Source: Candidatus Altiarchaeales archaeon ex4484_2 (GTDB lineage Archaea > Altiarchaeota > Altiarchaeia > IMC4 > QMZM01). Taken from it: a stretch of DNA of 58,645 nt. The position numbers and the translations under genes are program-made. Location: the NCBI GenBank assembly GCA_002254565.1, contig NJEG01000001.1, positions 1-58,645 on the forward strand. Reading direction: 5' to 3'. Under the pieces are notes generated by a model. The model was not told where the DNA came from and ran no database searches. It saw only the letters and a list, made by a program, of their open reading frames with translations. Shown here piece after piece: positions 1 through 58,645 of the stretch (within the stretch, counting starts at the first letter, position 1; each line of letters starts with the position of its first letter).

Positions 1-630
1 GAACATCCTGACACCATGGGCTTATCTATCGGAACAAGACCAGACTGTCTCCCGGAAGAAGTATTGAACCTGCTCCAGGGATACGTGGAATCAGGTTATG
101 AGATCTGGGTTGAACTGGGGCAACAGTCCATGCATTACCATACCTGCGAGCAGACAAACAGACAGCACGGCATCTCAGAGTTACTTGACGTGATAGGAAA
201 GGTACATGAGAGAGGCATACTGGTTAACCTGTTCACCATCCTTGGACTCCCATACGAAACCCCCTCAGAGATGATAGAAACAGCGAGGATATTATCTGTG
301 GTCGGCGCAGACTCGATCAAGATCTACCCGCTGCTGGTGATGGAAAACACTCGTCTGGCCGCATACTACCAGCAGGGTAGATACAGGCCGTTAAGCAGGA
401 CTGAATACATCAACCTTGTGGCGGACTTCCTGGAGCATCTCAGCCCAAAGGTGTTAATCCAGAGAATATCCAAGGATGCTGGAGTAGAGAAAAAGAAAGC
501 CCCCGAATGGAACACCCACCGCTTCCTGATTGGGCCTGAAATAGAGAAGGCATTATCCCTCAGAGGAACACTACAGGGCAGCAGACACAAGATTGGATTA
601 ACAGTCGAGGAACTGAATCCGATAGACTAA
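1..630 (+). CDS. radical SAM protein, TIGR01212-like (5' end outside window)
   Basis: The frame is open from base 1 (EHPDT precedes the first Met at 16). The translated C-terminal half (GLSIGTRPDC...LGLPYET...IKIYPL) resembles the barrel back-half of the TIGR01212/ELP3-related radical SAM group. The CxxxCxxC motif would lie upstream of the window. Confidence 0.6.
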   Translation, partial: EHPDTMGLSIGTRPDCLPEEVLNLLQGYVESGYEIWVELGQQSMHYHTCEQTNRQHGISELLDVIGKVHERGILVNLFTILGLPYETPSEMIETARILSVVGADSIKIYPLLVMENTRLAAYYQQGRYRPLSRTEYINLVADFLEHLSPKVLIQRISKDAGVEKKKAPEWNTHRFLIGPEIEKALSLRGTLQGSRHKIGLTVEELNPID

Positions 631-1526
631 ACCCAATAGAAATCCATATCCCCCTTTAACCTAAGGAACTCATTCACTTTAATAATCCTGAGAGGTTTCC
701 CGTCAACCATAGCCTTCTTGTTGGCTGTCTCATAAACCAGGTCGGAGATTTTCTCTGCTGTTTCTCTCTGGCGGCAGAGGGCAACAACAGTGCCTTCCTT
801 GTTTGCGGTGGCAGTCAAAGCGCCCCTGGATAAAACATCCTCCAAGCCATTGGAGAAGAAAAACAAGCCATAGAGTTTCATCGCAGAATAAAGATTACCC
901 TTCAACGCCTCATCAAAGACTACCTGGGCCTCGTTAAGGAAGAAATCAGTGTCCACTCCACCCCTCCTGGAATCCCCCGGAAGCAGCACAGCAGCATACA
1001 GGGACTCCATCTCACCACGCCTTAATACAGTCTTCCGGCTGTTGTCAGCTACTATGAAACCTCCGTAGAGGGATGAGAAAAACCTGTCGAATCTCAAATC
1101 CCCAGAAGAAACATCCCTCAACAAATCCAGGAAATTAACGAAGGAGCCATCTATCTCAAAAACCTGCTCCCTCACGTATTTATCAATCCTTAACTCATAA
1201 ATCGCGCCATCAGCCCTAGACAAAGCCCCGCAAAGGGAGAGCATAATGGAAGATGAAACCGCTTCATCAAAACCCAAACCCACCCCCTGAGGAATTCCCG
1301 TCTCCACATGAACCCTACAACCATAATCCCTTCCGAAATAATCCAGTGTATTCTTTACTACATCCCTGAAGCGGGAAAACGAAGAATCCCTGAAGGTAAT
1401 CTTTTTATTCCCCGTTAATTTAACCACCGCATTAGACAGGTAATCCAGGGCAAAAACAGCAGATTTGCCTTTGAAGGAGTTAGCTATCTCCACAGTGGAA
1501 TACGAGAAGGCCGCGGATTCCATCAT
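627..1526 (-). CDS. GHMP-kinase superfamily protein, probable archaeal-type shikimate kinase
   Basis: 299 aa. VKNTLDYFG, a degenerate GHMP motif (GIPQGVGLGFDEAVSSS) and SLYGGFIVADN match my recollection of the Methanocaldococcus GHMP-type shikimate kinase. Its start overlaps the pckG stop (ATGATGGA). Confidence 0.5.
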   Translation of the reverse strand: MMESAAFSYSTVEIANSFKGKSAVFALDYLSNAVVKLTGNKKITFRDSSFSRFRDVVKNTLDYFGRDYGCRVHVETGIPQGVGLGFDEAVSSSIMLSLCGALSRADGAIYELRIDKYVREQVFEIDGSFVNFLDLLRDVSSGDLRFDRFFSSLYGGFIVADNSRKTVLRRGEMESLYAAVLLPGDSRRGGVDTDFFLNEAQVVFDEALKGNLYSAMKLYGLFFFSNGLEDVLSRGALTATANKEGTVVALCRQRETAEKISDLVYETANKKAMVDGKPLRIIKVNEFLRLKGDMDFYWV

Positions 1527-3388
1527 CCACCCAGTTTATCAGGGGTGATATAATCCCCGTATTTTTTACGTGCCTCCAGAAGACGCTGCCTCTGCTCCTC
1601 CAGCACCCTGAAAACCTCACCGGGGGTTGAGGGAATTTTTTCCCTGTAGATGTTCACTATACGGTCAATCTTGGAGAGGTTCTCTGACACTCGGACAGTG
1701 AACTGCTCAACGTAATCCTCCCTTGAGTAGTCTTTACCTAGTACCTCCCTGAACAGATTCCTTAAATCAACGTACTTAGGTATCCTGCCGGTTGGTGTCT
1801 CTATAGCCTCAGCCTCCCGGTGAGCCCTCAACTCCATCCACCTAAGCCATACCTTCTTGTCTTTCTTGTCGTTCAGGAATCTCCCCCTCTCGTCCTTTAG
1901 AAAATAGTTCACGGAGAAGATGGGAGGTGGATTCTCCAAACCTGAACCGAAGACGATGTTGTTTTTGATGTACTCGCCAACGGAGATGGAAATAAAATCC
2001 AGATTGGACATGGGATTAAATTTCCTTATGCCTACCTCACCCAGTGTTGCCGCAGTAGTCTCGGACTCCAGCGAGGCGCCCATGGAGACAATACCATGAA
2101 GCCAGTTAAAGGATTCCTGAACGGGCACTGATGTGTCAGAATCCCTGCCCCCATAGATTATGCCACCAACCTTAACACCCTCAGGGTTTTCGAGATTCTC
2201 ATCCCTGTTTCTGAGCAACTCTATCTTGAAGGTGAACCTGGAGTTCTTGTGGGATATTGGGATTTCATTACCGTCTTCATCGATTTTTCCCTCAAACCAA
2301 TCCCCCGAGAAATTAAAGCCCTTCTTTGGATGAACCCCGTCCTTGCTGCTCCAGTAGGGCATGTTGTCAGCACCTACCAAAACGTTGGAGAAGATAATCT
2401 CCCCCTCATTATTTAGCGTATCCCAGAGGATGGGCTCCTCCCTGGAGGTTATATCGTTTATTATTCCAAAAACACCCCGCTCCGGGTTAACTGCCCTCAC
2501 CTCGTCTTTGTTTTTGTGGAGGTAGACTAGGTCGTCTCCGATTATGCTTTCCCCGTCCATCATAGAAGTTGATGTTTTCCCGCAACCAGAGGGGTAGGCG
2601 CCAGTAAGATAAGTCTTCCTCCCACCCGGACCGCTGATGCCAACGATAAACATGTGCTCAGCCAGCCAACCTTCAAGGGAGGCTCGTTTAATCGCTAAAC
2701 GAAGAGCTAGCTTTTTTAATCCGATAGTGTTACCCCCATATTCCGTGTTGGTTGAGTAGCTTATTCCATCATCCGTGTCGATGTAGATTCTCCTCCGGGA
2801 GTAATCCAGTTCAGCTACCGAGTGCACGAAACGAAAGAATCTGCTGGATTCATCTGACTTTAGGAATGTCTGGTAGCCGTTCCTGTACAATAAGTCTTCA
2901 CTGTGCATGACATAGGCTGAATCAGTAATCTGAACTGCTGGAATGGAATACTCTGAACCCTCAGGTCCAAGAACGAAGAAACCCACATACATTGTATGCC
3001 CAACCATGGAACCATTAAGTATATCCCTTACCTCCTGGAATCCTTCCTCCTTATCCATGGAATAGATGAGGGGACCTAAGTCCATTCCCTCGGGGACAAG
3101 AAACCGTGTGTGCTCTTTATCTCTTGCCTGATCATGGAAACCATCGAAGTGGATGGTATGTCCCTTGAGGGCCAGGTCTCTCTCCTCCCCATCATTTAAG
3201 GCCTTATCCCGTATGAACTGCATATCCTCTTCGGAATCGGAGCGGATGAAAACCCGATCGGGTTTGCAGAGACTTACGTACTCAGCTATGAACTCGTGTA
3301 GTTTCTGGTTATCTATTGCAAAAAGTTTTTCATAGTCTTCCTTAGCCAGTTTCTCTTTTAATAAATCAGTGTATGCCATATAGTTCAC
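1523..3388 (-). CDS. pckG: phosphoenolpyruvate carboxykinase (GTP)
   Basis: 621 aa with the kinase-1a P-loop YPSGCGKTS. Length and overall layout are typical of GTP-dependent PEPCK. Confidence 0.9.
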   Translation of the reverse strand: MNYMAYTDLLKEKLAKEDYEKLFAIDNQKLHEFIAEYVSLCKPDRVFIRSDSEEDMQFIRDKALNDGEERDLALKGHTIHFDGFHDQARDKEHTRFLVPEGMDLGPLIYSMDKEEGFQEVRDILNGSMVGHTMYVGFFVLGPEGSEYSIPAVQITDSAYVMHSEDLLYRNGYQTFLKSDESSRFFRFVHSVAELDYSRRRIYIDTDDGISYSTNTEYGGNTIGLKKLALRLAIKRASLEGWLAEHMFIVGISGPGGRKTYLTGAYPSGCGKTSTSMMDGESIIGDDLVYLHKNKDEVRAVNPERGVFGIINDITSREEPILWDTLNNEGEIIFSNVLVGADNMPYWSSKDGVHPKKGFNFSGDWFEGKIDEDGNEIPISHKNSRFTFKIELLRNRDENLENPEGVKVGGIIYGGRDSDTSVPVQESFNWLHGIVSMGASLESETTAATLGEVGIRKFNPMSNLDFISISVGEYIKNNIVFGSGLENPPPIFSVNYFLKDERGRFLNDKKDKKVWLRWMELRAHREAEAIETPTGRIPKYVDLRNLFREVLGKDYSREDYVEQFTVRVSENLSKIDRIVNIYREKIPSTPGEVFRVLEEQRQRLLEARKKYGDYITPDKLGG

Positions 3389-4014
3389 CGTGAACGGAGC
3401 AGTGATAACAAAACTATTGCTAGAACAGCCACTATAATAATAAGAATGGGGATATAAAAGAGGCCTCCTCCGATTTTCTCTAGAGGGGCTGTTGTGGTCG
3501 AAGAAGACATTGTCGTCGAAGATGATGTGGTGGTGGATGAAGAGGTGGTGGTAGATGAAGATGTTGTCGTCGATGAAGAGGTTGTCGTCGATGAAGAGGT
3601 TGTCGTCGATGAAGAGGTTGTTGAGGTCAGGGTTGTTGATGTTGTTGTAGTTGTTGGAGGAGAAACAGTAAACACTAAAGACTCTTTGATTCCTCCAAAA
3701 TTTGCCGTGGCAACATACCGTCCATCCCTGATCGGTTTGAGATAATACTTCTGATCCAGATTAGCCATGGACGGTCCTCCAACACAGAGAGAGCACCCGG
3801 TTCCTACAAAAGTCTTAACCAATTCATACCTGTTTGGCTCACATTCTCTCTCAACAAGAAAAGACCCGGTCACCACCTCATCACTCTTTATGATTAGATG
3901 GAAATAAATCCCATCTCCCAGAGTTAAATTGGTTCCGTCAGCCGTCAAACTCACCTCTGCACCACTGACGCACAAAGATAAAAAAATTATCGCCAGAAAA
4001 ACCTTCCTCATCAT
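3385..4014 (-). CDS. secreted, C-terminally membrane-anchored protein with Ser/Thr-rich stalk
   Basis: N-terminal Sec-type signal (MMRKVFLAIIFLSLCVSG), a globular domain of about 100 aa, a 57-aa S/T tract, then one C-terminal TM helix (FYIPILIIIVAVLAIVLLSLL). Its stop overlaps the pckG start by 4 nt. Confidence 0.7.
   Translation of the reverse strand: MMRKVFLAIIFLSLCVSGAEVSLTADGTNLTLGDGIYFHLIIKSDEVVTGSFLVERECEPNRYELVKTFVGTGCSLCVGGPSMANLDQKYYLKPIRDGRYVATANFGGIKESLVFTVSPPTTTTTSTTLTSTTSSSTTTSSSTTTSSSTTTSSSTTTSSSTTTSSSTTMSSSTTTAPLEKIGGGLFYIPILIIIVAVLAIVLLSLLRSR
3490..3660 (-). repeat. 18-nt (SSSTTT) tandem repeat inside the CDS
   Basis: There are three perfect copies of gttgtcgtcgatgaagag at 3563-3580, 3581-3598 and 3599-3616. 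Degenerate copies flank them and together encode (SSSTTT)n on the minus strand. Confidence 0.9.
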
Positions 4015-4038
4015 TTCAAATGTAACCCCAACATAGAT

Positions 4039-5619
4039 TCATCCAAACATTAACAGTTCAGGCTTAAATAACAGTATCAGACCAAGGGAAATCATTATAA
4101 TACCGCCCACGAGCTTTAGTATCCTGCCCTGTTCCTTACTCATCCTCTCAGACTTGAATGCGTAAATAAAGCTCCCCAGGATGGCAAAGAGAGGGAGGGT
4201 GTAGATTGCACCATAAAAGAGAGTATACACTAAATGCATTACGCCAATGGGCTCAGGATAGTTAGCCAAGAGAACCTCAATATATTCCATCGGCAATATG
4301 AACGTGCACCCTAGTTCAATAATGTTAACCAGGGTAGCCAGAACCATTGTTGCCAAAACAGCAACAAGAAACTCCCGCTTCGACTGGGCTCTGTTCACCT
4401 TCTGCACCAGCTTCCCGGCTTTCCCGTAGACCCTCTTCGAGTTCTCATCGGACATAGTAAGTGAGATGCCCTTCTTGAAGAAGAAGAAATCTTTCATGTT
4501 TATCACACCAGCGGTTAACGCAACCAAAGCCACCAAAATTCTAATATACTCATGGAACCCGCTTAATAGGGTGGATCTGACAGTCAACAATAGTATGATG
4601 AAAAGAGAATATATGAAACCGGAGGTCAGGATGAACACGGAGCCGATTACGAGCATCTTCTTCCTGGAGCGGGTGTGGGTTAAAAGCGATAAAAGGAAAG
4701 CTAGAACAGCGAAAGCGCATGGATTGAAGCCGTCAGCTAAAGCTAGGACGAACGTGAAACCCGGGAAAGATAAGCTCTTGGCAAATGATAGAACATCCCC
4801 CGTCGGAAGGCTTTGGGAAACAACGAAGAATACCACAATAACCAACAGGAATAAACCGCTGACCCAATACTTGTGTTCTATGCGCTTTCTGAGCAGGGCA
4901 TAAGATAGGGCATATAAAACAAAAGCCACTAGGATAATCTCCATCATCCTGTTTTCCCCAAGGCTGGAGGGCTTCTCCACCCCCGTCACTGACTCTCGTG
5001 GAATTCTCGAATCCAATACCTCCCCTGTTTTGGCGTTGACGTCCACTAACACGTTAGGATAATCCATGTTTGATAAAATCCTATCCCTTGTCCACCAACC
5101 CACGCGATAGGTTTCGTTCACCAGGTTAATGGTATATTTAGATTCAGGGTGCTCTTTAAGAAGCGATGCCACCTTAGCATCCGCCCGGGATATATCCACC
5201 GCCTCACACTCGCAGATTAACGGTGCAAGATCCATCAACTCTCTTATCTCATTCTCCAACACATTAGCGTAGCCATAGTAGGCCTTGTATGATTCGTACC
5301 ATTTAAGCTCCCCCCCATCTGCCGTGAAACCGATGAAAGGCTTATCTCCTATAAATGTTCTTGGGACACCAACGGGGATTGTGTCATAGCTCAGGGCTAA
5401 TTCCTCAAAAAGTTCATTGCTGTCTTCCACAGGATATCGTTCAACCTCCAGCCGAGGATACCTGTCCTCGAGCTCGTTCAGGAAAACATTCTCTCTGGCG
5501 CAGTGGGGGCAGGTCTTGCTATAGAGAAATTGTATGGTTACCTTCTCGCTATGGTTTATCTGGGTTGCTGCCGTTGAAACCAGAACCAGAATCAATAATA
5601 AAAAAACCTTCTCATTCAT
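4039..5619 (-). CDS. secreted thioredoxin-fold (CPHC) domain fused to a CcdA/DsbD-like polytopic membrane domain
   Basis: 526 aa. Signal peptide, then YSKTCPHCARE (CxxC in a Trx-like context), then a PepSY-like segment (VLVDVNAKTGEVLDS). A multi-TM region follows with membrane-embedded Cys motifs FNPCAF and ELGCTFILP, as in CcdA/DsbD-type electron conduits. Confidence 0.6.
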   Translation of the reverse strand: MNEKVFLLLILVLVSTAATQINHSEKVTIQFLYSKTCPHCARENVFLNELEDRYPRLEVERYPVEDSNELFEELALSYDTIPVGVPRTFIGDKPFIGFTADGGELKWYESYKAYYGYANVLENEIRELMDLAPLICECEAVDISRADAKVASLLKEHPESKYTINLVNETYRVGWWTRDRILSNMDYPNVLVDVNAKTGEVLDSRIPRESVTGVEKPSSLGENRMMEIILVAFVLYALSYALLRKRIEHKYWVSGLFLLVIVVFFVVSQSLPTGDVLSFAKSLSFPGFTFVLALADGFNPCAFAVLAFLLSLLTHTRSRKKMLVIGSVFILTSGFIYSLFIILLLTVRSTLLSGFHEYIRILVALVALTAGVINMKDFFFFKKGISLTMSDENSKRVYGKAGKLVQKVNRAQSKREFLVAVLATMVLATLVNIIELGCTFILPMEYIEVLLANYPEPIGVMHLVYTLFYGAIYTLPLFAILGSFIYAFKSERMSKEQGRILKLVGGIIMISLGLILLFKPELLMFG

Positions 5620-5626
5620 CTTTCCT

Positions 5627-6517
5627 TCATAGATACATGGGCAAAAGCCTTCTCACGAACCTTGCAAGATAGTCTAGGCCATCATGGGGATGATCGTAGA
5701 CAAGCAAGATAGATAAAGCAACCAACAAGACAATGAATCCATTAAGCCACTGCCGGTCGCTTATCTCTACCCGGATTTTTTCCTTCACCCTCCGGGAGTG
5801 AGAATATATTATATAGGAAACCAGGTAAATAAAAATGCTTACATAAGCAATAAAATCAGATAGCATCGACTCTGTTCTGGGAACAGAAACACCCTCCTCT
5901 AATCCGGACGGGTGATGGGACTCAATAACCAACCCTGTTGATGAATTCACTTTAACCACCACATCAGGGTAAAACCTCAAACGGGAGTTATTCCACCAGG
6001 CAACCAAGTAGATGCCACCTGTAAAATTAACGGTAGCGAAGCAGTTACAGTCCCTCTGGATGAAATACTTGACCAGGGAATCGTTCCCTGAAATATCCAC
6101 TGCGTTATAAATGGAAACATTATCTCCCCACCCCATCACATGCAATAAGACAGCATCCTCTATCACCCTAGGGTTCCCTAAAAAGGCATGATAGCGATTA
6201 GAGTATAACAAGTAATCAGCGTCATCATTGAATCCGATAAAAGCAGCATCCCCCACATAAGTCTGTGGAGTGGAGGTTCCATTAATGCCATAATAGCTGC
6301 TTAATTCAGATATATACTCCTCATCTAAGGCAATATTAAGGTACTCCACACCAACCTCTTTATAGGTGATATCAAGGTCTTTCAGGAAGGCTTTCTCAGC
6401 CCCACAGTGAGGGCAAAGGTCACTGTAAACGAAGTATACTGTAACATTTCTGCCGGCATCAGCTGGATTAGAAAATAACAGAAACAAAAAAAGAAAAAAC
6501 ATTATCTTCGAGAACAT
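5627..6517 (-). CDS. secreted thioredoxin-fold (CPHC) protein with C-terminal TM segments; short paralogue of 4039-5619
   Basis: 296 aa. Signal peptide, YSDLCPHCGAEKAF, the same PepSY-like middle segment (VVVKVNSSTGLVIES), then 2 TM helices. It lacks the CcdA-like domain. Confidence 0.6.
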   Translation of the reverse strand: MFSKIMFFLFLFLLFSNPADAGRNVTVYFVYSDLCPHCGAEKAFLKDLDITYKEVGVEYLNIALDEEYISELSSYYGINGTSTPQTYVGDAAFIGFNDDADYLLYSNRYHAFLGNPRVIEDAVLLHVMGWGDNVSIYNAVDISGNDSLVKYFIQRDCNCFATVNFTGGIYLVAWWNNSRLRFYPDVVVKVNSSTGLVIESHHPSGLEEGVSVPRTESMLSDFIAYVSIFIYLVSYIIYSHSRRVKEKIRVEISDRQWLNGFIVLLVALSILLVYDHPHDGLDYLARFVRRLLPMYL

Positions 6518-6521
6518 GATA

Positions 6522-8075
6522 TCACTCCTCTTCCTTGAGTTCTCCTATGATCTTTTTGGGGTCGCCGTTTTTCTCCACCAAGCTAACCAATGAATCCTTG
6601 TCTAAATAGAAACTGTTCATTATAGCACCCATCTCCTCAATCTTTCGGGTATTATTTTTGACCAGCCATTCAAGGATGTTCTTTTTGGTGTCAAGGTCCT
6701 CGTTTATTTCCTCTGATGTGAAGCCGGTGTTTCTCTCAATCCTCTCGAACAGGGTTATATCCTCTGTATTCCGGTCGTAGGTCACATCTATAGTATCCTC
6801 CCGGGAATTCCATCTATAAAGTATGTGAGGTATATATCGGACCTCCCTCTTCGGCACCTCAGGGTCATGTATGAGCTCACCCATTTCATAAACCCTCCTG
6901 ATGCCCCGTCTCCTGTCCCTGAACATGACAACGTTAAGGTGGACGGCGTCCAGCATGCTCTCAGCTATATTAATGGGTGGGTTTATTAGCCGGGTTATGG
7001 TCTGCTCGCAGGTGTCCGCGTGCAATGTCCCATAAACAGAGTGTCCCGTGTGCATGGCCTCAAATAATACCTCCGCTTCTTTCTTTTTCCTGATCTCCCC
7101 CATAATAATCCGGTCAGGCCTCATCCGTAGGGAATTAACTACTAAATCAAGCATTGTAACCTCACCCTTGCCTTCAGGGTTCGGCTGTCTGGTGGTCAGA
7201 GGACACCAGTAAAGGAAGTGAGGCAACTGCAGCTCCCTGGTGTCCTCGATGGATATAATCCTGTGATTTGGCGGGATGAATGGCATGCACACGTTCAGGA
7301 AGGAGGTTTTACCTGAGCCAGTGCCCCCTGAGATAAGCATGTTCATCTCGTACTGTATCACCAGCCAAATCAGAGCCAGAACCTCAGAGCTGGCAGTCTT
7401 GTTCTTAATGAAATCAGCTGCAGTCCATGGGTCTCTGGCGAATTTTCTTATGGTAATGGTACTGCCTTTGCTTGCAATAGGCATTAATATGGCATTAGCC
7501 CTGTCCTTGCTCAAAAGATACGCGTCAAGCATTGGTTCAAGGTTTGATATCTCCCTCCCAACCCTCCTTGCAATAATACTGGCGTAATTAACAATCTCCG
7601 ACTCGGATTCAGAATAGAGGTTGGTTTTAATCCAACCGAAGCCCTTATGGTATATGCGTATAGGCTCTTTAGACGAGTTAATAACAATTTCTTCGATGTT
7701 AACATCATCCAGCAGGAATTCAATATCCCCCAAACCCAACAGGTCATGGACTAAAGTAATCATGAAGTGGTCGGTTATCCGCTCATCCAGCTGAGGCAGC
7801 TCCTCCTGTATAAGCACCTTGGCCTCGGACTTAAACTGCTCTTTAAGGCCTTCCATCATTTTAGGGTCAAAGAACTCACTCTTTGTCACCTCGATAGCGC
7901 CAATAAGTTTCTCCTTGATGTCGTCCAGCAAGGCCAGGGTAGCGATATCCACATCAGGGATGTTAAGCTTATAAAAGGGCATTAAATCTTTCTCAACTAC
8001 GTCGACTGCTACAGGAATACCCTCTGTTTCTATCTTATATCTTTTCAGAATTTTCTCCTCTCCTTCCCCTGTCAT
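6522..8075 (-). CDS. type II/IV secretion-family ATPase (archaeal FlaI/PilB/VirB11-like)
   Basis: 517 aa with Walker A LISGGTGSGKTSF, IISIEDTRELQL, RPDRIIMGEIR and HTGHSVYGTLHA. This is the standard motif set of GspE/FlaI-type hexameric ATPases. Confidence 0.85.
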   Translation of the reverse strand: MTGEGEEKILKRYKIETEGIPVAVDVVEKDLMPFYKLNIPDVDIATLALLDDIKEKLIGAIEVTKSEFFDPKMMEGLKEQFKSEAKVLIQEELPQLDERITDHFMITLVHDLLGLGDIEFLLDDVNIEEIVINSSKEPIRIYHKGFGWIKTNLYSESESEIVNYASIIARRVGREISNLEPMLDAYLLSKDRANAILMPIASKGSTITIRKFARDPWTAADFIKNKTASSEVLALIWLVIQYEMNMLISGGTGSGKTSFLNVCMPFIPPNHRIISIEDTRELQLPHFLYWCPLTTRQPNPEGKGEVTMLDLVVNSLRMRPDRIIMGEIRKKKEAEVLFEAMHTGHSVYGTLHADTCEQTITRLINPPINIAESMLDAVHLNVVMFRDRRRGIRRVYEMGELIHDPEVPKREVRYIPHILYRWNSREDTIDVTYDRNTEDITLFERIERNTGFTSEEINEDLDTKKNILEWLVKNNTRKIEEMGAIMNSFYLDKDSLVSLVEKNGDPKKIIGELKEEE

Positions 8076-8130
8076 TTTGGAAACAATAGAATATATGTTC
8101 AGCTGGAAATAAAAGATATCAAGAAACTCA

Positions 8131-9096
8131 CTACTCCAAAGCCCTTATTTCAGAATCCCCTATTGCGGAATAATGCAGTTCCACAAGATTATGGTCCTCC
8201 AGAATGATAGCCCACTCCTCAATCTGCGACCTCTTGACGCCGAGCGTTTTAGCTAATCTTTCGTCGATTTTAATCTTCTTCCTTTTCCTCACAAGCTCGA
8301 GAAGCCGGTCTATTGGAGTGTGTACCTTCTCCCCCCCAACAACCGTCTTCTTACTCTTTTCAGCAGACTTTGTTTTAATCTTACCAATCCTCTGTTCGCT
8401 CTCCAGATCCCTAGCTCGCTTCTTCTTCAACCGCTCCATATCCTCCATGCTTGACTTAGCACCTAAACCAGCCATGAGGTTCGTGAAGCCCGCACCCCCT
8501 GATTCTTTGGATTCAACTAGTTTATCGTACACGGTCCCGGTTTTTCTCTTGAAGGGATCCTGTGTTTTAGCAAGCTCCAGAAGATTAAACCTCTTCCTAC
8601 CCCCTGATATCTGAGGAATGTTGAGTATGTTAACCCCCTCCCTGGAGTCCTTCTTTGATGCAACCCACTTATCCATGAGGTACTTAACCTTTAATCCTGT
8701 GCTGCTGAGTGATAGGGGCTTCTCCAAGATAGCGTTTTTGTTCTGCTCTACTGCTAGATCAATATCACCTTCATCGAACTGAAATAACTCCATACCCCCC
8801 TTTGAGCCAGCAAGTTTGTTTTCTATAGCCTTCATAGCATCATCACCCTGGATAGGCGTTCCCAGATACTCGCAGGTGGCACCGACGACATCTCCTTTCC
8901 GGATGATAAAGCTTGCGTTGAATATATCACCATCAATATCTCCAGATAAAACCATGATACCCTCAAACTCTTTTTTCAGTCCCTCGACAGTCTTCAAGAA
9001 GTCTTCTTTGCTCTCAGCAACAACCTTCTTCCCCTTAACCTTCTCTTCTCTAGGTTTCCCGCCCTTCTTCCTCTCAACCTTAGCCCTGAGACCCAT
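8131..9096 (-). CDS. hypothetical protein with DUF4388-like N-terminal region and C-terminal winged-helix-like segment
   Basis: 321 aa. The N-terminal pattern (IMVLSGDIDGDIFNASFIIRKGDVVGATC...GDDAMKAIE...MELFQFDEG) resembles DUF4388/PATAN-type modules. A basic linker follows. The C-terminus (LAKTLGVKRSQIEEWAIILEDHNLVELHY) looks wHTH-like. The assignment is tentative. Confidence 0.35.
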   Translation of the reverse strand: MGLRAKVERKKGGKPREEKVKGKKVVAESKEDFLKTVEGLKKEFEGIMVLSGDIDGDIFNASFIIRKGDVVGATCEYLGTPIQGDDAMKAIENKLAGSKGGMELFQFDEGDIDLAVEQNKNAILEKPLSLSSTGLKVKYLMDKWVASKKDSREGVNILNIPQISGGRKRFNLLELAKTQDPFKRKTGTVYDKLVESKESGGAGFTNLMAGLGAKSSMEDMERLKKKRARDLESEQRIGKIKTKSAEKSKKTVVGGEKVHTPIDRLLELVRKRKKIKIDERLAKTLGVKRSQIEEWAIILEDHNLVELHYSAIGDSEIRALE

Positions 9097-9126
9097 GGTA
9101 TCCCACAGAAGATGTGGATTAAACAG

Positions 9127-10458
9127 CTAAACACCGAACAGGTCAAGCAGCCTGTTGTAGCCCTTGAAGCTGTCAGACGAAGAAAACCTCTCTATCTCCT
9201 CATCCGGCAGATTCTCCAACAGATTATCTATTACACCTAATATGTTCTTAGTGTTTACGTTAATAAATTCTTTTTGTTCCCCAGTTCCCTTGTAGTCGCT
9301 GACTTTCTCGAAGAGCTCGTTATATACCTCATAATCGTCGGTTGTGGAGAATTCCTCTATCTTATCATCAGGCAGTTTACCTAAGAGACTATCCAACACA
9401 GGTAGTATCTCCTTCAGAAGCCTGATGGATTCCCCAGACAACTTAGGCTCTTTATCGCCCTTACCACCGCCCAAGAAATCCAGAAAACCCTTAGCCTTTT
9501 CCTTTACTTCCTCCTTTGAAGGCTTAATTTTTACTTCTCCTCCAGGAGGCTCATTTTTTCCCTCAACAGCCTTCTCTTTCATCACGGGAGGCTCCGGTTT
9601 TGAAGGCTTCGGTTTAGGAGGCTTTGGCTTCTCATCAACAGCCGCCCCACCCATCTCCTGAGGCTCTGGTTTAGGAGGCTTTGGCTTCTCATCAACACCC
9701 CTCCCTACATCCCCCCCAAAAGGCTCAATCTTTTCCTCTCCCTCCACAGCCTGCTTTTTAGCACCTAATGCGCCCTCTTTAAGCAAGTCCCTAGTACTAG
9801 GAGGCTTCTTCCGGGCTGCCATCACATCACCACTGGATTTAGTCCCAACCTCCTCCAATTCACTGTCTATGGAATAAATCGCCCTGGTGAGGTCACCAAT
9901 CTCCTTACCAATCCTGGACTCAATATCCAGCTTCCTCTCCTTCAGCTCGATTTCCCTACTCTCTACCTCATCCAGCTTCTCCTCAAGATTATAGCGTTTA
10001 CCCAAAACATTAGAGTATTCATCCAACACCTTAGTCTTCCTAGCAGATACCTTATCCAGCTCCCTCTCCTTCAGAACCAAATCCTTTAGGAACCTGGTTT
10101 TCTGCTTATGAACCTCGCTCATTTTGGAATCAATATCCCTCAAACCACCTGTGTCCCCGGATGATTCCTGTTTCAAAACCGCCTCATGAAGCCTTTTTAT
10201 TTCCAGGGTAACCCTCCTCAGATCCCCTCTTATCGAGGAGATAACACCCTCGATAGCATCCTCCTCCTGGGTAACTGCTTCAATATCTTTCTCCAGTTTC
10301 CCGCCAACTCCCACAATATCCCTTATCTTGCCCAGTGTATCCAGCTTCTCCTGCATAACCTCATCCAGCCCAGCATCTATACTAGAGCGCTCCTCCAGCA
10401 ACCGGCCGTCTCTATTATCCTTACCGGATTCCTTTTTGTCGTCTGAATTCTTTGCCAT
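9127..10458 (-). CDS. long coiled-coil protein with Pro/Lys-rich duplication and tandem C-terminal LPDxxIExF motifs
   Basis: 443 aa. The N-terminal 200 aa are heptad-like and charged. A 19-aa duplication reads VDEKPKPPKP...; the underlying 30-nt perfect repeat is at 9611-9640 and 9668-9697. Two C-terminal copies of LPD(D/E)xIExFSxxDxxxxYNxL follow. Confidence 0.6.
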   Translation of the reverse strand: MAKNSDDKKESGKDNRDGRLLEERSSIDAGLDEVMQEKLDTLGKIRDIVGVGGKLEKDIEAVTQEEDAIEGVISSIRGDLRRVTLEIKRLHEAVLKQESSGDTGGLRDIDSKMSEVHKQKTRFLKDLVLKERELDKVSARKTKVLDEYSNVLGKRYNLEEKLDEVESREIELKERKLDIESRIGKEIGDLTRAIYSIDSELEEVGTKSSGDVMAARKKPPSTRDLLKEGALGAKKQAVEGEEKIEPFGGDVGRGVDEKPKPPKPEPQEMGGAAVDEKPKPPKPKPSKPEPPVMKEKAVEGKNEPPGGEVKIKPSKEEVKEKAKGFLDFLGGGKGDKEPKLSGESIRLLKEILPVLDSLLGKLPDDKIEEFSTTDDYEVYNELFEKVSDYKGTGEQKEFINVNTKNILGVIDNLLENLPDEEIERFSSSDSFKGYNRLLDLFGV

Positions 10459-10507
10459 TTATTGTTAAATAAAGGAGTAAACAAGTATAAATCTATTTAC
10501 TCCCGCC

Positions 10508-11314
10508 TTATTTCACTAGGAGACATGGTGTTTTACTGTATTTAACAACCCTGCATGCCACATCACCCAAAAGGAACCTGGAAGGCGAACTCATGCCATG
10601 AGAGCCTAAAACGATAAGATCGTAGTTGTTTCCCTCAGCCTCAACCAGTATCTCCTCTGACGGCAGACCGTGACTTAACTTGACTTCCGTTTCTATGCCC
10701 TCTTCTTCCAGAATTTTTGCCGCCCGCTTCAAGGCAATGCATTCGGGTGTGTTGCATTCAAGAAACTCCGACAGACTCTCCCCCATCCCAAAACCCCGAT
10801 ACATTGCAGGCAACTCCGGAATCACATGCAGTATGGTTGCTTTAACGCCGGCAGTTTGGGCGATATTTGAACCGAACCTGACAGCGTTCTCAGCGAAAGA
10901 AGAGCCTCCGGTGCAAAATAGAATCTTCCTGATTTTTGGTCTCTTATCTCTAATCACAAGAATAGGGGTCTTTATGTGCTCGATAATCCTGACTGCGACA
11001 TCCCCAAACAGGAAGGCTCTGAGGTACTGTACGCCGTGGGAGCCCACGATCACAAGATCGTATTTGTTTCTCTGGGCGTGCTTCAGTATCTGCACGTCAG
11101 CTCTTCCCTTCAGTTTCCTTGTCTTAATTTTTTCAACACCCTTCTTCTCAATAATCTTCACAGCCTCGCTGAAAATCTCCTCTGATTCATCAACCCCATT
11201 CTCGACCACATGCAATACGGTGACATCTGCATTAACTGCTTTAGCTACCAGCGCAGCGAACTCCAATGAATTCTTATTTCTCTTCGACCCATCAGCACAT
11301 ACAAGTATTTTCAT
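10508..11314 (-). CDS. universal stress protein, tandem UspA domains
   Basis: 268 aa with two repeats of the USP layout (MKILVCADGS...LIVVGSHG and ILFCTGGS...LIVLGSHG). Confidence 0.85.
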   Translation of the reverse strand: MKILVCADGSKRNKNSLEFAALVAKAVNADVTVLHVVENGVDESEEIFSEAVKIIEKKGVEKIKTRKLKGRADVQILKHAQRNKYDLVIVGSHGVQYLRAFLFGDVAVRIIEHIKTPILVIRDKRPKIRKILFCTGGSSFAENAVRFGSNIAQTAGVKATILHVIPELPAMYRGFGMGESLSEFLECNTPECIALKRAAKILEEEGIETEVKLSHGLPSEEILVEAEGNNYDLIVLGSHGMSSPSRFLLGDVACRVVKYSKTPCLLVK

Positions 11315-11327
11315 AATCCCACCTCGA

Positions 11328-11354
11328 CAAGAAATTTACTTTGTAAATTTCTTG
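11328..11354. promoter_or_regulatory. perfect 12-bp inverted repeat with 3-nt spacer
   Basis: The sequence is caagaaatttac-ttt-gtaaatttcttg. It lies 14 nt upstream of the usp start (minus strand) and 36 nt downstream of the TauE-family stop. It is a candidate operator or terminator hairpin. Confidence 0.5.
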
Positions 11355-11389
11355 GTTATTGTGAAATATTGTTATATTTTATAAGTCCA

Positions 11390-12298
11390 TTAAAAATTTA
11401 TCACACCCCCGGATATGAGCGCATATATCATAACCAATGCGCCTATTAAAGGCAGAAACGAGAAATAGAATCTTATGTTCGGACCCGTCAGATACTTGGT
11501 CAATGATGCTCCTATGCTGGCTCCGATAGCAGCGCCGGTGTGCATAACAAGCGCCATCATGATGTCCACGTTCCCCTTCAGGGAGTGAGTTACTGTACCA
11601 TAGCTGGCAGATATTATTATCTCGAACAGATCAGTGCCTATCGCTATATGAGTCGGGCAACCTATCAGGTAAACCAGTGCCGGCACCCTTATGAACCCCC
11701 CCCCAACCCCAAGCAGACCAGCCAGAAACCCGGTAACAACACCCACAAGGAGGATAACCCACAGTGAAAGGTTTTCTATGCCGGATTCCGGGAGATTGAT
11801 CATGGGAGGTATCTTAATTGATTGTATCCTCCGGGAGACTGTCTTGAAGGAGATAGCCTCTTTCGCCGGCAACGCTTCACTGCTTTTTGTTTTAAGACTC
11901 TTCCTGCTCTCCCACATAACAAAAAGGGATATTGAGAAGAGGAGGATTACATAGAATACTCCGTTAACCAGGTCCAGGAACGCCCAGGAGTGTAGCAGCT
12001 CCACCATCTGAGCTCCTAGCTCGATGCCCACGATAGTTCCCATAACCATCAGGAACCCGAGTTTCATGTCCACATGCCCAAGAGTCCGGTGTCGCTTGGC
12101 AGCTACGACACTTTTACCGGTCATATGAGCCAAGTCTGTTCCCACCACGAAATTCATGGGCACGCCCAGAACGTACATCATGGGACCTGCCAAGAATCCC
12201 CCCCCAACACCGAAGAAACCTCCAAGGAGTCCTACGATTAAGCCAAGTAGTGCAAGAGCTATCGCGCTCACATGAATATCTGATATTGGAAAAAACAT
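11390..12298 (-). CDS. TauE/SafE-family anion exporter-like membrane protein
   Basis: 302 aa, polytopic, with two internally repeated halves carrying Gly-rich helices (GGFFGVGGGFLAGP; GLLGVGGGFIRVP). Confidence 0.75.
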   Translation of the reverse strand: MFFPISDIHVSAIALALLGLIVGLLGGFFGVGGGFLAGPMMYVLGVPMNFVVGTDLAHMTGKSVVAAKRHRTLGHVDMKLGFLMVMGTIVGIELGAQMVELLHSWAFLDLVNGVFYVILLFSISLFVMWESRKSLKTKSSEALPAKEAISFKTVSRRIQSIKIPPMINLPESGIENLSLWVILLVGVVTGFLAGLLGVGGGFIRVPALVYLIGCPTHIAIGTDLFEIIISASYGTVTHSLKGNVDIMMALVMHTGAAIGASIGASLTKYLTGPNIRFYFSFLPLIGALVMIYALISGGVINF

Positions 12299-12299
12299 C

Positions 12300-12536
12300 T
12301 TATCGTTCCTCTATCTTCTCCCGGATGTATGTTGAAACACCCTCCATTAAAACACCCTGACCCAGTATCAAGGCAAGAGCCAGGAAAGTGTAAAGAAGCA
12401 AGTCTGCCTTATAGATGTTATGGACATAATCGATTAGGAAGCTTAAAACCGTGAGGGTGTAGACAAACATCAGAATCCCATAGATGACCAGCTCCGTGCC
12501 CAGTTCCCTGAAGGTCAGCTCTTTAATGGAGTCCAT
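12300..12536 (-). CDS. small two-TM membrane protein
   Basis: 78 aa with two hydrophobic helices. Its stop lies 1 nt from the TauE-family start, which suggests co-translation. Confidence 0.45.
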   Translation of the reverse strand: MDSIKELTFRELGTELVIYGILMFVYTLTVLSFLIDYVHNIYKADLLLYTFLALALILGQGVLMEGVSTYIREKIEER

Positions 12537-12614
12537 ACAATAAGAATATTAGGATTTTTAGATAAATACCAGAGAATGTAAACTATTTATAGATGTTTGA
12601 GTTAATGGTTTAAC

Positions 12615-12773
12615 ATGGAGATAGACCTCTACTACCACCCTGAGAGAAATGAATACATTTTTATCTCAGATGGTAACGCATTAAGGGTTGATGAGGAAGA
12701 TTTCAACCACCTGAAGAAGAGCTTCAACCCCCTATTCTATCAGATGTGCAAAAACAAGAGAACCGAGAAATAA
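12615..12773 (+). CDS. small ORF (52 aa), not in supplied track
   Basis: ATG at 12615, TAA at 12771-12773. It translates to MEIDLYYHPERNEYIFISDGNALRVDEEDFNHLKKSFNPLFYQMCKNKRTEK. A TATA-like tttatag lies about 25-30 nt upstream of the ATG, which is leaderless-type spacing. It fills an otherwise empty 237-nt gap. Confidence 0.3.
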   Translation: MEIDLYYHPERNEYIFISDGNALRVDEEDFNHLKKSFNPLFYQMCKNKRTEK

Positions 12774-13964
12774 TTATCTCATTTTTTTCCTGGCCGCTAT
12801 CTCAGAGGGTAGACCCCACAGTTTCACGAACCCCTCAGCCAGCCTGTGGTCGAAACGGTCGCCTCTGTCGTATGTGGCCAAACCCAGATCATAAAGTGAG
12901 TTAGGGGATTCCCTCCCGGTGACATAAACATTACCTTTATAGAGTTTCATCCTTAGTTTCCCAGAGACAACACGCTGGGATTCATTGATGAACGCCTCCA
13001 GGTCACTTTTTAGGGGCTCATGCCATTGCCCAAAGTAGACCATCTGGCTCCATCTGGAGTCGACTATCTCCTTGAACAGGTTCTCCTCCCGGCTAAGGGT
13101 CAGCTTCTCCAAATCAGAGTGAGCCTTCAGGATTATGGATGCTGCAGGACACTCATAGACTTCTCTTGACTTAATCCCCACCAACCGGTCTTCAACAGTA
13201 TCTATGCGCCCAATACCATGTTTTCCACCCAACCGGTTAAGCTCCTTAATCAACCCCACCCCGCTCCTCTCTTCACCGTTCAATGCTGACGGAATCCCTT
13301 CATTAAACTCCAGTTCAATATATTCCGGCTTATCTGGTGCCTTCTCTGGAGACGTGGTCCAAGAGTAAACCTCCTCCCCGGGCTCGTTAGCCAAGTCCTC
13401 CAGCGGGCCGGCTTCAACACTCCTCCCCCACAGGTTCACATCAATACTGTAGGGGCTTTTCTTCTTTACGGGTACGGGTATATCGTGTTTTCTGGCGTAG
13501 TCTACAGCCTCGTCTCGGGTTAAATCCCACTCCCTGGCCGGCGCGATAATATCCAATTCAGGATTCAATGCCCTCACAGCCAGCTCGAACCGGACCTGAT
13601 CGTTGCCTTTACCGGTTGAGCCATGGGCTACCGCATCAGCTTTCTCTTTTTCTGCAATCTCCACAAGGTATTTGCTTATAAGAGGTCTTGCCAGGGCAGT
13701 GGATAACGGATACACTTTCTCATAGAAGCCGTTTGCCTTGATGGATGGATTGATGAACTCATTAACGAACTCTTCTCTGGCATCGATGCTGTAGGTTTCT
13801 ACGGCACCAAGCTCTCTTGCTTTTTCCTCAATCTGTTCCAGATCGGATTCCTCCTGCCCAACCTCCAGCGTCAGGGAAACAACCTCTGCCCGGTATTCCT
13901 CCATAAGCCACCTGATGCATATGGATGTGTCCAGCCCCCCAGAGTATGCGAGAACAACCTTCAT
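12774..13964 (-). CDS. argG: argininosuccinate synthase
   Basis: 396 aa with the N-terminal PP-loop AYSGGLDTS and full-length family resemblance. Confidence 0.95.
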   Translation of the reverse strand: MKVVLAYSGGLDTSICIRWLMEEYRAEVVSLTLEVGQEESDLEQIEEKARELGAVETYSIDAREEFVNEFINPSIKANGFYEKVYPLSTALARPLISKYLVEIAEKEKADAVAHGSTGKGNDQVRFELAVRALNPELDIIAPAREWDLTRDEAVDYARKHDIPVPVKKKSPYSIDVNLWGRSVEAGPLEDLANEPGEEVYSWTTSPEKAPDKPEYIELEFNEGIPSALNGEERSGVGLIKELNRLGGKHGIGRIDTVEDRLVGIKSREVYECPAASIILKAHSDLEKLTLSREENLFKEIVDSRWSQMVYFGQWHEPLKSDLEAFINESQRVVSGKLRMKLYKGNVYVTGRESPNSLYDLGLATYDRGDRFDHRLAEGFVKLWGLPSEIAARKKMR

Positions 13965-14001
13965 CGTTAATATTTTATAGTAGCAAGTTAAATACTATAA
14001 C

Positions 14002-14919
14002 ATGAAAGAGGACTTCACCTCAATCCTGTTGGATGGTTTTGCCACCTGGAGAAACAACCCCTGGATTTGCGTCCCCTTCATACTTGATTTTCTTGCAGTG
14101 ATCGTCTTCAGCATCCTTTATTTCATCGCTGTTATTTTGGTGTTGGGCATCCTTGGTTTCGGTGTTTTCTCCCTCTTTTCCTCCGGCCAGCCGGAAGGGA
14201 TGCAGAACCTTGCACCCCACCTCATGGGCGGGCTGGTGATTGCGTTAATCATTGTATTGGCACTGGTTCTGGTGTATTACATTATAACAATCCTGATAAC
14301 ATCATTCTTCACTGCGGGAGCTATAGGAATGTCCAAGGAAGCAATAGAGAAAAACAAAACATCGGTTTCAACCATGATAGACTATGGCAGGAGGAAGATG
14401 ATGAGCCTCTTCGCAGTGAACGTAATAATCTCTTTGGTATACCTGCTGGCTGTTGTAATAATTGTTGGTGTCTTCATTGGGGTTCCCATAATGCTAGGTT
14501 TTTCGTTGGGGGGAGATGGCTTGATGGGGTTTTTATTCATTCTCCCGGGCCTGCTTTTGTTAATCCTCTGCCTGATTGTGCTCAGCATTGTGTTCGCGCC
14601 AGTTCAATACGCTCTGGTGTTATCTGACCTCAGGACCATAGATGGGCTGAAGAGGGGGGTATCCTTCTTCCTTGAAAACAAGCTTTTTGTTTTCCTACTC
14701 TGGCTTATAATCTCCATGATATCGATTTTCGTAGAGGTCCTGAACCTCATATACAGGTTTGCTGTAGAGCAACTGCCCACTATCCTGAGCCTGATAATGT
14801 CGTTCACGGGGTTGCTGATATACCTTGTTGTATTGTTGGTTGTGGTAACGCCCCTCTTCACTGTATGGTGGTCCCGGCTCTATCTAGCGAGGACGGGAAC
14901 AGGAGATTCTATTTATTAG
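14002..14919 (+). CDS. polytopic membrane protein, unknown function
   Basis: 305 aa with about 6 long hydrophobic helices. No motif recognised. Confidence 0.6.
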   Translation: MKEDFTSILLDGFATWRNNPWICVPFILDFLAVIVFSILYFIAVILVLGILGFGVFSLFSSGQPEGMQNLAPHLMGGLVIALIIVLALVLVYYIITILITSFFTAGAIGMSKEAIEKNKTSVSTMIDYGRRKMMSLFAVNVIISLVYLLAVVIIVGVFIGVPIMLGFSLGGDGLMGFLFILPGLLLLILCLIVLSIVFAPVQYALVLSDLRTIDGLKRGVSFFLENKLFVFLLWLIISMISIFVEVLNLIYRFAVEQLPTILSLIMSFTGLLIYLVVLLVVVTPLFTVWWSRLYLARTGTGDSIY

Positions 14920-14943
14920 CTTAAAAAGCTAATTGTTTACCTG

Positions 14944-15876
14944 ATGAGTTTAAAGCACTGGAACAAGAAACACATTATATCCATCCGTGATTTCTCCAGA
15001 GATGAGATAGATTTTGTTCTCAAGAAATCAGCTCTGATGGAGGATAAACTCTCCTCCAGTAAACCAGTGAAGCTGATGAAGGGCCGGATTCTGGCTAACC
15101 TGTTCTTCGAACCCTCCACAAGGACAAGGATGTCCTTCGAGACCGCCATGAAAAGATTAGGTGGTAAGACTGTGGGTTTTAGTGTAGCGGAAACAACATC
15201 AGAGGCTAAGGGAGAAACCATCACCGACACCGTCCGGGTGGTTGAAGGCTACGCTGACGTGATAGTCTTAAGGCACCCTGCTGAGGGAGCAGCCAGGGTA
15301 GCATCAGAGAACATAAAAATCCCGTTAATAAACGGAGGGGATGGGGCAAACCAGCACCCGACTCAGACGCTTCTGGATCTGTATACCATCCAGAAGGAAT
15401 ACAAAAAGATAGACGGGCTCTCCATCGCCATGGTAGGTGACCTGAAATATGGGAGAACCGTGCATTCCCTTGCCAACGCACTTGAAAGCTACAACGTAAA
15501 ACTGACCTTCATCTCCCCCAGAGAGCTGAAGATGCCCAAGAGAATGGTGAACAGATTAAGGGATAAAAACATTGAGGTCAAGGAAACAACAAAACTCAAT
15601 ATAGGGAATGCTGATGTAATCTACGCTACAAGAATCCAGAGAGAGAGATTCCCTGACCTGCAGGAGTTCGAAAGAGTTAAGGAGGCCTATGTCCTGGATG
15701 AGATCATACTAAATAAACTGAAGGATGATGCCATAATAATGCACCCCCTGCCCAGGGTCTCGGAGATTTCACCGGAGATAGATGAGACCAGGCACGCCAG
15801 GTACTTCCAGCAGTCCAGGAATGGCGTGCCAGTGAGGATGGCTCTTCTCTGCCTAGTCTGTGGGGTGGATTTCTAG
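14944..15876 (+). CDS. pyrB: aspartate carbamoyltransferase catalytic subunit
   Basis: 310 aa with FFEPSTRTRMSFE and HPLPRV motifs. Confidence 0.95.
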   Translation: MSLKHWNKKHIISIRDFSRDEIDFVLKKSALMEDKLSSSKPVKLMKGRILANLFFEPSTRTRMSFETAMKRLGGKTVGFSVAETTSEAKGETITDTVRVVEGYADVIVLRHPAEGAARVASENIKIPLINGGDGANQHPTQTLLDLYTIQKEYKKIDGLSIAMVGDLKYGRTVHSLANALESYNVKLTFISPRELKMPKRMVNRLRDKNIEVKETTKLNIGNADVIYATRIQRERFPDLQEFERVKEAYVLDEIILNKLKDDAIIMHPLPRVSEISPEIDETRHARYFQQSRNGVPVRMALLCLVCGVDF

Positions 15877-15877
15877 G

Positions 15878-16342
15878 ATGGATGATAAGAAACAAGAGAG
15901 GAAGCTGAAGATCAGGAACATAAAAAATGGCATCTCCATAGACCACATTACTGCAGGTAAAGCTCCCGAGGTATTGAAGATACTGGGTATCGATAGGGGT
16001 TTCACGGACTCTGTTACCCTAGCCATGAACGTGAAAAGCAGCAAGATGCGTAAGAAGGACATAGTGAAGGTGGAGAACAAGGATTTGGATGTGAACGAGA
16101 TAAACAAGATTTCTGTGATAGCCCCACAGGCCACCATAAACTGGATTCATGACTATCAGGTGGTAAAAAAAGAAAAGGTTAAACTGCCAGATGAACTGAT
16201 AGGTATAGTTAAATGTCCCAACCCCTCATGCATCACAAACAAAGAACGCGAGCCTGTTAAGTCGATATTTCTTGTGAAAAACACCAACCCGGTGGTGCTT
16301 GTGTGCAAATACTGTGAGAGAGAAACAGAAAGCCTCTATTAG
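15878..16342 (+). CDS. pyrI: aspartate carbamoyltransferase regulatory subunit
   Basis: LKIRNIKNGISIDHI N-domain and a Zn domain (CPNPSCITN...CKYCE). I place the start at ATG 15878, with SD-like GGGGTGGA 8 nt upstream, rather than the GTG at 15860 used by the track. Confidence 0.9.
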   Translation: MDDKKQERKLKIRNIKNGISIDHITAGKAPEVLKILGIDRGFTDSVTLAMNVKSSKMRKKDIVKVENKDLDVNEINKISVIAPQATINWIHDYQVVKKEKVKLPDELIGIVKCPNPSCITNKEREPVKSIFLVKNTNPVVLVCKYCERETESLY

Positions 16343-16344
16343 GT

Positions 16345-17835
16345 TTACTTGTTGACGAGAATATCCATGACCTCGGATTCCGTCAGCTCCTTTGCTTTCG
16401 CTATCTTATCCCTCTTTTTCCAAACACTCTTCCTGTACCCTTTCACCCCCGACTTCAGGGAGGAGACCATCCTCCCAACCTCCTTCGGTGATGTACCTCC
16501 AAGGCTACTGTTGGCTTCAACAACCCTCTTTGAGTCAACCAGTTTCTTAAGCTCATTCAAGGGTATGCTACCATCTATCTCCTTCTTCAGTAACGCAAAT
16601 GTTTCATCGATATCCCTGAGGGTTTTACCTTCATCGGCCAGTTTGCTCACCACATCACCTATCACTTGATGTGATTCCCTGAAGCTCATCTTGTTTACCT
16701 TAACCAGGTGGTTAGCCAGCTCTGTTGCCGCAGCAAAGCTTTCATCAACAACATCCTCCATTTTTTTCTTGTTGAATTCAGCTTCCGAAAGCATCCCACC
16801 CATAACGTCCAGAGACATTCTGGTCGTTTTCAGTGAATTCCAGAGCAGGGAGCGGTCCTCCTGCAGGTCCCGGTTGTATCCTAACGGCAGGCCCTTCAGT
16901 ATAGAAAGCGACTGCATAAGTGCACCGTATACTCTGCCTGTCTTGCCCCGCACCATCTCAGCAGCATCAGGGTTCTTTTTCTGGGGCATGATAGAGCTTC
17001 CTGTTGTGTAACCCTCCGGCAGGCTGATGAAATCGAATTCACGACTGCTCCAGAGGATAAGATCCTCAGCCATGCGGGACAGGTTGGACATGAGGATGGA
17101 TAACACAGAGAAGGTCTCCACCACGAAATCCCGGGAGCTCACGGTATCAAGAGCGTGCACATGAACGGAGTCGAACCCCATGAGCTTTGCTGTAATATTC
17201 CTGTCTATTTTGAATGATGTCCCTGCTAATGCAGCCGCGCCCAGGGGGCTCCTGTTGACTCTGGAGTAGAGCGCTTCAAGCCTCTCCAGGTCCCTCATAA
17301 GCATGCTCACATAGGCGGTAGCCCAGAAGCCCAGGGTTATCGGCTGGGCATGCTGTAGATGAGTGAAGCCAGGCATTATGGTGTCCACTGTCTTGGACGC
17401 CAGCTTAAGAAGAACATTCTGGAGCCCCATCACGGAGTCCATTACTTCAAGTATCTCCTCCCTCAGCCTTAGTTTCACATCCGTTACGACCTGGTCGTTC
17501 CTGGAGCGGGCTATGTGCAGTTTCCCCCCGTACTCGATACCACAGTTCCGTATTATGTAGGATTCCACGTTAAGGTGTACGTCCTCAAGAGTGGGGTCGA
17601 GTTCGAATTTATTTCCTCTGATGTCTTCCTTGGCTATCTGCAAGCAATTAAGCATCTCTCTAGCATAGCATTTCTCGATAGACCCCACGCTTACCAGCAT
17701 CAGGAGGTGGGCTTCATTACCCCAGATATCCTCATAGACCATGTCTTTATCTATCCCGGTTGAGTCGATGAACTCCCTCATCTCATCAGTGACATCCTTA
17801 TTGAATCTACCCTTCAGATAACGCTTTGAACCCAT
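16345..17835 (-). CDS. argH: argininosuccinate lyase
   Basis: 496 aa with the fumarate-lyase signature GSSIMPQKKNPD. Confidence 0.95.
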   Translation of the reverse strand: MGSKRYLKGRFNKDVTDEMREFIDSTGIDKDMVYEDIWGNEAHLLMLVSVGSIEKCYAREMLNCLQIAKEDIRGNKFELDPTLEDVHLNVESYIIRNCGIEYGGKLHIARSRNDQVVTDVKLRLREEILEVMDSVMGLQNVLLKLASKTVDTIMPGFTHLQHAQPITLGFWATAYVSMLMRDLERLEALYSRVNRSPLGAAALAGTSFKIDRNITAKLMGFDSVHVHALDTVSSRDFVVETFSVLSILMSNLSRMAEDLILWSSREFDFISLPEGYTTGSSIMPQKKNPDAAEMVRGKTGRVYGALMQSLSILKGLPLGYNRDLQEDRSLLWNSLKTTRMSLDVMGGMLSEAEFNKKKMEDVVDESFAAATELANHLVKVNKMSFRESHQVIGDVVSKLADEGKTLRDIDETFALLKKEIDGSIPLNELKKLVDSKRVVEANSSLGGTSPKEVGRMVSSLKSGVKGYRKSVWKKRDKIAKAKELTESEVMDILVNK

Positions 17836-17900
17836 ATCTAAGAGATAATTTGACGTAATACTATAAATAGTTTATAAAACAAAAAAGTTAGGTGGTTTAA

Positions 17901-18272
17901 TTGATTACCCCAATGTCTCTGGTTACAATCGCAACATATCTGCTTCTGATACCCTTCAACAAGCTGGTGCTGGATTACCTCTCCAGCCTGTTCAATGAGA
18001 AAGGAAGCGGGTGGGATATAGCCATTCCTCTAGCTCTTCTTGGAGTGGTTCTTGAGCTGGGCAGGGTGCTTTTTTTACTGGAGGAGGGTATTCTATACAT
18101 CATCTCGGGCCTGAATTATGTTACATACTATCTAGCTGCCCTGCTACTGATAAAGAGAGTATATGAGCCGGGTCTGTGGAAGACGCTGGCTTTGTGGATT
18201 ATCTTCTCCATGGCAGAGATATTCATGTACGTCCTCCTGAGCGTGTTGATGGTTTGCTTTTTTATCCTGTGA
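17901..18272 (+). CDS. small membrane protein, unknown function
   Basis: 123 aa with 4 hydrophobic helices. The track start is TTG (SD-like GGTGG 5 nt upstream); an alternative ATG is at 17913. Confidence 0.5.
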   Translation: MITPMSLVTIATYLLLIPFNKLVLDYLSSLFNEKGSGWDIAIPLALLGVVLELGRVLFLLEEGILYIISGLNYVTYYLAALLLIKRVYEPGLWKTLALWIIFSMAEIFMYVLLSVLMVCFFIL

Positions 18273-18274
18273 TT

Positions 18275-20836
18275 CTATGGAGCCATCGGCGGATTCGCCG
18301 GCTTAAGAGCAGGGCATATCTCCTCGCTTAGTGTTTGGGAATCAGGACAATCACAGACCATGTCTGGTTTCGGGCAGTCTCCGATTACATAATGCTGGCA
18401 GCAGCACTCCATGTTGCTCCAGCTCCACTGCAGGGCGTAGGCGTACCTGCAGACGTACTGGCAGTTGCCCGGCCCAACATCGGGTGAAGTGCATGAGTCC
18501 TTGTTAAGGTATTCCCCTGTAAGCCACCCTGAGCCAGTGCAATGGCTTGAACAGTCTATCGGCGTCTCATCACATGCATCAGGTATACCGTCACCGTCTG
18601 CATCAAGGTTGTCATCGAAGCCAGGGCAGGTATCTAATCCATCTATAACGCCGTCGCCGTCAGAGTCCTGTGCAACACACACACAGTTCCCCCAGTTGCA
18701 GCTGTATCCGCCATCACATTCTATTGTCTCACCCTCCCAAAGAAAGTTGTCTCCGACCTTGACCCTGTAACGCCATGCATCACATTCCTCACCGTCATCT
18801 ATTCTACCATCCCCGCAGCCAACGCATTTACAGTTTATACACTCCAGGTCGTCCGGGCAGGGATACTCTTTCGCCCCACTCCAGTTGTTGTACGGACCCG
18901 TGTTGGGGTCACATTCTTCATCTCCTCCTCCGGGAGTCCACGGATGCGAGAGATAACCGTCACCGCATCTGGGTGTTATAACCGGCCCCTGAGTTGTAGA
19001 AGCGGATGTAGAGGTTGTTGTATATGTTGTTTCCGTGATAGTGGTGGATGTCGACGTGGATGTGGTATATGTTGTTGTAGAGGTTGATGTTAGTGTCGTA
19101 GAGCTTGTGGTGGTTGTCACCTCAACCGTCTCGTGCTCTATTATCATGTCCTCATCAACATGAGGTGTTGACGGCACATGGGAGCTTAAGAGGACGTCAA
19201 CCCCCTGGTAGATGTCTCCCGGCAGAGTTAAGCTCAATATCACTTTACCAGAATCCAGAGCCAGAATATCCAAGTAACCCTTCCCGGCTGATGTGCAGGG
19301 CATAAGAGCAAGACCTGAGGAGACCTGTTTTATTATGTTAACATATCCCCTGTTCCGGCTCGTTGAGGGAATCAGGGCAGTATTGTCTCCCACCATTATC
19401 TGGACATCCACATCCTCTCTTAAATCCCCGGTAAGGGCTAGGGTGTCCCTTACCTGGCCAGAGCATACGTATATGACATCAACGTATCCCTGGTTGTTCT
19501 TGTGGGAGGGGATCAACACAGTTTTCTCATTCTTTGTGAGCAGCACGTCAACGCTCTCCTCTAGATCCCCTGAGAGGGCTGTCCGGGATGATATACCCCT
19601 ATTGACCAAATCTATTATATTTAGATAACCCTGCGCCCCTATATGAGAGGGTATCAAACCTGTTTTCCCGTCGGATGACATCAGGAGATCAGCTCCCTCC
19701 TGTAGGTCGCCGCTCAAGGTTACAGTAGATGTTTTTTTCCCGGTTGAGAGGTCTATGAAGTCGACAAACCCCTGAGTCTTTTTATGGGATGGCATGTATG
19801 CAGTCATACCATCTAGCGAAATCCTGACGTCTATGTATTCCTGCAATGTCCCCGATAGATTGACGTTATAGAGCACCTTACCTGATAAGTAATCGATTAC
19901 GTTCAGGTATCCCTGTCCCGGGTCTGTGGTCGGCAAAAGCACCAGATTCATGTCTTCCACCAGTAGAGGGTCCACGTCCAGTTGAAGGACTCCTGGCACA
20001 CCAAGAGTCTTGGATATGACCTTGTTTTGTAAATCCAGTAGGTCCACGGAGCTTCCCTGGCCGTATGTTGAGGGCACAACAGCCGTCTGGCCATCTGATG
20101 TTACTACGAGATCAACCCCCCCCTTCAGGTCGTTTTTTAGGTTGTATTTCTTAACAGCCTTGTTTGTTGAGAGGTCTATCTGATCCAGGAATCCCTGAGT
20201 CAGGGATTCAATCCGGGTGGGGATGAGGGCTGTTTTCTCATCAGGTGTTAAGACGACATCCACATCAAAGTCCAGGTCTCCTGTAAGCGGTACGCTACTC
20301 TTTGATCCGGAGGATAGGTCTATTACCTCCAGGATTCCCTGCCTGTTGAAGTATTCCCTGATAGGTACCAAAACAGTGCTGCTGTCTCCTGTAACAACGG
20401 GGTCTACGCCAGACCTTAAGTCACCAGATAATGTGATTGTTTTATCTATCTTTTCCCCGAGGATATCTATGACATCAAGGTAGCTTCCCCCGAATGTTGT
20501 TCTGGAGGCAATCAAGGCTTTCTTTTTGTCAGGGGTCTGGATGACGTCCACGTCAGACCTCAGGTTTCCGCTTAACATCACCGCATTGGAGGTTATCTTC
20601 CGGGCCAGAGAGGAGATTGTTGTTGTAGACAAGGAGGTGGATGTTGCAGTAGATGCTGTGGTTATTGTTGTCGTGGAGGTTGCGGTTGAAGCAGTTGCCT
20701 GGGTTGTGGAGGATACTGCTGTGGTGGAGCTAGCATTCCCTTTCGGGAGTGATGGGATGCATCCACTAAACAGCAAAAGTGAAGTAATCAGCGAAGCAAG
20801 AAATATAGACACTAATCTGTGATTTATGGAGTCCAT
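18275..20836 (-). CDS. large secreted repeat protein: lipobox-like signal, S/T linkers, about 10 beta-propeller-type repeats, Cys-rich CGDG..EECD repeats and thrombospondin-type-3-like Asp repeats
   Basis: 853 aa. The signal ends LLFSGC. There are about 10 repeats of about 47 aa (LSGDLxxxVDVxxTxDxKTALIPSxxxxQGYLDVIDL). Two S/T tracts are present. The C-terminal region carries RCGDGYL...GDEECD, GCGDGRIDDGEECD, DSDGDGVIDGLDTCPGFDDNLDADGDGIPDACD and many further Cys. Confidence 0.75.
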   Translation of the reverse strand: MDSINHRLVSIFLASLITSLLLFSGCIPSLPKGNASSTTAVSSTTQATASTATSTTTITTASTATSTSLSTTTISSLARKITSNAVMLSGNLRSDVDVIQTPDKKKALIASRTTFGGSYLDVIDILGEKIDKTITLSGDLRSGVDPVVTGDSSTVLVPIREYFNRQGILEVIDLSSGSKSSVPLTGDLDFDVDVVLTPDEKTALIPTRIESLTQGFLDQIDLSTNKAVKKYNLKNDLKGGVDLVVTSDGQTAVVPSTYGQGSSVDLLDLQNKVISKTLGVPGVLQLDVDPLLVEDMNLVLLPTTDPGQGYLNVIDYLSGKVLYNVNLSGTLQEYIDVRISLDGMTAYMPSHKKTQGFVDFIDLSTGKKTSTVTLSGDLQEGADLLMSSDGKTGLIPSHIGAQGYLNIIDLVNRGISSRTALSGDLEESVDVLLTKNEKTVLIPSHKNNQGYVDVIYVCSGQVRDTLALTGDLREDVDVQIMVGDNTALIPSTSRNRGYVNIIKQVSSGLALMPCTSAGKGYLDILALDSGKVILSLTLPGDIYQGVDVLLSSHVPSTPHVDEDMIIEHETVEVTTTTSSTTLTSTSTTTYTTSTSTSTTITETTYTTTSTSASTTQGPVITPRCGDGYLSHPWTPGGGDEECDPNTGPYNNWSGAKEYPCPDDLECINCKCVGCGDGRIDDGEECDAWRYRVKVGDNFLWEGETIECDGGYSCNWGNCVCVAQDSDGDGVIDGLDTCPGFDDNLDADGDGIPDACDETPIDCSSHCTGSGWLTGEYLNKDSCTSPDVGPGNCQYVCRYAYALQWSWSNMECCCQHYVIGDCPKPDMVCDCPDSQTLSEEICPALKPANPPMAP

Positions 20837-20909
20837 TTATAACACTTATAAGAGTTTATAGTTTAAATGACGACAAACTGTTTTTTTCAATGTATTCGGT
20901 TAATTAACC

Positions 20910-22766
20910 ATGGCAGGTTTGTTCCCATTCAATAAGGTTAGGGGCGGGCAGCGAGAGTTCATGGATGATGTAAGCCAGGTTCTCAAGGAAAAAAAGCATC
21001 TCATAGCTCATGCGCCCACAGGCATAGGCAAGACAGTTGCGGTACTGGCTCCAACTCTGGAATGCGCTCTTGAGAAAAACAAAACAATCTTTTTTCTGAC
21101 ACCAAAGCATACTCAGCATGTTATCGTGATCGATACCCTGAAGAGAATCAAGAAAAAGCACGGCACCGATTTCGTGGCAGTCGACATCGTAGGCAAGCAG
21201 TGGACCTGCCCCCATCAGGTGAGAGATTTGAACTCCATGGAGTTCAACCAGTTCTGTCGTAAACTAAAGAAAGATGAGAGATGCACCTACTACAACAGGG
21301 TAAGGAAAGGAAAGCTCTCCAAGAAAGCAGTCAAGGTCGTTGGGGAGATAAAAAAGAACCTTTTTCATAGTGAGGAGATAGCGGATAAATGCTCTAAATA
21401 TGAGATGTGCCCCTACGAGGTCTGCACAGAGGTGGGAAAGGACGCTAATATCGTCGTATGCGACTACTTCCACATCTTCTCTCCGAAAGTGAGAAAGGCA
21501 TTTCTATCTAAGTTAAACAAGAACCTGGAGAATGCGATATTGGTTGTGGATGAAGCCCACAACCTCCCTGAGAGGGTGAGAAGCCTTTTAAGCAACAACC
21601 TGACAGAAAAACAACTATCTAGGGCAATAAAGGAGGCTCATTTCACGGGATACGAGGAGACAGCCGACGACTACAGGGACCTGCAGTCTATTCTGAAGCA
21701 TCTCGGAGCGGGGGTCAAGAAGGGAGGTGAGCGGCTTGTAGGAAGAGATGAGTTTATCTCACTTTTGGAGGAGAAACTGGATGTAACATATGAAGACTTC
21801 ATGGAGGAGGTAAAGGATTTAGGTGAGAGAGTTCTTGAAGTACCTAACAGGCATAAATCATATTCAAGGTCTATAGCAAGATTCCTTGAAAGCTGGGTGG
21901 GGGAGGATGTAGGGTATGCGAGGATTCTCAGCAGGGAGAATTATTATCGTTTAAGCTATCGCTGCCTTGATCCTTCAATCTCCAGCAGCAAGATATTCTC
22001 CAAGTCTTGTTCATCGGTTTTGATGAGTGGAACACTTCTCCCGCAGGAGATGTATGCTGATATCTTGGGCTTCAACCTCAAAAATACTCTTTTGCGAGAG
22101 TATATGTCCCCTTTTCCACAGGAGAACAGAGTGTCTATCATCATACCCAACGTCACTACCAGATACGCGAAGAGATCGGATTACATGTTCAGGAAATACG
22201 CCGCCATCATATCCCAGACAGCATCCCTTGTTCCCGGAAACGTTGCTGTGTTTTTCCCAGCCTACCATTTGATGGATAGGGTTAAGGGATTACTGGATGA
22301 GCAAAGAATAGGGAAGAGGGTTCTTGTGGAGAGGAGGGGAATGAACAAAGAGGAGAGAATGGAGTTACACAACCAGCTCGTTAATCTGATGGGCAGGGGA
22401 GGGGGTTTGTTGATGGGGGTGCAGGCTGGCTCATTCTCTGAGGGGGTGGATTACGCCAACAACCTGCTTGATGCCGTGGTTATAGTAGGCCTCCCCCTTG
22501 AGACACCGAATCTGGAGGTGAAATCATTGATAGCTTACTATGATGTCAGGTTTGATAGGGGGTGGGATTACGGTTACATTTACCCTGCCATGAACCGGGT
22601 TCTTCAGGCAGCTGGTAGGTGTATTAGGACAGAAAAGGACAAGGGCGTTATCGTGTTCATGGATGAACGCTTTAGGTGGAGGAACTATAGTAAATGCTTT
22701 CCCCAGGATTTGGACTTGATAGTTAGTGAGATGCCGGAGAGATACATAAGTAAATTTTTTGGTTGA
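20910..22766 (+). CDS. xpd: XPD/Rad3-family Fe-S DNA helicase
   Basis: 618 aa with HAPTGIGKT (motif I) and VVDEAHNL (DEAH box). A four-Cys insertion lies between them (CPHQ..CRKL..CTYY..CPYEVC), and QAAGRCIR forms motif VI. Confidence 0.9.
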   Translation: MAGLFPFNKVRGGQREFMDDVSQVLKEKKHLIAHAPTGIGKTVAVLAPTLECALEKNKTIFFLTPKHTQHVIVIDTLKRIKKKHGTDFVAVDIVGKQWTCPHQVRDLNSMEFNQFCRKLKKDERCTYYNRVRKGKLSKKAVKVVGEIKKNLFHSEEIADKCSKYEMCPYEVCTEVGKDANIVVCDYFHIFSPKVRKAFLSKLNKNLENAILVVDEAHNLPERVRSLLSNNLTEKQLSRAIKEAHFTGYEETADDYRDLQSILKHLGAGVKKGGERLVGRDEFISLLEEKLDVTYEDFMEEVKDLGERVLEVPNRHKSYSRSIARFLESWVGEDVGYARILSRENYYRLSYRCLDPSISSSKIFSKSCSSVLMSGTLLPQEMYADILGFNLKNTLLREYMSPFPQENRVSIIIPNVTTRYAKRSDYMFRKYAAIISQTASLVPGNVAVFFPAYHLMDRVKGLLDEQRIGKRVLVERRGMNKEERMELHNQLVNLMGRGGGLLMGVQAGSFSEGVDYANNLLDAVVIVGLPLETPNLEVKSLIAYYDVRFDRGWDYGYIYPAMNRVLQAAGRCIRTEKDKGVIVFMDERFRWRNYSKCFPQDLDLIVSEMPERYISKFFG

Positions 22767-22773
22767 TTTATTT

Positions 22774-23046
22774 TTATCTCCTGTTTTCAAACCATAGTCC
22801 TGTACCGCCCCCTGTTTGTAGTTTCCTGGTTGATATCAGCTGTTCCAGGTCTTTTCTTATTTCTTCAAGGTTGCTGTAGTCGTCGGCTGCCAGAGAGGTC
22901 ATTATGTCGTTGCATACTCTCTGTAGTTCCTCATCTTTGTTGTATCTGTTGCTGTATCTCATGCTTATCTCATGCAGCTTTGCGTATTTTTCATTCTTTA
23001 TCATCTCTTTAAGGTCCATGAATACGTAGTGGCTGGCTGTGGTCAT
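22774..23046 (-). CDS. small hypothetical protein (helical, acidic)
   Basis: The track ORF starts at a TTG (23076). An ATG at 23046 has a strong SD (GAGGTGA, 5-nt spacer), giving a 90-aa product starting MTTASHYVF. Confidence 0.5.
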   Translation of the reverse strand: MTTASHYVFMDLKEMIKNEKYAKLHEISMRYSNRYNKDEELQRVCNDIMTSLAADDYSNLEEIRKDLEQLISTRKLQTGGGTGLWFENRR

Positions 23047-23130
23047 TAATTTCACCTCGTTTTTAGGATTACCCAAGGGTAATTATCATGATCAATTACA
23101 ATTTATCGTAATTTATAATGAATAACTATC

Positions 23131-23149
23131 ATAATTTATCATAAATTAT
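23131..23149. promoter_or_regulatory. 19-bp perfect palindrome in an AT-rich intergenic region
   Basis: ataatttat-c-ataaattat (9-bp arms). It lies in the 23077-23223 spacer, downstream of fen and upstream of the 22774-23046 gene. Confidence 0.4.
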
Positions 23150-23223
23150 CATTATTAATTATTACTAATAGATTTTATGTTATATATGTACACTAGATAT
23201 AAAAACTAAACGGTTTCATCCAG

Positions 23224-24192
23224 TTAGAACCAGTCGCTCAAATCTTTCTGAGACAACTCCCTCAGAGCAGATTCCAGATTACCATAACCCCGCATTATCC
23301 GCTCCCGTGAGAACTCCCTATCATCGCAGAGAAAGGAAACCAATCCCTCCCCATCAGGGCTTTTCCATTCAATCCCATAGTCATCAACCACCTCAGGTTC
23401 AAGAAATAAAGACCTTACTTCATCAACATCAACATCCAAATCCACGGAACCAATACCATCACCCTTAACAATCTTCAAAGCCTTCTTGGGCCCGACACCC
23501 TTTAATCCCTCGTTGAAATCCGTCCCAATAAGAATGGCCATATCAACCAGCTGCTCCCGGGTAATCTTTAGTGAATCAAGAACATCCTCAAGTTTAATAA
23601 GAGACATCTCGTACTTCCCACTAAGCGTCAGCCCCCGCACCAGATTCTCCGCCCCAAGCAGTAGAGAGTCATAGTCCTGGCTTCCAACAGCCCATGCATC
23701 ACCCTCCTGGCAAAGCTTGACGCACTGAGCCTCTCCCTCGGAGGGTGCCTGCACATAAGGCACACCCATATAACCCAAAAGAGTCTTGCATTCCGCCACC
23801 ATATCCTCAGTGAACCGGGAGGTTCTCTTAGCGTATTTTCCGGCATCTTCAATACGGTCCTCGCTAAGCGCTTTACTCCATTCCCTCCTGGCCTCGTCCT
23901 TCAACTCACTTCTTCTGCGTATCTCTCTTCTCTTTAGAGACGGTGGTTTACCGTCGAAAACATAAATCGGTTTAATCTCTTTTCCCAGCAGACGTATGGT
24001 TCTATAGAAAAGCCCGGAGAGGTGGGATGTAATCCTGCCCCGGGAATCCATCAAAGGAGTGCCGTCAGGCTGCCTTATTGTTGAAAGAAACTGGTAGACT
24101 GAATTCATCCCGTCTACAGCAATAGTTTTCCTTTTGAGCCGTTCAAAGTCTATTGCCTCATAAGGCAATAAATCCCTGAAGTTGACACCCAT
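23224..24192 (-). CDS. fen: flap endonuclease 1
   Basis: 322 aa. The N-terminus reads MGVNFRDLL...AVDGMNSVYQFL. SEGEAQC is present and the H3TH region is LIGTDFNEGLKGVGPKKAL. Confidence 0.95.
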   Translation of the reverse strand: MGVNFRDLLPYEAIDFERLKRKTIAVDGMNSVYQFLSTIRQPDGTPLMDSRGRITSHLSGLFYRTIRLLGKEIKPIYVFDGKPPSLKRREIRRRSELKDEARREWSKALSEDRIEDAGKYAKRTSRFTEDMVAECKTLLGYMGVPYVQAPSEGEAQCVKLCQEGDAWAVGSQDYDSLLLGAENLVRGLTLSGKYEMSLIKLEDVLDSLKITREQLVDMAILIGTDFNEGLKGVGPKKALKIVKGDGIGSVDLDVDVDEVRSLFLEPEVVDDYGIEWKSPDGEGLVSFLCDDREFSRERIMRGYGNLESALRELSQKDLSDWF

Positions 24193-24196
24193 TTTG

Positions 24197-24760
24197 TCAG
24201 GCGTTTTCCACTTTACCGTAGTCTTTGGCTATCTTCCTTTCCTCTTCGTGAGCGCAGTTGGAACAAACCAGCTTATCCTTGTATTTATCCGTTTTCTCCA
24301 GCCTATGTCTGCATCTCCTACAGAAGGCCAAAACCACCCCATAATCTCCCTTGGTTGATAAACTCACCATTCCGCCGTGAATCCGGATAATCTCCCCCTC
24401 AACAATATCCCCAATACCAAAGAGGTTCTCTGCCTTCTCGACGTATTTATCCGCAATATTGGAGACATAAAGCGAGGTTTTCTCGTCAATCTCTGAATCA
24501 TAGCCCCGTATCTTCTTCGCTATCACAGTTATATTGTTTCTTCTGATGTTAACTATCTCACCAAAGATGATCTGGCCCACCTCCAGCTCAGGGATGTTTT
24601 TCCCCTTAATCTCTGCCGTATGATTTGCCTTATCCAGCTCAGCCGCTCCTATAATAGCAGCATATATCTTACCGTCTTCCGCAAAAGTTCCCTTCCCGGG
24701 AACAAACTCCTCAATGGTGCCAAGATAATCACCAATCAATACTCTCTCGTTTTCCATCAC
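24197..24760 (-). CDS. csl4: exosome complex RNA-binding protein Csl4
   Basis: 187 aa with an N-terminal domain, an S1-like barrel and a C-terminal Zn-ribbon (CRRCRHRL...CSNCAHEE). Confidence 0.85.
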   Translation of the reverse strand: MMENERVLIGDYLGTIEEFVPGKGTFAEDGKIYAAIIGAAELDKANHTAEIKGKNIPELEVGQIIFGEIVNIRRNNITVIAKKIRGYDSEIDEKTSLYVSNIADKYVEKAENLFGIGDIVEGEIIRIHGGMVSLSTKGDYGVVLAFCRRCRHRLEKTDKYKDKLVCSNCAHEEERKIAKDYGKVENA

Positions 24761-24807
24761 AATTCACCTAATAAAAATAATTGAATACATCTATATATCC
24801 CAGCAGG

Positions 24808-26202
24808 TTATGTGCCCTCCTCCCAGCTCCCCAAGTACTCCCTCTGTCTCCCGGTGAGCTCGTCCACGTCCACGCCCAGGGTCCTAAGCTTTAAACCAGC
24901 TATCTCCTCATCTATTTCCCGGGGAATCGGATACACCCTAGCCTCTAACTCGTTCTCCAGCAGATGTTTCACCGCCATAGCCTGGTTGGCGAAACTCATG
25001 TCCATCACCTCGGAGGGGTGTCCCTCTGCCGCAGCCAGATTAACCAGCCGGCCCTCGGCGAGTAAATATATTGTTTTCCCCTCCCTCAGAGTGTATTTCT
25101 CGACGTTGTCTCTTATGGTCTTTTTTTCTTTAGCCAGCTCCTCCAGCTCAGAGATGTTTATTTCAACATTAAAGTGCCCTGAGTTCGCTACTATGGCGCC
25201 TTTTTTCATCTCCCTGAAGTGTCTGCCCCTTAAAACATTAATATCTCCTGTTACGGTCACGAATATTTCTCCCAGCCTGCAGGCTTCGTCCATTGGCATG
25301 ACCCGATATCCATCCATCACAGCCTCCAGTGCTTTGACCGGGTCCACTTCCGTGACTATGACGTTAGCTCCCATGCCCCAAGCTCTTCTGGCAACTCCTT
25401 TGCCGCAGAACCCGTACCCTGAGACCACAAAGTTTTTCCCTGTTATCAGGACGTTTGTAGCCCTCAATATCCCGTCTATGGTCGATTGCCCGGTCCCGTA
25501 GCGGTTGTCGAAGAAGTGTTTCGTCATGGCGTTGTTCACGTCCATCACAGGATACCTTAGCTTCCCGTCTTTCTCCATGGCCTTCAGTCTGATAACCCCA
25601 GTAGTTGTTTCCTCACAACCCCCCCGGATGTTCCCAAGGAGCTCCCGCCTCTCCTTGTGTATAGTAAAGACCAGATCTGCGCCGTCATCTATTGTTATGT
25701 TGGGTTTGTAGTCCAGGACCCTGTTTATGTTCCTGTAGTATTCCTCTCTTGTCTCGCTCCTCCAAGCATAAACCTTCGTGCCGTTGTCTGCTAACGCCGC
25801 CGCCACGTCATCCTGCGTTGAGAGAGGATTGCATCCCGTGATTGATACATCAGCCCCCCCCTCAGCAAGGGTCTCCACCAGGACCGCGGTCTCCTTGGTC
25901 ACATGTAAGGCGAAACCAACCCTAACACCATCCAGCGGCTTTTCTTTCTTGAACCTCTCCCTTATCTCCATCAGTACAGGCATGTGATCTGCGGCCCAAT
26001 CAATCTTTAATCTGCCCTTTTCCGCCAGTCCTATGTCCTTAACGTCGTAGTCCATTTTTCGTTCATGATTAAGTATATGATTAAACAATAAAATCCCGGG
26101 CGGGGGTCGACCATATTTTTCCGAGGGGAGTTTGGAGTGTATTTTTGAACCGCATCTCTGGCAATATACATCATTTATTAATTTTTTATCTGAATTAAGC
26201 AT
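24808..26202 (-). CDS. ahcY: adenosylhomocysteinase (start uncertain; the conserved protein begins at ATG 26055)
   Basis: Family-wide similarity starts at [21 protein letters not shown] (Met 50 of the ORF). The NAD fold is [27 protein letters not shown]. The 49-aa upstream extension has no counterpart that I recognise. Confidence 0.9.
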
Positions 26203-26269
26203 AATATTGATTTAAAACATATTTGATAGAAATGATTTTATAGTCGGATTGATAATTATTTAATCAAGG

Positions 26270-27964
26270 ATGTTAACCAAAGATAACAGAAGTGCGACAG
26301 GCAACCCCATGTTGGATCAATTACTGGGCGGAGGATTCCCCAACGGAGCAGTTATCCTGTTAGCCGGAGCCTCAGGCACCGGCAAAACCGTATTGTCTTT
26401 CGAGTGGCTGTTCAACGGCGTCGGGATGTTTGATGAAAACGGCATATACATCACCTTCACGGAGCCTTTATTTAAGACACTGAAGAACCTGGAGGGCCTG
26501 GAGTACTATAGCCAGGAGGCTGTGGAGTCTGAGAGAGTTAAGATACTGGATATGAGGAAAAGCTTTGGGGAGGCGGGTTTAGATGGAGGCAGGATCCTTG
26601 ATTTGATCGAGGAAGAGGTTAAAAAAAACGACGCCCGGAGATTGATCGTTGACTCCATAACCGCTATAGCGTATAATCTGGAGAATAAGGCCAGAATCAG
26701 GAAATTCATCTTTGATCTGGGGACGATGCTTGCATCGTTGGGGTGCACGACGGTATTAACGAGCGAGGTGATTGGGAAGGGCTATTCCGTCTACGGTGTC
26801 GAGGAATTTATTTCTGACGGCATCATCCAGCTCAGGCAGAGAGATATAAACTTTCAGTTAACAAGAACCCTTAAGATCGTTAAGATGAGGGGGGTAGAGT
26901 ATGCGCCGCATGAGAACAGCTTCAGAATAACATCATCGGGCATAAAGATATTCCCTCAACTGAGCATCCCCCTCAAATATGCTTCCGGTACGGAGAAGGT
27001 CTCCATAGGGGTTAAAGGCTTCGATGATATGACCAGGGGAGGGGTCTTCAGGGGATCAAGTAACCTGGTCGCCGGAGCCAGCGGAACAGGGAAATCCATT
27101 ACCGGACTGCATTTTATCGCGGAGGGGCTTAGATTGGGTGAGCCGTGCCTGCTGGCAGGGTTTGAGGAGTCAAGGGATCAGATAATACGGAATGCTGGGG
27201 GGTTTGGCTGGGATTTTGAGGAGTATGAAAATAAGGGTCTTTTGAAGATCATGTGCTCTTATCCCTCAGAGAAATACATTGACGAGCATCTGCTTGACAT
27301 AAGGGATAGGGTGGAGTATATGGAGGTTAAGCGGGTTGTGGTAGACAGCCTCTCATCTATCGGGAACGCATTTGATGATGGGGAATTCAGGCGTTTTGTT
27401 AAATTACTCAACGGTTACCTTAAATCTAGAGAGGTTACCTCAGTCTTCACAACCGCTACTGCTACACTTATGAGTGTGGAGACATTGACTGACGCTCATC
27501 TCTCAACGATGACGGACAACATCCTCCTTCTGAAGTATGTTGAGTTGGGTGGCGAGGTAAATCTCATGACGTCTGTTCTGAAGACGAGGGGAGATGATCA
27601 TAGCAAAAGCCTGAGGAGGTATAGCATAACAGGCAGAGGTATTGTTGTCGGGGAATCCTTCAGAGGCTATGAGGGTGTTTTATCCGGGTCAGCGAGAAAG
27701 ATTTCTGCAACCGTTCTTGAGCAGGTCAGGCAGGAGTTCAGGGATAATATAGGGCCTATGGGGGAGATAGAGTTTAACAGGATGAGAGATGAGGGTAGCA
27801 TAAACCCGGAGGGTATAGCGAAGTATGTGAGCTTTCTGGTGGCTGAGGGCATAATTGATTCAGAGAAGGGTGAGATATTTAAGAGGAAGATGGAGAGTAT
27901 TTTTGGAGGTGGTGTTTTATCACCTACAGGCAAAGTCGCCGACAGTGAGCTGACAAGAAAGTAA
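26270..27964 (+). CDS. two-domain KaiC-like RecA-superfamily ATPase with C-terminal extension
   Basis: 564 aa with two P-loops (LLAGASGTGKTV; LVAGASGTGKSI), two Walker B strands (RLIVDSITAI; RVVVDSLSSI) and EE in the second domain (GFEESRDQ). About 90 extra C-terminal residues are present. Confidence 0.85.
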   Translation: MLTKDNRSATGNPMLDQLLGGGFPNGAVILLAGASGTGKTVLSFEWLFNGVGMFDENGIYITFTEPLFKTLKNLEGLEYYSQEAVESERVKILDMRKSFGEAGLDGGRILDLIEEEVKKNDARRLIVDSITAIAYNLENKARIRKFIFDLGTMLASLGCTTVLTSEVIGKGYSVYGVEEFISDGIIQLRQRDINFQLTRTLKIVKMRGVEYAPHENSFRITSSGIKIFPQLSIPLKYASGTEKVSIGVKGFDDMTRGGVFRGSSNLVAGASGTGKSITGLHFIAEGLRLGEPCLLAGFEESRDQIIRNAGGFGWDFEEYENKGLLKIMCSYPSEKYIDEHLLDIRDRVEYMEVKRVVVDSLSSIGNAFDDGEFRRFVKLLNGYLKSREVTSVFTTATATLMSVETLTDAHLSTMTDNILLLKYVELGGEVNLMTSVLKTRGDDHSKSLRRYSITGRGIVVGESFRGYEGVLSGSARKISATVLEQVRQEFRDNIGPMGEIEFNRMRDEGSINPEGIAKYVSFLVAEGIIDSEKGEIFKRKMESIFGGGVLSPTGKVADSELTRK

Positions 27965-27973
27965 ATAAAAAAA

Positions 27974-29308
27974 TTGATGAAAATGAAAATCAAAACCACA
28001 ATAATCCTGGTCTTTATAATAGCGCTTATAATTGCATCGATCAGTGGTCTATACCCTTTTTATCTGAATGCAAAGGCTGTTTTAAAGGAACAGACATACA
28101 ATCACCTGGAGTCTGTTGCAGAATCAAGGGCAGCACATGTGAGGTCGTTTTTGAGGGATGTATGTGAGAGTACCCGGGTGCCGTCAACAAGCGTGGTTTT
28201 CATGGAATTTTTAACCACAGATAAGGACCATGAGAGTTATGCTAAGAAATTTGAGATGGTTAATAAAAGACTAAAGCAGATTAAAGAAAATTTCGATGAA
28301 TTCGATGATGTTTGCCTCCTCGACGGAAACGGCATTATCGTCGTTTCCTCAAACAGTGCATTTGTTGGTAAAAACAGGTCGACAGACCCTTATTTTATTG
28401 AGGGGATGAAGGGCGCATATATGTCTGACATGTATCTCTCAAAGGTTACCGGAAAGCCAGGGTTTGTTGTCGCCTACCCCATACTCTCAGATAGAGGGGA
28501 GAGTCTGGGGGTTCTGGTTGGGAGAATTGATGCATACGCCTTAAATAATGTCGTAGCAGACAGATCCGGTCTTGGGGAAACAGGGGAAACATATCTGATA
28601 ACAGTAGATGGCTATAGGATAACGGCTTCAAGGTTTGTGAACGACACCTTCCTGAAACAGAGGATCAATACAACTGGGTCACGGGGGTGTTGGGAGCTAT
28701 TCGACGAGGAAGAGGGGATAACTATCTATGAAAATTACCGGGGGGAGGTAGTTCTCGGGACTCATCGTAGAATTGAGGAGATGAATTGGTGTTTGCTGGC
28801 GGAAATCAGTGAGGAGGAGGTGTTGGGTGCTCAGAGAACACACTTGTTTAATGTTTTCCTGCTCAGCGTATTCATTATCATAATCTGTGTGATCCTGTTC
28901 AGTTTCCTTATCTCGAGATTAATCTCAAAGCCCCTCGAAAAACTGACGGAAACCATAGAAGACATCAGCCGAGGTAAGCTGGATGTCAAGGTGGAGGGTA
29001 AGGAACGAAACGATGAAATAGGGGATCTGGCGCGGGCGTTTGACCGGACCCTGGTGAGCCTGAAGCTGGCGATGAAGCAGACGGCTCCGGCAATGAAGAA
29101 GGAGATGGATGAGCTCAAGAAAGCAATCGAGGAGAAGAATAAGGCGGAGAAGGAGCTGAAGAAACAGAACATCGAGTTAATTAAATCACAGATAGAGCTT
29201 GATAGTATGGCGAAGCAAATGGAAGATAAAAACTATTATCTGGAGGAAACCAGGGGAGAGCTTAAAAGACAAATAAAGGCTCTTCAACACAGGGATACGA
29301 AAAAATAA
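27974..29308 (+). CDS. membrane receptor: Cache-like periplasmic domain + HAMP + coiled coil, no recognisable output domain
   Basis: 444 aa. TM1 (IILVFIIALIIASISGLY), an extracytoplasmic region of about 260 aa with Cache-like features, then TM2. The HAMP is SKPLEKLTETIEDISRGKL...NDEIGDLARAFDRTLVSL, followed by an 80-aa charged coiled coil. The track start is TTG 27974; an ATG is at 27977. Confidence 0.7.
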   Translation: MMKMKIKTTIILVFIIALIIASISGLYPFYLNAKAVLKEQTYNHLESVAESRAAHVRSFLRDVCESTRVPSTSVVFMEFLTTDKDHESYAKKFEMVNKRLKQIKENFDEFDDVCLLDGNGIIVVSSNSAFVGKNRSTDPYFIEGMKGAYMSDMYLSKVTGKPGFVVAYPILSDRGESLGVLVGRIDAYALNNVVADRSGLGETGETYLITVDGYRITASRFVNDTFLKQRINTTGSRGCWELFDEEEGITIYENYRGEVVLGTHRRIEEMNWCLLAEISEEEVLGAQRTHLFNVFLLSVFIIIICVILFSFLISRLISKPLEKLTETIEDISRGKLDVKVEGKERNDEIGDLARAFDRTLVSLKLAMKQTAPAMKKEMDELKKAIEEKNKAEKELKKQNIELIKSQIELDSMAKQMEDKNYYLEETRGELKRQIKALQHRDTKK

Positions 29309-29327
29309 ATGAGGGGGATATCATACA

Positions 29328-30295
29328 ATGGGTATTGATGTTGGAGTAGGGAAAAGCGAAAACGAGAACATCCTTAAGGCAGGGTCTGAAGCAGCAGGGG
29401 ATGCATTAAAGAAACTAGGTCAAGACGCTGATGTATTAATAGCGTTCGGCGCCCCATCATACAACCAGCAGGAGCTGCTTGACGGGATAACAAATACTTC
29501 AGGGGAAACGCCCTTAATCGGAGGAACAACCGCAAGAGAGATATCCACCCTCGGACTGAGTATTAACTCGGTTGTTGTGGCGGCCCTCTCCCTGGGTGGG
29601 ATGGATTTTGGTGTTGGAGCCGGCAGAAACATTTCAGGCGGGGAGGAGAAGATAGGGGAGATGCTTGCATCCGGCCTGCTTGAAGAAATCAGTGGAGAGA
29701 ACGCCAAATCTTTGATGGTTTTTCCGGACGGGCTTGCCGGAGACGGGTTAAAGATTGTTAGAGGCTGCCAGAATGTTCGGGGAGATGACTTTGAGATGAT
29801 TGGCGGGGCATTGGGTGATGAACAGATTTCAGGAAGATGTTCCAGTACTACAACAGAGTGAGGTGGTTCAGGAAATATTCGGTAAAGAGACTCCAGTGAT
29901 CGGATTCTACACCCACGGAGAGATCGGACCAATCGACAAGACACATCAGGAGTTGAAGGCAGCGAGAGGGCATAACCAAACGGTTGGGGTATACGGGTTG
30001 AAGGCGAAGGGATTGGAGGAAAAGAGACAGGATGATGATACATACTAAAAACAGGTTGATTGTCGGGGTTTTAGCAGCTGCTTTGCTGAAACCATTGATG
30101 AGTTAAGAGAAGATGTTGTCCCGGAAGCGGTTGCGATGGCGGAGATGGATGCTGCGACCGAAGAGATGGATCATGGAACGAAACGATGAGGTAGGGGAAC
30201 TTGCAGGGGCGTTTGACCGGACCTTGGTGAGCCTAAAGCATGCATCGCCCGAACTCAAAAAAGAGAGCAATAGCTACGAAACAGAAGATGAGTGA
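29328..30295 (+). pseudogene. decayed FIST-TM-HAMP sensor gene (internal deletion plus frameshifts)
   Basis: Frame 0 gives a FIST_N-like region (29328 to about 29825, ...PLIGGTTA...MIGGALGDEQ). The +1 frame then gives only the tail of FIST_C (PVIGFYTHGEIGPID...HNQTVGVYGL) up to the stop at 30048. A TM-end remnant (LIVGVLAAALLKPL) follows. The HAMP remnant is split across two frames (ETIDELREDV... / ERNDEVGELAGAFDRTLVSLK). Confidence 0.65.
30175..30239 (+). repeat. 65-nt HAMP-coding segment duplicated from 29002-29066
   Basis: Hand alignment of 29002-29066 against 30175-30239 gives 57 of 65 identical positions with no gaps. Confidence 0.85.
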
Positions 30296-30878
30296 CCTGC
30301 ATGTAGGGGAAACCAATGTAACGGAATTACTGAAAGAAGAGTTAGGTAGACGGGAGGAGAATTATGTTGCAATACTCCAGGTGCCGGAGGAAAAATACCT
30401 CCAAGTAAACCTGGAGACGATTAAGACGCTGGTGGAGGAATTTGGCTACTCAGGATTATACATAACAATACAGCGGCCCCACACTAACCTCATGAAGCTG
30501 TTTAGGAAACAAGGCATAAATGCAGACAAGGTATGTTTCATTGATGCAGCATCCTCGGCGGCAGAGGAAACCGGTGAGGAGACAGAAAACTGCACATATG
30601 TCCCAAAGGAACTGAACATAAACGACCTGACGCGGGCAACCTACAGGATGCTGCCAGACATTAAGGGAGAGAAAAAATTCCTGTTCCTGGACTCCATAAC
30701 AACACTCATGCTATACCAGCCCCTGTCGGAGACACTGAGGTTTGCGGAATTCCTGACAAGAACGCTACGGAAAACAGACCTCTCGGCAATCATCATGAAC
30801 GTCGGAAGCGAATTCTCCAAGGAAAACTTTATTAAAGACATAGTCTTCCAATGCGACGAAATCATAGAAATCAGGTGA
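30288..30878 (+). CDS. KaiC/DUF835-like domain protein lacking a P-loop (paralogue 1)
   Basis: 196 aa from ATG 30288 (the track ORF starts at 30240). The RecA-like strand order is retained (GLYITIQRP...CFIDAAS...KKFLFLDSITTLMLY...SAIIMNV...CDEIIEI). The Walker A position reads AILQVPEEKYLQ. Confidence 0.55.
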   Translation: MSDLHVGETNVTELLKEELGRREENYVAILQVPEEKYLQVNLETIKTLVEEFGYSGLYITIQRPHTNLMKLFRKQGINADKVCFIDAASSAAEETGEETENCTYVPKELNINDLTRATYRMLPDIKGEKKFLFLDSITTLMLYQPLSETLRFAEFLTRTLRKTDLSAIIMNVGSEFSKENFIKDIVFQCDEIIEIR

Positions 30879-30879
30879 A

Positions 30880-31446
30880 ATGAGAGATACTGCAGGTAAA
30901 CTGGAGGATGAACTAACTGACGTGCTGGCTGGAGAAATCATTCTGTTAGAGACCAAGCCGGAAGAGACACTGGATACAACCCTAAGCTCCCTGAAAACCC
31001 TGACCTCAGGCGAATCACCGGGCATAATACTGACATCCACAAGACCCTACTCTAAACTCATTAAATTATGCAGGGAAAACAACATAAACACAGAACACCT
31101 ATCCTTTATCGACACAATCATGATGTCTGTGGGAGTCCCTGAAAAGAATGCCGAAGAGACCACAGCAGTGATATACGTGAGCAGCACATCTGCGCTAACA
31201 GAGATATCACTTGCTCTGGACAAGAAATGCTCCAACCTCGGGGAGGGAGGATTCCTTTTCATAGACTCGCTGACAACCCTGCTCATACACAACAGCCCAG
31301 TAGCCCTGACCCGTTTCATACATTATACCCTAACCCGGCTGAGGGTGAGGGATATGGGGGCTCTGCTGACGACAATGGAGGAGGGGATAGATAGTAAAAC
31401 AAGGGCTGAGATAGTTACCCTCTGCGATAAAACAGTAATTCTCTGA
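30880..31446 (+). CDS. KaiC/DUF835-like domain protein lacking a P-loop (paralogue 2)
   Basis: 188 aa, collinear with the preceding gene (GIILTSTRP...SFIDTI...GGFLFIDSLTTLLIH...GALLTTM...CDKTVIL). The Walker A position reads ILLETKPEETLD. It starts 1 nt after the upstream stop. Confidence 0.55.
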   Translation: MRDTAGKLEDELTDVLAGEIILLETKPEETLDTTLSSLKTLTSGESPGIILTSTRPYSKLIKLCRENNINTEHLSFIDTIMMSVGVPEKNAEETTAVIYVSSTSALTEISLALDKKCSNLGEGGFLFIDSLTTLLIHNSPVALTRFIHYTLTRLRVRDMGALLTTMEEGIDSKTRAEIVTLCDKTVIL

Positions 31447-31650
31447 GCCCAGTTATCTGTGAGGGCAGGATGTATTCTTTGGGATGGAACGACAATATGA
31501 TGTCCTTCCTGATCCATGATATAGTGGTCACATCAGGGGACTATGCTGGTGAAGGGAAGGCTGAGATCTGCTTCGGGTTCGAGGTTGCGGTGTTAACCAA
31601 CCTGGAATCAAAGATGTACTGGAAGGATATGGGCTGCAACACACTGTATG

Positions 31651-32916
31651 TCACCAGGGTCGTGATAGCATGCCCCTAGGGTCTGTGAGTTCTCCCTTAA
31701 TGGCTGATGCTGCTACCGTTGCAGGAGAAGCCAGGTAGATGAAGGCCTCGGGGTTGCCCATCCTTCCCCTGAAGTTTCTATTAGCTGTTGAGATAACGTT
31801 TTCCCCGTCAGCCGGCACCCCGTTATGTGTTCCAACGCAGGGACCGCATCCAGGCGTTACAACCGCTGCCCCGGACTCTATCAGAACCTGTAGTATCCCC
31901 TCGTTCATGGCATCAAGGTAAATCTGCTTTGAAGCGGGAGCTACAATAAACTTGACCCCCTCCTTCACCTTCCTTCCGTTTAGTATCCCTGAGGCAATCC
32001 TTAAATCCTCTAATCTGCCGTTGGTGCACGTACCCAGGTAGGCTTCCTGTATCTCAAGACCCTCTAATTCAGCAACTGGGACTACGTTATCCACTCTATG
32101 AGGTTTAGCTACCACCGGCTCAAGTGAGGAGGCATCCACGTTTATTTCCCTGTTGTATGAAGCATCCCCATCTGCCTTCACCGGCTCCGGCTCCCTTCCG
32201 GAGTGTTTCCTGACGTAATCCATCACCCTACGGTCTGCCTCCATAATCCCTGCCTTAGCTCCCATCTCCACCGCCATGTTGCACACGGTCATCCTAGCCT
32301 CAACCGAGAGAGAGGAGATTGCATCCCCTCCGAATTCAACTGACATGTAGGTTGCTCCGTCTGCGCTCAAGTTCCCAATAATCTTCAGTATAAGGTCTTT
32401 GGAGTAGACCCCCTCAGGCAGCTCTCCCCCTACGTTGATTTTTATTGTATCTGGGACTTTGAACCACAGCTTCCCTGAAGTGTATACTGCAGCTATATCT
32501 GTGGAGCCGATTCCGGTAGAGAACACGTTCAACGCCCCGTAAGTGCACGTATGGCTGTCAGCGCCCACCACCAGGTCCCCTGGAACAACATGACCCTGCT
32601 CCGGTATCAGCTGGTGGCATACGCCGCATCCTATGTCGTAGACATTAATCCCCTGTTCCCTGGCGAACTCCCTCATCATCTCGTGTAGGTTGCTTACCTG
32701 CTGGCTGGGGCTTGGAGCTGAGTGGTCTATGACGAAAGATATTTTATCGGGATTCCAGACATCAGTTACCTCCATGTCCCTGAAGGATTCAATCGCCAGG
32801 GGCGTGGTGCCGTCCTGGCTCATGGCATAATCTATGCCTGCTATTACTATATCCCCAGCATATACTTCCTTGCCTGAATGCAGGGATAGAATTTTTTCTG
32901 CGATTGTTTGACTCAT
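31651..32916 (-). CDS. aconitase-family dehydratase large subunit (3-isopropylmalate dehydratase / homoaconitase type)
   Basis: 421 aa with the N-terminus MSQTIAEKIL and Fe-S ligand motifs GTCTNGR and GCGPCVG. No small-subunit gene is adjacent. Confidence 0.85.
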   Translation of the reverse strand: MSQTIAEKILSLHSGKEVYAGDIVIAGIDYAMSQDGTTPLAIESFRDMEVTDVWNPDKISFVIDHSAPSPSQQVSNLHEMMREFAREQGINVYDIGCGVCHQLIPEQGHVVPGDLVVGADSHTCTYGALNVFSTGIGSTDIAAVYTSGKLWFKVPDTIKINVGGELPEGVYSKDLILKIIGNLSADGATYMSVEFGGDAISSLSVEARMTVCNMAVEMGAKAGIMEADRRVMDYVRKHSGREPEPVKADGDASYNREINVDASSLEPVVAKPHRVDNVVPVAELEGLEIQEAYLGTCTNGRLEDLRIASGILNGRKVKEGVKFIVAPASKQIYLDAMNEGILQVLIESGAAVVTPGCGPCVGTHNGVPADGENVISTANRNFRGRMGNPEAFIYLASPATVAASAIKGELTDPRGMLSRPW

Positions 32917-32949
32917 TTTAATTAATAGGAAGTATGAACTATTAATGTT

Positions 32950-33507
32950 CTAGCGAAGGACCTTAAGGAGGTCTGCGTTGGTCACTATGCCCTTGACTTT
33001 CCCCTTTGCCACAACGAGGACTGCATTGTTGTGTTCCAGAAGCTTTGAGACCATCGAGAGAGGAGATGTGGGGTTTATGAAGGGAAATGATTCCTCCATG
33101 AAATCCTTGACTTTGCGCGAGGGCATGTCCTTAATGTCAACGCCTCCGGATATCTGCTTGAGGACCATCTCGTCCGAGATGGAACCAACCACCTGGTTCC
33201 TCCTGAATACAGGTAGTTGAGATACGTTGTGTTCTTCCATCAACGCTATTGCCCTGCTGATGGAATCTTGGGGGGTTACCCTCACCACCCCCAGAGACAT
33301 TATTTCTTCCACCCTTATCTCTTCCTTCTTGAGCTCGTTCAGTGCACTGAATATGCTTTCTATTTTTGAATATCTTGGATCCACTGTTCCCGCCTCTACC
33401 CGGGCTATGAGGGACTGGCTTATTCCTGCCTTTTTCGCCAGCTCTGTCTGCGTTATGCCAAGCTTTTTCCGGTATTTTTTTATTTCTGTGAGTGATGGAA
33501 GATCCAT
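32950..33507 (-). CDS. XRE-type HTH + CBS-pair transcriptional regulator
   Basis: 185 aa with HTH LGITQTELAKKAGISQSLIARVE followed by two CBS motifs. Confidence 0.8.
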   Translation of the reverse strand: MDLPSLTEIKKYRKKLGITQTELAKKAGISQSLIARVEAGTVDPRYSKIESIFSALNELKKEEIRVEEIMSLGVVRVTPQDSISRAIALMEEHNVSQLPVFRRNQVVGSISDEMVLKQISGGVDIKDMPSRKVKDFMEESFPFINPTSPLSMVSKLLEHNNAVLVVAKGKVKGIVTNADLLKVLR

Positions 33508-33670
33508 TTTAAGATTCTATGCATATCTGAATATTTATAGGAGGTCTGTATTTATAAAAGAATATATGCATACTTGCATAAGATATATAGATTTGTATTT
33601 ATAGTAAAATAACAATATATTAAGTATTTTCATCCAGCCCCCCTCGTTCCACGATCCAACAGGTACTTGA

Positions 33671-35158
33671 ATGAAGACCATAAAAGAAATCAACCAGAAA
33701 ATAAAGAAAGGCGAAGCCGTAATAGTACGAGCCGACGAGATGCCTGAAATCTACGAAGACAACCCAAAAAAAGCAGCCAGCGAGGTGGACATAGTAACGA
33801 CGGGGACATTCGGGGCCATGTGCTCCTCAGGAGCATTTCTCAACTTCGGGCACGCAGACCCCCCAATCAAAATAACCAAACTCTGGCTGAATGATGTAGA
33901 AGCGTACTCGGGTATAGCAGCAGTAGACGCGTACATCGGGGCAACCCAGCTAAGGAAATACAGGGACTCCGACTACGGGGGGGCACACGTTATTGAAGAC
34001 CTTGTTTGCGGTAAAGAAATTGAAGTGAGAGCTGAAGCCTATGGAACAGACTGCTACCCCAAAAAGAAGGTGGAGACCACAGTCACCCTAGAAGACCTGA
34101 ACCAGGCAATAATGTACAATCCCAGAAACATCCACCAGAGATACAATGCGGCAACCAACTCATCAGATACACTGATGAGAACATACATGGGAACTCTTTT
34201 ACCAAATAAGAGAAACATATGCTTCGCAGGTGTTGGAGAACTCAACCCCCTGGCGAATGACCCGGGTTATGATGTTATTGGAGTGGGAACAAGAATATTC
34301 CTCGGAGGGGCCAAGGGTTTTATTGTTGGTGAGGGAACCCAGCATTCCCCTGATAGCGGGGCAGGGAACCTCTCCACCAGAGGAGACCTCAAAGACATGG
34401 ACCCTAAATATGTCAGGGGATGCAACATTCCCGGATACGGCACGAGCCTCTATCTTGGTATCGGCGTGCCCATTCCGATTCTGAACGAGGAAATAGCTCG
34501 CAAAACAGCTGTGAAAAACGAGGACGTAAAGACAGAGATTATAGACTATGGAATCTCCAGGCTGGTTAGGCCAGTTATTGGGGAAGTAAACTACGAGCAA
34601 CTCTTCTCCGGGAGGGTTGATGTTGAAGGAAAAAAGATTAGAACAAGCCCGCTCTCGAGTCTAAAGATAACATACCAGCTCCTTAAGGAATTGAAGGAGT
34701 TAATCGAGGAGAGGGAATTCTATCTCACAGGGAAAGTAGAATCCATTCCCAGGAAAGGACAGGCTAAATCAATGAAACTAAAAAAAGGTACCAAAACGGT
34801 TAATCAGGTCATGAGCAGGGAGGTGATTACAGCCAAAGCAGATGCTACCATAAAAGAAATCTCAGCTTTATTGATAAACAATCACATAGACCAGATACCT
34901 ATAGTGGATGAAGTAAACAAACTTCAGGGCATTATAACATCAAGGGATATAACAACAGCCTTAGCCAGGAACATAACCAAAATGGCTGACGTCATGACCC
35001 GGGAGGTTATAACCTCTGACCTAAACGAGGCCCTTGACATAGTATCCAGGAGAATGGATAAACATAAAGTGGATGCTACACCGGTCGTGGACAAAAACAA
35101 CAAGGTTGTAGGCATAGTTACCATAGCGGATATAATGAGAAAAGAGGGTTCTGAATGA
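33671..35158 (+). CDS. homocysteine biosynthesis protein, COG1900/DUF39 + CBS pair (L-aspartate semialdehyde sulfurtransferase type)
   Basis: 495 aa with the layout of the methanogen MA1821-type protein: a DUF39 region of about 380 aa, then two CBS domains. Confidence 0.8.
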   Translation: MKTIKEINQKIKKGEAVIVRADEMPEIYEDNPKKAASEVDIVTTGTFGAMCSSGAFLNFGHADPPIKITKLWLNDVEAYSGIAAVDAYIGATQLRKYRDSDYGGAHVIEDLVCGKEIEVRAEAYGTDCYPKKKVETTVTLEDLNQAIMYNPRNIHQRYNAATNSSDTLMRTYMGTLLPNKRNICFAGVGELNPLANDPGYDVIGVGTRIFLGGAKGFIVGEGTQHSPDSGAGNLSTRGDLKDMDPKYVRGCNIPGYGTSLYLGIGVPIPILNEEIARKTAVKNEDVKTEIIDYGISRLVRPVIGEVNYEQLFSGRVDVEGKKIRTSPLSSLKITYQLLKELKELIEEREFYLTGKVESIPRKGQAKSMKLKKGTKTVNQVMSREVITAKADATIKEISALLINNHIDQIPIVDEVNKLQGIITSRDITTALARNITKMADVMTREVITSDLNEALDIVSRRMDKHKVDATPVVDKNNKVVGIVTIADIMRKEGSE

Positions 35159-35544
35159 GCAAATATCTTATAGAATATTCCTCGGACGTGGTTGAATCCC
35201 CCATACTCTCCAAGGTGGTTGTAGAGACGGGGGTGTTGATTAATGTCCTACGGGCTGATATAGAGTACGATAAAGCATCTATTGTGGTTGACATACCGCA
35301 CGATGAGGATAGGGTGATAGAGAGATTCAAGGAATCAGGGGTCAGGGTCAGGAAACTGGAGGAGAACATCAAGAAAGACATAGAGAACTGTATAGACTGC
35401 GGCGCCTGTATCTCACTGTGCCCTACCGGAGCAATTTATTTCACGGAGGACTGGAGTATTGAGGTGGATAAAGGAGAATGCATTCGATGCGGGGCGTGCG
35501 TCCTGGCATGCCCGATGAAGGCCATGACTATCCAGGAACACTGA
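35155..35544 (+). CDS. NIL domain + 2x[4Fe-4S] ferredoxin (MA1822-type partner)
   Basis: 129 aa with an N-terminal NIL-like domain followed by CIDCGACISLCP and CIRCGACVLACP. It overlaps the upstream gene by 4 nt. Confidence 0.8.
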   Translation: MSKYLIEYSSDVVESPILSKVVVETGVLINVLRADIEYDKASIVVDIPHDEDRVIERFKESGVRVRKLEENIKKDIENCIDCGACISLCPTGAIYFTEDWSIEVDKGECIRCGACVLACPMKAMTIQEH

Positions 35545-36224
35545 ACAGATTTGAGTTATCATTTAAGGAATCCAGAATAGTTGTCTTCTGCGACCTGGAC
35601 TCCTGTAGGGAAACTGAGGAGGAGCTGGAAAAGACATATATCCTGCTGGAGAGATACATAAAAAACAACCCATTCTACCAGTCAACCTACGAGCCCCTTA
35701 AGGTGGAGGATAACGCCCCAGGCATAGCACGGGAGATGGCTGAGTCCTCAAGGAAAGCTGGCGTAGGCCCCATGGCCTGCGTAGCAGGAGCGTTCTCCGA
35801 GCATCTGAGGGATTTTCTACTGGATTCCGGGGCGACAGAGGCTATTGTTGAAAACGGCGGAGACATAGCATTGAAGATAAACAAGGAGGTAATCATTGGT
35901 TTATATGCAGGCTCATCACCTTACTCCAGCAGGATAGCTTTAAAGGTGAAGCCCGAAAACACTCCCCTGGGGGTGTGCACATCCTCCGCATCAATCGGAC
36001 ATTCCATCTCCCTGGGGGAAGCTGATTCCGTTACTGTCTTATCTAATTCAACGCCGCTGGCTGATGCAGCAGCAACCTCCATAGCCAACCAGGTTAAGGG
36101 AGTAAACCCTGTGCAGAACGCCCTAACGCATGCCCGAAAGATTGAGGGAATCAGGGGCACCATGGTTGTCTTAGACGGTGAGCTGGGATGCTGGGGCAGT
36201 CTGCCGGAGATAATCAGGATATAA
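35478..36224 (+). CDS. UPF0280 / COG2122 ApbE-like protein (start uncertain: 35478, 35487 or 35508)
   Basis: GVGPMACVAGAFSEHL...ENGGDIALK...CTSSASIGHSISLGEADSVTV resembles the ApbE-related UPF0280 family. All in-frame ATGs overlap the ferredoxin gene. Confidence 0.65.
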   Translation: MHSMRGVRPGMPDEGHDYPGTLNRFELSFKESRIVVFCDLDSCRETEEELEKTYILLERYIKNNPFYQSTYEPLKVEDNAPGIAREMAESSRKAGVGPMACVAGAFSEHLRDFLLDSGATEAIVENGGDIALKINKEVIIGLYAGSSPYSSRIALKVKPENTPLGVCTSSASIGHSISLGEADSVTVLSNSTPLADAAATSIANQVKGVNPVQNALTHARKIEGIRGTMVVLDGELGCWGSLPEIIRI

Positions 36225-36264
36225 CCCCTATGTTTTTAATCCAGTAAACACTATATATTCTTTA

Positions 36265-37617
36265 ATGCATGATTTGGTGGTTATCGGTGGGGGGGGCGCT
36301 GGCTTGACGTCAGCACTTACAGCTAAGAAACTGAACTGGGATGCTAATATAACCATTATATCTAAAGACGAGCTCTCATATTCACCCTGCTCTCTGCCCT
36401 TCGTGTTAAGCGGTGAAATCCAGTCCTTTGATGCCATAGGCCATGACCTGAAAAACATATGCGAGAACTCCCACATCAACTGTATTATAGACAAGGCCGT
36501 GGAGATAGACCTAGAAGAGAAAAGGGTTTCCACCAGAAAAGAGGGTGATTTCCCGTTCAAGTCACTGGTTATTGCCACAGGCGGAAGACCAAGGAAACTT
36601 GACGTTGACGGCAGCGACCTTAAGGGCATCTACACCCTGCAGAACATAGAGGACGGGAAGAAGATTCTGGAGAAAGCCACTGATTCAAAAAAGGCTGTTG
36701 TTGTGGGAGGTGGTGCTGTTGGCGTGGAAACAGCTGCCGCTCTCAGGAAGAGAGGGCTTGAGGTGTCCATAGTCGAAATGTGCGATCAGTTGTTTGGTCA
36801 CTGCTTTGATCAGAGCTACTCTGGCATAATAAAAAAGACCCTGGAGGATGAGGGTATCACTATACTGACCGGCAAGTCAACTGACGGATTCATGGGAGAT
36901 AAGTGGGTGGATTCCGTTAACGTTGGGGGAAAAGATGTTCCAGCGGATTTCGTTGTTGTGGGTGTTGGTTTAATACCCAACGGTGAGCTGGCTGAGAAGG
37001 CAGGGATAAAGACGTTCAAGGGAGCTATCCAGGTAGACGGCTGGATGCAGACGAACGTAGACGGGGTTTACGCCGCTGGAGACTGTGTATTAACACATTC
37101 ACTCATAACAGGCCAGCCAATTTGCTCGCAGCTGGGTACATCAGCTAGCAGGCAGGGTAAAATTGCCGGCTCAAACGCAGTAGGCTGCTACGCCGCAATG
37201 GAGGGGGTCCTTAACTCCATGGTGTTGAAGCTTTTCGATATGGAGATTGGCCGTACCGGGTTGACCGAATCAGATGCTAGATGTATGGAGATCCCCATCA
37301 TTTCCGGGAAGGTTAAGACAACCACCAAACCACAGTATTTCCCTGGAGCGGAGGATTTATATGTGAAGCTGGTTTTCAAAGAAATCAACAGGCAGATTAT
37401 AGGAGCCCAGATTGTTGGCAGCGGAGAGGGTGTAGCGGACAAGATTGATTTATGCGCTTATGCCATACAAAAAAATTCCACCATAGACGACCTCATGAAG
37501 TTGAAGTATTGTTATACACCCCCGCTAGCCCCCATAAACAACGCCATAGTGGATGCTGCAGAGAATGCCTACAGAAAGATAACCCGATTACGGGAGGTTA
37601 GAAGAAGAAAGTTCTAG
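36265..37617 (+). CDS. FAD-dependent pyridine nucleotide-disulfide oxidoreductase, CoA-disulfide reductase / NADH oxidase / persulfide reductase type
   Basis: 450 aa with the FAD fold VVIGGGGAGLTSA, a single redox Cys context SYSPCSLPFV and the NAD fold VVVGGGAVGVETA. Confidence 0.8.
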   Translation: MHDLVVIGGGGAGLTSALTAKKLNWDANITIISKDELSYSPCSLPFVLSGEIQSFDAIGHDLKNICENSHINCIIDKAVEIDLEEKRVSTRKEGDFPFKSLVIATGGRPRKLDVDGSDLKGIYTLQNIEDGKKILEKATDSKKAVVVGGGAVGVETAAALRKRGLEVSIVEMCDQLFGHCFDQSYSGIIKKTLEDEGITILTGKSTDGFMGDKWVDSVNVGGKDVPADFVVVGVGLIPNGELAEKAGIKTFKGAIQVDGWMQTNVDGVYAAGDCVLTHSLITGQPICSQLGTSASRQGKIAGSNAVGCYAAMEGVLNSMVLKLFDMEIGRTGLTESDARCMEIPIISGKVKTTTKPQYFPGAEDLYVKLVFKEINRQIIGAQIVGSGEGVADKIDLCAYAIQKNSTIDDLMKLKYCYTPPLAPINNAIVDAAENAYRKITRLREVRRRKF

Positions 37618-38078
37618 CTACCCTTTACTGTGAGATACATCTCTGAGGTGATTTCTTTTTTACCATACACCGCATGAATGTTTACCCCATAGCTGCCCGC
37701 GTATTCCGCATCAACGTTTATTTTGAACGGTATGTTCCTGCTTTCTCCGGGACCGATTATTATGCTCTTTTGCACCGCCAGCTCCCCAGCGGAGTTGAAG
37801 GATAATTCCCTGCTCTTAGCTGACATCCCCAGGGTCAGGTTATATTCATCATCCCCCAAATTCATCAACTCCACCCAAGCAGTGCTTTCATCCGAGAGTC
37901 CTACTGTGTTCGGATCCAGCCAGGCGCGCATCTTTATTTCCCCCTCACCCTGGTATTTAGGGTCCAGGGGGTTGCCCAGCAACAGGAAGGCTACGACAAC
38001 CAACACAACCAGCGAACCGAATACGACATTCCAACGCACCCTCTTGAGGGTGTCCATAGCAGTGGCCTTCAACTTCAT
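37614..38078 (-). CDS. membrane-anchored extracytoplasmic protein, unknown function
   Basis: 154 aa with one N-terminal TM and a beta-rich domain. It converges on the previous gene; the two stops overlap (CTAG). Confidence 0.5.
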   Translation of the reverse strand: MKLKATAMDTLKRVRWNVVFGSLVVLVVVAFLLLGNPLDPKYQGEGEIKMRAWLDPNTVGLSDESTAWVELMNLGDDEYNLTLGMSAKSRELSFNSAGELAVQKSIIIGPGESRNIPFKINVDAEYAGSYGVNIHAVYGKKEITSEMYLTVKGS

Positions 38079-38122
38079 TCTATTCCCGTAAGAAATATTA
38101 CGTCAACACGATATAAAATCCT

Positions 38123-39382
38123 TTAGGTTCTGGAAACCACATCTAAGGCCACCTCTCCAGCATTCTCCAGTATCTCCTCCTCTCCTTCGACCCGGCCCTC
38201 CCGCATCAAAATCCTTCCATTGCAGATTACAGTATCAACGCAGGAACCATTAGCTGAATACACCAGATTAGAGATCAGGTTATGTTGGGGTGTTAATGCA
38301 GCCTTCTTTAAATCAACCAGGACTATATCAGCCAGTTTACCCTCCTCTATTTTACCGGCCTTGATCCTTAAAGAGGATGCACCCCCCAAGGTAGCCATCT
38401 TAAACGCTTTCTTGGCCGGCAAAGCGGTTGGGTCATTGCTGAAGGCCTTCTGTCCCACGGCAGCGAACTTCATCTCCTCCAGCAGGTCCAGGTTGTTGTT
38501 GGAGGCGCAACCGTCCGTACCCAATGAAACAACAACCCCCGAGGCCTTCAAGTCCCTGTAATTGAAAAAGGAACCAACAGACAGTTTCATGTTCGAGACC
38601 GGGTTGTGGGAGACCTTCACACCATACCTGGCAAGGACTTCCATCTCCTCCCTGCTAAGCCAGACGCAGTGTGCGGCAATCAGGCGGTCGCATAGAAACC
38701 CGATATCCTGCAGGTATTCCACTGGGTACTTGCCATGTTTCTCCATACAATCCCTGCTTTCTTTTTCTGTCTCAGCCAGGTGGAAGTGAATCAATAAATC
38801 CCTTTCATCAGAGTATTCCCTGAACCATCTAAGGCTCTCCTCTGAAACAGTATAGAGTGAATGCGGTCCGAGAGCTGCCTTGATTCTATCGTTACCCATT
38901 GACTCCACGTACTCAACGAAGTCCATTGTTTTTTTCCTGGATTCATCGGCTTTTTCTTCATCGAAGAGGTCTATGAATGCCTCAGCCAGGAAAGCCCTTA
39001 AACCCATATCATCCACCGCTCTAGCGGTTCCCTTCATGAACCAGTACTGGTCGTTGAAGCATGTAGTTCCTGACTTAATCATCTCCAGGCAAGCCAGTTT
39101 GGAGCCCCAGTACACATCTTCCTCCGTGAGTTTCACCTCCACAGGCCAGATTTTCTCCTCAAGCCATTCATGTAGTAACATATCATCCCCAAAACCCCTG
39201 AACAAGGTCATCGCAGAATGCGTATGGGTATTGATTAAACCAGGGATGGCTGCCATATTGCTGCCGTCTATTACCTCACCATCCCTTGAACCATCAGAGC
39301 ATAATGAGCCTATCCTGTTCCCGTCTACGTAAATGTTTTTTCTCTCACCCTCAAGCCAAACATTCTCTATTAAGATAGTCAT
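38123..39382 (-). CDS. mtaD: 5'-methylthioadenosine/S-adenosylhomocysteine deaminase (amidohydrolase)
   Basis: 419 aa with metal motif GLINTHTHSAM followed by LHEWLEEKIWP, HFHLAET and GTDGCASNN. Confidence 0.85.
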   Translation of the reverse strand: MTILIENVWLEGERKNIYVDGNRIGSLCSDGSRDGEVIDGSNMAAIPGLINTHTHSAMTLFRGFGDDMLLHEWLEEKIWPVEVKLTEEDVYWGSKLACLEMIKSGTTCFNDQYWFMKGTARAVDDMGLRAFLAEAFIDLFDEEKADESRKKTMDFVEYVESMGNDRIKAALGPHSLYTVSEESLRWFREYSDERDLLIHFHLAETEKESRDCMEKHGKYPVEYLQDIGFLCDRLIAAHCVWLSREEMEVLARYGVKVSHNPVSNMKLSVGSFFNYRDLKASGVVVSLGTDGCASNNNLDLLEEMKFAAVGQKAFSNDPTALPAKKAFKMATLGGASSLRIKAGKIEEGKLADIVLVDLKKAALTPQHNLISNLVYSANGSCVDTVICNGRILMREGRVEGEEEILENAGEVALDVVSRT

Positions 39383-39383
39383 C

Positions 39384-40346
39384 CTAAATCATTCCTCCAT
39401 TCTCAAAGAAGTTTAGATTAAGCTCAAAAATCAAAAACAACACATAAAGGAGTATTAAGGCCACACCCTCCTGCCAGAGTATATGCCCCTCAGCTTCCAC
39501 GAATGTCATGAACAGGAAGGCTACAACAACAAGGAAAAAAGCCGAGGTCATGAATATCATAGGGTCTGCAGTTATGGGGCAGATTATTGAGGTCACACCC
39601 AGCACAAGAGAAGAGTTGAGTATAACAGAACCAATCAAGTCCCCCAGAGCCATGTACTGGTGTTTCATGAAGATGGCCCGGGTCTCGAAGGTCAGCTCAG
39701 GCAGTGTTGTGCCAAATGATAACATAAGCAACCCAACCAGTATTGGAGGGACCATCAGGTATTTCTCTGCTATAATCCTGGAGGCGTCCACAACAATATT
39801 AGCGCTCACGTAGAGCAGGCAGACGCATACAATAGCCATGAAGATACCGACGTATAGTTCCCTCTTGTTCTCGCACAACAGCCTATCTCTGAAACGCCTC
39901 TCCTGATTGAACAACCGCCACAGGTACATGACGAAAGAACCTAAAAGGATTAAGCCATCGTATCTCGATAATTCACCGTCCAGAAACAAGGCCAAAGGCA
40001 GTAAAGCTATAAGGAACATGTAGACGCTATCTGTCTTAACGGTCTTGGTCTCGATCTTTATACCTCTCCGTAGGATAGCTATTATACCAACAATCAGGGT
40101 TAGATCAATTATGTTAGCTCCAATAACGTTACCCAGGGAGAGAGACGGAACACCGTCAAAAGCCGAGTTTATGCCAATAATCAATTCCGGCAGGGAGGTG
40201 GCCATTGCCACAACCATAAAACCTATTGTGAACTCGTTCATGTTAAGGCATATGGCTATCTTGCTCAATCCCTTAACCAGATACTCAGAGCTGATAACCA
40301 ATAAAACAAAGCCAAACAACAGAAAACCCAGAGTCTCTAAAAACAT
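39384..40346 (-). CDS. Ca2+/cation antiporter (CaCA, YrbG-like)
   Basis: 320 aa with two alpha-repeat motifs, ATSLPELIIG and GTTLPELTFE. Confidence 0.85.
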   Translation of the reverse strand: MFLETLGFLLFGFVLLVISSEYLVKGLSKIAICLNMNEFTIGFMVVAMATSLPELIIGINSAFDGVPSLSLGNVIGANIIDLTLIVGIIAILRRGIKIETKTVKTDSVYMFLIALLPLALFLDGELSRYDGLILLGSFVMYLWRLFNQERRFRDRLLCENKRELYVGIFMAIVCVCLLYVSANIVVDASRIIAEKYLMVPPILVGLLMLSFGTTLPELTFETRAIFMKHQYMALGDLIGSVILNSSLVLGVTSIICPITADPMIFMTSAFFLVVVAFLFMTFVEAEGHILWQEGVALILLYVLFLIFELNLNFFENGGMI

Positions 40347-41038
40347 TTCAACCCCTCAACCACCAAATCCAAGAGCTCATGCAGGCTGTCTCTGCCCGTG
40401 GAGGCCTTCCCCATCACATCCACATAATCTAGTTCCTCATCCACTAGACCGTGAGCGTAATTATCCACAGTGCATAATGCAGCGTACCTGAGTCCTAACT
40501 CGCAGGCAAGGGTAGCCTCCGAGGCCATGGTCATCCCCACCACCTCAGCGTAATCCCTCAGAAACCTGATCTCTGCCCGGGTCTCCAGTCGAGGCCCAGT
40601 AGTCTGGAAATATGTGCCCCCAGATACGACCTCCAGACCAAGCTCTCCTGCCTTCTCCACCATAAGCCTTCCCATATCTTTATCCATAACAGGTGTTATG
40701 TGTATAACATCCCTGTTGAAATATGTGGGAATATCCCAAAAAGAGATGTAGTCATCTGGCACCACCAGTTGCCCGGGTTTAATCTCCTCCCTGAGACTGC
40801 CTACAGAGTACACGCCCACCAGATGAGAAACTCCCTCGCTCTCTAAGGCGACTATGTTGGCTTTATGATTTATCCTGTGGGGGGGGATACTCCCATTCCA
40901 TCCGTGCCTGGGTACGTAAACCCAGCCCTCACCCTTCATCACCAGAACCCTACCGTGTTTGTTCTCCATATCCCTGCTCTTCCCTTTCATGTACCTGGAG
41001 TTCAGCAGGGAGGTCCCTCCAATTAATCCAGCAACCAT
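40337..41038 (-). CDS. MTAP-family purine nucleoside phosphorylase (short form)
   Basis: 233 aa with PRHG...PPHRINHKANI, VGMTMASEA and a PNP/MTAP-like layout. It is shorter than typical MTAP. Confidence 0.7.
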   Translation of the reverse strand: MVAGLIGGTSLLNSRYMKGKSRDMENKHGRVLVMKGEGWVYVPRHGWNGSIPPHRINHKANIVALESEGVSHLVGVYSVGSLREEIKPGQLVVPDDYISFWDIPTYFNRDVIHITPVMDKDMGRLMVEKAGELGLEVVSGGTYFQTTGPRLETRAEIRFLRDYAEVVGMTMASEATLACELGLRYAALCTVDNYAHGLVDEELDYVDVMGKASTGRDSLHELLDLVVEGLKCF

Positions 41039-41072
41039 ATACTTAAGAATTTAGTCTTGAGAGAATATATAA

Positions 41073-42152
41073 TTATTCCCGCAGCAGCCTCACATTCCGG
41101 CTTCTACCCCGTTTGCCCTTAGGGTATTCAGTCTCTATAAGTTTCTTGCTTTCCAGCTCCTTTATAAGCTGGTTGTATCTCTTTATCCCTGAACCGGTTT
41201 CCTCCCTGAAGAGCTCGTAGATTCTGCCTGAAGACCTGTTATCGTTTACCTCTACGATTTGGAGAAGCTTTTTTCCCCCTGATGAGAGCTTCCCCCCTCG
41301 GGCCTTAGGCGATGATATCTTCGAGAACACCTCCATGAGGTGCTCCTCAGTTATACTCCTGGATGAATCATTTTCCGCTAAGAGAGCGCTTCTCCGCAAT
41401 AAATCAATGCCAAAGCGAAGATCTCCTTTCTTGTGGGTGAAGTCCACGACAGACTCTAGAATCTCCTCCGGAACAACATCCCTGTAGAACCCATACCTGA
41501 CCCTGTATTCGAGGATGTCTCTAATCTCTTCCCGGCAGTAGGGTCGGAAATGGATGAGGGATGGGTTGAACACACTCCTGGCCTTCTCACTTAACTGTGC
41601 TATGTGCTCCTTTTCTATCATAATCCCTATGACACCAACCCGATCGAAGTCGTAGCTTACGTGGGCCTTCAAAAGGTCAATCAAAACAGCCTCCACGTTC
41701 TTGTTCAAAAAAAGCCGGTCTAGCTCATCTAATGCCACGACAAGACTCCTATCCTCCTTTTTTAGTCTGCCGTATACTCTCTCTTTCACATCCTCAAGAG
41801 GTTTACCTGTGCTGGGGGGAGGGAACCCATAAAGAGATTCATATATTTTTGCGAATATGGCATAGGGTGTGGAATAGTCCTCGCAGTTGATGTAGACTGT
41901 AGCTAGCTTGCCACTGGATTCCTTGATCTGCTGGAAGAGGTATCTCACAGCTGTTGTTTTCCCTGTGCCAGCCGGGCCGTGGATGAGAGTATTCACCGGA
42001 TTCACCCCCCTTAACCCCGGCTTGAGAGAAAAAGCCAGCTCCTTTGTTTCACTGTCCCTGTGCATGAAGTCTGCAGGGATGTGGTTTGGGGTGAAGATCG
42101 TCTCGTCCCGGAATAGTGTCTCTTCACTTAGAAGAATGTCTTTGATTTCCAT
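41073..42152 (-). CDS. cdc6: Orc1/Cdc6 replication initiator
   Basis: 359 aa with an AAA+ domain (HGPAGTGKTT; Walker B VVALDELD) and a C-terminal winged helix. Confidence 0.9.
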   Translation of the reverse strand: MEIKDILLSEETLFRDETIFTPNHIPADFMHRDSETKELAFSLKPGLRGVNPVNTLIHGPAGTGKTTAVRYLFQQIKESSGKLATVYINCEDYSTPYAIFAKIYESLYGFPPPSTGKPLEDVKERVYGRLKKEDRSLVVALDELDRLFLNKNVEAVLIDLLKAHVSYDFDRVGVIGIMIEKEHIAQLSEKARSVFNPSLIHFRPYCREEIRDILEYRVRYGFYRDVVPEEILESVVDFTHKKGDLRFGIDLLRRSALLAENDSSRSITEEHLMEVFSKISSPKARGGKLSSGGKKLLQIVEVNDNRSSGRIYELFREETGSGIKRYNQLIKELESKKLIETEYPKGKRGRSRNVRLLRE

Positions 42153-42155
42153 ATT

Positions 42156-42344
42156 CTATCTGTTAATAGAATAAGGAATAAAAGAAAAAAATACTGGTTC
42201 CTTGCTTCTCTGATCTAGTTTCACCGTCTTGGGTCTGAAGCCCATGTTCCTGTGGACGTATTCTTTTTCTGTTACTCCCAGGTATTCCCATATGTCTCGT
42301 CCTTTAGGTATCTTTGGGCATTCAGCTACTTTTGGGTATATCAT
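42156..42344 (-). CDS. small ORF (62 aa) immediately upstream of orc1/cdc6; may be spurious
   Basis: Its stop is 3 nt from the cdc6 start. No motif recognised. It occupies what could instead be origin or promoter DNA. Confidence 0.25.
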   Translation of the reverse strand: MIYPKVAECPKIPKGRDIWEYLGVTEKEYVHRNMGFRPKTVKLDQRSKEPVFFSFIPYSINR

Positions 42345-42528
42345 TTCTTGTACCTCCCCCAGTTAGTATCTGGGATTATCTTTATCCCAGGTGCGTTAAA
42401 TAAGGGTTGTCCTAGAGTGCGGGGGAAAAGTAACACCCACCCCCTCGCTATCTCAATATAGCGCAATATATATCGCGCAGAACAGATATAAATACCTGAC
42501 TATATAGATTATCTATGAGCTATATAGA
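42345..42528. other. repeat-rich, partly AT-rich intergenic region upstream of orc1/cdc6 (candidate origin/regulatory DNA)
   Basis: It contains a hairpin ctgggat-N7-atcccag (42370-42390) and a near-palindrome gcgcaatatatatcgcgc (42461-42478). A direct repeat ctatatagatNatcta occurs at 42500-42515 and 42520-42535. Confidence 0.3.
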
Positions 42529-42993
42529 TCATCTAATTTTTTTCCTGAAAAGAAGCCAATTATTTTCCCCAGGGAATCTAGCGGACGATTTCATCTTTAT
42601 CAAAACGTAAGGGCTGTTTATTTTCTCTCCATGAGGTGTGAATACTATCTCGTCATCACCCCACTTATTTATCTCAAGAGTTCCCTTATCCCATATCTTA
42701 ACACTACCGGCGCCGTATTCGCCTTTGGGAATAGTCCCCTCAAAGCCCGCATAGCCCAGGGGGTGGTCTTCTGTCTTAACAGCCATCCGCTTAACCCCCA
42801 CATCTAGAGGCACACCCTTAGGCACAGCCCAGCTCTTTAAAACCCCATCTCTCTCAAGGCGCAAATCATAGTGTAACCTGCGTGAATCATGCCTCTGAAC
42901 AACAAAAATCTTCACATCTCTTTTTTCTACGCCGCCTTTGGGTTCGCTGGTCTTTTTGAAATCTCTTTTTTTCTGATACTCCTCCAAGGCCAT
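42529..42993 (-). CDS. stand-alone LigD-type 3'-phosphoesterase (PE) domain protein
   Basis: KKRDFKKTSEPKG, FVVQRHDSRRLHYDLRLE, SWAVPKG and EDHPLGY are the hallmark LigD-PE motifs. I start the gene at ATG 42993 (MALEEYQKK); the 27-codon upstream extension in the track is hydrophobic and non-homologous. Confidence 0.8.
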   Translation of the reverse strand: MALEEYQKKRDFKKTSEPKGGVEKRDVKIFVVQRHDSRRLHYDLRLERDGVLKSWAVPKGVPLDVGVKRMAVKTEDHPLGYAGFEGTIPKGEYGAGSVKIWDKGTLEINKWGDDEIVFTPHGEKINSPYVLIKMKSSARFPGENNWLLFRKKIR

Positions 42994-43038
42994 ATCATCA
43001 CACCAAACATTAAATAATAGTAAAACTATGAATATATT

Positions 43039-43806
43039 ATGGATTTGACAATCGCCCAAATCTCGGACATACACGTCGGACAGATAAACTTCCTACCAGA
43101 GAAATTGGATGCGGCCATAGACGAAATCAATTCACTGGACCCTGATCTCGTGATACTAAGCGGCGATATTACCATGATGGGTTTCAAAGATGAATACATT
43201 GAAGCAAAGAAATACGTGGATAAAATAGACAAGAGGGTCCTGGTCATACCGGGAAATCATGACGTCCGCTACATGGGACACATCTACTTCCAGAAATATT
43301 TCGGAAGAAGGGAGTGGGTTCATAAGTTCTCTGATGAGCTTTGTATCATTGGATTAGATACATCGCTCCCTGATCTGGATGAGGGTAGTCTGGGCAGGGG
43401 TAAACAGAAATGGCTTAGAAGGAAGCTGAATGGGATATCTAATTCCTGCTGCAAGATTGTTGTAATGCACCACCACCTCGTTCCCGTACCGATGACAGGG
43501 AGGGAGAGAGCGGTTCTAAGCGACGCAGGAGATGTCCTTGACATTCTGACACAGGGAGGAGTTGATTTATGTCTTAGCGGACACAGACACACACCATACG
43601 CGTGGATTGTCAACAACACCGCTGTTGTCACCGCCGGCTCCACATCCACCAAGAAGGTTAGGGCCACCATCAACCAAAGCTACAACATAATAAGATTAAC
43701 CGATGAACACATCAGGGTGGAGAAAAAGGATGTCTCGGGCGATAAGAAGCTGATGGCTGAATACAACAAAATCAAAGGCAAAAACTATGTCATAACAAAG
43801 AGTTAA
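43039..43806 (+). CDS. calcineurin-like metallophosphoesterase
   Basis: 255 aa with ISDIHVG, SGDIT, GNHD, MHHH and GHRH motifs in canonical order. Confidence 0.85.
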   Translation: MDLTIAQISDIHVGQINFLPEKLDAAIDEINSLDPDLVILSGDITMMGFKDEYIEAKKYVDKIDKRVLVIPGNHDVRYMGHIYFQKYFGRREWVHKFSDELCIIGLDTSLPDLDEGSLGRGKQKWLRRKLNGISNSCCKIVVMHHHLVPVPMTGRERAVLSDAGDVLDILTQGGVDLCLSGHRHTPYAWIVNNTAVVTAGSTSTKKVRATINQSYNIIRLTDEHIRVEKKDVSGDKKLMAEYNKIKGKNYVITKS

Positions 43807-43820
43807 TCCACGCCCACAAT

Positions 43821-44156
43821 TCAATAGTCGAAGATATGTTTAATCCCTTTACGCCTGTGTTTCTTCTCTTTACCGGACCAGATAAAAAGGTACCAGTAGA
43901 CTGGCATCGTGAAGATACTCCCTAAAAGAAGCATGGCAACCCACATAATCTTTCTTTTAACAAGCCTGGTTTGATATAAGTCAACGAAATAGAAGATAAG
44001 CAGGGAAAACACCCACACTACGAAAACCGGAGGGTATGCATAGAAGACTGTAGCTGACTGAGGTATGAAACCAAATACCACCACATAGATAAAATAAATT
44101 AATGGCATAATACTCAATAAACCCATGATTATTCTGATATTCTCTTCCATAGTCAA
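43821..44156 (-). CDS. small membrane protein
   Basis: 111 aa with 3 TM helices and a basic C-terminus. It overlaps the dapF stop by 4 nt. Confidence 0.5.
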   Translation of the reverse strand: MTMEENIRIIMGLLSIMPLIYFIYVVVFGFIPQSATVFYAYPPVFVVWVFSLLIFYFVDLYQTRLVKRKIMWVAMLLLGSIFTMPVYWYLFIWSGKEKKHRRKGIKHIFDY

Positions 44157-45013
44157 TACACTGGGAATTCCCCCCTGAAGACCTCCAAAGCAGGCCCTTT
44201 TAGATAAATATGCTCTCCAATGAATTCAACAATTAAGTCCCCTCCCCTGGCATGGAAGATTATTTTTTTATTCCTGTCTGCTTTATTGTTCACTACCGCC
44301 GCCATAGCAGAGGCGCATATACCTGTTCCGCATGCCAGCGTCTCACCTTCCACACCCCTCTCATAGGTCCTAATACGAAACTCATTAACCCCCACATCTT
44401 CAACGAAATGTACGTTAACACCCTCAGGGAAAATCAGGCTATGATTTCTTATCTCTTCCCCCGCCCGAGGGAGGTCTACATCATCGACGTCATCACAGAA
44501 CAATACGGCATGGGGGTTGCCCATTCCCACGGCAGTAATCTGGTAGCTAACACCCTCAATCTCTACCTCCTCATCTATGAACCTGGCCTCTGGCTCCCCG
44601 GAAACAGGAATGTCTATCCTCTCTAATCGGGGAACACCCATGTCCACCTTCACCTGGCTTACCCGCTCACCGGAAAGCGAAAGCTCCAACTCCAACAAAC
44701 CCACACCAGTTTCTGCCACTATGGGGTTTTTCCGGACTAAGCCTGACTCGTAGACGTATTTAGCGAAACACCTTATGCCGTTACCGCATAATTCAGCTCT
44801 TGAGCCATCAGGGTTATAAAAGACGAATCTGGCATCTGCTTTATCTGTTTTTTGGATGAATACCACGCCATCGGAGCCTACACCAAAACGCCGATCCGAG
44901 ATTTTAGAAACCAGGGAGGTCTTCTCCGGATCCGGCACAACAATACCGTTGTATTCGTCTATAAGGATAAAGTCGTTGCCTGCGCCCTGCATTTTTACGA
45001 AAGATATCTTCAT
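44153..45013 (-). CDS. dapF: diaminopimelate epimerase
   Basis: MKISFVKMQGAGNDFILID, with catalytic Cys contexts CGNGIRCF and ACGTG. A start at ATG 45013 removes an 11-codon non-homologous extension and the overlap with the next gene. Confidence 0.9.
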   Translation of the reverse strand: MKISFVKMQGAGNDFILIDEYNGIVVPDPEKTSLVSKISDRRFGVGSDGVVFIQKTDKADARFVFYNPDGSRAELCGNGIRCFAKYVYESGLVRKNPIVAETGVGLLELELSLSGERVSQVKVDMGVPRLERIDIPVSGEPEARFIDEEVEIEGVSYQITAVGMGNPHAVLFCDDVDDVDLPRAGEEIRNHSLIFPEGVNVHFVEDVGVNEFRIRTYERGVEGETLACGTGICASAMAAVVNNKADRNKKIIFHARGGDLIVEFIGEHIYLKGPALEVFRGEFPVY

Positions 45014-45014
45014 T

Positions 45015-45278
45015 TTATACCAGCACGTGCAAAAACCCCGCCACAATCAGTAGGAGCACCCCCCATAGGCCTCCTACGGCAACAACCAGCAGGGTGAATA
45101 GATTGATAGGTATGCTTACCAGACCCAGGGTGGAGAGCACGTATATGGTCACCAGACCCAGAACCGAGTTAAACAACAGGTATTTTAATGCCTTACCTAT
45201 TTTCTTCAGGAGCTTGAATAATAGCACAGCCCCAAATAAGGCCAGCACCAAAACCATAAGCTGAGTTAACGGGTTCAT
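45015..45278 (-). CDS. BofA-like small membrane protein
   Basis: 87 aa with 3 TM helices. The pattern KALKYLLFNSVLGLV...IPINLFTLLVVAVGGLWGVLL resembles the BofA family. Confidence 0.45.
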   Translation of the reverse strand: MNPLTQLMVLVLALFGAVLLFKLLKKIGKALKYLLFNSVLGLVTIYVLSTLGLVSIPINLFTLLVVAVGGLWGVLLLIVAGFLHVLV

Positions 45279-45284
45279 TCTTTC

Positions 45285-45941
45285 CTAGTATGTTTTACCT
45301 TTTTGTTTATCTATTGAAAAACTCGCGGTGTCTGCGATGGACATAACAGCCATAACACCTGCCTGTATGGGGTCGGATACGACTAAATCCGCTATATCCG
45401 GCACGGAACCTGCCATCTTAAGGGATACTACCTTGATCCCCTGTTCCTGTATCTCTTGGGCTGCCTTCTTTATTTCCCCGCCCATCAGGGAGCCGGCCAG
45501 AATCAATACCTTAGCCCTCTGTAGTCGGGCCACAGCCCTTACCGCCTCTGCTATTTCAGCCTCTCCAACGAGGGGTATGGTGTCCACGGAAATCTTCTCC
45601 CCCCGTATGTTATGCCGGTCTGCTTCCGAGATTGCGCCGGTAGCCACCTCAGATACCTGGGCGCCGCCCCCAACCACGATAACCCGTTTACCATATATCT
45701 GATAGAACGTTGGCACAGTGCTTGTTTTTACCGTCACCTCCAGGCAGTCTATTTCCTCAACCAGCTTATCAAGGTCACATGCGCCGGTAATCTCCAGGTA
45801 GAGGTGTACTGTTTCACCGGAGCCTAGCTGTTCTATGTGGACTATGTTCCCTTCATGTGACGCTATCGTGGATGCTATATCCTTCAGGGCTCCTACAACA
45901 TTCCTTATTTCCACCCAGACTGCTTTCTCCGGCTCAACCAT
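45285..45941 (-). CDS. ACT-domain protein with DUF5612-like C-terminal domain
   Basis: 218 aa with an N-terminal ACT-like fold (VWVEIRNVVGALKDIASTIASHEGNI) and a Rossmann-like C-half (VIVVGGGAQVSEVATGAI). Confidence 0.5.
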   Translation of the reverse strand: MVEPEKAVWVEIRNVVGALKDIASTIASHEGNIVHIEQLGSGETVHLYLEITGACDLDKLVEEIDCLEVTVKTSTVPTFYQIYGKRVIVVGGGAQVSEVATGAISEADRHNIRGEKISVDTIPLVGEAEIAEAVRAVARLQRAKVLILAGSLMGGEIKKAAQEIQEQGIKVVSLKMAGSVPDIADLVVSDPIQAGVMAVMSIADTASFSIDKQKGKTY

Positions 45942-46005
45942 TTTTTCTCTCTTATCCTTGGTTAATATGAGGTATTATCATACTTTATAATTCAACAAAA
46001 AAAAA

Positions 46006-46680
46006 TCAGAGGGTGTAGTTTTCAAGCTGATCCGCACATTCCTTTCTTATATCCACCGTTTTTATCTTGGAGCATACGTTACCGTTTTTGATTAATTTAG
46101 CTATCTCGAAGTAGCACTCGTCTGCCAGCTTCCTGGTCCGGATTACATCGCACAGGTATCCCTGTTTCATCTCCAGGGCAAGACGGTAGTAGCATCTATC
46201 CCTGTCCACTATTTTGCCTATGGACTCGCATATATCCATCCTCTCGGATTCAGCAGCTACTTTCGAGTAGCATTCGTCCCGGTACCAGTCCTCCTTGATA
46301 CCAGCACATAGTTTTTTGTTGCCGAGCATCCCGGCCAGGGTCACGATACAGTTTGTTTTAATGTCCGGGTCATTTATTGATTTGCAGGTGTTCGGGTTTT
46401 TGTTCAAAACAGCCACCTGCTTCAGGCATACATCTTTTTTGAACTGGTATTCTGATTCCTCACACACCTTCGCTGAGGTGAAGTATGGTTCCCTTGTGGT
46501 CGAGGTTGTCGAGGTCTCGTTGTATTCGGGTATAGCCGTTGTGGTAGTAACTGAGATGTTGGATGAGTTCGTGGAGTTTGTTGACTGATTTGTTGGAGCA
46601 TCAACAACGCACCCCGTATAAAGAGACATTATCAAGAACATAACAGCAACCAGCGATTTCCCGGGTTTGGACATCTTCAC
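46006..46680 (-). CDS. secreted Cys-pair repeat protein
   Basis: 224 aa with a signal and lipobox-like YTGC, and an S/T/N-rich linker. About 6 repeats of about 28-32 aa follow, each with two Cys (for example NTCKSINDPDIKTNCIV, KLCAGIKEDWYRDECYSKVA, DICESIGKIVDRDRCYYRLA). Confidence 0.65.
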   Translation of the reverse strand: MKMSKPGKSLVAVMFLIMSLYTGCVVDAPTNQSTNSTNSSNISVTTTTAIPEYNETSTTSTTREPYFTSAKVCEESEYQFKKDVCLKQVAVLNKNPNTCKSINDPDIKTNCIVTLAGMLGNKKLCAGIKEDWYRDECYSKVAAESERMDICESIGKIVDRDRCYYRLALEMKQGYLCDVIRTRKLADECYFEIAKLIKNGNVCSKIKTVDIRKECADQLENYTL

Positions 46681-46731
46681 TCAACTATTAGGTATTGTTT
46701 TTTTAAAGCCAGCATCTACATTAAATAATCT

Positions 46732-46893
46732 ATGGCTTATGTGAGGGAGAAGAAGGTTAAGGGACGGAATTACTATTACCTGGTGAAGTCCGTCAGGGAA
46801 GGTGGTAGAGTAAGGCAGGTGAATCTGGAATACCTTGGCCCCAAAAAGCCCTCCCGCCGGCATATTAAGGAGTTAAGGAAGAGGTATGATTAG
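46732..46893 (+). CDS. small basic ORF (53 aa), not in supplied track
   Basis: ATG 46732, TAG 46891-46893. It translates to MAYVREKKVKGRNYYYLVKSVREGGRVRQVNLEYLGPKKPSRRHIKELRKRYD. TATA-like tttttaaag lies about 25-33 nt upstream. The YYYLVxSxREGGxVRQxxLxYLG pattern resembles the N-terminal module of IS1634-type transposases and related small proteins. Confidence 0.45.
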   Translation: MAYVREKKVKGRNYYYLVKSVREGGRVRQVNLEYLGPKKPSRRHIKELRKRYD

Positions 46894-46894
46894 G

Positions 46895-47596
46895 TTATAT
46901 TATCAGCTCCCCCAGCACTGCCACGCCTTCACCTTGTCTTATGTCGACTGAGAATTTGTCCATCTTGTGCCTCACACCCCTCATCTTTTTCACCTGAAGG
47001 TATCGCTTGACCTTGTTTTCTATTTCAACCGTTCCAAGCTCTATTATCCCGTCGCAGAGGAATTCCTCTGAACCAAGGAGGAGGTTTTCTATGGTTTTCT
47101 CCGTAATCACTTCCGCAGCAATAAAGGTTGTTGCCCCCAATGCCCTCAGTTTCTCAAAAAAGAAGTAGAGTTCACTTCTGTCCTTGACTGTATCTATGAG
47201 AGTGTAAAGCGCGTTAAGGGAGTCTATAGCCACACAAGTGAAACTGCTCCCAATCTGCTTGTGGTATTTGGACATGGAATCAATAACCCATTCGAATTCC
47301 AGGTTGCTCTGGCCTTGTATGCTGCCCAGCTTCCTGGTGTAGTTGTAGTCTATGACGTCGATGGAATTGGGTTTATCCAATCCCATGCTCTTGAGATTCA
47401 TCAGGTGCCGTTCCTTGTTTTCCTCCAGCGTAATATATATGCCCTTGGAGTCCGTCTGCAGGGTATAGCTTGACAGAGCCGTGAACATGAACGTTGATTT
47501 AAAGCTCCCAGGGGTTCCCCTGACAAGAATAATCGACGACTTCGGCTCCTCGTTCTCCATTATCTGCTCAAAACCCGGTATTGAACTCCTCAGCAT
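46895..47596 (-). CDS. single-domain KaiC-like ATPase with atypical P-loop
   Basis: 233 aa. The P-loop is GTPGSFKST (Phe replaces the usual Gly before Lys). LEENKERH and Walker B strand FTCVAIDSLNAL are present, and the C-terminus LQVKKMRGVRH is typical of KaiC/RadA-like proteins. Confidence 0.7.
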   Translation of the reverse strand: MLRSSIPGFEQIMENEEPKSSIILVRGTPGSFKSTFMFTALSSYTLQTDSKGIYITLEENKERHLMNLKSMGLDKPNSIDVIDYNYTRKLGSIQGQSNLEFEWVIDSMSKYHKQIGSSFTCVAIDSLNALYTLIDTVKDRSELYFFFEKLRALGATTFIAAEVITEKTIENLLLGSEEFLCDGIIELGTVEIENKVKRYLQVKKMRGVRHKMDKFSVDIRQGEGVAVLGELII

Positions 47597-47598
47597 TT

Positions 47599-48486
47599 TT
47601 ACACCTCATCTCCTGTTTCCACCAAATGCACCTCCCTTTCCAGGAGTTTCTTTTGGTTCTCATTTAGTATATAGGGATTAACGGATATTATAAGTATGCA
47701 GTTACTGACCCTGATTTTATCCGTAAGCCGTTCCATAAAAAACAATGTTCTCTCGAAGCTGTTGTGTTCTATCAGGTAGTCGAGCCCCCCTATATATATG
47801 ACTCCCTTACCGCTTCTCTTTGTGAACTCCCCGGTCTCCTCGTCCTTCCTGAATTCCATGTCCCCGCTTTTCTTTATAAAATCCTCTATGACCTGAAGCA
47901 TCTTCTCAAGCTCGGGACCGAGAGACATGGTGTCTTTCGGTGAGGTCTCAGTAAGCCAGATACAGGGGGTCTTCTTCAGCCTGAGTTTTTCCCTCACATC
48001 AAGTGGACATATCCTGGAAAGTAAAAGCCCTTCATATCCCTTAGCTAGAGAGTGCATGAACATGTTAATCCCCTTATCGAATTCCTCCTCCATTATGAGA
48101 TAGGTTTGGCCTCCCCCTGCCCTGAAGGCTTCACCACTCACCACAATATTGCTTTCCATGGCAGGGGTGATAGCCGGGAAACCCTTCTCCCGTTTTATGG
48201 TAAACGATGCGGCAACCAGAAATACTGTGAACACCGGAATCAACTCGACCTTGATGAGTTCCAGCATAAAAGGTTCGTACATGAAATCCTTCACCAGCCT
48301 AACAACACAGAGTATGAACGCGGTCATCATGGCCAGCAGTATATAGAGCCATGTGTACGACTCCATCCTGGTCCAGTAATAGCACTTATAGCTTATCAGG
48401 ACTGCTGTGATGAAACCTATCACTGAAACACACTTTAACGCTATTACTATGTTTGAAAGAGTTATTACTTCAACCACCTTCCCCAC
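47599..48486 (-). CDS. membrane protein with cytoplasmic DUF835 domain
   Basis: 295 aa with about 4 TM helices, then YLIMEEEFDKG...GLLLSRICP...PCIWLTE...VIYIGGLDYLIEHNSFERTLFFMERLTD...ILIISVNP. The track start is GTG 48486; a GTG at 48477 has a better SD spacing. Confidence 0.65.
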   Translation of the reverse strand: MGKVVEVITLSNIVIALKCVSVIGFITAVLISYKCYYWTRMESYTWLYILLAMMTAFILCVVRLVKDFMYEPFMLELIKVELIPVFTVFLVAASFTIKREKGFPAITPAMESNIVVSGEAFRAGGGQTYLIMEEEFDKGINMFMHSLAKGYEGLLLSRICPLDVREKLRLKKTPCIWLTETSPKDTMSLGPELEKMLQVIEDFIKKSGDMEFRKDEETGEFTKRSGKGVIYIGGLDYLIEHNSFERTLFFMERLTDKIRVSNCILIISVNPYILNENQKKLLEREVHLVETGDEV

Positions 48487-48784
48487 CTCTACTGGGTTCC
48501 ATACAGAATGAGCGATAGTTGTGGTAGCATGCGTAAGCGAAGAGTATGCTCGCCAAAGTGATGCAACCCCACTCCAGCGTACGGAAGGTGCTGAATTCGT
48601 ATGTTTCCCTTAATATCGCCGCCAGAGTGGAGAAAAAAATAAATGCGAATCCAAGGGTGAAATATTTCCACTTCTTATGTTCAAGTATATACACGTGGAG
48701 CATGTGATAGAAAGCAGGCAGTATCAGCATTAGAGTAATAAACTCAGCTATCTGAAACGCCTGACAACATAATGATTCATCCAT
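48470..48784 (-). CDS. small 3-TM membrane protein, overlapping the DUF835 gene start
   Basis: 104 aa with three hydrophobic helices. There is a 17-nt overlap with the downstream ORF in a different frame. Confidence 0.45.
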   Translation of the reverse strand: MDESLCCQAFQIAEFITLMLILPAFYHMLHVYILEHKKWKYFTLGFAFIFFSTLAAILRETYEFSTFRTLEWGCITLASILFAYACYHNYRSFCMEPSRGGEGG

Positions 48785-48826
48785 TTTCTCGGTACAGATT
48801 ATATTATTGACAGGGGAATAAATAAG

Positions 48827-49603
48827 TTATTTCACTGAGCCAAGCTCATACAGGAGGCATTTGTTTCTTTCAGCGATTTCTTTTATCTCCTTCTTGTTTT
48901 CTCCTGAAACAGAGAGGAGGAAGTTGTCGAGGTTCCGTGTTACAGGCAAAGGTATCCCCTCCAGAGTATCAAATTCCCTGCCTGATTTCTCCGACATCTC
49001 ATACATTGTGGGATTAAGACCACCCTTCGTAACATCCTTGGAGGCGTTAACCTTAATGCCCGAATCCAGTATCTGATACCATGCCCTGAACAAGGTCTTG
49101 GCTTTCTGTATCCTCTCCTCCTGGCTACCCCACAAAGGCTCACCCAGGAGAATCAATGAATCACCCTCCCTTGCGCCAGAGTCTCTTATCGGCTTCTTAA
49201 GGATTAGTTCACCAACTACCGTGATACTGCACCTGGGCTCCACCCCCTCAAAGAGGGTGTTCCCCCCCAGTACAGGTATCTCCATGGCCCGGGCCTGCCT
49301 CTTCAGGCTCTCAGCCATATCTCTTACATCCTCCCTGAGCCCAATAAGCGTGTTAAGGCAAAACAGGGGTCTGCCTCCCTTGACCACAACATCCGTGGAT
49401 GCATGTATCAAAGCCGACTTCATGACCAGCCTCTTGCTGTATGGCCCGTCGGTGGAAGCCAGCAGCTTCCCCCCACAGAAATTTATGCATACAGAGTCAT
49501 CCCAGTCTCTTATGCCCATGACCGGCTCCGCCATAGCGTCCATGTCCATGAACAATTCCCTGAGAAACTCTATTGACTTAACGTATCTCTCGACTTGGCT
49601 CAT
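48827..49603 (-). CDS. PurM/AIR-synthase-related ATP-binding protein (short)
   Basis: 258 aa with a PurM-like N-domain (LLASTDGP...ALIHASTDVVVKGGRP) and C-domain (GDSLILLGEP...ASKDVTKGGL). Confidence 0.6.
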   Translation of the reverse strand: MSQVERYVKSIEFLRELFMDMDAMAEPVMGIRDWDDSVCINFCGGKLLASTDGPYSKRLVMKSALIHASTDVVVKGGRPLFCLNTLIGLREDVRDMAESLKRQARAMEIPVLGGNTLFEGVEPRCSITVVGELILKKPIRDSGAREGDSLILLGEPLWGSQEERIQKAKTLFRAWYQILDSGIKVNASKDVTKGGLNPTMYEMSEKSGREFDTLEGIPLPVTRNLDNFLLSVSGENKKEIKEIAERNKCLLYELGSVK

Positions 49604-50376
49604 TTTCCGTCGTAGGCCTGCAGGTCCAGGTTCACGTAAGAAAAGCCCAGGTTCCTGAATCCTCCTATTATGTGGTCGCTGTTCTCTATAATAGTTGGGA
49701 AGTCGCCCCTGAAGGATTCTATTCTTGCGATATGATCGTGGTTCCGAACCCGGAATTGTTTAATCCCCAACGCCCTGAGCAGTTCCTCTGCCAGATCTAT
49801 TTTCTCCAGTTTTTTCCTGGTAAGCTCTCTCCCGTAGGGTATTCTCGTCGCCAGGCAGGTATTGGAGTATCTATCATGATTTGAGAGCCCTAGTTTTTTC
49901 GCCCCCTCCCGTATATCACCTTTTGTAAAACCAGCTTCAGCCAGCGGAGTCTCAACTCCATCCTCCTTGAGGGCTTTGAGCCCCGGCCTCTCCTCCCTCA
50001 GGTCGTCGGCGTTTGTACCGTCAAAGAGTGTTTCCATCCCCTCCCTGTCGGCTATGTTTTTCAGTATCCCCGCAATGCGTTTCTTGCATATATAGCACCT
50101 GTGGGATGGGTTTCTGGCGAGTCTTTCATCTTCCAAGAAGTTATCTTTCACCAGCTGGTGTCTGACACCTATCTCGGACGCTATCTCACCTGCCTTTTCC
50201 ACGTCGGTCTGGGACATCAACCCGTTGTCTATGGTCACAGCCAGTGCATTCCCCCCAAGGATGTCGTATGACGCCTTCGCCAGCAGGGTGCTGTCCACAC
50301 CCCCCGACAGGGCTATCACCACCCTTTCATGTCGTGAAATAATCTCCTGGAGCTTCTTATATTTGCCTGCACTCAT
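49600..50376 (-). CDS. PP-loop ATP pyrophosphatase, LarE/TIGR00268-like sulfur transferase
   Basis: 258 aa with PP-loop VIALSGGVDST, Cys motifs CYICK and NTCLATRIPYG, and a C-terminal RVRNHDHIARIE. It overlaps the downstream PurM-like gene by 4 nt. Confidence 0.75.
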   Translation of the reverse strand: MSAGKYKKLQEIISRHERVVIALSGGVDSTLLAKASYDILGGNALAVTIDNGLMSQTDVEKAGEIASEIGVRHQLVKDNFLEDERLARNPSHRCYICKKRIAGILKNIADREGMETLFDGTNADDLREERPGLKALKEDGVETPLAEAGFTKGDIREGAKKLGLSNHDRYSNTCLATRIPYGRELTRKKLEKIDLAEELLRALGIKQFRVRNHDHIARIESFRGDFPTIIENSDHIIGGFRNLGFSYVNLDLQAYDGK

Positions 50377-50410
50377 ATTAAATATATATCAATTTAAGGT
50401 TAAAGAAACA

Positions 50411-51649
50411 ATGTCTGGCTCGCGTATTCCCGGCTTCTACAAGCTGGACGTCAAGGAGAGAGTGGAGAAGATTAAGGCCTTCGCCTCCCTAAACGAGGAG
50501 GAGGTTTCATTGTTAGATGCTGGTTTGTCTCTTGAGCAGGCTGATGGGATGATAGAGAATGTCTACGGCATATATTCTCTGCCGCTGGGTGTCGCAGTGA
50601 ATTTCAGGATAAACAACAGGGATTACCTGGTTCCCATGGCCACGGAGGAGTCTTCTGTTGTGGCTGCGGCATCTAATGCGGCCAAGGTTTTCCGCTCATC
50701 AGGTGGTTTCAGGGCCTCCTCAAGCGAGCCGTTGATGACGGGGCAGATCCAGGTAACAGACTGCTCTCCTGAGAAAGCTGCAGCTTCTGTTATTGACGCC
50801 AGGGATGAGTTAATGGATTTAGCTAACCAGCAGGATCCTGTTCTCGTGAAACTGGGTGGGGGTGTGCGTGATGTTAAGGCCCGCGTGGTTGGTGATATGC
50901 TTGTTGTCCACATCCTGGTTGACGTGAGAGACGCTATGGGAGCTAACGCCGTTAACAGCATGTGTGAGGCGTTGACGCCATTGATTGAGGATTTAACCGG
51001 CGGTAGAGTGAATTTCCGCATCCTCTCCAATTACGCTTTGGAGAGGACTGCTAGGGCTGAAGCCAGCATACCCCTGGAGTCTATCGGGGAGGATTTAGCC
51101 AGGGATATCGTGTCCGGCTACCGGTTCGCTTCCCTGGACGTGTATAGGGCTGTGACCCACAACAAGGGGGTTATGAATGGGGTATCCGCTGTCTGCCTGG
51201 CTACCGGGAACGATACCCGGGCTGTTGAGTCAGGCGCCCATGCTTTCGCCTGCCATAAGGGTGGATATGCACCCCTCTCTAAGTGGTTTATCGAAGATGA
51301 TCTGTTGAAGGGTTTCGTTGAGCTTCCTGTTGCCGTCGGCATTGTGGGAGGTGGAACAATGCATCCCATGGCCAGGCTTTCGCTTAAGATACTTAATGTT
51401 TCTTCTGCCAGGGAGTTGGGCGAGGTTCTTGCTTCCGTTGGCTTAGCCCAGAATTTCGCTGCACTGCGGGCTCTTGCCTCCGAGGGCATCCAGAAGGGTC
51501 ATATGAGATTGCACGCCAGAAACATCGCGGTAATGGCCGGCGCCTCAGGTGTCGAGGTTGAGGAGGTGGCGGATTTATTGATTGAGGGAGATAAGATTAG
51601 AGTGGATAAAGCCAGGGAGTTCCTGGATGATTTAAGAAAAAATGACTAG
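50411..51649 (+). CDS. hmgA: hydroxymethylglutaryl-CoA reductase, class II type
   Basis: 412 aa from ATG 50411. RIPGFYKL..., [49 protein letters not shown] and VGIVGGGT match my recollection of the Pseudomonas mevalonii-type (class II) enzyme. The track ORF start at 50225 is an antisense-overlapping extension. Confidence 0.85.
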
Positions 51650-52769
51650 ATACAGGATTGGTTTAATCCCGGGGGATGGTATCGGCCCGGAGATTATTGA
51701 TGAGGGAGTGAAGGTTTTGGATAGGGTTTCAGAGCTTGAAGGCTTTGATATTGACTGGATTAGTTACCCTTATGGAGCTGATCATTACCTTGAGACGGGG
51801 GAGCTTTTACCTGAGAGTGCGTTGAAGGAGATGTCAGGTCTTGACTCGATTTATCTGGGGGCGTTGGGTGATCCCCGCTGTGAGCCGGGCATTTTGGAGA
51901 AGGGTATTCTCTTGAATCTGCGCTTTTATCTGGATCAGTTCGTTAACCTGAGGCCGATTAAGCTACTTGAGGGTGTTTCCTGCCCTCTGAGGGATCCTGG
52001 TGTTGTGGATTTCACTGTTGTGAGAGAGAACACTGAGGACTTCTATGTTGGCATAGGCAACAGGGCTTCTGTTGGTAAGAGCAGGCAGCATCTGGAGGTG
52101 TTGCGGAGCCTTTATAGCGTGAAATTCGGCTTGGATGTGGAGGTGGATGGCTCTGAGATAGCCTACCAGGTTGGTGTAATGTCCCGCAAGGGCGCGGAGA
52201 GGATTATCAGGTACGCTTTTGATCTGGCTGTGAGAAAAGAACAGGAGAGGGTCACTGCAGTGGATAAGGCTAATGTTTTGACGTCTATTTATGGTTTCTG
52301 GCGTGAGGTATTTAATTCTGTTGCAGCAGATTATCCGTCGATTGAGACTGAGTTTAATTTCGTGGACGCTATCACGATGTGGTTTGTGAAGAAGCCCTCC
52401 TGGTACCAGGTTGTTGTAACACCCAACATGTTCGGGGATATTATCACGGACTTGGGGGCGATGATACAGGGCGGTCTGGGTCTGGCTCCGGGGGGGAATA
52501 TTAACCCGGATGGTGTGTCCATGTTTGAGCCGATTCACGGCTCTGCTCCGAAGTATAAGGGCATGAATAGGGCTAACCCCATAGCCACTATCTGGGCTGG
52601 TGCTTTGTTGCTGGAGGAGCTGGGTGAGGTGGAGGCCTCAAAAAATGTGGTATCGTCTATCGAGTCCCTCCTTAAGGAAGGGAAGACGCTGACAAAAGAT
52701 CTAGGGGGTTCCGCGACAACAAGCGATTTGGGTGATGCGATATCCAGGAAACTGGATGAGTTCTATTAG
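51642..52769 (+). CDS. beta-decarboxylating dehydrogenase (isopropylmalate/tartrate/isocitrate dehydrogenase family)
   Basis: 375 aa with [32 protein letters not shown] and NPIATIWA. The N-terminal layout looks closer to the tartrate/D-malate dehydrogenase branch than to short archaeal LeuB. It overlaps the hmgA stop by 8 nt. Confidence 0.8.
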
Positions 52770-52775
52770 TTCCCC

Positions 52776-52810
52776 TTTTCTGTTTTTTTTTTGTTTTTTG
52801 TTGGTTGTTT
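52776..52810 (+). terminator. oligo-T archaeal-type terminator
   Basis: The sequence ttttctgttttttttttgttttttgttggttgttt begins 7 nt after the stop. It includes a T10 run at 52783-52792. Confidence 0.6.
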
Positions 52811-52862
52811 CAATTTCATATTTATACTATAAAGTTTTATATAGTAGTATATAATATTTTTA

Positions 52863-54813
52863 TTGGTGATGTGGATGTTAAACAAAAAAACAATCCTGTT
52901 AACGGCACTAACCCTTTTACTGCTGCAAGCAACCAACGCAACAACAGAATACTGGAACACACCAGAGGACTGTGTAATAGACGCAGACCAAACAGACACA
53001 GACAAGACAATAATCTACACATGCGACATCATAGTAAACAACAGCGCAACATGGAACCTCGAGAACGTAATACTTAAATCAAACCAGACAGAAAATTGGC
53101 AGTATAACATCCAGATAAAAGACGCTACAGTAAATTTCAATAGGGTCTCATTCATATCTCAAAATGATAAAATGACATCACATTCACACACAAGCGAATC
53201 AATAGTATCATTTGTTAGGTGTGACATACCTTATCCACAAAGATGGAATCCTGTGTGACATACCTTATCCACAAAGATGGAATCCTGGAATAAATGATGG
53301 AGGGGATATGGTAATAAACAACACAATGATCAGTACCTCATTCAGTCTAGCTCCTCCAGCCGAAAACAAGGTTTTAATCGAGAATATGAGCATGGGGCGG
53401 TATGGAGGAATTAGTTTATGGTACAACCAGGGAGATATAGAATTTTTATTATCCGATAACCAGGAATACTCGCAGGTTGACTGGTATTATTTGAGGGGTT
53501 CTGGTTGTGACGTTTATGGTTACTATGATGTGGTGGGTGAGGGTTACTGGTTGTCTGGGAGGACTGTGAGACGCCATTATCCAGTATGCGCCTACATAGA
53601 CGAAGGAGATACTAGCATAGGAGCGGGTAATGAAATAAGCCTCTGGTATAATAACAGCTTGGTGGATTCAGCATCCACAAACAGTGAGGGATGTGCTGTG
53701 CTCAGCAGATTGTTTGATGTTAACACATATAACCGCAATCATAGCATAAAGATCAACGGCGAAACAATCCGAGAGGATATAGATTTCTACAGCGACACCA
53801 TAGAAGCAGACGAAAACGGAGACATAAAAGGAATAGTGCTAAAAGAAGTCACAGGAACCTCAACTACCACAACAACATCAACCACCACTTCATCTACCAC
53901 AACAACCTCCACAAGCCCCTCTACGACCACAACATTACCTTCTGGAGGATATTATTCACAGGAGGAAGTGAGCTACAGTTGGGATAACTGTGAAACCGTA
54001 TTCAAAGAGAGCGCAGGAGACGACAACATGTATACCACAGCAGTACCCTTCGAGTTCAAATATTATGGTGAGACTAAACCAGCTGGAACCCAGATATACA
54101 TTGATACAAACGGCAGATTATCGTGGACAGACACAGCATCAGACTATCAGCCAACAGAAAACGAATTCAAGGCAGAGGAAGACATAGCCGTGTCTTGGAT
54201 AGACATGAAAGCTTATGGAAGGATATACGAATGCCATCAGGGAGCAGGATCAACAGATGAAAGATTAATTATTACGTGGGATACTGCATGGTATAGCGGG
54301 GATAAGGCAATATATCAGGTGGTGTTACATAGGAACGGGGACATAACCATAAATTACAATAACATGAGCAATGCATCAAACGCAGGACAAACCGGGAGAG
54401 GAACAGTATATAGGGGGGTAAGCAGGGGAGACAGCACAGACTACATACTGAACACCTGGAACAATATAAATCAGGACATGAACCATCGATCATTAAGATA
54501 CATATATGATGGCACAACAACAACCACAACAATAACCACAACAACATCAACCACCACTTCATCTACCACAACCACCTCCACCACTACAACAACCTCCACA
54601 AGCCCCTCTACGACCACATCAACTACCACATCAACTACGACCACCACACATCCTGAATGCACTGCTGGGTCCAGCTGCAGTCTTTGTGAGGGGTGGGTGG
54701 ATATAGAAACCGCTAAGGGTGTTTTCAAAGTACGTAAGGGAGGGGGTAGCATATATTATAATCAGGTGTGCATCAATGAACAGGCTACGTCAGTGATAAT
54801 CCTTCCCATTTAG
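52863..54813 (+). pseudogene. secreted S/T-linker surface protein gene split into two ORFs (52863-53258, 53212-54813) by a 34-bp tandem duplication
   Basis: Signal peptide MLNKKTILLTALTLLLLQATNA. Deleting one 34-bp copy fuses ...FVRCDIPYPQRWNP to GINDGGDMVINN... in frame. The downstream part has two near-identical T/S linkers and a NIDO-like segment (FEFKYYGETKPAGTQIYIDTNGRLSW...IAVSWIDM...YQVVLHRNGDITINY). Confidence 0.7.
53219..53286 (+). repeat. perfect 34-bp tandem duplication
   Basis: gtgtgacataccttatccacaaagatggaatcct occupies 53219-53252 and is repeated exactly at 53253-53286. A 34-nt unit produces a +1 frameshift. Confidence 0.95.
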
Positions 54814-54898
54814 TTATTTTTACTTTAGATTTTTCTTTAGTATTTATACGACCTTTGCACATATTATAACAAATAAAATCTTTAGAGTATTTTATTGT

Positions 54899-57800
54899 AT
54901 GATGGATTTCAAAAAAACAATCCCCCCAACAACCCTAATACTCCTCCTGATAACACAAGCATCAGCCCTCAACACCTCAATCGAAGTCCAGACACTAATG
55001 TCCACCCTCCTGGAAAACGCCACACCCCTCGGTGAAACACCAACGACAACAGACCTAGCATTCCATAAATCATCCACGCAAGGTGGTTTACTAGGTGACC
55101 TCTCATTCAACGACTACATACACGGGGTGTATTTACTCGATTATGAACAGGATTCGGATATGTGGACCTCTAGTCGCTGCACATTCTACAACGACCACAT
55201 AAGATGCAATGCAGTGTGGGATTGGCCAACAAATAAAATTGCGGTATTAAAGAAGACTGTGCGTGGTCCGGCGAAACTGGAGTTTGAATGGACAGGTGGA
55301 GGTAGCGGAGACTACTCCCACATAAGTTTCTATATTGATGGGGTTCAAAAAATAAAAAAGACAACAGGCTTCGATTGGGAAACAGAGGTCTATGAAATAC
55401 CGGAGGGAATCCATGAATTAAAGTGGTATGCGTATTGTGGAGGATCTCATAGAGACAGATACTTCAAGGTTAAACCAAAAATAAACCCAACAGTTATTAC
55501 CTGGGATTCAGCGGGTGATAAAACAATTTACCTGAAGCTACCTAAAAACGCCGAAACCGTAAACTCCTTGATAGGTTTAAACGGGCCTTCAGCGAAGAAA
55601 CCAGATGATGTGTTCACCAAAAACCTGGGCTATTCCTGCATAGGTGAGGGAGACCATGGTGATTACGACTGCGAAGGTTGCGCTGGCTCTGACTTCTACC
55701 ACTTTCAGGTTCCGGGTAGTGAATCCAACCTAGCGAGATACACTATAACAACAACAGGATGCGGCGGCTCCGGAAGTAATAATGGAGAAGCAATCCAGAG
55801 AGTAGTCTGTCATACACCCTCTGGAGATGATGTTTATGAGAGAATCTATGGATATGATAGTTATTATGAGCGTTATAGGGAGCTGAAAAACACTGTGTGC
55901 GCAAAGACATTGAATCTGGTCTGTGATTCAATCGACGTTGAAGCATGGTGTAAAGGGTATGCTGACAGGTACTATGGCAGCTGTTCCGCTGGTAGCTGCG
56001 ATTCAAGAGCGGATTTTGATGTATCCTATGAGCTGTTGTTTCCAACTAATTTTTCTGTTGATGTTGGAGGGTGGGGAATTTATTCCAGATCAGGTGACTT
56101 CACAGGTTCAACGGTTTTATCTAATTTTTCTGAGCACGTTAATGATTACTTGAAAAATTGCTCCCCTGACGAGGGAGGCTACTGCATGGTCCCCCTAGTA
56201 TTCCACTCTGACTCCCCAGGGCAGGTGAAGGTTTCAGAGATAAACGTAGGCTACAAGAAGAAACCAGTTGAAGGAGAAGAACACATTTCTTTATACGCTT
56301 CCTGCACATCAAGAGATGATGATTGTACCAGTTATCAGGGGAACTCATTCAATCCAAGAAGATCCCCTGGGGAGTATCTGTTCGAAATCCACACCACAAT
56401 CAGCGGAGGAATTAGTCGCATAAACCCAACCAGATTCGGAAACTGGCTGGAGAGTTATAGGAGATACGAAATCACCTGCTATAAAATAGATGGTTCAACC
56501 CAAACATACACTTCTAGTGGAAACATAAATAGAACACAATATTATAAATGCACACACCTCAACTTCAAAGTAACAGCCCATGCCAACTCAGCAGGTGGTA
56601 GTGAGAGAACAATCTCAACAATCGAAGCTGAGATCAACATAAGATATAATGAATCAAATCAGTATCTGGTTTTCGGCTCCGAGCTGGTGGCTGGCGTAGA
56701 AAACAACGTATCAGCCACGATACGCAACTCCGGCTCAGCTACCGGATCATTTATTGCCTCCCTGCTGGTTGACGGTATACCTCAAGAGCATAAAATCATA
56801 AACCTCACAGAAGGTGAATCCCGTGATCTGGTGTTCAATTACACACCCCAAGCAGGCCAACATAACGTTTCTATCACAGCCAACCTCTTATCTGACGGCG
56901 TAACAGTCCAGGAACTATTCACCGGAAACAATATCATCTCCAGGTTGGTTACTGTGGAAGGCTCTGTTGTGGAATCCAAGCCAACAGATTCCGCAGCCTC
57001 CTTCGAGGATGTTCTGTTATCTGTTGCAGGTCAGCGCACGCTGGCCGTGGGCTGCAGCGTGAGTAGGCAGTGCTGGGATGGATTCCATGAAACAACCGAT
57101 GAATGCGTTGATGGGGTCTGCACACACTACTGCGAAGGCGGATGCTTCCCAGGATTCGACTACGCAGGAGAATACACCCTGAACCCCACCAACCTAGAGG
57201 AAGGCGATACTGTACCCGTATCAACTACAGTCTACAACAACGGGGAGCTGGACGCCAACAACTTCCTGGTGACCCTAGAGGATAATGGCAGGATAGTAGA
57301 TTACCGGATGATCTCCCTGGAAGACGGGGAAAACAGGGAGGTTGAGTTTTCCTGGACTGCCTCCCACGGAAGTCATGTGTTGTCCACCGTAATTGATCCA
57401 TTACCCGAACCAGATGGTGTGATACCCGAGTCTAGAGAGGATAATAATGTGATGTCGACTTCTATTGTTGTTAGAGATTCACCTGAAAAAACTGCTTTAA
57501 CTGATTTAGTCGCTTACTGGCCTATGGATGAAGGCTTAGGTAACTCAGTGAAGGACTACTCGGGTAACGGAAACCACGGCCTTGTTTCAGGCGCCTCCTG
57601 GACCGAGGGAGTATCAGATTCCGCTCTAAAATTCGACGGCATAGACGACTATGTCCTAGTGGACGATAAAGGAAACAGCTTCGGTAAGACGCTATGTAAT
57701 AATGGATGCAGTTTCTCGTTGTGGATAAAACCAGATAATCTAGACAGGAATCAGAGGATCCTCTCTCGCTACGATACAACAGGCCTTGACCGATTCTTCT

Positions 57801-58645
57801 GCATGTATATAAACGCAGGTGATTATTTCTTCTGGGTTAACGGAGACGGTGATATCACCAACATATCAGTATCTGCAACACACGGAGATTTTGCCTCTAC
57901 TGGCTGGCATCACCTGGTGGGGACATTCAACGGCTCCACCACCCAGGCTGGAGTAACCCAACTTTACGTGGACGGCAAACTCAAAGACACCTCCACAAAA
58001 TACATAACAATAAATGAAACAGCATGGCAGGATGATGAAACTGTTTTTCTTGGTGTTAGGGATGATAGCTCATATGTTGATTACCTAAACGGTTCAATTG
58101 ATGAAATCAGGATTTACAGCCGAGCCCTAAGTCCCACGGAGATAGAAGGCTTGTTTGGTTTACACAGGGGAGGTCCTCTTGTTGCCGCCTACTACCTGGA
58201 TGAAGGCTTTGGCTCGGTGGCCAACGACTCCTCCGGAAACGAGAACCATGGAATAATCCACGGAGCCAGCTGGGTTGATGGATTTTCAAATCACACCACC
58301 CTGAAACCAAGCAACAAGCTAACTCTTTCTGCATGGGTTAAGTTAGGTGAACCATTGGGTTCACAGGATAACTGGGCGGGCGTGTTCAGTAAATACGTTT
58401 CTGGAGCGGAGGGTTCAGGTTACTATCTGGAGATGAGGGGATACGATAACAGAACAGTCTGCGCTATGCGGGACGCATCCCACACCTACCACCAGGTCTA
58501 CGCTGTGGACGAGCCATTTGATCTGGGATGGCATCAGATAACCTGCACCTACAACGGATCCAGACAGATATTATACATTGATGGGGTGGAGAAAGCATCC
58601 GCCGAGTGGAGCGGGAACCTAAGCCATAATACCCTCCCCCTACGG
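54899..58645 (+). CDS. giant secreted surface protein (3' end outside window): Cys-rich N-region, 2 CARDB-like domains, at least 2 LamG/ConA-like lectin domains
   Basis: I read all 1249 codons from ATG 54899 to the last base line by line and found no in-frame stop. The signal peptide is MMDFKKTIPPTTLILLLITQASA. The CARDB-like segments are at about 56660-56955 and 57170-57475 (GVENNVSATIRNSGSATGSF...; EEGDTVPVSTTVYNNGELDANNF...). LamG_3-type segments start at about 57508 and 58165 (LVAYWPMDEGLGNSVKDYSGNGNHG...FDGIDDYV...GSIDEIRIYSRALSPTEIEGLF). It is absent from the ORF track because it lacks a stop in the window. Confidence 0.85.
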   Translation, partial: MMDFKKTIPPTTLILLLITQASALNTSIEVQTLMSTLLENATPLGETPTTTDLAFHKSSTQGGLLGDLSFNDYIHGVYLLDYEQDSDMWTSSRCTFYNDHIRCNAVWDWPTNKIAVLKKTVRGPAKLEFEWTGGGSGDYSHISFYIDGVQKIKKTTGFDWETEVYEIPEGIHELKWYAYCGGSHRDRYFKVKPKINPTVITWDSAGDKTIYLKLPKNAETVNSLIGLNGPSAKKPDDVFTKNLGYSCIGEGDHGDYDCEGCAGSDFYHFQVPGSESNLARYTITTTGCGGSGSNNGEAIQRVVCHTPSGDDVYERIYGYDSYYERYRELKNTVCAKTLNLVCDSIDVEAWCKGYADRYYGSCSAGSCDSRADFDVSYELLFPTNFSVDVGGWGIYSRSGDFTGSTVLSNFSEHVNDYLKNCSPDEGGYCMVPLVFHSDSPGQVKVSEINVGYKKKPVEGEEHISLYASCTSRDDDCTSYQGNSFNPRRSPGEYLFEIHTTISGGISRINPTRFGNWLESYRRYEITCYKIDGSTQTYTSSGNINRTQYYKCTHLNFKVTAHANSAGGSERTISTIEAEINIRYNESNQYLVFGSELVAGVENNVSATIRNSGSATGSFIASLLVDGIPQEHKIINLTEGESRDLVFNYTPQAGQHNVSITANLLSDGVTVQELFTGNNIISRLVTVEGSVVESKPTDSAASFEDVLLSVAGQRTLAVGCSVSRQCWDGFHETTDECVDGVCTHYCEGGCFPGFDYAGEYTLNPTNLEEGDTVPVSTTVYNNGELDANNFLVTLEDNGRIVDYRMISLEDGENREVEFSWTASHGSHVLSTVIDPLPEPDGVIPESREDNNVMSTSIVVRDSPEKTALTDLVAYWPMDEGLGNSVKDYSGNGNHGLVSGASWTEGVSDSALKFDGIDDYVLVDDKGNSFGKTLCNNGCSFSLWIKPDNLDRNQRILSRYDTTGLDRFFCMYINAGDYFFWVNGDGDITNISVSATHGDFASTGWHHLVGTFNGSTTQAGVTQLYVDGKLKDTSTKYITINETAWQDDETVFLGVRDDSSYVDYLNGSIDEIRIYSRALSPTEIEGLFGLHRGGPLVAAYYLDEGFGSVANDSSGNENHGIIHGASWVDGFSNHTTLKPSNKLTLSAWVKLGEPLGSQDNWAGVFSKYVSGAEGSGYYLEMRGYDNRTVCAMRDASHTYHQVYAVDEPFDLGWHQITCTYNGSRQILYIDGVEKASAEWSGNLSHNTLPLR

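Follow-up and report, generated by a model that had tools for sequence, protein, structure and literature searches.

How does a membrane receptor that carries no conventional output domain pass on its signal? This question is raised by five elements on the + strand between positions 26270 and 31446 of the window, i.e. the whole stretch of 58,645 nucleotides analysed here, which ORF analysis places in the order KaiC, receptor, FIST remnant, small1 and small2. An earlier note on this DNA had read them as a KaiC-centred signalling island around an output-less receptor, and this reading is supported by our analysis. We consider it rather likely that the window carries a representative of a four-gene type of sensory cassette conserved in archaea, in which a receptor would act through an iKaiC adaptor on a KaiC autokinase. 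The features are the following.

26203..26269, + strand: putative cassette promoter, divergent AT-rich intergenic region 5' of KaiC (sequence read)
26270..27964, + strand: two-domain KaiC-like ATPase/autokinase, 564 aa (profile matches, KaiC alignment)
27713..27964, + strand: C-terminal extension of KaiC, ~aa 482-564 (alignment of HAMP-linked KaiCs)
27974..29308, + strand: membrane receptor, 444 aa (profile matches, orthologue alignment)
29328..30295, + strand: decayed second receptor gene (profile matches in several frames)
29328-29861, + strand: FIST_N, 4.6e-19 (profile match)
~29854-29931, + strand: tail of FIST_C in another frame (profile match)
~30040-30175, + strand: remnants of TM and HAMP-AS1 (sequence comparison)
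30175-30239, ORF 30113-30295, + strand: copy of HAMP-AS2 in a third frame (sequence comparison)
30288..30878, ORF opening at 30240, + strand: iKaiC-A (small1), 196 aa (profile, orthologue alignment, AF2/Foldseek)
30880..31446, + strand: iKaiC-B (small2), 188 aa, DUF7504 (profile, AF2/Foldseek)

The genes are as tightly packed on one strand as had been described. The receptor begins 9 nt after the KaiC stop when a TTG start is used (the gene caller on an identical contig places the start at 27983), the FIST ORF (29328-29861) follows after a gap of 19 nt, and small1 and small2 are separated by 1 nt. The start of small1 lies most likely at 30288 (MSDL...), because the orthologues begin there, and it overlaps the stop of the FIST-remnant ORF. 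The putative promoter contains a TATA-like element, TTTTATAG, ~26-33 nt 5' of the KaiC ATG.

The first gene encodes a two-domain KaiC-like ATPase that is intact, as previously claimed. It matches PF06745 twice in the domain search (2.2e-95), scores 425 bits on NCBIfam PRK09302 (cut-off 408) and aligns end to end with KaiC of T. elongatus (E=1e-112). Both Walker A motifs are kept (GASGTGKT and GASGTGKS). In CII the EE pair is kept and the T/S/T phosphosite positions TLTDAHLSTMTD, equivalent to T426/S431/T432, are conserved, while in CI one of two catalytic glutamates remains (TFTE). The C-terminal extension has a core of ~60 aa (LGPxGExEF...GII..EKG..FK..I..IFG) that is conserved in 6 of 6 complete HAMP-linked KaiC C-termini aligned, and two further KaiC fragments at contig edges keep part of it. 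It is missing from the one aligned KaiC encoded next to a multi-TM protein without HAMP, and the association of the extension with HAMP is based on this single negative case. The extension has no Pfam match and, used alone as a query, found no PDB chain with detectable sequence similarity.

The receptor consists of TM1, an extracellular dCache_1 domain (nt 28082-28792, 1.7e-20), TM2, HAMP (nt 28907-29062, 1.4e-13) and a helical tail (nt 29063-29305), which agrees with its description as a Cache-TM-HAMP protein. The domain search returned nothing besides dCache_1 and HAMP, i.e. no output domain, and the same holds for the family: no HisKA, HATPase, MCPsignal, GGDEF or EAL domain was found in the ~25 receptors scanned. 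Their sensors vary (dCache_1, dCache_3, MASE3, PAS, GAF or none, plus HAMP). Common to all of them are HAMP AS2 and a distinctive basic tail, ...[FL][DN]R.[LMIA][VT][ST][LM]K.A[MVI][KR][QRM], a motif that the window receptor retains. The smallest receptor (L013, 134 aa) comprises two TM helices, HAMP and 8 residues, and those of L018 (423 aa), L020 (306 aa) and L015 (299 aa) also end soon after HAMP. One detail of the earlier note has to be corrected here: the tail had been taken for an 80-aa coiled coil forming the end module, and comparison with the closest orthologues, which keep a PAS domain here, identifies it as a linker followed by ~35 residues from the start of that domain. In place of the PAS-coding ~380 nt of L001 the window has a 1.14-kb segment without counterpart, and receptor and small1 now lie ~1 kb apart with a pseudogene between them.

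This pseudogene had been recognised as a decayed FIST-TM-HAMP sensor, and pieces of FIST_N, FIST_C and HAMP are indeed split over three frames, with at least three frame disruptions plus internal deletions. Over 8534 nt the window is matched at 100% identity by a 64.8-kb contig from an independent assembly, so the frameshifts are not an accident of assembly. The AS2 copy of the remnant shows 87.7% identity to the AS2 of the window receptor and 81.5% to that of L001. The remnant is absent at L001, L003, L005 and L011, and tandem receptors are present in the relatives L114 and L120. Judged from these comparisons it is a decayed second receptor and not a unit of the conserved set. The window cassette has thus been remodelled, its first receptor without the C-terminal PAS and its second (FIST...TM-HAMP) decayed, and this copy could be partly impaired. 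KaiC, the receptor HAMP and both iKaiC genes are still intact and under purifying selection; dN/dS against L001 ranges from 0.13 to 0.31 in the four intact genes (KaiC 0.16; receptor 0.31 overall and 0.13 for TM2-HAMP; small1 0.19; small2 0.21).

The two small proteins had been proposed to be P-loop-less paralogues of the KaiC fold, and profiles and structure prediction agree in placing them inside it. On PF06745 small1 scores 26.8 bits, barely over the cut-off of 26.6, and small2 scores 34.5 bits on DUF7504 (cut-off 27); the two are mutual paralogues (cross-profile E about 1e-20). The best Foldseek matches are PH0321, PH0186, PH0284, FlaH and KaiC for small1 (AF2 pLDDT 86), with Elp456 also among the matches, and FlaH, KaiC and PH0284 for small2 (pLDDT 62). 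From the alignments and the models, both belong to the KaiC/RecA fold, with no P-loop and no catalytic glutamates in either. In small1, where the P-loop is gone, strand beta1 passes directly into helix alpha1 via a conserved P-E, and the motifs RP, IDAASS, FLFLDSITTL and YQPLSETLRFAEFL are conserved. Both are catalytically dead KaiC paralogues. In the wider dead-KaiC family (n=148) the profiles matched are KaiC (110), DUF7504 (81), DUF7090 (46) and DUF835 (36), and two members match Iki1; none has a Walker A at the P-loop position. The family includes a tandem iKaiC-iKaiC fusion (P0104) and a fusion of KaiB-like, V4R and iKaiC parts (P0080).

Dead-KaiC genes of this kind were found at ~29 distinct loci with differing flanks, both in probably Altiarchaeota-like organisms related to that of the window and in DPANN MAGs that bear the labels Pace-, Woese-, Micr-, Aenigm-, Iain-, Undin- and Nanohaloarchaeota. 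As a rule KaiC comes first and is followed by one or two HAMP receptors, iKaiC-A and then usually iKaiC-B. KaiC, HAMP receptor, small1 and small2 are all seen in window/L102 and in L001, L003, L005, L011, L013, L015, L018 and L020. At L019 and L021 the receptor is cut off by the end of the contig (in L021 only its PAS tail is visible), which leaves KaiC out of view; the receptor is followed by small1-small2. Small1 precedes small2 in 13 of 13 loci of this first set. A second scan, seeded with this KaiC subfamily, gave 22 loci in GTDB species genomes, mostly DPANN. Of these, 21 are informative: in 19 of them small1 is found 3' of KaiC, and 14 have a HAMP receptor of the same type between the two genes. 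Five loci have KaiC-small1-small2 without an intervening HAMP receptor (L012, L109, L115, L121 and L122), four have a single iKaiC only (L107, L110, L112 and L123), and L008 has an ODP sensor and no adjoining KaiC. Since loci without a HAMP receptor or with one iKaiC exist, the receptor is not an obligatory part, and nor is the iKaiC pair. The gene order is kept far more often than chance would allow. The neighbourhood claimed in the earlier note is therefore conserved, but its unit of five genes is not: the conserved one has four gene types, namely KaiC, receptor(s), iKaiC-A and usually iKaiC-B.

Co-occurrence with such receptors makes the KaiC-fold proteins candidate transducers. A ligand bound at the extracellular dCache domain would alter the conformation of HAMP, and a hetero-oligomer of iKaiC-A and iKaiC-B would read the HAMP tail, serving as an adaptor in the role that CheW has for chemoreceptors. 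This adaptor would dock on the KaiC hexamer, possibly via the C-terminal extension, and tune its ATPase activity and Ser/Thr autophosphorylation. The output may be KaiC's state of phosphorylation or oligomerisation, relayed to putative targets.

Makarova, Galperin and Koonin reportedly proposed (mBio 2017) a KaiC-centred archaeal signalling network that includes inactivated KaiC domains (iKaiC: DUF835, MEDS). The cassette resembles it in that a KaiC-family ATPase is encoded beside sensor domains and dead-site KaiC homologues, and the window also holds a classic pair of membrane-DUF835 and single-domain KaiC (46895-48486). It is unlike that network in that sensor, iKaiC and KaiC are each encoded by a gene of their own and follow one another in a fixed order, a canonical dCache/TM/HAMP receptor is the sensor, the iKaiCs are two stand-alone paralogues of ~190 aa, KaiC has a family-specific extension, and most carriers are DPANN and Altiarchaeota-like MAGs. 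In both, iKaiC is a signalling module; DUF835 and an iKaiC-REC fusion count as response-regulator output domains (Galperin et al. 2018, PMC5847659). With MCP-CheW-CheA arrays the cassette shares the front end of the receptor (dCache, TM, HAMP), sensor domains swapped on a constant core, tandem receptor genes with one kinase and, presumably, a three-part scheme in which a non-catalytic adaptor stands between receptor and autokinase. Unlike these arrays it has no MCPsignal domain, CheA, CheW or CheY; its kinase would be a RecA-fold Ser/Thr autokinase and the proposed adaptor the dead paralogue of that kinase. ArlH/FlaH and the single-domain KaiC-like proteins PH0186, PH0284, SSO2452 and PH0321, which small1 and small2 match best in structure, likewise have one RecA-like domain of ~200-240 aa and are regulatory partners of another ATPase, but ArlH binds ATP and autophosphorylates. 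Elp4/5/6 and Rad51-paralogue rings, hetero-oligomers of degenerate RecA-fold paralogues, are a structural analogy only.

The replacement of the PAS-coding segment, the receptor ending ~35 residues into that domain and the multiply disrupted FIST/HAMP remnant, identical in both assemblies, would also fit a decaying relic in which receptor-iKaiC coupling is broken and signalling has ended. We regard this as unlikely, as the four other ORFs are intact and constrained, short post-HAMP receptors are natural in the family, and the invariant HAMP tail motif is still present. Somewhat less probable still is a taxis-like regulator of a type IV pilus or archaellum, in which KaiC, like ArlH, would have a motor ATPase of the ArlI/T2SSE type as its target. 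Directly 5' of the L005 cassette stand T2SSE-T2SSF-T2SSF and a single-domain KaiC, a prepilin peptidase and pilin-like genes occur within 5 kb at L013, the distance to a T2SSE gene is 7.6 kb at L006, and single-domain KaiC genes stand beside the cassette in at least 8 loci. Moreover, the KaiC-like ArlH and CirA regulate motility (PMC10983859), and pilus clusters of Nanohaloarchaeota contain kaiC genes (PMC9563170). However, a T2SSE homologue occurs within 5 kb at 0 of ~20 DPANN loci, and that of the window (6522-8075) is 18 kb from the cassette, which is surrounded by housekeeping genes.

A timer (hourglass or clock) with KaiC at its core and the receptor as entraining input seems improbable to us. 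It is suggested by the end-to-end similarity to cyanobacterial KaiC, i.e. two domains, Walker motifs, the CII EE pair and the conserved phosphosites, and by the C-terminal extension, in which the window KaiC presumably resembles the KaiA-independent KaiC of Rhodobacter sphaeroides (the alignment with 8dba reaches residue 533). Against it, neither kaiA nor kaiB is present in the cassette, either in the window or at any related locus, the partners being a receptor and iKaiC proteins; the extension alone resembles no known structure detectably in sequence, and CI has just one of its two catalytic glutamates. Chance adjacency or an anti-phage defence island is very improbable. Toxin-antitoxin genes do occur within or beside the cassette in L008, L015 and L019, and KaiC weakly matches mad8 (PADLOC, 3e-07), but the order is kept at the ~29 loci from many archaeal lineages with unrelated flanks, small1 and small2 have no PADLOC match and the receptor only a trivial TM match, and the receptors bear classic ligand-sensing domains.

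The receptor-iKaiC-KaiC cassette sits in lineages mostly without ordinary two-component systems; for complete DPANN genomes, the tabulation of Galperin et al. (PMC5847659) gives 0-1 histidine kinases and response regulators. In such lineages the cassette looks like a self-contained sensing pathway of uncultured archaea.

The cassette is encoded on the forward strand of the window, and the open reading frames (ORFs) in it are as follows.

Open reading frames of the cassette in the window (ORF listing)
26270-27964, + strand, KaiC, 564 aa
27974-29308, + strand, receptor, 444 aa
29328-29861, + strand, FIST_N ORF, 177 aa
29800-30048 and 30113-30295, + strand, short overlapping ORFs in other frames, after the FIST_N ORF
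30240-30878, + strand, small1, 212 aa
30880-31446, + strand, small2, 188 aa

The same-strand, tight packing described in an earlier note, with gaps of 9, 19 and 1 nt, agrees with these coordinates. All four intact genes are under purifying selection when compared with their counterparts in L001, a related locus, the dN/dS values being 0.16 for KaiC, 0.31 for the receptor (0.13 in its TM2-HAMP part), 0.19 for small1 and 0.21 for small2. The KaiC, small1 and small2 proteins are 84-86% identical to those of L001. No Rfam match was found anywhere in the window.

The KaiC protein is an intact two-domain member of its family, as had been proposed: PF06745 matches it in two stretches (2.2e-95, 318.9 bits, Pfam), and the NCBIfam model of two-domain KaiC, PRK09302, matches it with 425.5 bits against a cut-off of 408. 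Alignment to 7dy1 and 4o0m shows that both Walker A motifs, the EE pair of CII and the T/S/T phosphosite positions are kept; CI has TFTE at the corresponding position, hence a single Glu instead of the glutamate pair. The linked KaiCs of the cassette loci share a C-terminal extension of about 60 aa in the alignment, for which there is no Pfam match and, when it is searched alone, no PDB sequence match. The extension is absent in one aligned KaiC, the one with a HAMP-less neighbour, and since this is a single negative case, the correlation between extension and HAMP is a lead at most.

All homologues of each of the two small proteins are uncharacterised proteins of about 190 aa, and one small2 homologue is labelled Altiarchaeales. 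Small1 is a borderline match to PF06745 (26.8-27.1 bits, cut-off 26.6), and small2 matches DUF7504 (34.5 bits, cut-off 27). The AlphaFold model of small1 (pLDDT 86, pTM 0.86) has PH0321, the KaiC-like PH0186 and PH0284, FlaH and KaiC as its best PDB matches (Foldseek probability 1.0); the model of small2 is weaker (pLDDT 62), with FlaH, KaiC and PH0284 as the best Foldseek matches. PDB sequence searches with the small1 and small2 profiles returned chance matches only. The G/AxxxxGK[ST] pattern is not present at the beta1-alpha1 junction in any of 22 small1 and 6 small2 homologues, the few regular-expression matches lying elsewhere in the sequence. Both families have a conserved Pro-Glu at the P-loop position and Arg-Pro at the position of the catalytic glutamate, and both retain the Walker B aspartate in F(L/I)DS. 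The family HMMs match each other at about 1e-20, so small1 and small2 are paralogues, and the claim that they are P-loop-less paralogues therefore stands. The RecA/KaiC fold, which had been set beforehand as a test for the small proteins, is what profiles, AlphaFold models and Foldseek matches agree on. Judging from the modelled fold, the loss of the P-loop and the profile matches, we assign small1 and small2 to the inactivated-KaiC (iKaiC) superfamily, as iKaiC-A and iKaiC-B respectively.

When 1.84 billion representative proteins were searched with a profile, 1811 relatives were recovered, of which 843 had E<1e-10; the matches among 148 scanned relatives were to KaiC (110), DUF7504 (81), DUF7090 (46) and DUF835 (36) in Pfam. 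This refutes the view that the iKaiC family is very rare, which was an artefact of exact-pattern seeding with small1: such scans had given three loci in the GTDB species genomes and two in the metagenome collection, and seeding with a KaiC alignment added about 20 cassette loci that they had missed. The wider family includes a tandem iKaiC-iKaiC fusion of 339 aa (P0104) and a fusion of KaiB-like, V4R and iKaiC parts of 456 aa (P0080).

The earlier note had described the receptor as lacking a conventional output, which is confirmed here: Pfam and NCBIfam found dCache_1 (1.7e-20) and HAMP (1.4e-13) and no further domain. NCBIfam matches to histidine-kinase and phosphatase models are confined to the HAMP and TM segment; no HisKA/HATPase_c, GGDEF, EAL or HD-GYP output was found by Pfam in the window receptor or in its scanned relatives, and a profile scan for MCPsignal (PF00015) was likewise negative in the window receptor and in about 25 related receptors. 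The 80-aa coiled coil that was thought to end the protein is not upheld by the alignment to orthologues. Beyond the linker the receptor extends about 35 residues into a PAS domain, retaining the invariant N420 and G428, and then stops, so the tail is better described as a truncated linker plus PAS N-cap, and the window receptor as a truncated form relative to its orthologues. In place of the ~380 nt of PAS-coding DNA in L001 the window has 1.14 kb (29165-30303), a segment that contains the new receptor tail, the frameshifted FIST remnant and a second copy of HAMP AS2. The dCache segment (28132-28772) is also unusual: in comparison with L001 its dS is about 1.55 as against 0.3-0.6 in the neighbouring genes, its amino-acid identity is 44% as against about 85% for the flanking genes, and it has no DNA match to L001. 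The high dS and the missing DNA match suggest that the sensor module was swapped by recombination instead of merely evolving fast.

About 25 members of the receptor family were surveyed. The sensor joined to HAMP is dCache_1, dCache_3, MASE3, an unassigned periplasmic region or none, and up to two PAS domains, in some receptors also a GAF domain, come after HAMP; none of the receptors carries an output module, be it a histidine kinase, MCP, GGDEF/EAL or another. What all the receptors have in common is that the AS2 helix of HAMP continues into a basic tail, which is AFDRTLVSLKLAMKQ in the window and follows the overall motif [FL][DN]R.[LMIA][VT][ST][LM]K.A[MVI][KR][QRM]. Several receptors terminate 8-30 residues from this motif, and the smallest is 134 aa long. 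The stretch GDLARAFDRT[LI]VSLKLAMKQTAP does not vary among the four closest relatives of the window receptor, although overall identity is as low as 33%.

The module was found in a total of about 29 distinct loci with unrelated flanks. The arrangements on contigs that encode small1 or small2 homologues are as follows.

Gene order in related loci
L001, L003, L005 and L011: KaiC, dCache-HAMP-PAS receptor (two PAS domains in L011), small1, small2
L018: KaiC, dCache-HAMP receptor without PAS, small1, small2
L020, L015 and L013: KaiC, HAMP protein of 306, 299 and 134 aa respectively, small1, small2
L019 and L021: receptor broken off by the contig edge, then small1-small2
A Pacearchaeota MAG: no HAMP receptor; a 283-aa multi-TM protein at that position
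L008:1539-3488: no HAMP receptor; an ODP-family di-iron sensor (1.8e-60) directly before small1-small2, no adjacent KaiC

The last genome scan, seeded with an alignment of the cassette KaiCs, gave 22 loci in the GTDB species genomes, labelled Iain-, Undin-, Woese-, Micr-, Aenigmat-, Nanohalo- and Pacearchaeota. According to our own HMMs small1 lies downstream of KaiC in 19 of the 21 informative loci, and in 14 loci the two genes are separated by a HAMP receptor of the same type. Small1 is followed by small2 in most of the KaiC-seeded loci and stands alone in four; KaiC-small1-small2 without a receptor is found in four. The cassette is concentrated in DPANN and Altiarchaeota-like genomes. The earlier note had spoken of a five-gene unit; KaiC, receptor, small1 and small2 do recur together, but the conserved unit has four genes, not five. 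With this correction and that of the truncated receptor, the observation in the note is confirmed and its reading is supported.

Several loci depart from the common pattern. Two complete cassettes stand in tandem in a Micrarchaeota MAG (L111:1-6818). Two receptor genes are found between KaiC and small1 in L114:2028-3979 (X-HAMP plus TM-HAMP-GAF) and in L120:6607-9119 (dCache-HAMP-PAS plus TM-HAMP). In L119:5832-6554, from a Nanohaloarchaeota MAG, the receptor is followed by a sole iKaiC (DUF7504, 2e-08) with a weak MazE-antitoxin-like match at its C terminus (1e-04). A MAG labelled Candidatus Magnetocorallium paracelense has a KaiC of this subfamily (46% identity) followed by a MASE3-HAMP-GAF receptor and no iKaiC (L117:4977-8517); this case could be another variant, or result from horizontal transfer or from wrong binning. 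The L008 sensors are soluble gas or redox sensors using the same iKaiC adaptor family; 6 kb from the ODP-family sensor, L008:8911-10926 encodes a KaiC fused to hemerythrin and, in convergent orientation, a third iKaiC paralogue. Toxin-antitoxin-like genes (NTP_transf_2/HEPN-like, DUF2283) are present at L015:1123-2009, L019:1266-3281 and L008:341-1519, where they either separate receptor and small1 or immediately precede the sensor.

The decayed FIST-TM-HAMP sensor reported in the window is evident from domain pieces in three frames. The FIST_N match (4.6e-19, in 29328-29861) covers 130 of 189 profile positions and then breaks off; of FIST_C the last 26 profile positions alone survive, in a frame other than that of FIST_N, and the HAMP AS2 fragment is in the third frame. 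The three-frame translation also shows what is left of a TM helix and of HAMP AS1, between the FIST_C tail and the AS2 fragment. There is no intact FIST_N plus FIST_C reading frame at the locus, and a search for a close intact homologue returned the fragment itself only. A 64.8-kb contig from an independent assembly matches the window at 100% identity over 8.5 kb and has the same frameshifts, which means that the pseudogene is real and not an assembly error. Directly before small1 lies the AS2 copy, with 87.7% identity to the AS2 of the receptor itself; the ORF of this copy overlaps the likely start of small1 (30288, MSDL...), a type of junction that is also seen in L001. An insertion of the FIST gene in place of the PAS domain was considered and dropped, since the tandem receptor genes of L114 and L120 give a simpler account. 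The simplest reading is that the FIST remnant is the decayed second receptor of a two-receptor cassette. It may be composite, given that one lone TM helix after a cytoplasmic FIST makes an odd topology. The receptor/small1 junction, where the remnant is located, seems to be a recurrent insertion site.

The cassette is flanked by housekeeping genes (FEN1, Csl4, SAH hydrolase, an aconitase-family protein, CBS-HTH and HcyBio), and the SAH hydrolase has its best matches in Altiarchaeota MAGs (73% and 67% identity). The source of the window is probably an uncultured archaeon of Altiarchaeota-like affinity. Elsewhere in the window, an 853-aa ORF without a Pfam match at 1e-5 lies between argininosuccinate lyase and an XPD-like helicase (18275-20836, - strand), and an Orc1/Cdc6 gene (41073-42152, - strand) is followed by an intergenic region of about 375 nt (42153-42528), which could contain a replication origin.

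Other readings of the locus have to be weighed against a signalling cassette. The window copy could be a decaying relic, but its intact ORFs, the selection values and the existence of natural PAS-less receptors speak against this. The view that KaiC acts here as a timer is opposed by the lack of its partners: KaiA and KaiB are missing from the cassette, and no domain of either kind was found in the related cassettes or in the Pfam-scanned window ORFs (from 12774 onwards, and of 150 aa or more outside the cassette). There is essentially no support for a defence system, which PADLOC does not indicate, or for chance adjacency, which is disfavoured by a gene order that is kept across the roughly 29 loci.

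A link to the type IV pilus or archaellum machinery is suggested by the presence of such genes near the cassette in three loci; queries with T2SSE, T2SSF and prepilin peptidase gave no such link at about 20 DPANN loci, so it is not general. The window itself has a T2SSE-type ATPase 18 kb from the cassette (6522-8075, - strand), which matches the T2SSE directly preceding the L005 cassette at E=4.6e-160.

The picture that emerges from the loci is one of interchangeable sensors on a constant core, in fixed order and with tight spacing. In the mechanism that we propose, the HAMP tail would be read by a hetero-oligomer of iKaiC-A and iKaiC-B, which would dock on the KaiC hexamer and tune its activity as an ATPase and autokinase, with the KaiC state as the presumed output. 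Indirect support comes from the natural fusions P0104 and P0080, and from a report that inactivated KaiC domains act as response-regulator output domains (PMC5847659). A second KaiC module in the window (46895-48486, - strand) also supports the mechanism indirectly, as it unites a membrane part and an iKaiC in one polypeptide: its first gene encodes 295 aa, with about three TM helices at the N terminus and DUF835 (iKaiC, 3.5e-23) at the C terminus, and 2 nt after it comes a single-domain KaiC (233 aa, PF06745, 7e-34).

The arrangement of the cassette would resemble MCP-CheW-CheA by analogy of architecture. Nevertheless, tests for features of MCPsignal, CheA and CheW were negative, so the cassette is not a member of that family. 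We consider it conceivable, if on balance somewhat doubtful, that there is a self-contained class of transmembrane signalling pathway in prokaryotes in which HAMP-only receptors are combined with a dead-KaiC adaptor and a KaiC autokinase, parallel in architecture to MCP-CheW-CheA and built entirely of RecA-fold parts, and that archaea of the DPANN and Altiarchaeota-like groups, where two-component systems are mostly lacking, rely on it as their main means of sensing the environment.

KaiC-like ATPases were reportedly proposed as archaeal signalling hubs by Makarova, Galperin and Koonin (mBio, 2017), who are said to have treated iKaiC domains as well. The window cassette matches this concept; in it, separate genes in fixed order encode a receptor of canonical Cache/HAMP type, a pair of iKaiC proteins that stand alone, and a KaiC whose extension is specific to the family. 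No description of a cassette of KaiC, HAMP receptor and iKaiC pair was found in the searchable full-text literature, a body of text to which the 2017 paper does not belong.

The hub hypothesis for archaea has been largely untested so far, in part because it was drawn from diffuse genomic associations. With its three or four proteins, the cassette forms a compact module that recurs across loci. Its input is recognisable (dCache, PAS or GAF on a HAMP receptor), its KaiC enzyme has conserved phosphosites and the smallest receptor of the family has 134 aa, and the hypothesis therefore becomes directly testable by reconstitution. If the mechanism is true, it shows a target of HAMP signalling without a kinase, MCP or cyclase module downstream. 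DPANN archaea are the main carriers of the cassette, and in the census of Galperin et al. the counts of histidine kinases and response regulators are 0-1 for the only four complete DPANN genomes tabulated; the cassette may thus explain how the reduced, often host-dependent cells of this group sense their environment.
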